In this document: positions 1-5,325 of the stretch, piece after piece
Numbering within the stretch: position 1 is the stretch's first letter
How the letters are laid out: the number at the start of each line of letters is the position of its first letter
Source: a virus
Taxonomy: Duplodnaviria; Heunggongvirae; Uroviricota; Caudoviricetes
Direction: 5' to 3' (one strand)
Virus record (IMG/VR): IMGVR_UViG_2660238230_000001
Coordinates: 1 to 5,325 of that record
Length of the DNA stretch: 5,325 bases
Made by a program: the position numbers and the translations under genes
The notes under the pieces: generated by a model
What the model was told of the DNA's origin: nothing
The model's input: only the letters and a program-made list of their open reading frames with translations
The model's database searches: none

Positions 1-90
1 AGCCAGAGTAAATCCTGCTCACAAAAATTCGCCGGAGCGAACTCAACAAAATGCAGCGTATGTCCGGCAAAGGGGAGGGAGGTATGCGTA

Positions 91-219
91 GCCGGCTGCA
101 TTATTGGCCCGTGGGGGCTGCGACTGGTGACCGATGCCGAATCTATTCTGCACTTTGCCGAGATTGGGGTGGTGCTGATGCTGTTTATTATCGGCCTCGA
201 ACTCGATCCACAAAGGCTC
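91..219 (+). pseudogene. kefC: Internal fragment of kefC-like glutathione-regulated K+/H+ antiporter (N-terminal transmembrane region only, no start or stop)
   Basis: Plus-strand translation [43 protein letters not shown] matches the conserved N-terminal membrane segment of enterobacterial KefC as I recall it. Similarity stops abruptly on both sides (upstream reads ...GREVCV, downstream reads SRSSKRL). The six-frame ORF 127..585 fuses this fragment to antisense of phage gene R and is not a real gene. Confidence 0.6.
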
Positions 220-251
220 AGCCGGTCTTCAAAACGCTTAAACTCATTCAT
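220..251 (-). pseudogene. S: Probable 5' remnant (about 10 codons, [10 protein letters not shown]...) of P2-like tail completion / virion morphogenesis gene S, truncated at the junction with the kefC fragment
   Basis: ATG at 251-249 overlaps the last codon and stop of R (minus-strand ATGAATGA arrangement), the expected position for S in P2-like late operons. The frame stays open to the window edge only because it runs antisense through unrelated sequence. The S protein sequence itself was not recognised. Confidence 0.3.
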
Positions 252-711
252 CCCACTTGCTCACCAGTTCGCCATTGATATAAAGCTCCACCGGGCGGGT
301 GACCGGCTCCGGCGGCGGAGGTTCCGGGATATTCTTCACATGCAGCGCGCCGTCAACCTCACTGACCAGCGTGCGCTCGGTCAGCATCAGGCTGATGCTG
401 ATATCAAAGCTGCTGTCATTGTTGATGTCTGCATAAAACGTGAAGCCCTTTTTCTGGCCTTCGTCGGTGGTCATGATGTCGGGCTGATTTTCCCGCAGCC
501 ACGCCAGCACCGGCACAATGAGCAGGTCAAAATCACCGGTAAAGTCGGTCACAATCACATTGAGCGTGTAACGCTTTTCGAATGACATAGACGTCGCCAG
601 TGTGGAGGCAATACTCCCGTTATCCACGAATATCCGCAGCATCTCGGGACTGGTTTTCAGCACCGTGACGGCGTCAGTCAGCGCCCTGCGCAGGCTGTCG
701 GGTTTGAGCAT
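244..711 (-). CDS. R: P2-like tail completion protein R
   Basis: 155 aa ORF ([19 protein letters not shown]...[14 protein letters not shown]) matching my recollection of the phage P2 gpR family in length and sequence. ATG at 711-709 with AGGA about 8 nt upstream. Position immediately after lysB/lysC as in P2. Confidence 0.8.
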
Positions 712-964
712 CGTTTTCGTCCTGACAGTGTTTAATCATTTTTACCTGGCTGGCACAGCGTGCCAGCGCGTTCTCAAGCTGCCGGATATCAGCACTTAAA
801 TCGCCGTTCGTCTGCGGGTCACTGCCCGGCATCGGGCAAAGGCTCACTTTCGGGCAGGCGTTGGCGACAATCACTGGCGTCAGTGCAGGTCGGACGCTGG
901 TGCAACCGGCGCACAGCATCAGGCAGGTCAGCGCCATACCAGCGGCGAAAATCCTCGTTTTCAT
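674..964 (-). CDS. lysC: o-spanin (Rz1-like outer-membrane lipoprotein), P2 LysC-like
   Basis: 96 aa ORF starting MKTRIFAAGMALTCLMLCAGC: signal peptide with lipobox-like LCAG|C. Starts inside lysB in a different frame and extends about 145 nt beyond the lysB stop (overlapped spanin architecture). GAGG about 9 nt upstream of ATG at 964-962. Its 3' end overlaps the R start by 38 nt. Confidence 0.7.
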   Translation of the reverse strand: MKTRIFAAGMALTCLMLCAGCTSVRPALTPVIVANACPKVSLCPMPGSDPQTNGDLSADIRQLENALARCASQVKMIKHCQDENDAQTRQPAQGAD

Positions 965-1244
965 TCAGTAACCTCGTGATGGTTTTCTCGCGCTGTGCTT
1001 CACGTTTCGCGGCGTTCTCCAGTTCCTGACGCAGTGCCACCTGCGCCAGCTCGTTTTTGTCTGCCCTGGTAAGGGCAACATGAAGCTGATTTTTCAGCAT
1101 GGTGATGGTCGTCTGCTGACCGCTGGCGACGTTGTTCGCCCTGTCCAGCGAGGCGCGCAGGCTGGCGTTTTCATGCTTCGCCAGAAACAGACCTGTCACC
1201 GCCAGCGATAACAACACGACCAGCACAATCATCAGCTTTGACAT
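819..1244 (-). CDS. lysB: i-spanin (Rz-like inner-membrane spanin component), P2 LysB-like
   Basis: 141 aa ORF with an N-terminal transmembrane helix (MSKLMIVLVVLLSLAVTGLFLA) followed by a charged, coiled-coil-like periplasmic region. Contains the lysC start in another frame. ATG at 1244-1242 with a GAGGGG run upstream. Confidence 0.7.
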   Translation of the reverse strand: MSKLMIVLVVLLSLAVTGLFLAKHENASLRASLDRANNVASGQQTTITMLKNQLHVALTRADKNELAQVALRQELENAAKREAQREKTITRLLNENEDFRRWYGADLPDAVRRLHQRPTCTDASDCRQRLPESEPLPDAGQ

Positions 1245-1657
1245 GGTTCCCGCCCCTCAAGACGCTGACGACAGGCCGTACGTATCAGCCGGAAAAACAG
1301 CGACGCCACAAGATAAATCAGCGCGGTAAAAATCCACCCGGCAGCGACCAGCGAGATAAACGTCGCCACCATCACCACCAGACCCACCGCCCGTCTGCAC
1401 CACGTCACCGGCTGCAAAAACAGCGACGTGACAATCTTCACAGCCAGCGATTCCGGCGGCAGCTCCCGCCCGTAGCGTTCCAGCACATACTCAGTGGCAT
1501 ACACCCCGACACCACCGGCAACCGCACAGATAACCGTCGCCAGAATCGCCCAGGCGGCGACAAAACTGACGGCCACGCTCTGCGGGTAAATCAGGGACAG
1601 TGCCAGCATCAGCGCCAGCGACACGTTCAGCATCAGTGAAAGGGATAATTTCTTCAT
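1232..1657 (-). CDS. lysA: Multi-pass membrane protein, P2 LysA-like lysis timing / regulatory protein
   Basis: 141 aa hydrophobic ORF with several predicted TM segments, located between endolysin K and lysB as in P2. ATG at 1657-1655 with GGAG upstream. 3' end overlaps the lysB start by 13 nt. Confidence 0.6.
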   Translation of the reverse strand: MKKLSLSLMLNVSLALMLALSLIYPQSVAVSFVAAWAILATVICAVAGGVGVYATEYVLERYGRELPPESLAVKIVTSLFLQPVTWCRRAVGLVVMVATFISLVAAGWIFTALIYLVASLFFRLIRTACRQRLEGREPCQS

Positions 1658-1671
1658 GGTGTTTACTCCGT

Positions 1672-2169
1672 TTAAGCCGGTACGCCGCCAGCGGTACGCC
1701 AGACGGTGACCAGTTTTTCCAGTGAATGCTCACGCTGACCGTAACCGGCACCCGGCAGGGACGCCCAGATATTGCGACAGCGTGAAATGGCGCGCTCAAT
1801 GCGTCCCGCCCGGATGTCATCCAGCGCACCGCGTTCGCGGATCAACTGAATGGCGAGTCTGTCCTGTGACAACGGACTGAAATCCGGCAGGGCAAGCTGT
1901 TTGCGGTAATGCGGCCAGAACAGGTAAAGCTGCTGATAGCGACCGGAGGCCGTGGATTTTTCACCGCGACGGTTAAACACCTTCGCCGGTCGGCCATGCG
2001 CGAACGGGTGGTCACTGTAGTCGGTGAAAATTTCCGGCTTCCCGTCCAGTCCGGTGACTATCACGTCATAGCCACGGTTTTTCGTCAGCGGATGGTTCGC
2101 CGTCCCTTCGGACACGGCCAGCATGTCGAGAAAGGCGGCGATATTCTGATGCGTGTTAATTACCGGCAT
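1672..2169 (-). CDS. K: Endolysin, lambda R / P2 K-type lytic transglycosylase (phage lysozyme family)
   Basis: 165 aa ORF with the hallmark motifs FLDML..SEGT, GYDVIV, FTDYSDHP, GRYQ, FSP.SQD and IWASLPGAGYGQ.EH shared with lambda R endolysin. Its ATG (2169-2167) overlaps the holin stop by 1 nt (TAATG on the minus strand). Confidence 0.9.
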   Translation of the reverse strand: MPVINTHQNIAAFLDMLAVSEGTANHPLTKNRGYDVIVTGLDGKPEIFTDYSDHPFAHGRPAKVFNRRGEKSTASGRYQQLYLFWPHYRKQLALPDFSPLSQDRLAIQLIRERGALDDIRAGRIERAISRCRNIWASLPGAGYGQREHSLEKLVTVWRTAGGVPA

Positions 2170-2450
2170 TACGGTTTCCCCCTGCCCTTAAAGCGGCGCT
2201 GAATGGCAATCTCAATCACCTGATAACCGGCGATACCCAGCATGGAGCCGATGCCGCACACCGCAGGCAATGACAGGTCAGGAAACTGCACCAGAACAAC
2301 ACCGGCAACCATCGAGACAAAACCACCGAGCAACATGCGTCCGATAAACAGACGCGGGGTGATGGGTTCACCACCGGCAAGCACCTTGCCGACAACAATC
2401 AGCACCCCAATCATGAAAAGCGACAGGACGCTTTTTTCTTCTGCTGTCAT
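2169..2450 (-). CDS. Y: Holin, P2 Y-like
   Basis: 93 aa small membrane protein with hydrophobic segments and a basic C-terminus (RRFKGRGKP), immediately upstream of and translationally coupled to the endolysin. GGGAG upstream of ATG at 2450-2448. Confidence 0.75.
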   Translation of the reverse strand: MTAEEKSVLSLFMIGVLIVVGKVLAGGEPITPRLFIGRMLLGGFVSMVAGVVLVQFPDLSLPAVCGIGSMLGIAGYQVIEIAIQRRFKGRGKP

Positions 2451-2453
2451 GCG

Positions 2454-2657
2454 TTACTCCCACAGATTGACAGTTTCAGCCACGGGCGCGGTCTGAACGT
2501 CGGGCAGTTCGACGGCGGTGCCGTGCGGCAGCACCGCGCCCAGTTCAGCCAGTCCCGGATTTGCGGCGAGCACGGCTTCGACCACGCCCTCAGTGCGCCC
2601 GTAATACCGGACACAAATGGCGTCGAGCGTGTCGCCCTGTAGCGCAAAGGTCTTCAT
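2454..2657 (-). CDS. X: P2-like tail protein X
   Basis: The six-frame ORF 2454..2726 has a plausible internal start giving a 67 aa product (MKTFALQGDTLDAICVRYYGRTEGVV...VNLWE), matching my recollection of the P2 gpX family. Its ATG (2657-2655) overlaps the L stop by 1 nt (TGATG on the minus strand). Confidence 0.75.
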   Translation of the reverse strand: MKTFALQGDTLDAICVRYYGRTEGVVEAVLAANPGLAELGAVLPHGTAVELPDVQTAPVAETVNLWE

Positions 2658-3166
2658 CAGATTTGACTCACGATGCAGCGTGGCTTGTCCTGGATGCGCG
2701 CCACTGCCCAGCGCATATCCCGCCACAGCTCATCAATGGTGCTGTCAATGCTGTCGGCCTTCTTGTCGCCTTTCGCACTGGCATCCACGCCGCGATAACG
2801 CTCATAAAGCGACGCGGTCGCCATCGCACACACGGCGCGCTCGTAGTAAAAAACTTTGATGCTTTCACCGTCGATGTCGTCCGCCGGGACGTCAGCCAGA
2901 CACGTAAAACCGGCGGCAATTTTCTGTTCGCGGTACTCGTACAGCTCCGCATTCGTTTCAGCCATGCCTGACTTGATGGCCTCACGCAGACGGGCAGGGG
3001 CGACGGTCTGCTCAAGGCGCATACGTTCCCGGACGCGCTTCGGGTCGATATCGGGAAAAAAGAACGTGTTTTTAATCACCGGCTCGTCGCCTGCCGGTTG
3101 CGGGATGACCACCGTACCCTCACCGGACACGGGAGCCTCCTTTCGCGGAATAATCAGCGTCATCAT
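2657..3166 (-). CDS. L: P2-like head completion/stabilization protein L
   Basis: The six-frame ORF 2657..3226 is trimmed to the ATG at 3166-3164, which has GAGG 6-9 nt upstream. This gives 169 aa (MMTLIIPRKEAPVSGEGTVVIP...PRCIVSQI), consistent with the P2 gpL family and position (M-L-X order). Confidence 0.8.
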   Translation of the reverse strand: MMTLIIPRKEAPVSGEGTVVIPQPAGDEPVIKNTFFFPDIDPKRVRERMRLEQTVAPARLREAIKSGMAETNAELYEYREQKIAAGFTCLADVPADDIDGESIKVFYYERAVCAMATASLYERYRGVDASAKGDKKADSIDSTIDELWRDMRWAVARIQDKPRCIVSQI

Positions 3167-3265
3167 GACTACCTCTGAAAAGTCGGGCGGTGGACGCCGG
3201 TACAGTGTCAGGTGATTCACCCTCACTGACCGGCGTGCCGCCCTGGCGCGGGGCGCATTCGGTTG

Positions 3266-4009
3266 TTAACTGGCTTTCTTTTTCGGGCGTCCACGTTTTG
3301 CCGGTGTCACGCTCCGGGTCTTACGCGGGGCGCAGGTGGCCGCTTTTGGCTGTGGCTCCGGCTTCGGTTTCAGCTCCCGCTCCAGTCGTTCAATCTCTTT
3401 TTTGACGCCTGCCTGACAGTCGAGCTGTGTCGCACGTTGCAGGTGCGCCAGCGCCCCTGCGGCATCACCAGCGTCACGCAGAAACAGACCGGTGATTTTG
3501 TGCAGCTTTGCGCGCACTTCATCAGGCATGTCAGCCGTGGCGGTCAGTTCGAGGGTGTCCGTCAGCAGGCGGGGATCCACAGACTCACCGGCAGCGTGGG
3601 CGCGCATGGCCGCGAGCGCCACCTCCTCGGTGAACATGTACGGCGGGGTGCGACGGTGTTTACCCGGCATGGTCAGACCGTACTTCAGGGCATAACGGGC
3701 AATCTCCAGCGCACCGGCAATATCGCCGGTATCCAGACGCCACAGCATGACCGTCATCAGAATGTCATCCTGTGCACCTTTGCCCTGCTCCAGCACGCCG
3801 TTCACCCACGGCAACCAGAACGGCAGCAGTTCGCGTTTTTTCGCGGCCTTCAGCTCTTTTGAATAAATTGCTTTCAGTGTGCGCTGGTCTGCGGCCAGCT
3901 TGACCAGCATCTGCTCATAGACAGTTGCATGTCGCAGCGGGGCGGCTTCCCGCTGCGCGGTCATCGCTGCCGAGACCCGCATCATGTGGCGCTGTGCGGG
4001 ACTCGTCAT
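3266..4009 (-). CDS. M: P2-like terminase small (endonuclease) subunit M
   Basis: 247 aa ORF with a basic C-terminal tail (KRGRPKKKAS), matching the P2 gpM family in size, sequence and position upstream of L. GGGAG about 8 nt upstream of ATG at 4009-4007, inside the end of the preceding N-like frame. Confidence 0.85.
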   Translation of the reverse strand: MTSPAQRHMMRVSAAMTAQREAAPLRHATVYEQMLVKLAADQRTLKAIYSKELKAAKKRELLPFWLPWVNGVLEQGKGAQDDILMTVMLWRLDTGDIAGALEIARYALKYGLTMPGKHRRTPPYMFTEEVALAAMRAHAAGESVDPRLLTDTLELTATADMPDEVRAKLHKITGLFLRDAGDAAGALAHLQRATQLDCQAGVKKEIERLERELKPKPEPQPKAATCAPRKTRSVTPAKRGRPKKKAS

Positions 4010-4012
4010 CGG

Positions 4013-4100
4013 TTACGCTCCCGGCTCTGCGGTCGCTTTAGCCGGTGTGGAGAAATCACCGACCTTAATTTTTTCCACCAGACAACCGGCGGCGTAGTCC
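4013..4100 (-). pseudogene. N: 3'-terminal remnant (about 28 codons plus stop) of a P2-like major capsid gene N, truncated at the junction with 16S rDNA
   Basis: Open minus-strand frame ...DYAAGCLVEKIKVGDFSTPAKATAEPGA ending at TAA (4015-4013), 3 nt before the M start, which is the expected position for N. Assigned by position; the peptide itself is not verified from memory. Confidence 0.4.
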
Positions 4101-4246
4101 TCCTCCATCAGGCAGTTTCCCAGACATTACTCACCCGTCCGCCACTCGTCAGCGAAGCAGCAAGCTGCTTCCTGTTACCGTTCGACTTGCATGTGTTAGG
4201 CCTGCCGCCAGCGTTCAATCTGAGCCATGATCAAACTCTTCAATTT
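4101..4246 (-). rRNA. rrs: 16S rRNA gene, 5' end only (about the first 146 nt), truncated
   Basis: Minus-strand sequence from 4246 reads AAATTGAAGAGTTTGATCATGGCTCAGATTGAACGCTGGCGGCAGGCCTAACACATGCAAGTCGAACGG...GGGAAACTGCCTGATGGAGG, the canonical enterobacterial 16S 5' end. Similarity stops near 4100, where GGGGATAACTACTGG is expected but phage sequence follows. Confidence 0.9.
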
Positions 4247-4377
4247 AAAAGTTTGATGCTCAAAGAATTAAACTTCGTAATGAATTACGTGTTCACTCTT
4301 GAGACTTGGTATTCATTTTTCGTCTTGCGACGTTAAGAATCCGTATCTTCGAGTGCCCACACAGATTGTCTGATAAA

Positions 4378-4390
4378 TTGTTAAAGAGCA
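4378..4390 (-). promoter_or_regulatory. rrn leader boxA antitermination element
   Basis: Minus-strand TGCTCTTTAACAA, the conserved rrn boxA motif, within the leader between the P2 promoter and the mature 16S 5' end. Confidence 0.7.
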
Positions 4391-4427
4391 GTGCCGCTTC
4401 GCTTTTTCTCAGCGGCGCGGGGTGTGC

Positions 4428-4455
4428 ATAATACGCTTTCCCGCTACAGAGTCAA
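4428..4455 (-). promoter_or_regulatory. rRNA operon P2 promoter (sigma70)
   Basis: Minus-strand -35 TTGACT (4455-4450) and -10 TATTAT (4433-4428) with a 16 nt spacer, matching the rrnB P2 context GCTTGACTCTGTAGCGGGAA.GCGTATTATGC. Confidence 0.75.
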
Positions 4456-4545
4456 GCATTTTTTTGCTTTTCTCTGTTGAGATTCTCAGGAGAACCCCGC
4501 TGACCCGGCGGCGTGTTTGCCGTTGTTCCGTGTCAGTGGTGGCGC

Positions 4546-4573
4546 ATTATAGGGAGTTATTCCGGCCTGACAA
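4546..4573 (-). promoter_or_regulatory. rRNA operon P1 promoter (sigma70)
   Basis: Minus-strand -35 TTGTCA (4573-4568) and -10 TATAAT (4551-4546) with a 16 nt spacer, followed by the GCGC discriminator. Matches rrnB P1 (CTCTTGTCAGGCCGGAATAACTCCCTATAATGCGCCACC). Confidence 0.8.
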
Positions 4574-4574
4574 G

Positions 4575-4598
4575 AGGAAATTTAAAATAATTTTCTGA
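4575..4598 (-). promoter_or_regulatory. UP element of rrn P1
   Basis: Minus-strand A/T-rich TCAGAAAATTATTTTAAATTTCCT immediately upstream of the P1 -35 hexamer, matching the classic rrnB P1 UP element. Confidence 0.7.
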
Positions 4599-4618
4599 CC
4601 GCGCAACATTCAACCAAA

Positions 4619-4711
4619 TCAACCTAAAACTGCCAGTTTTTCGAGCGTTCCGAAGCCGTAACGCTGTAAAACGGGCAATAATTGTTCAGCTTCTGTCGTC
4701 ATTGCCAGCAC
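4619..4711 (-). pseudogene. murI: 3' end (about 30 codons plus stop) of glutamate racemase gene murI
   Basis: Minus-strand translation ...[28 protein letters not shown] matches the MurI C-terminus, and murI is the natural upstream neighbour of rrsB. Similarity to MurI is lost above about 4711, so the six-frame ORF 4619..4915 is chimeric. Confidence 0.65.
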
Positions 4712-4820
4712 CAGCCCTTTTTTCAGATTGAACTCTTCGGCTTTAATGCCCATCTTGCGCTCTTTCAACTGCCCGGCTCGAGTTACAATCCCTACGCCAA
4801 TCAGCGCCACCAGAACGCCG

Positions 4821-4985
4821 CAGACCTTCGTTGTTGGCAAAGTTCGCCAGTACAATCTGCCCCAGCAGTTGGGTTTGTTCGTTGGAATAGTTGCCGACAA
4901 CCGTACCGTCATCATTGATTTGATAACTCACCAGATCGCCCGGTTTGTAGCCGTTCTGGGTGGTTGCCACAATATTGTTAGCGCC
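4821..4985 (-). pseudogene. flgE: Internal fragment (about 55 codons) of flagellar hook protein gene flgE
   Basis: Minus-strand translation [55 protein letters not shown] matches the C-proximal conserved region of enterobacterial FlgE. It has no start and no native C-terminus; flanking sequence on both sides is unrelated to FlgE. Confidence 0.65.
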
Positions 4986-5211
4986 TAGAGCAAACTGAAG
5001 GGGTAACCTAAGCCGAGGTTAATTAATAGCGACTGTAAAAAGTAGAACGCAGTCCACGTGCTAAATACCCGGCTACGGGTAACAAGCGATTCTTTGAGGG
5101 TTAAATTCATATGCCACTATCGTAACAAACGCCATGTGCTTACCCGGGCGTCAAGGGTCAATCCCTGCAAGAGTGCGTGAAGAGGGCACGCCGCACAGCC
5201 CGTCACGCTAC

Positions 5212-5325
5212 CTATTCGTCGATGATTGACTCGAATCCGCCATAGATCATTCGCTTGCCGTCAAACGGCATGGACTCGCCGAACTCTTTCATCCGTGGGT
5301 CCGACATCATCTTTTGATTAGCAGC
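5212..5325 (-). CDS. 3' end of an unidentified ORF running off the window edge (...AANQKMMSDPRMKEFGESMPFDGKRMIYGGFESIIDE*)
   Basis: Open minus-strand frame of 37 codons ending at TAG (5214-5212) with enterobacterial-like codon usage. Product not recognised. May be another fragment rather than an intact gene. Confidence 0.3.
   Translation of the reverse strand, partial: AANQKMMSDPRMKEFGESMPFDGKRMIYGGFESIIDE

Follow-up and report, generated by a model that had tools for sequence, protein, structure and literature searches.

A 5,325-bp contig with a P2 late-gene block: an almost certain laboratory or assembly chimera of E. coli fragments

Introduction

P2-like (Peduovirus) prophages are the closest described relatives of the largest part of the DNA analyzed here, and in all of the natural P2 relatives that we fetched, the genes O, P, and Q precede N, while V, W, J, and I follow S. 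Shattered E. coli DNA is co-integrated as complex end-joined arrays in biolistic and pronuclear transgene insertions, and such arrays contain many small shuffled fragments, 0 to 4 nt of microhomology, and occasional filler bases. In library and shotgun-clone ligation chimeras, unrelated fragments follow one another end to end, their order and orientation are random, and homology at the junctions is slight or absent; short fragments are over-represented in them, each product is a unique single molecule, and the documented cases usually hold two or three fragments. Long-read libraries are one documented source of ligation chimeras, for instance those made with the MinION ligation kit (White et al. 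2017, PMC5600009). MDA (phi29) also generates artefacts in which E. coli DNA is rearranged, some of the joins having short complementarity; >85% of these chimeras join inverted segments of one molecule and have lost the DNA in between, and >70% start at 2 to 21 nt of complementarity (Lasken & Stockwell 2007, PMC1855051).

The window, by which we mean the whole 5,325-nt stretch analyzed here, resembles P2-like prophages in carrying a colinear and intact M-L-X-Y-K-lysA-lysB-lysC-R series at 98 to 99.8% identity, whereas it differs from them in being a 3.9-kb internal slice without integrase, att, cos, replication, and tail genes. It appears to resemble the library ligation chimeras in the features listed above, except for the number of fragments, which is eight here. 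A sequence-only reading had described the window as a patchwork of unrelated fragments with abrupt breakpoints and without mobile-element hallmarks, and had preferred an assembly chimera or an artificial/shuffled construct to a natural island.

Results

The window was found to be the whole of record CDRN01001828.1 (5,325 bp; reverse complement) in GCA_000944855.1, a very fragmented draft assembly that comprises at least 1,828 records. It contains no Ns, and both contig ends fall inside fragments, with no chromosomal anchor. As shown in Table 1, mapping to the base level resolved it into eight E. coli-derived pieces and seven junctions, and the proposed patchwork is therefore real. One of the pieces is 3.9 kb long and the other seven are ~90 to 610 bp, and every piece is 98.5 to 100% identical to references, with BLAST E-values of 1e-36 to 0. 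Segment-by-segment BLAST, which had been suggested as a check, placed each segment on the E. coli chromosome or on P2. In the chromosomal flanks, all of the piece boundaries lie within housekeeping genes, and every gene in the window is truncated except for the internal P2 lysis and head-tail genes. The only genes called were the P2 late genes, one chimeric ORF, and the ybaA fragment.

Table 1. Pieces and features mapped in the 5,325-nt window (window coordinates)
Feature	Position	Strand	Details
entD internal fragment	1..91	-	CDS nt 8-98; MG1655 609982-610072
kefC internal fragment	92..218	+	CDS nt ~109-236; MG1655 47877-48004
P2 (Peduovirus) late-gene block, end genes N and S both truncated	219..4099	-	
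S, first 32 nt	219-250	-	
R	244-711	-	
lysC	overlapping	-	
lysB	819-1244	-	
lysA	1232-1657	-	
K endolysin	1672-2169	-	
Y holin	2169-2450	-	
X	2454-2657	-	
L	2657-3166	-	
M	3266-4009	-	
N, last ~87 nt	4013-4099	-	
rrnB-murI fragment	4100..4707	-	99.8% identity
16S rRNA 5' end	~4100-4246	-	within rrnB-murI fragment
rrnB promoter and leader	4247-4618	-	within rrnB-murI fragment
murI, last 89 nt	4619-4707	-	within rrnB-murI fragment
rhaT internal fragment	4708..4820	-	100% identity; MG1655 ~4099997-4100109
flgE internal fragment	4821..4985	-	MG1655 1133548-1133384
opgE, first 125 nt (4986-5110), and 76 nt upstream	4986..5186	-	best identity 98.5%
ybaA, last 114 nt (5212-5325), and 25 nt of ybaA-pdeB intergenic DNA	5187..5325	-	100% identity; reaches contig end
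Chimeric 98-aa ORF across the flgE/rhaT and rhaT/murI junctions	4619..4915	-	from gene caller; Pfam label RhaT

The pieces agree closely with several fragments that had been proposed from the letters of the sequence. The kefC piece, placed at 91-219, runs from 91/92 to 218; the P2-like late block cut inside S and N, placed at 220-4100, runs from 218/219 to 4099; and the segment comprising the murI 3' end, the rrn promoter, and the 16S 5' end, placed at 4101-4711, runs from 4100/4102 to 4707 and derives from rrnB. For the internal flgE piece, the proposed borders at 4821-4985 were exact. Four spacers are present as described, but they are not unassigned, since they correspond to entD, rhaT, opgE, and ybaA, all from the E. 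coli chromosome. A breakpoint suggested at ~5211 turned out to be the ybaA stop codon, the true junction being at 5186/5187.

The kefC piece is 100% identical to K-12, starting at window position 91, and the flgE piece is also 100% identical, with a K-12 derivative among the matches. The entD piece is 98.9% identical in 5,415 genomes and identical in none. A laboratory K-12 strain was considered as the source of the DNA and rejected, both because the murI-rrsB spacer shows 97.2% identity to MG1655 versus 99.8% to wild strains and because K-12 lacks such a P2 block. The only Rfam match was a sub-threshold one to Ysr197 in the rrnB leader, which is irrelevant to the chimera question. Five bases of the window are private, namely those at 37 (entD D21A), 4101 (16S), 5059 (opgE P18T), and 5146 and 5163 (both upstream of opgE), with the three differences in the opgE piece counted against the closest complete genomes. 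Four of the five occur in the two short entD and opgE pieces and are all transversions, while the fifth (4101) is in the 608-bp rrn piece, 2 nt from a junction. Both of the coding changes (D21A and P18T) are non-synonymous. These few private bases look like errors. A scan of metagenome contigs for the private opgE alleles gave 0 exact matches, which is a weak result, as the scan had no positive control.

The P2 block is 98.1 to 98.2% identical to E. coli prophages and Peduovirus P2 (over 218-4107) and 99.82% identical to the natural prophages L009, L012, and L021. All of its ORFs are intact, and each of its internal differences is an allele that is present in another P2 relative. The Pfam families of its genes are Phage_term_smal, Phage_GPL, Phage_tail_X, Phage_holin_3_2, LysA, LysC, and P2_Phage_GpR, and the block thus has the colinear late genes and P2-family proteins of a P2-like prophage. 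The remainder of a complete prophage was not found in the window, neither the genes for capsid, portal, and terminase on the upstream side of M nor the tail, baseplate, integrase, and att beyond S; the block is bordered by 16S and kefC DNA and breaks inside N and S. We also considered whether the window could be a shuffled decoy sequence, which was rejected because it matches a deposited NCBI/ENA contig letter for letter and because all differences between its P2 block and natural prophages are alleles known from other relatives.

In the alignments of the seven junctions (91/92, 218/219, 4099/4100, 4707/4708, 4820/4821, 4985/4986, and 5186/5187), the parental sequences simply stop. The exact overlaps at junctions 1 to 7 are 1-3, 1, 0-2, 4, 0, 0, and 2 nt, respectively, i.e., 0 nt in two junctions, 1 nt in one or two, and at least 2 nt in three or four. 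The microhomologies include GCCA at junction 4, GG at junction 7, and TC at junction 3, where the TC sits in a 10-nt imperfect match (7/10) and interleaved bases are found at 4100-4101. Depending on the parental alleles, the overlaps sum to 8-12 nt versus 4.8 nt expected (P = 0.14-0.013). Clean junctions of this type are the pattern expected from blunt joining of random ends, and the slight excess of microhomology may be a trace of annealing in some of the joining, beyond blunt ligation alone. No restriction site is common to the junctions, and a restriction-fragment library was rejected as the source on this basis. Overlaps of only 0 to 4 nt rule out joining via a repeat or k-mer common to both sides; for a repeat-mediated misjoin, the repeat common to the two parental loci must reach the length of the assembler's k-mer or overlap, and the loci here share a maximum of 4 exact nt. 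The 16S gene, which is the only repeat present, is joined to P2 inside the repeat and not through it. On MG1655, the loci of the seven chromosomal pieces range from 47 kb to 4.17 Mb and are in mixed orientation, adjacent chromosomal pieces are at least 66 kb apart, and all seven lie on the same (clockwise) replichore (~0.016 by chance).

The lack of mobile-element hallmarks was borne out, as the window has no tRNA or tmRNA, IS end, target duplication, or att site, a repeat search placed no pair of inverted or direct repeats at two piece borders, and none of the called genes encodes an integrase or transposase. The window has neither the integrase or recombinase with a tRNA or att core at a boundary that would mark a genomic island or integrative element nor the terminal inverted repeats and target-site duplications of an IS or composite transposon. 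The sequence-only reading would have yielded to the same arrangement in independent genomes, and none was found. Two adjacent pieces were joined in 0 of 5,426 complete E. coli genomes, 0 of 50,697 phage records, and 0 of 72,556 plasmids (PLSDB), and no complete E. coli genome, phage, or plasmid among these covers more than 73% of the window. The junction-spanning ORF is present on exactly one contig of a 153-billion-gene collection, which is CDRN01001828.1, and it was this ORF that led to the source record; its protein forms a singleton cluster in a 15-billion-protein collection. A search with exact P2 proteins for sibling records from this assembly yielded only longer contigs of other samples. 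Three of the seven junctions were scanned in contig collections as 40- or 50-mers, and there were 0 matches for kefC/P2 in viral contigs (IMG/VR), for P2/16S in viral (IMG/VR) and metagenome (JGI) contigs, and for flgE/opgE in genome contigs (GTDB representatives). A natural island, plasmid, or phage with this arrangement was rejected because the complete E. coli genomes, phages, and plasmids searched contain no such joins and the three scanned junctions were absent from the contigs searched.

Discussion

Our results leave almost no doubt that the window arose as a chimera in the laboratory or during assembly and that it does not represent a biological system. We assign a probability of about 0.85 to a non-biological chimera of E. 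coli fragments joined outside any genome, most likely by ligation during library or clone construction. The preference for an assembly chimera or artificial construct over a natural island is thus upheld by the single public record, the lack of these joins elsewhere, and the lack of a mobile signature. The label "artificial/shuffled" is apt insofar as the chimera is non-biological, but the sequence itself is not shuffled, as this is a deposited record of accurate natural E. coli DNA. DNA of one wild-type P2-lysogenic E. coli strain would have been sheared or degraded and its fragments ligated end to end during library or clone construction, after which the concatemer would have been sequenced as a single long molecule or insert, polished to near-perfect accuracy, and left as a stand-alone contig in a very fragmented draft assembly. 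The loci and orientation of the pieces fit a random ligation concatemer, and the overlap sum is compatible with one but slightly high. The single-replichore origin of the pieces is not predicted by random ligation and counts against this explanation, as does the fact that, in a short-read de Bruijn assembly of a pure isolate with an intact prophage, a 3.9-kb stretch is normally not carried into chimeric flanks.

We infer both that the joining occurred in vitro and that it was ligation rather than polymerase template switching. In the latter case, MDA or PCR-mediated recombination would have acted on fragmented E. coli DNA, such as host or reagent DNA in a low-input sample, with the growing 3' end jumping between templates at short complementary stretches. 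The 2 to 4 nt shared at some junctions, the 10-nt imperfect match around junction 3 with its base change 2 nt from the join, and a summed microhomology marginally above chance are all in keeping with such jumps, and if the E. coli DNA of the sample consisted of amplified chimeric molecules only, a short-read assembler could traverse all eight pieces. However, the nearby inverted joins with 2 to 21 nt of complementarity in most junctions that characterize MDA chimeras were not found; the partners here are 66 kb to megabases apart on MG1655, the overlap is 0 nt at two junctions and 0-1 nt at three or four of the seven, and it reaches 2 nt at only three or four, which leaves template switching unlikely. 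Software could also have created the joins, either by scaffolding or gap-filling without Ns or by false joins from noisy long-read correction, and four of the internal pieces, at 113-201 bp, are indeed about as long as short reads or minimal contigs, the high fragmentation of the assembly is in keeping with such joins, and the interleaving of bases at 4100-4101 looks like what a quality-weighted consensus would make of two sequences that overlap. Scaffolders insert Ns, repeat-driven misjoins require a shared stretch of at least k-mer length, and we know of no assembler, merger, or scaffolder that joins on 0 to 4 nt of overlap, whereas the window has no Ns, at most 4 exact nt shared at its junctions, and a 16S repeat joined to P2 from within. 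We consider software joins quite improbable.

The junctions could instead be real in the sampled DNA, through an in-vivo multi-fragment rearrangement or the integration of shattered E. coli DNA into another genome or plasmid. The 0 to 4 nt of microhomology, the 1-2 nt of ambiguous or filler bases, the mixed orientation, and the small fragments match end-joining products, the chromosomal pieces all come from one replichore, and the sequence quality is high. Against this, the arrangement is unique to one small, unanchored contig that ends inside fragments, it is absent from the genome, plasmid, phage, and metagenome collections searched, and it has no evident selectable function, with all genes other than the internal P2 ones truncated. 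Unlike the end-joined arrays of transgene insertions, the window has no non-E. coli flank or vector sequence and no sign of residence in a genome. Alternative end-joining in E. coli is very inefficient, and to our knowledge this species has no Ku/LigD end-joining and eight-piece end-joining products are undescribed. We therefore regard junctions that are real in the sampled DNA as very improbable. The specific scenario in which eight fragments, from one replichore and a resident P2, were stitched together in vivo by microhomology-assisted end-joining after catastrophic breakage, or in which shattered DNA was captured into another replicon, has a slimmer chance still; if true, the in-vivo stitching would be the equivalent in bacteria of chromothripsis or chromoanasynthesis, and if the junctions proved real at full depth, they would represent multi-fragment end-joining of a kind that is rare in E. 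coli.

As a ligation chimera, the contig encodes no system and has no biological significance, since nothing in it acts as a unit. Its value is practical, in that CDRN01001828.1 shows, with all of its pieces cleanly mapped, what a chimeric contig in a public assembly looks like. Large protein collections already contain a fake "RhaT" singleton protein that stems from the contig, and a scan might wrongly interpret it as a mosaic island, a truncated "P2 satellite", or a horizontal rRNA transfer. Flagging such records spares genome scans for novel systems from artefacts.

Composition of the window

The entire window and separate parts of it were searched against 5,426 complete E. coli genomes, 50,697 phage records, and 72,556 plasmids, and the borders of the pieces were set by local BLAST against reference loci together with base-by-base alignments of the junctions. 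This resolved eight pieces, so the patchwork of unrelated fragments described in the sequence-only reading is real. Six of its seven breakpoints were right to ~4 nt, while the last (~5211) is the ybaA stop codon, the true junction being 5186/5187; the four segments it had left as unassigned spacers were identified as entD, rhaT, opgE, and ybaA.

Pieces of the window, their origin in MG1655 (the E. coli K-12 reference), and base overlap at each junction (J1-J7)
Piece	Window	Identity to reference	MG1655 position (strand)	Junction with the next piece
entD	1-91	98.9%	609,982-610,072 (+)	J1: 1 nt (G) for the K-12 allele of kefC; another allele gives 3 nt (TAG) and a mismatch
kefC	92-218	100% to K-12 from position 91	47,877-48,004 (+)	J2: 1 nt (T)
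P2 late block	219-4099	98.1-99.82%		J3: 2 nt (TC), within a 10-nt imperfect match (7/10)
16S 5' end (rrsB), rrnB promoter/leader, last 89 nt of murI	4100-4707	99.8%	4,166,807-4,166,197 (-)	J4: 4 nt (GCCA)
rhaT	4708-4820	100%	4,099,993-4,100,109 (+)	J5: 0
flgE	4821-4985	100%	1,133,548-1,133,384 (-)	J6: 0
opgE first 125 nt and 76 nt upstream	4986-5186	98.5%	852,473-852,671 (+)	J7: 2 nt (GG)
ybaA-pdeB spacer and last 114 nt of ybaA	5187-5325	100%	477,052-476,912 (-)	

The seven chromosomal pieces are scattered on MG1655 in mixed orientation. All of them lie 174-1,849 kb clockwise of oriC and hence on one replichore (~0.016 by chance), which is probably a coincidence. K-12 was ruled out as the donor, since the murI-rrsB spacer matches wild strains at 99.8% but MG1655 at 97.2% identity and K-12 lacks such a P2 block. 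The same intergenic region, spanning the rrnB promoter-leader, also gave a sub-threshold Rfam match to Yersinia sRNA 197 (Ysr197; window 4368-4620, minus strand; score 87.6 bits, gathering threshold 167, E = 3e-20), a family that appears to represent this conserved spacer of enterobacteria.

The P2 block

Read on the minus strand, the P2 block opens in N, of which the last ~87 nt remain, continues through M, L, X, Y, K, lysA, lysB, lysC, and R, and stops 32 nt into S; gene names were taken from the annotation of the P2 relative L003 and from Pfam families. It shares 98.1-98.2% identity with Peduovirus P2 and the best prophages of complete genomes, and 99.82% with prophages on four contigs (L009, L012, L021, and L024). 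Every internal difference from these closest relatives is an allele present in another natural P2 relative: those at 283, 291, and 301 are common to L010 and L023, that at 4037 to L003 and L027, and that at 4052 to L027. All ORFs of the block are intact, and a protein-collection look-up placed the exact gpR protein on 182 contigs and the exact LysA on 48. The block is therefore accurate natural DNA, and the same observations ruled out a noisy read or a mutated decoy. Window positions 4100 and 4104 are unlike all twelve P2 references, and thus P2 homology ends at 4099.

Two features of the reference prophages were seen in passing. Outside the window, a GmrSD_N-domain gene adjoins the portal gene Q in L009, L010, L021, L023, and L024 (about 1-2350), accompanied in L021, L023, and L024 by genes for a HEPN (MAE_28990) protein and a DNA methylase, and L022, L025, and L027 carry other cargo at this spot, which looks like a variable anti-phage defense hotspot of P2-like prophages. 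In addition, the start codon of lysC, an embedded spanin gene, is annotated inconsistently, giving 81 aa in some records (L003 1959-2204; L011 8218-8463) versus 52 aa in others (L009 9178-9336) for near-identical sequence.

Junctions and private bases

Junction overlaps total 8-12 nt versus 4.8 expected for random joins (P 0.14 to 0.013, depending upon the assumed parental alleles), at most a weak excess over chance. Because individual overlaps are so short (0-4 nt), repeat- or k-mer-mediated misassembly was excluded. The junctions have no restriction site in common. The reported lack of mobile-element hallmarks also held: the window contains no tRNA, a repeat search found no inverted or direct repeats at piece borders, and no integrase or transposase is present among the called genes. 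At J3, window 4098-4107 reads TCCTCCTCCA, compared to TCTTCCACCA in P2 and TCCCCCTCCA in 16S. Bases 4100-4101 are interleaved, one agreeing with each parent, which looks like consensus across, or repair of, the imperfect 10-nt overlap.

Of the five bases that differ from the closest references, four are confined to two short pieces and the other adjoins a junction. The entD base at position 37 (D21A) was identical in 0 of 5,415 genomes, while the opgE piece differs from its closest complete genomes at 5059 (P18T), 5146, and 5163, with a best full-length identity of 98.5%. The allele pair 5146/5163 was not found in JGI metagenomes, a search for which no positive control was possible. The fifth is a C>T at 4101, in an invariant G5 run of 16S and 2 nt from J3. 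All four entD and opgE differences are transversions, and both coding changes are non-synonymous. Though only five in number, these bases suggest poorly supported consensus or errors rather than natural polymorphism.

A unique arrangement

A 98-aa ORF (4619-4915, minus strand) crosses the flgE/rhaT and rhaT/murI junctions, passing from out-of-frame flgE through rhaT to the murI C-terminus. It was called as a gene with the Pfam label RhaT, and its protein forms an unnamed singleton cluster among ~15 billion sequences. Exact look-up returned a single contig, CDRN01001828.1 of NCBI assembly GCA_000944855.1 (5,325 bp), which is the reverse complement of the window. The window is therefore an entire contig standing by itself in a draft assembly of at least 1,828 records; both contig ends lie inside fragments, and nothing anchors it in a chromosome.

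None of the complete E. coli genomes covers >73% of the window, a maximum reached by the P2 block alone, and none of these genomes, the phage records, or the plasmids joins two adjacent pieces. Exact 40- or 50-mer scans took in three of the seven junctions and yielded no match for kefC/P2 in IMG/VR, for P2/16S in IMG/VR and JGI metagenomes, or for flgE/opgE in GTDB-representative genomes. Thus, the arrangement was found in no independent genome, which supports the earlier suggestion of a chimera.

Origin of the probable chimera

We consider it highly probable (roughly 0.85) that the window is a non-biological chimera. In this reading, DNA from a single wild, P2-lysogenic E. coli would have been sheared or degraded, and its fragments linked end to end before capture as one molecule or contig. 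Fragment-to-fragment ligation would be the favored route, because the joins are near-blunt, the pieces are randomly ordered and oriented, and short fragments are over-represented; such chimeras are documented for long-read ligation libraries (PMC5600009). Template switching during MDA or PCR is a possible alternative, but MDA chimeras are characterized by >85% nearby inverted joins and by 2-21 nt of homology at >70% of junctions (PMC1855051), a signature the window junctions match poorly.

Joins made by software are unlikely, given that the overlaps are only 0-4 nt and the window contains no Ns. A genuine in vivo multi-fragment end-joining product is conceivable but improbable: no second observation supports it, it has no anchoring flanks, and it would require a process not known to have been described in E. 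coli.

The window contains no novel system and its scientific interest is low. As an artifact, CDRN01001828.1 is worth flagging in databases, and its 98-aa RhaT-labeled singleton illustrates how such a contig contaminates protein databases.

What the first reader, a model, noticed from the sequence alone, without database searches (positions are those of the whole stretch)
205..255. Second breakpoint: kefC internal fragment abuts the first ~10 codons of phage gene S
KefC-like coding sequence on the plus strand ends at about 219 (after ...LELDPQRL). From 251 down to about 220 the minus strand carries an ATG that overlaps the R stop in the typical P2 R/S arrangement (ATGAATGA). The rest of S is absent. 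The minus-strand frame nevertheless stays open to position 3, so gene callers would report a spurious chimeric ORF here.
Basis: partly seen in the sequence, partly recalled or inferred. Interest (0 to 1): 0.45.

Follow-up and report, generated by a model that had tools for sequence, protein, structure and literature searches.

The report
Chimeric contig junction: kefC fragment/P2 S
The kefC-to-phage-S junction is really in the sequence, but it is one of seven arbitrary joins in a small patchwork contig of a fragmented draft assembly, so it is most likely a sequencing or assembly artefact.

Summary
A 130-bp internal piece of kefC (window 89-218, KefC residues 36/37-79) abuts, on the other strand, the first 11 codons of P2 gene S (251-219). 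The S ATG overlaps the R stop as ATGAATGA. The minus-strand frame 251-3 has no stop.

The window is the entire 5,325-bp contig CDRN01001828.1 of assembly GCA_000944855.1. It is a patchwork of eight pieces: entD | kefC | 3.9 kb of a P2-like prophage (S start to N 3' end) | 16S-leader-murI | rhaT | flgE | opgE | ybaA. The host pieces are 91-606 bp, come from distant chromosomal sites, and are joined with 0-4 bp of overlap.

None of the three junctions I searched for, including this one, occurs elsewhere. No single place in 5,426 complete E. coli genomes spans the window or its parts beyond single segments. The junction strings are absent from the species-representative genomes, JGI metagenomes or IMG/VR that each was scanned against.

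Window 302-4036 is 100% identical to intact prophages elsewhere. Three host pieces carry six private mismatches, all transversions, which looks like base-call error.

Best reading: a library or assembly chimera, confidence about 0.8. A real in-vivo multi-fragment end-joining event is not excluded, at about 0.07. Interest is low.

The parts
1..91 (-). Internal fragment of entD (enterobactin synthase subunit), cut by the contig end. One private mismatch (T>G at 37).
   Evidence: 98.9% over 1-91, entD in 5,415 genomes.
89..218 (+). Internal fragment of kefC, codons about 36-79 of 620. No start and no stop. Two private transversions (93 A>C, 168 C>G), both third-codon-position and synonymous by my reading of the frame.
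218..219 (.). Junction J2, the finding: kefC | P2 S. Overlap is 0-1 bp (T218 fits both parents). No repeat, IS end, tRNA or att-like sequence.
   Evidence: (flank comparison with the closest intact prophage).
219..251 (-). First 11 codons of P2-family tail-completion gene S ([11 protein letters not shown]). The ATG overlaps the R stop (ATGAATGA, 251-244).
3..251 (-). Stop-free chimeric frame: S codons 1-11, then antisense kefC, then entD in its sense strand (reading frame not checked), running off the contig end. Not a gene.
   Evidence: 83 codons, no stop; no Pfam hit; not called on record.
244..711 (-). Intact P2 gene R (tail completion protein, 155 aa).
   Evidence: PF06891, E=1e-44; the exact protein is on 182 contigs.
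219..4103 (-). 3.9-kb piece of a P2-like (Peduovirus) prophage: S start, R, lysC, lysB, lysA, K, Y, X, L, M and the last ~30 codons of N. Both ends fall arbitrarily inside genes. Window 302-4036 is 100% identical to intact prophages elsewhere.
   Evidence: (98.1% to Peduovirus P2).
4102..4707 (-). Fragment holding 145 nt of the 16S rRNA 5' end, the rrn leader/promoter region and the murI 3' end. 100% identical to several E. coli genomes.
4704..4820 (-). Internal rhaT fragment. GCCA is shared with the murI piece at the join.
   Evidence: Pfam RhaT; 100% in strain E2865.
4821..4985 (-). Internal flgE fragment (100%). Both of its joins have 0 bp overlap.
4986..5186 (-). opgE 5' end plus upstream region. 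Three private transversions (5059, 5146, 5163).
5185..5325 (-). ybaA fragment, cut by the contig end.

Best explanation
The junction at 218/219 is an artefactual join inside a chimeric contig. A real, well-sequenced 3.9-kb stretch of a P2-like prophage of an E. coli strain carries short, randomly broken pieces of the same kind of chromosome on both sides: entD and kefC on one side, and 16S/murI, rhaT, flgE, opgE and ybaA on the other.

The pieces were most likely joined outside the cell, in one of three ways:
- end-to-end ligation of small DNA fragments during library construction;
- polymerase template switching during amplification;
- an assembler extending a contig end through low-coverage chimeric reads.

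The result was then deposited as a small contig of a very fragmented draft (contig number 1828). Nothing functions here. S is represented by 11 codons, kefC by 44 codons, and the open minus-strand frame is accidental.

What is shown: the mosaic structure, the exact joins, the uniqueness of the junction, and the different mismatch quality of the phage core and the host pieces. What is inferred: that the joins arose in vitro or in silico and not in the cell.
For: 1. The window is the whole contig CDRN01001828.1 (5,325 bp) of GCA_000944855.1. Both contig ends lie inside short host fragments.
2. There are eight segments and seven joins in 5.3 kb. The host pieces are 91-606 bp and internal to core genes. 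Their normal sites are far apart: kefC near 49 kb, ybaA near 523 kb, entD near 685 kb, opgE near 954 kb, rhaT near 4.10 Mb in K-12.
3. The joins have 3, 0-1, 2, 4, 0, 0 and 2 bp of overlap. That is far too short for homologous recombination or for a k-mer repeat collapse. No IS end, direct or inverted repeat, or tRNA lies at any join.
4. The P2 piece ends arbitrarily inside S and inside N, not at att or cos.
5. Uniqueness. No single place in 5,426 complete E. coli genomes covers 80% or more of window 1-700, 1-230 or 1-5325. The J2 31-mer is absent from IMG/VR, the GTDB species-representative genomes and JGI metagenomes. The J1 string is absent from the species-representative genomes and the J3 string from JGI metagenomes. 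The chimeric 98-aa ORF at 4619-4915 is a singleton cluster seen on one contig among about 15 billion proteins.
6. Intact prophages whose DNA is 100% identical to window 302-4036 continue from R into a full 150-aa S.
7. Sequence quality differs. P2 differences from a reference are 53 transitions to 17 transversions, which looks natural. The six mismatches in entD, kefC and opgE are all transversions (T>G, A>C, C>G, G>T, T>G, A>C); no complete genome matches these three pieces without mismatch, so at least most of the six are private (Fisher P=5e-4). Low-coverage base-call error fits this better than polymorphism does (my inference).
8. E. coli lacks NHEJ. Its only reported end-joining route is rare and typically gives deletions (PMC4872102).
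Against: - No reads, coverage or other contigs of the assembly could be examined, so the artefact is inferred and not shown.
- The summed junction overlap (11-12 bp) exceeds the 4.7 bp expected for random blunt joins (P about 0.01-0.02). J3 also sits in a 10-nt patch where both parents agree at 7 positions. That argues against pure blunt ligation. It fits template switching, which can happen in vitro but also in vivo.
- Standard de Bruijn assemblers normally prune low-coverage chimeric paths, so how this contig survived is unexplained.
- Four of the six private mismatches are synonymous or intergenic, by my reading of the annotated frames. That is also compatible with real variation.
- I could not establish what organism or sequencing technology the assembly represents.
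Confidence: 0.8

Rival explanations
1. A real in-vivo complex rearrangement in an E. coli chromosome. After DNA breakage, a prophage fragment and several short chromosomal fragments were stitched together. This could happen by alternative, microhomology-assisted end-joining, or by repeated replicative template switching (MMBIR/FoSTeS-like). It would leave a dead patchwork locus beside intact copies of the genes.
For: - Junction overlaps of 0-4 bp are enriched over random expectation (P about 0.01-0.02).
- There is imperfect homology at J3.
- A mismatch lies 2 nt from J1.
- A LigA-dependent end-joining route using microhomologies has been reported in E. coli (Chayot et al. 2010, cited in PMC4872102). 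By my recollection of that paper it can also capture foreign DNA.
Against: - Seven joins of pieces from across the chromosome within 5.3 kb would be unprecedented for E. coli.
- The reported end-joining route is rare and mainly gives deletions.
- No single place in 5,426 complete genomes spans any of the joins, and none of the three junction strings searched for occurs in any collection scanned for it.
- The contig begins and ends inside the small fragments and is never anchored in normal chromosome.
- The private mismatches are all transversions, and some lie far from the joins.
Confidence: 0.07
2. A real DNA molecule that formed outside an E. coli chromosome. An example is a concatemer of fragmented E. 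coli DNA (contaminating or carrier DNA) present in, or integrated into, another organism's sample, where end-joining of many short fragments is normal.
For: - Multi-fragment concatenation with 0-4 bp overlaps is the usual signature of NHEJ/MMEJ-type joining of naked fragments (general knowledge).
- The identity of assembly GCA_000944855.1 could not be established. Its contig numbering reaches at least 1828.
- An assembler walks straight through such a patchwork more easily if the true E. coli flanks are not present at high depth (my inference).
Against: - Every base of the contig is E. coli or P2-like, with no non-E. coli flank.
- The strain is not K-12: rhaT differs from MG1655 and matches a bovine isolate, and it carries a wild-type P2-like prophage.
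- Nothing positive points to a eukaryotic or other host.
Confidence: 0.05
3. An ordinary decayed (cryptic) P2-like prophage whose tail-gene side was deleted, so that kefC-derived DNA is the true chromosomal flank.
For: P2-like prophages are common in E. coli, and truncated remnants exist (general knowledge). The phage part itself is genuine.
Against: - The kefC piece is only 130 bp and is itself followed by an unrelated entD piece.
- kefC is intact at its normal site in essentially all genomes.
- The other prophage end is joined to a 16S fragment and four more unrelated pieces.
- The phage genes show no decay: window 302-4036 is 100% identical to intact prophages.
Confidence: 0.02

Closest known systems
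Chimeric inserts, reads or contigs in draft genome assemblies (fragment-to-fragment ligation, polymerase template switching, mis-joins)
   Same: Several unrelated genomic pieces are joined at arbitrary positions with little or no homology. The junctions are unique to one record. The contig is small, belongs to a highly fragmented assembly, and both its ends lie in the chimeric part. Apparent base-call errors are confined to the short pieces.
   Different: Seven joins in one contig is an unusually long chain. The slight excess of microhomology is not expected from simple blunt ligation. The responsible step (library, amplification or assembler) could not be identified.
Intact P2-family R-S tail-completion gene pair (Peduovirus; Pfam P2_Phage_GpR and Phage_tail_S)
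   Same: R is complete. The S start codon overlaps the R stop as ATGAATGA. The first 11 S codons are identical to intact prophages.
   Different: S stops being S after codon 11. There is no Phage_tail_S domain, and V, W, J, I and the other downstream genes are absent.
Alternative end-joining (A-EJ) in E. coli (Chayot et al. 2010, as cited in PMC4872102)
   Same: It joins non-homologous ends using zero to a few bases of microhomology, without Ku/LigD.
   Different: As cited in PMC4872102, A-EJ events are deletions of up to 40 kb that use microhomologies as joining points. They are not chains of 100-600-bp pieces gathered from across the chromosome, and nothing here shows that the event occurred in a cell.
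Microhomology-mediated template-switch rearrangements (MMBIR/FoSTeS) and multi-fragment insertions at breaks in eukaryotes
   Same: Several short templated segments from distant loci sit in one place. Overlaps are 0-4 bp, and occasional point changes lie near the joins.
   Different: These are described in eukaryotes and in E. coli amplification models, not as a seven-join patchwork in a natural E. coli isolate. This comparison rests on my own knowledge and was not tested here.

Membership tests
P2 gpS tail-completion protein (Pfam PF05069 Phage_tail_S) | About 150 aa with the Phage_tail_S domain | tested here: not met
   The 83-aa translation has no Pfam hit at E<=1. Only residues 1-11 are identical to a 150-aa S homologue. 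Intact relatives carry PF05069.
P2 gpS tail-completion protein (Pfam PF05069 Phage_tail_S) | Start codon overlapping the stop of gene R (ATGAATGA), directly downstream of R | tested here: met
   Window 251-244. The same 8-nt overlap is present in L003 and L010.
KefC glutathione-gated K+ efflux protein (Pfam PF00999 Na_H_Exchanger) | Full-length transporter with a complete transmembrane domain and its own start and stop | tested here: not met
   Only residues 36-79 are present. The Pfam match covers profile positions 24-72 of 375. An entD piece lies upstream and phage DNA downstream.
Chimeric contig / library artefact | Several unrelated genomic segments joined at arbitrary points without homology or mobile-element ends | tested here: met
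   Eight segments and seven joins with 0-4 bp overlap. No repeats, IS ends or tRNA at the joins.
Chimeric contig / library artefact | Junctions not reproducible in independent genomes of the species | tested here: met
   No single place in 5,426 complete E. coli genomes spans them. The three junction strings searched for (J1, J2, J3) are absent from every public collection scanned for them. The chimeric ORF is a singleton.
Chimeric contig / library artefact | Junctions supported by few or low-quality reads, with intact copies of the same genes elsewhere in the same assembly | not testable with these tools
The only indirect hint is six private transversions confined to the short host pieces.
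In-vivo end-joining or template-switch rearrangement (A-EJ / MMBIR-like) | Microhomology at the joins above chance | tested here: inconclusive
   The focal join has 0-1 bp. The sum over seven joins is 11-12 bp against 4.7 expected, P about 0.01-0.02. In-vitro template switching would give the same signal.
In-vivo end-joining or template-switch rearrangement (A-EJ / MMBIR-like) | The rearranged locus is anchored in otherwise normal chromosome and present in the cell's genome | not testable with these tools
   The contig starts and ends inside the fragments. No flanking chromosome is available.
Cryptic prophage boundary (att, tRNA or IS-mediated truncation) | An attachment site, tRNA, IS element or duplicated target at the phage/host boundary | tested here: not met
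   No tRNA, no Rfam hit, no repeats at 218/219 or near 4100. The phage ends lie inside S and N.

The most novel reading that the evidence does not exclude
The patchwork is a genuine chromosomal locus of a natural E. coli isolate. On this reading, a shattering-and-rejoining or serial template-switch event captured a 3.9-kb prophage piece and seven short fragments of distant core genes, joined with 0-4 bp microhomology. It would be a bacterial counterpart of the complex multi-fragment insertions known from eukaryotic break repair.
Probability: 0.07. Interest if true: 0.6.

Novelty: not a real feature. Interest (0 to 1): 0.08.

Why it matters
If it is an artefact, as I think, its value is practical. 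The contig should not be read as evidence for a prophage insertion in kefC, a truncated S gene or a new fusion protein. It also shows that public draft assemblies contain chimeric contigs whose spurious ORFs enter protein databases: the 98-aa murI/rhaT/flgE ORF from this same contig is on record as a called gene.

If the patchwork were real, it would document multi-fragment end-joining or template switching in a wild E. coli. That would be a notable addition to what is known of bacterial break repair.

Tried and rejected
- Searched for any genome holding the junction: megablast and blastn against 5,426 complete E. coli genomes, and exact junction strings in IMG/VR, GTDB species representatives and JGI metagenomes. 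Nothing was found.
- Tried to identify the assembly in the literature (CDRN01, GCA_000944855). No paper was found, so organism, technology and project remain unknown.
- Looked for a biological boundary element: tRNA/tmRNA, Rfam families, direct and inverted repeats. None lies at any join. No common restriction-site motif was evident at the fragment ends, by eye.
- Considered homologous recombination or k-mer repeat collapse as the cause. Rejected because overlaps are at most 4 bp.
- Considered a decayed prophage remnant. Rejected because the phage part is undecayed and the 'host flank' is itself a chain of unrelated pieces.
- Considered natural polymorphism for the host-piece mismatches. The rhaT mismatch (4778) turned out to be natural, with a 100% match in strain E2865, and was removed from the count. 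The other six remain private and are all transversions.
Alignments were therefore made with DNA alignment and parsed afterwards.

Full report
**1. What is at 205-255**

On the plus strand, bases 89-218 are an internal piece of kefC. DNA identity to the best of 5,426 complete E. coli genomes is 98.5%. The translation matches KefC residues 36-79 (43/44 identical) and ends ...LELDPQRL. Pfam sees only positions 24-72 of the 375-position Na_H_Exchanger model. Alignment with a kefC reference shows identity through base 218 and none from 219.

On the minus strand, 251-219 reads [11 protein letters not shown]. This is identical to the first 11 residues of the 150-aa S homologue of an intact P2-like prophage. 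Beyond that, the 83-aa translation aligns only at noise level and has no Pfam hit.

The R gene (244-711, minus strand) is intact, with PF06891 at E=1e-44. The S ATG overlaps its stop as ATGAATGA, and intact prophages have the same 8-nt overlap.

The frame 251-3 has no stop, with a chance expectation of about 0.03. The join is at 218/219, T218 is compatible with both parents, and 11 codons of S are retained.

**2. The context changes the meaning**

An exact-protein look-up of a chimeric ORF elsewhere in the window showed that the window is the complete 5,325-bp contig CDRN01001828.1 of NCBI assembly GCA_000944855.1. The contig number implies a draft with at least about 1,800 contigs.

Segment-by-segment searches and alignments give this mosaic:

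| Window | Segment |
|---|---|
| 1-91 | entD |
| 89-218 | kefC |
| 219-4103 | P2-like prophage: S start, R, lysC, lysB, lysA, K, Y, X, L, M, last ~30 codons of N |
| 4102-4707 | 145 nt of 16S 5' end, rrn leader, murI 3' end |
| 4704-4820 | rhaT |
| 4821-4985 | flgE |
| 4986-5186 | opgE 5' end and upstream |
| 5185-5325 | ybaA |

In normal genomes these loci lie hundreds of kilobases to megabases apart (record coordinates). The finding is one of seven joins, and both contig ends lie inside short fragments.

**3. Anatomy of the joins**

Comparison with references gives these overlaps:

| Join | Segments | Overlap |
|---|---|---|
| J1 | entD / kefC | TAG, 3 bp |
| J2 | kefC / S | 0-1 bp |
| J3 | N / 16S | 2 bp exact, within a 10-nt patch where the parents agree at 7 positions |
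| J4 | murI / rhaT | GCCA, 4 bp |
| J5 | rhaT / flgE | 0 bp |
| J6 | flgE / opgE | 0 bp |
| J7 | opgE / ybaA | GG, 2 bp |

No tRNA, Rfam family, IS end or repeat lies at any join. The prophage piece ends inside S and inside N, not at att or cos.

These overlaps are far too short for homologous recombination or for a k-mer repeat collapse. Their sum (11-12 bp) is somewhat above the 4.7 bp expected for random blunt joins (P about 0.01-0.02). That hints at annealing or template switching, not pure blunt ligation.

**4. Uniqueness**

- No single place in the 5,426 complete E. coli genomes covers 80% or more of window 1-700, 1-230 or 1-5325. Every genome matches only the individual pieces.
- The J2 31-mer is absent from IMG/VR, from one genome per GTDB species and from the JGI metagenome contigs.
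- The J1 string is absent from the GTDB species-representative genomes, and the J3 string from the JGI metagenome contigs.
- The 98-aa chimeric ORF at 4619-4915 (murI end + rhaT + out-of-frame flgE) is a singleton cluster seen on this one contig among about 15 billion proteins.

**5. Quality contrast**

The phage proteins occur exactly in many other E. coli. Intact prophages from other assemblies are 100% identical to window 302-4036 and continue from R into a complete S, V, W, J and I.

Differences between the phage part and a more distant reference are 53 transitions to 17 transversions, which looks like natural divergence.

The short host pieces entD, kefC and opgE differ. They carry six mismatches, and no complete genome matches these three pieces without mismatch, so at least most of the six are private. 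All six are transversions: T>G, A>C, C>G, G>T, T>G, A>C (Fisher P=5e-4). A seventh mismatch, in rhaT, proved to be a natural variant and was excluded.

I read this as low-coverage base-call error in the contig's tips. That is an inference, and four of the six changes are synonymous or intergenic, which is also compatible with real variation.

**6. Explanation**

The most economical reading is a chimeric DNA molecule or a mis-join: a genuine 3.9-kb prophage stretch with short random genomic fragments attached on both sides. The joins would arise from fragment-to-fragment ligation or polymerase template switching during library preparation or amplification, or from an assembler extending contig ends through chimeric reads. 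The result was kept as a small contig in a poor draft.

E. coli has no NHEJ. Its reported alternative end-joining is described as generating large deletions (up to 40 kb) at microhomologies (PMC4872102, citing Chayot et al. 2010), not as chains of dispersed 100-600-bp pieces.

I put about 0.8 on the artefact. The alternatives are:
- about 0.07 on a real in-vivo multi-fragment joining or template-switch event;
- about 0.05 on a real concatemer formed outside an E. coli chromosome;
- about 0.02 on an ordinary decayed prophage, which the structure contradicts.

The artefact is inferred, not demonstrated.

**7.

Its sequence reading and its own refutation test hold. Its forecast that gene callers would report the chimeric S ORF is not borne out by the calls on record, which end at R. 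Those calls do include another chimeric ORF of the same contig. 'Breakpoint' should be read as 'chimera join'.

**8. Verdict**

The sequence feature is real and the biology is most likely not. Nothing functions here. Interest is low. The practical lesson is that patchwork contigs and their spurious ORFs sit in public databases.

Noticed in passing
window 4619-4915 (-): A 98-aa chimeric ORF (murI 3' end, then rhaT, then out-of-frame flgE) is on record as a called gene with a Pfam RhaT hit. It is a singleton cluster seen on this one contig, so a spurious protein from this contig did enter a protein collection.
   Followed up: yes
window 4098-4107: The join between P2 gene N and the 16S fragment lies in a 10-nt patch where the two parents agree at 7 positions. 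The window reads as a mosaic of both (C4100 and T4104 as in 16S, T4101 as in P2). This suggests annealing or template switching, not blunt ligation.
   Followed up: partly
window 37, 93, 168, 5059, 5146, 5163: Six mismatches to the best of 5,426 E. coli genomes, all transversions and confined to the entD, kefC and opgE pieces. The 606-bp 16S/murI piece and the flgE, rhaT and ybaA pieces have none, and neither does window 302-4036 of the phage part.
   Followed up: partly
window 4102-4246: 145 nt of the 16S rRNA 5' end, followed by the rrn leader and promoter region, is present but was not reported by Rfam at gathering thresholds. The fragment is probably too short.
   Followed up: no
window 283-301 and 4037-4052: The only differences from the closest intact prophages (L010, L013) cluster within about 80 bp of the two ends of the phage piece. 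Other references share the window's bases there, so this looks like normal mosaic variation among P2-like prophages, but the clustering near both ends is noted.
   Followed up: partly
L010 1-703 and L011 1-703: In the intact relatives of this prophage, a gene with a GmrSD_N domain lies next to the portal gene. It is probably anti-phage defence cargo at a variable P2 locus and lies outside the window.
   Followed up: no
window 674-964 (-) and 819-1244 (-): The P2 lysis cassette is intact. lysC (called as 52 aa on record, with a longer 96-aa ORF possible) is partly embedded in lysB and overlaps the start of R, as in annotated P2-like prophages.
   Followed up: no

Follow-up and report, generated by a model that had tools for sequence, protein, structure and literature searches.

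P2-type prophages join the host chromosome at att sites beside int, not within the phage genes N or S. The late O operon of phage P2 runs in the order N-M-L-X-Y-K-lysA-lysB-lysC-R-S, and its Y, K, LysA and LysB/LysC products are the holin, endolysin, antiholin and Rz/Rz1 equivalents (PMC3091744). In the P2 record AF063097, the operon 'O, N, M, L, X, Y, K, lysA, lysB, R, S' has one annotated transcription start, and its only annotated terminator follows S. In a cell, the Ogr-activated late promoter ahead of O is the sole source of lysis-gene transcription, and it lies outside the window described here. The E. coli rrnB operon begins with a P1 promoter that has a TTGTCA-16-TATAAT core and a GC-rich discriminator; an A+T-rich UP element lies immediately upstream of this core. 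P2 stands about 120 nt downstream of P1 and is followed by boxB-boxA-boxC, by the mature 16S 5' end and by the remainder of a 16S-tRNA-23S-5S operon. [quoted passage not shown]

The window is the entire 5325-bp contig CDRN01001828.1. It carries the number 1828 in GCA_000944855.1, a highly fragmented draft with no fewer than 1,828 contigs. In it, rrnB promoters read into a P2-type lysis cassette. By searching 5,426 complete E. coli genomes with BLAST and aligning the window locally to the loci retrieved, we resolved it into eight E. coli pieces that account for all of it, with 0 bases unassigned and no filler (Table 1). The source loci, entD, kefC, a P2-like prophage, murI-rrnB, rhaT, flgE, opgE and ybaA, are dispersed around the chromosome. 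Five of the pieces are just 117-201 bp long, and the two at the contig ends measure 91 and 144 bp. From this context we judge the juxtaposition of rrnB promoters and lysis genes to be, very probably, the artefact of a chimeric contig that arose in sequencing or assembly.

Table 1. Pieces, genes and signals of the 5325-bp window, with the identities or motifs by which they were recognized
Feature	Positions	Strand	Details
Piece 1, entD internal fragment	1-91	-	98.9% identity to entD, E. coli chromosomes
Piece 2, kefC internal fragment, 130 bp	89-218	+	98.5% identity to kefC
Piece 3, P2-family (Peduovirus) late-gene block S'-R-lysC-lysB-lysA-K-Y-X-L-M-N'	218-4107	-	
Piece 4, native rrnB upstream region, from the murI 3' end through promoters and leader to 16S nt 149	4098-4707	-	
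Piece 5, rhaT internal fragment, 117 bp	4704-4820	-	98.3% identity
Piece 6, flgE internal fragment, 165 bp	4821-4985	-	100% identity
Piece 7, opgE 5' end and its upstream spacer	4986-5186	-	98.5% identity
Piece 8, ybaA region, reaching the contig end	5182-5325	-	99.3% identity
R, tail completion protein, complete	244-711	-	155 aa, 149/155 identical to P2 gpR; Pfam P2_Phage_GpR
lysC, Rz1-like o-spanin	674-964	-	88/96 identical to P2 LysC; Pfam LysC
'putative transcription attenuator; O operon' (label in P2 record)	749-767	-	exact match to AF063097 8399-8417
lysB, Rz-like i-spanin	819-1244	-	134/141 identical to P2 LysB
lysA, antiholin-like lysis timing gene	1232-1657	-	131/141 identical to P2 LysA; Pfam LysA
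K, endolysin	1672-2169	-	165/165 identical to P2 gpK; exact member of ENLYS_BPP2 UniRef entry
Y, holin	2169-2450	-	92/93 identical to P2 gpY; Pfam Phage_holin_3_2; GGGAG upstream of ATG
X, tail protein	2454-2657	-	66/67 identical to P2 gpX
L, head completion protein	2657-3166	-	167/169 identical to P2 gpL
Strong RNA hairpin, M-L spacer	3185-3243	-	MFE -43.5 kcal/mol, z = -5.4, 0/200 shuffles fold as well
M, terminase endonuclease (small) subunit	3266-4009	-	247 aa, 242/247 identical to P2 gpM
N', last 95 nt of major capsid gene	4013-4107	-	cut at about codon 328/357; alignment to L010/L013
Junction J3, phage piece to 16S	4098-4107		exact phage match up to 4099; exact 16S match from 4102
16S rRNA, first 149 nt only	4098-4246	-	L001 annotation and motif AAATTGAAGAGTTTGATCATGGCTCAG at 4246-4220; nt 1 = 4246
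rrn leader antitermination signal	4356-4416	-	boxB hairpin 4416-4393, boxA 4390-4378, boxC 4363-4356; exact motifs
rrnB P2 core promoter	4428-4455	-	TTGACT-16-TATTAT
rrnB P1	4546-4596	-	UP element 4596-4575, -35 TTGTCA 4573-4568, 16-nt spacer, -10 TATAAT 4551-4546
murI 3' end, last ~29 codons	4619-4707	-	L001 annotation

How faithful is the rrn part of the contig to its model? Over 4098-4707 the contig agrees with E. coli chromosomes in 609 of the 610 bases of their murI-rrnB region (99.8%), and the annotation beneath this match, at the locus designated L001, reads '16S ribosomal RNA' and 'murI'. Because the match runs into the murI 3' end, the promoters can be assigned to rrnB among the seven rrn operons. 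Such agreement identifies the rrn elements, at the level of sequence, as those of the genuine rrnB region and no chance resemblance. All the named elements stand in native order and spacing: the P1 core with its GC-rich discriminator, the UP element directly upstream of it (AGAAAATTATTTTAAATTTCCT, an exact string match on the minus strand), P2 about 120 nt downstream, boxB, boxA (TGCTCTTTAACAA), boxC (TGTGTGGG) and the mature 16S 5' end. The P1 and UP element sequences used for matching are those that we take to be canonical. A sigma-70 consensus scan of the whole window returned just two promoter-like sites, P1 (4573-4546) and P2 (4455-4428). An earlier note on this DNA had described a P1 with UP element, a P2 and a boxA on the minus strand, all aimed at phage genes, and each of these is present where it had been placed or close to it. 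Unlike rrnB, no complete 16S-tRNA-23S-5S operon stands behind the promoters: the operon of the contig ends after 16S nt 149, is followed by phage DNA and lacks the rest of 16S as well as the spacer tRNAs, 23S and 5S.

Rfam yielded a single match in the window, to Ysr197 (RF02849, 'Yersinia sRNA 197'), at 4368-4620 on the minus strand (87.6 bits, E = 3e-20). The alignment runs from end to end of the model (1-254) over the E. coli rrnB P1-P2-boxBAC region, and its score is below the gathering score of 167. We rejected this match as an sRNA gene, since it does no more than overlie the rrn promoter and leader. The match suggests that the Ysr197 family models the rrn promoter and leader rather than an independent sRNA. 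Even at E <= 1, the same scan did not report the 149-nt 16S 5' fragment, though BLAST leaves no doubt of its identity; covariance-model screening can thus miss short pieces of rRNA at chimeric joins.

The phage block is equally recognizable. Its genes lie on the minus strand in the order N'-M-L-X-Y-K-lysA-lysB-lysC-R-S', co-oriented with P1 and P2, as the earlier note had read those from N' to R, and the order is that of the P2 late O operon, with protein identities from 92% (LysC) to 100% (K). The block shares 98.1% identity with Peduovirus P2 records and 99.82% with the prophages L010 and L013, with 0 mismatches over 302-4036. Since it matches natural prophages without a mismatch over that interval, we regard the phage piece as ordinary prophage DNA. 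It differs from L010 only at 283, 291, 301, 4037, 4052, 4100 and 4104, all near the block ends, and the first four of these carry the alleles of another natural prophage, L002. The nine complete genes M through R have P2 lengths, 0 internal stops and 92-100% identity to P2, and a Shine-Dalgarno-like site precedes most of them (M, L, Y, K, lysA and lysB among others). An inactivating mutation, which the earlier note had named as a finding that would undo its argument, was looked for in M through R, and none was found.

The block is, in contrast to the P2 operon, without the Ogr-dependent P_O, gene O and the first 91% of N, and it is without almost all of S and the operon terminator annotated in AF063097. 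Transcription from an Ogr-activated P_O upstream of O, with termination after S, is accordingly not encoded within it. Of S only the first 11 codons remain (the block stops 34 nt into the gene). The flanks are the 16S fragment on one side and the 130-bp kefC fragment on the other, and the block ends inside N at codon 328 and S at codon 11, not at an att site beside int flanked by a duplicated core, as would be expected of site-specific integration. It is a fragment cut inside two genes, not the end of a prophage.

Divergence from P2 is uneven along the lysis genes. K and Y (1672-2450) are identical to P2 at 165/165 and 92/93 residues, compared with 92-95% for lysA, lysB and lysC (674-1657). 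Against the relative L012 the window shows 52 differences, every one of them between 346 and 1442. Judged from these alignments, the lysA-lysC divergence looks like the mosaicism that recombination typically leaves in P2-like prophages, and its boundary would lie near where K meets lysA.

Does anything stop transcripts between the rrn promoters and the holin? The earlier note had seen no terminator there, and a consensus terminator scan of both strands over 3200-4700 bears this out, finding no site; nor was there any consensus terminator between the rrn promoters and Y/K. The first minus-strand terminator-like matches, at 1351, 1214 and 1098, lie inside lysA and lysB, past Y and K, and the number of such matches on this strand (6) is that expected by chance (6.1). 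The one strong candidate structure is the M-L spacer hairpin, which is followed by GACUUUUCAG (3184-3175) and narrowly misses the U-tract rule of the scan. The spacer is identical to P2 at 97 of 99 bases, and AF063097 carries no terminator annotation there. Because the hairpin sits inside the single O-to-S transcription unit of P2, it must be read through in normal late expression. We rejected the hairpin as a block to lysis-gene expression, given that it is native to this unit and that rrn antitermination suppresses intrinsic terminators (PMC6614801). The contig shares with P2 both this hairpin and the 'attenuator' sequence of lysC, which is situated downstream of Y, K, lysA and most of lysB. 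As modelled by folding, the M-L hairpin could be a partial terminator, or an RNA-stability or processing element, of the P2 late O operon; if so, it would set the ratio of head-gene to tail- and lysis-gene expression.

As a thought experiment, transcripts from P1 and P2 carrying the boxA signal would run through 16S' and N' into M-L-X-Y-K-lysABC. On paper, then, a real locus of this layout would express the lysis cassette, and it is reasonable to expect toxicity from a P1/P2-boxA locus that reads into intact lysis genes. The earlier note had argued that the junction is artefactual or engineered because such a locus should be lethal. The reasoning is supported, and its two outcomes fare differently. 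An artefactual origin agrees with the eight-piece mosaic, the seven non-homologous joins and the 0 independent copies of the arrangement, whereas an engineered one finds neither scars nor a plasmid in its favor.

There are seven joins, at 89-91, 218, 4098-4107, 4704-4707, 4820/4821, 4985/4986 and 5182-5186, all of them seamless and non-homologous, with exact overlaps of 3, 1, 2, 4, 0, 0 and 2 nt in that order. Pieces 1 and 2 share TAG (3 nt), pieces 2 and 3 share 1 nt, and pieces 4 and 5 share GCCA (4 nt); the flgE piece has 0 nt at either end, and the opgE and ybaA pieces have an exact overlap of 2 nt. At J3, where 16S runs in the same orientation into the last 95 nt of the capsid gene N, a 10-nt stretch resembles both sources, the phage at 8/10 positions and 16S at 9/10. 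With the sole exception of the opgE-ybaA join, which lies in the spacers upstream of both genes, the joins cut within a gene or rRNA: the cuts fall at nt 149 of 16S, codon 328 of N and codon 11 of S, and murI is reduced to about 29 codons. Restriction sites, linkers and adaptors, as would be left by a 3C/Hi-C-type or cloning origin, were sought at the seven joins; no common motif was found, and every base is E. coli sequence.

Overlaps of 0-4 nt are far too short for homologous recombination or for a k-mer-based false join. As they are far shorter than any assembler k-mer, the joins were presumably already in the sequenced molecules or reads. The microhomology totals 12 nt over the seven joins, compared with 4.7 nt expected for random blunt joins (P about 0.01), and this slight excess hints at microhomology-assisted template switching or end joining, not pure blunt ligation. 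In a cell, the rrnB region and the P2-family late-operon stretch would occupy separate chromosomal places; here they are laid end to end with six other fragments. Fragment-to-fragment ligation or template switching during library preparation may have produced the joins, and the very fragmented draft assembly would then have kept them.

Within the pieces the sequence is clean, and the trouble is confined to the joins. Differences inside the small pieces are mostly synonymous third-position changes, and the mismatches within pieces are natural polymorphisms, mostly synonymous or common to other natural alleles. Sequencing errors near the joins, considered as a mark of low-quality bridging reads, were dropped as an explanation on this account, four of the differences being L002 alleles and the changes in the small pieces being mostly synonymous. 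One open reading frame spans joins: a 98-aa ORF at 4619-4915 on the minus strand runs across three pieces (the murI tail, the rhaT fragment and the flgE fragment), was called as a gene and has a Pfam RhaT match. No other ORF spans joins, and in a collection of about 15 billion proteins this one stands as a singleton cluster; the chimeric contig has created a false protein.

No independent copy of the arrangement was detected. In none of the 5,426 complete E. coli genomes (0/5,426) does 80% or more of the window occur at a single place, a cut-off that a genome with the phage and rrnB pieces together would pass and be counted, as these two make up 84.5% of the window. The count is likewise 0 of 5,426 when this cut-off is applied to 4050-5325 or to 1-330. 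Among PLSDB plasmids, megablast found 0 that span 3900-4320, and the matches were to the rrn half only. In an exact scan, the 36-mer across J3 was absent from genome_contigs (185,579 species-representative genomes), viral_contigs (IMG/VR) and metagenome_contigs (JGI). We read 24 other contigs that encode the exact M protein, and in all of them it follows the capsid gene N in the normal P2-type layout.

The contig thus resembles other chimeric or misassembled draft contigs in its short non-adjacent pieces, its joins inside genes, its spurious ORF and its lack of support elsewhere: the pieces come from non-adjacent loci, and the joins are absent from independent genomes. It differs from repeat-induced misassemblies, which join at shared repeats, in that its overlaps are just 0-4 nt; we infer from these that the fault lies in chimeric library molecules, not in k-mer collapse. 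Two observations weigh against an artefact. The sequence shows no visible load of errors, such as very low coverage might leave in an artefact, and an excess of microhomology would also be expected from microhomology-mediated end joining inside cells. Could the molecule, then, be real? E. coli fragments may have been end-joined inside cells, for example in another host, where NHEJ/MMEJ concatenated genomic or carrier DNA and integrated it, or by rare alternative end joining in damaged E. coli, in which case the rrnB-phage junction would be physical and need not be expressed in growing E. coli. The seamless joins with 0-4 nt of microhomology, slightly in excess of blunt joining, are a signature of end joining, and the pieces do read as clean natural alleles. 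However, neither contig end carries DNA from outside E. coli, and seven joins in 5.3 kb, leaving fragments of 91-201 bp, would represent as many independent events. To our knowledge, E. coli lacks canonical NHEJ. An intact copy of murI, which is an essential gene, and of other cut genes would be needed elsewhere in the genome, and no collection searched offered a second example. We consider an origin of this kind unlikely.

A still smaller chance attaches to a stable natural rearrangement in an E. coli isolate, in which rrnB P1/P2 drive the P2-type lysis cassette and the cell tolerates it through an unseen block to expression. Orientation and clean sequence are as such a locus requires, and the M-L hairpin with its following UUUU could lower read-through; yet P2 itself, with its single start upstream of O, reads through this hairpin in late expression, and rrn antitermination would act against it. 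Moreover, Y, K, lysA, lysB and lysC are intact, with Shine-Dalgarno-like sites upstream of the first four, and the junction stands within a chain of six further unrelated joins and in 0 complete E. coli genomes, where a P2-type prophage would be expected to join at att beside int instead of in N or S. Just as improbable, in our estimation, is a junction that arose by illegitimate end joining and is real in a living E. coli, with an intact holin-endolysin-spanin cassette under rrnB P1/P2 and boxA and the cell surviving. Were this true, something as yet unknown would have to be blocking expression or holin triggering, such as the M-L hairpin acting as an efficient terminator outside its phage context. 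Promoter-lysis cassette fusions are made on purpose in biotechnology, and this precedent speaks for a deliberate construct, such as an autolysis cassette driven by an rrn promoter. Of all the origins considered we give this one the least credence: the fusion point falls inside 16S (nt 149) and the capsid gene N, 745 bp of the terminase gene M and other structural genes separate the promoter from the holin, and no join bears a restriction site, linker or vector sequence. In addition, 0 PLSDB plasmids carry the junction, and the flanks are random chromosomal scraps of 91-201 bp.

What does a chimeric contig of this kind teach us? It holds no new biology, as the rrnB P1-P2-boxBAC region and the P2 late-operon fragment are both textbook elements. 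Were the junction real, one would have to ask how a cell can tolerate having its strongest promoters in front of a lysis cassette, but the evidence speaks strongly against a real junction. The main value of the finding lies in quality control: chimeric joins make false gene neighborhoods and at least one false protein, the 98-aa ORF. Much of GCA_000944855.1 probably contains chimeric joins likewise, and whoever mines such drafts for promoter-gene adjacency, prophage insertion sites or 'novel' ORFs risks being misled.

Follow-up and report, generated by a model that had tools for sequence, protein, structure and literature searches.

A 98-residue open reading frame made of murI, rhaT and flgE pieces in an Escherichia coli contig that is very probably an artefactual chimera

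We analysed a 5,325-bp stretch of DNA (hereafter the window), which is the entire contig CDRN01001828.1 of assembly GCA_000944855.1 in reversed orientation. As judged by its anatomy and its uniqueness, the window is very probably a chimeric contig that lacks biological continuity, its parts having been joined by an artefact: local blastn against fetched reference loci tiled all 5,325 bases, leaving none unexplained, with eight segments that are 98.2–100% identical to eight separate and non-adjacent E. coli loci. The 98-aa open reading frame (ORF) called on this chimera at 4619..4915, on the minus strand, is almost certainly no gene but an artefact of sequencing or assembly; because the contig is chimeric from end to end (eight segments, seven junctions), an artefact is far more likely here than a biological gene fusion.

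A rhaT fragment between the murI and flgE pieces

The first-pass annotation, made from the letters alone, had recognised the tail of murI and, from 4821 onwards in a different frame, similarity to FlgE, the two being separated by an open stretch of about 36 codons with E. coli-like codon usage that matched neither protein. Megablast of 4700–4830 against E. coli genomes totalling 28 Gb identified this stretch as rhaT (4704–4820, 100% identity over 117 nt, E = 1e-53), and the same sequence was found, in one copy each, in 5,334 of the 5,426 complete E. coli genomes. The piece is identical to nt 417–533 (residues 139–178) of the E. coli gene for the L-rhamnose/H+ symporter (PF06379), and since it lies in the genuine RhaT frame, the stretch looked open and E. 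coli-like in its codons. Profile searches agreed with this assignment (Pfam PF06379, E = 3.2e-17; NCBIfam NF010021, E = 3.1e-19): residues 31–73 of the 98-aa product correspond to RhaT profile positions 138–180 of 344 and are followed by a weak match to the extreme end of the glutamate racemase profile, the RhaT scores lying far under the full-length cut-offs since only a fragment is present. Whereas rhaT of E. coli is a full gene of 344 codons, the window carries 39 of them, a piece lacking start, stop and promoter; the rhaSR-rhaT-sodA neighbourhood is absent around it, and pieces of murI and flgE flank it instead.

The make-up of the ORF was established by combining the gene call and the Pfam and NCBIfam matches with a codon-level mapping of the window pieces against annotated references:

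4619..4915, minus strand: the 98-aa ORF, artefactual by our reading
4821–4985, minus strand: internal fragment of flgE, codons 271–325, 100% identity, in a frame different from that of murI and rhaT; provides ORF residues 1–31 (31 codons, out of frame)
Junction codon between flgE and rhaT: ORF residue 32
4704–4820, minus strand: internal fragment of rhaT, 100% identity, CDS nt 417–533, codons 139–178, true RhaT frame; provides ORF residues 33–71 (RhaT 140–178)
4619–4707, minus strand: 3' end of murI including the stop, CDS nt 770–858, codon 257 (partial) to codon 285 plus stop; provides ORF residues 71–98 (MurI 258–285, true frame)

The suspicion that the ORF fuses at least two unrelated pieces was thus borne out, with three found, flgE out of frame and rhaT and murI in frame. 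The points at which identity drops along 4619–4915 could be mapped precisely: murI runs up to 4707, rhaT from 4704 to 4820 and flgE from exactly 4821, as had been proposed, at 100% identity to 4985. The murI 3' end is likewise real, although its boundary, previously placed at 4711, is moved to 4707 by the codon mapping. The matches to all three genes go far above what chance would yield.

The frames of murI and rhaT coincide (codon-top coordinate modulo 3 equal to 1 in both), which allowed the gene caller to extend an ORF across the two, and flgE is offset from them (modulo 3 equal to 2 versus 1). The in-frame continuity of murI and rhaT would be a one-in-three coincidence, and the caller would have started at the murI stop and extended the ORF backwards across rhaT and into out-of-frame flgE until it reached the first ATG, at 4915. 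Judging from this composition, we would expect the product to be neither expressed nor functional.

A genuine fusion or mosaic gene would be expected to recur, and we found no such recurrence. Exact look-up of the 98-aa product returned a single contig, CDRN01001828.1 itself, and the protein forms a one-member cluster among approximately 15 billion proteins. No single protein was found to run continuously through 4619–4915, the outcome that would have spoken against a composite ORF: there is no continuous homologue, and none of the 5,426 complete E. coli genomes covers at least 80% of 4600–5000 in one place. Nor do the junctions recur in relatives or lie in a normal chromosomal context.

Eight segments from eight loci

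The complete tiling of the window is as follows, with positions in E. coli MG1655:

1..91, minus strand: entD fragment, CDS nt 8–98, codons 3–33, cut by the contig end; MG1655 609,982–610,072 (+)
89..218, plus strand: internal kefC fragment, codons 36–79; from position 91 it is 100% identical to MG1655 47,877–48,004 (+)
219..4107, minus strand: P2-type prophage late-gene block; MG1655 position not applicable
4098–4707: a single piece comprising the 16S 5' end, the rrnB leader and the murI 3' end; MG1655 4,166,807–4,166,197 (-)
4098..4246, minus strand, within this piece: the first 149 nt of 16S rRNA (rrsB copy)
4247..4618, minus strand, within this piece: intergenic region between murI and rrsB, with the rrnB promoters and leader; contiguous with both neighbours as in normal E. 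coli
4704–4820: rhaT piece; MG1655 4,099,993–4,100,109 (+)
4821–4985: flgE piece; MG1655 1,133,548–1,133,384 (-)
4986..5186, minus strand: opgE codons 1–42 (4986–5110) with 76 nt of upstream intergenic sequence; MG1655 852,473–852,671 (+)
5182..5325, minus strand: ybaA 3' end, codons 81–117 plus stop (5212–5325), with 30 nt of downstream sequence, cut by the contig end; MG1655 477,055–476,912 (-)

In MG1655 the positions of the seven chromosomal pieces (about 91–610 nt) range from 48 kb to 4.17 Mb, and their orientations are mixed; the one P2-type prophage piece spans 3.9 kb. Four interior pieces are only about 115–200 nt long, and six of the eight are at or under about 200 nt. Both ends of the window are formed by unrelated fragments, so the contig has no normal chromosomal anchoring. 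Rfam gave no match in the window at the gathering threshold, the 16S piece being only 149 nt long.

The segments are clean copies, and where they differ from the references the differences are mostly at third codon positions or are shared natural polymorphisms. At 5059, 5146 and 5163 the opgE piece departs from all of the top-scoring complete E. coli genomes (98.5% identity at best), one of these differences being a first-codon-position change, Pro18 to Thr, and the entD piece carries a second-codon-position change at window position 37; these differences are either rare alleles or errors. The rrsB-murI piece (4098–4707) is 97.1% identical to K-12 MG1655 versus 99.8% to strains such as S43, and the kefC (91–218) and flgE (4821–4985) pieces are 100% identical to K-12. 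Such uneven identity could reflect ordinary allele sharing in one wild strain or could hint at mixed sources.

The phage block (219–4107, minus strand) carries gpR, lysC/lysB, lysA, the endolysin, the holin, gpX, gpL and gpM, together with the final ~95 nt of gpN, the capsid gene. Its identity is 98.1% with Peduovirus P2 and 99.8% with intact prophages of other E. coli assemblies (L010/L013), rising in the latter comparison to 100% over 302–4036. Its relatives elsewhere in E. coli are intact and have the normal P2 gene order; the block in the window is cut inside genes at both ends, and its kefC and 16S neighbours therefore do not mark an attachment site. Differences from the closest intact relatives are confined to 283–301 and 4037–4052, within ~85 nt of the segment ends. 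We considered end damage or sequencing error and rejected it, as other P2-like prophages carry these bases too, and most of them are third codon positions; from the sequence comparison, the end-clustered variants look like normal mosaicism. Insertion of a mobile element (IS, transposon or cassette) was also ruled out for the window: there are no repeats at the junctions and no recombinase gene, and every base belongs to housekeeping or P2 late genes.

Junctions and how they may have arisen

We aligned both parents across each junction; the exact overlap varies with the parental allele assumed, which is why ranges are given for some:

entD/kefC: overlap 1–3 nt
kefC/P2: overlap 1 nt
P2/16S, at 4098–4107: overlap 0–2 nt, within an imperfectly similar patch of 10 nt
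murI/rhaT, at 4704..4707: overlap 4 nt, GCCA, common to both parents
rhaT/flgE, at 4820..4821: abutting, overlap 0 nt
flgE/opgE: overlap 0 nt
opgE/ybaA: overlap 0–2 nt

Summed over the seven junctions the overlap amounts to 6–12 nt, versus about 4.7 nt expected by chance. Enrichment of microhomology was entertained at first (sum of 12, p about 0.01–0.04) and abandoned once better-matching parent alleles brought the sum down to as little as 6. The breakpoints disregard gene and codon boundaries, falling in entD codon 3, kefC codons 36 and 79, 16S nt 149, murI codon 257, rhaT codons 139 and 178, flgE codons 271 and 325 and opgE codon 42. None of the seven junctions contains a linker, an adapter or untemplated sequence, inspection by eye revealed no common restriction-site-like motif at the breakpoints, and in the window we found no direct or inverted repeats flanking the pieces or coinciding with the junctions.

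Within the patch at 4098–4107 the phage reads TCTTCCACCA, 16S reads TCCCCCTCCA and the window reads TCCTCCTCCA, base 4100 agreeing with 16S and base 4101 with the phage; the simplest explanation would be that the actual phage parent carried a synonymous GAA>GAG polymorphism. Two further ORFs owe their existence to junctions: a 152-aa ORF at 127–585 (plus strand), which begins in the kefC fragment and continues into antisense gpR, and a 31-aa ORF at 4013–4108 (minus strand, 'MEEDYAAG...'), whose ATG is contributed by 16S at the P2/16S joint and is fused to the last codons of the capsid gene.

The junctions have no counterpart in any independent genome or sample searched. None is contiguous in any of the 5,426 complete E. 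coli genomes, no plasmid carries 4560–5325 contiguously, exact 30-mers spanning the junctions are absent from the IMG/VR viral collection and from JGI metagenome contigs, and for the two junctions tested they are also absent from species-representative genomes. The complete tiling and the exact breakpoints are direct observations, as are the finding that the junctions are unique and the lack of linkers and repeats. That the joining was artefactual, and which artefact was responsible, we infer from the anatomy and uniqueness of the contig.

In the simplest account, one ordinary E. coli genome would have supplied all eight fragments, and these would have been linked end to end with their order and orientation left to chance, the rhaT piece (4704–4820) landing between the murI-rrsB piece and the flgE piece. 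Overlaps of 0–4 nt fit blunt joining and are shorter than a k-mer or overlap misjoin would require. Sheared or degraded fragments may have been co-ligated in vitro before sequencing and then amplified or cloned, a route to which we give about an even chance; seven junctions in one contig would be accounted for if one chimeric molecule had been amplified or cloned. Alternatively, short contigs or reads may have been concatenated or scaffolded in silico without gap characters; the pieces at or under ~200 nt correspond in length to isolated reads or to contigs below a size threshold, and we regard this route as a realistic option that falls short of probable. Polymerase template switching is an unlikely source of the joins. 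Chimeric or misjoined contigs of draft assemblies resemble the window in decomposing into near-identical, non-adjacent loci of one genome, placed in random order and orientation, with intragenic junctions that are blunt or overlap at chance level and are confined to one record. The window differs from the usual case in the density of its junctions, seven in 5.3 kb, and a contig of this kind needs either a chimeric molecule that was sequenced deeply, by long reads or from a clone, or concatenation by software.

Judging by the contig number, the assembly comprises over 1,800 contigs, and draft assemblies with thousands of contigs often hold misjoins. An assembler error at shared repeats, that is, a de Bruijn or overlap mistake on a common k-mer, is nevertheless hardly credible as the origin of the window: the imperfect similarity of the 10-nt patch at the P2/16S junction (4098–4107) is what speaks for it, and against it stand an exact shared sequence of 0–4 nt, versus k of roughly 20 nt or more, and the lack of repeats connecting the partner loci.

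Multiple displacement amplification (MDA) with phi29 polymerase, in which displaced 3' ends are mis-primed on other strands and extended, stringing loci together, is quite unlikely to have produced the window. Like the window, phi29 MDA chimeras consist of non-adjacent genomic segments that were physically joined and then amplified and assembled (PMC9984789); MDA amplifies the physical chimeras that it makes, these assemble at high depth, and some junctions of the window do have overlaps of 1–4 nt. MDA chimeras, however, form within one molecule, where they usually connect sites <10 kb apart, mostly in inverted orientation, and their overlaps peak at 5–8 nt (PMC9984789). Partners in the window lie 66 kb to about 3–4 Mb apart, their orientation is mixed, and the overlaps are 0–4 nt, with three junctions at 0 nt.

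Finally, the structure might be a genuine in vivo patchwork, its fragments set free by DNA breakage, stitched together by end-joining or serial template switching and kept as an extra insertion or an episome; in detail, a chromothripsis-like event would have combined short chromosome fragments and a piece of a P2-type prophage by ligase-dependent end-joining. We consider this very improbable. The pieces are clean, error-free copies, the length of the contig implies the possible existence of a physical molecule, which an in vivo structure would also be, and the 0–4 nt overlaps, which reportedly fall within the range seen for alternative end-joining (A-EJ) in E. coli, are equally compatible with cellular end-joining. 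Products of E. coli alternative end-joining or MMBIR share with the window multi-segment junctions, microhomology of 0–4 nt and lack of site specificity; the window differs in having neither independent occurrence nor chromosomal anchoring, the structure being absent from the complete genomes and from every other collection searched. Moreover, 5.3 kb would have to contain seven illegitimate joins, five of which fall in a span of 1.2 kb, and the loci joined are spread across the whole chromosome. murI is an essential gene, and all the pieces would consequently have to be extra copies. Short-read assemblers, furthermore, normally break at repeats of 3.9 kb and 0.6 kb and do not thread through them. 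The known bacterial rearrangements at microhomology consist of single deletions or of junctions in local amplicons, and a run of eight fragments from across a genome is not known among them. Were the in vivo reading correct, the murI-rhaT-flgE ORF would be a real fusion, though accidental and probably silent, and the window would be a striking case of multi-fragment end-joining in a bacterium; nothing that we found favours that reading.

Implications for gene-fusion and prophage-site inference

The main value of the artefactual-chimera reading lies in quality control: contig CDRN01001828.1 is flagged as chimeric, and assembly GCA_000944855.1 as a whole is probably unreliable for inferring gene fusions or prophage sites. 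The P2 late genes beside kefC and rrsB represent an apparent adjacency and not an attachment site. ORFs that span the junctions, namely the 98-aa MurI/RhaT/FlgE product, the 152-aa KefC/antisense-gpR ORF and the one that starts from the artificial ATG at the P2/16S joint, should be counted neither as novel proteins nor as fused genes or junctions between phage and host.
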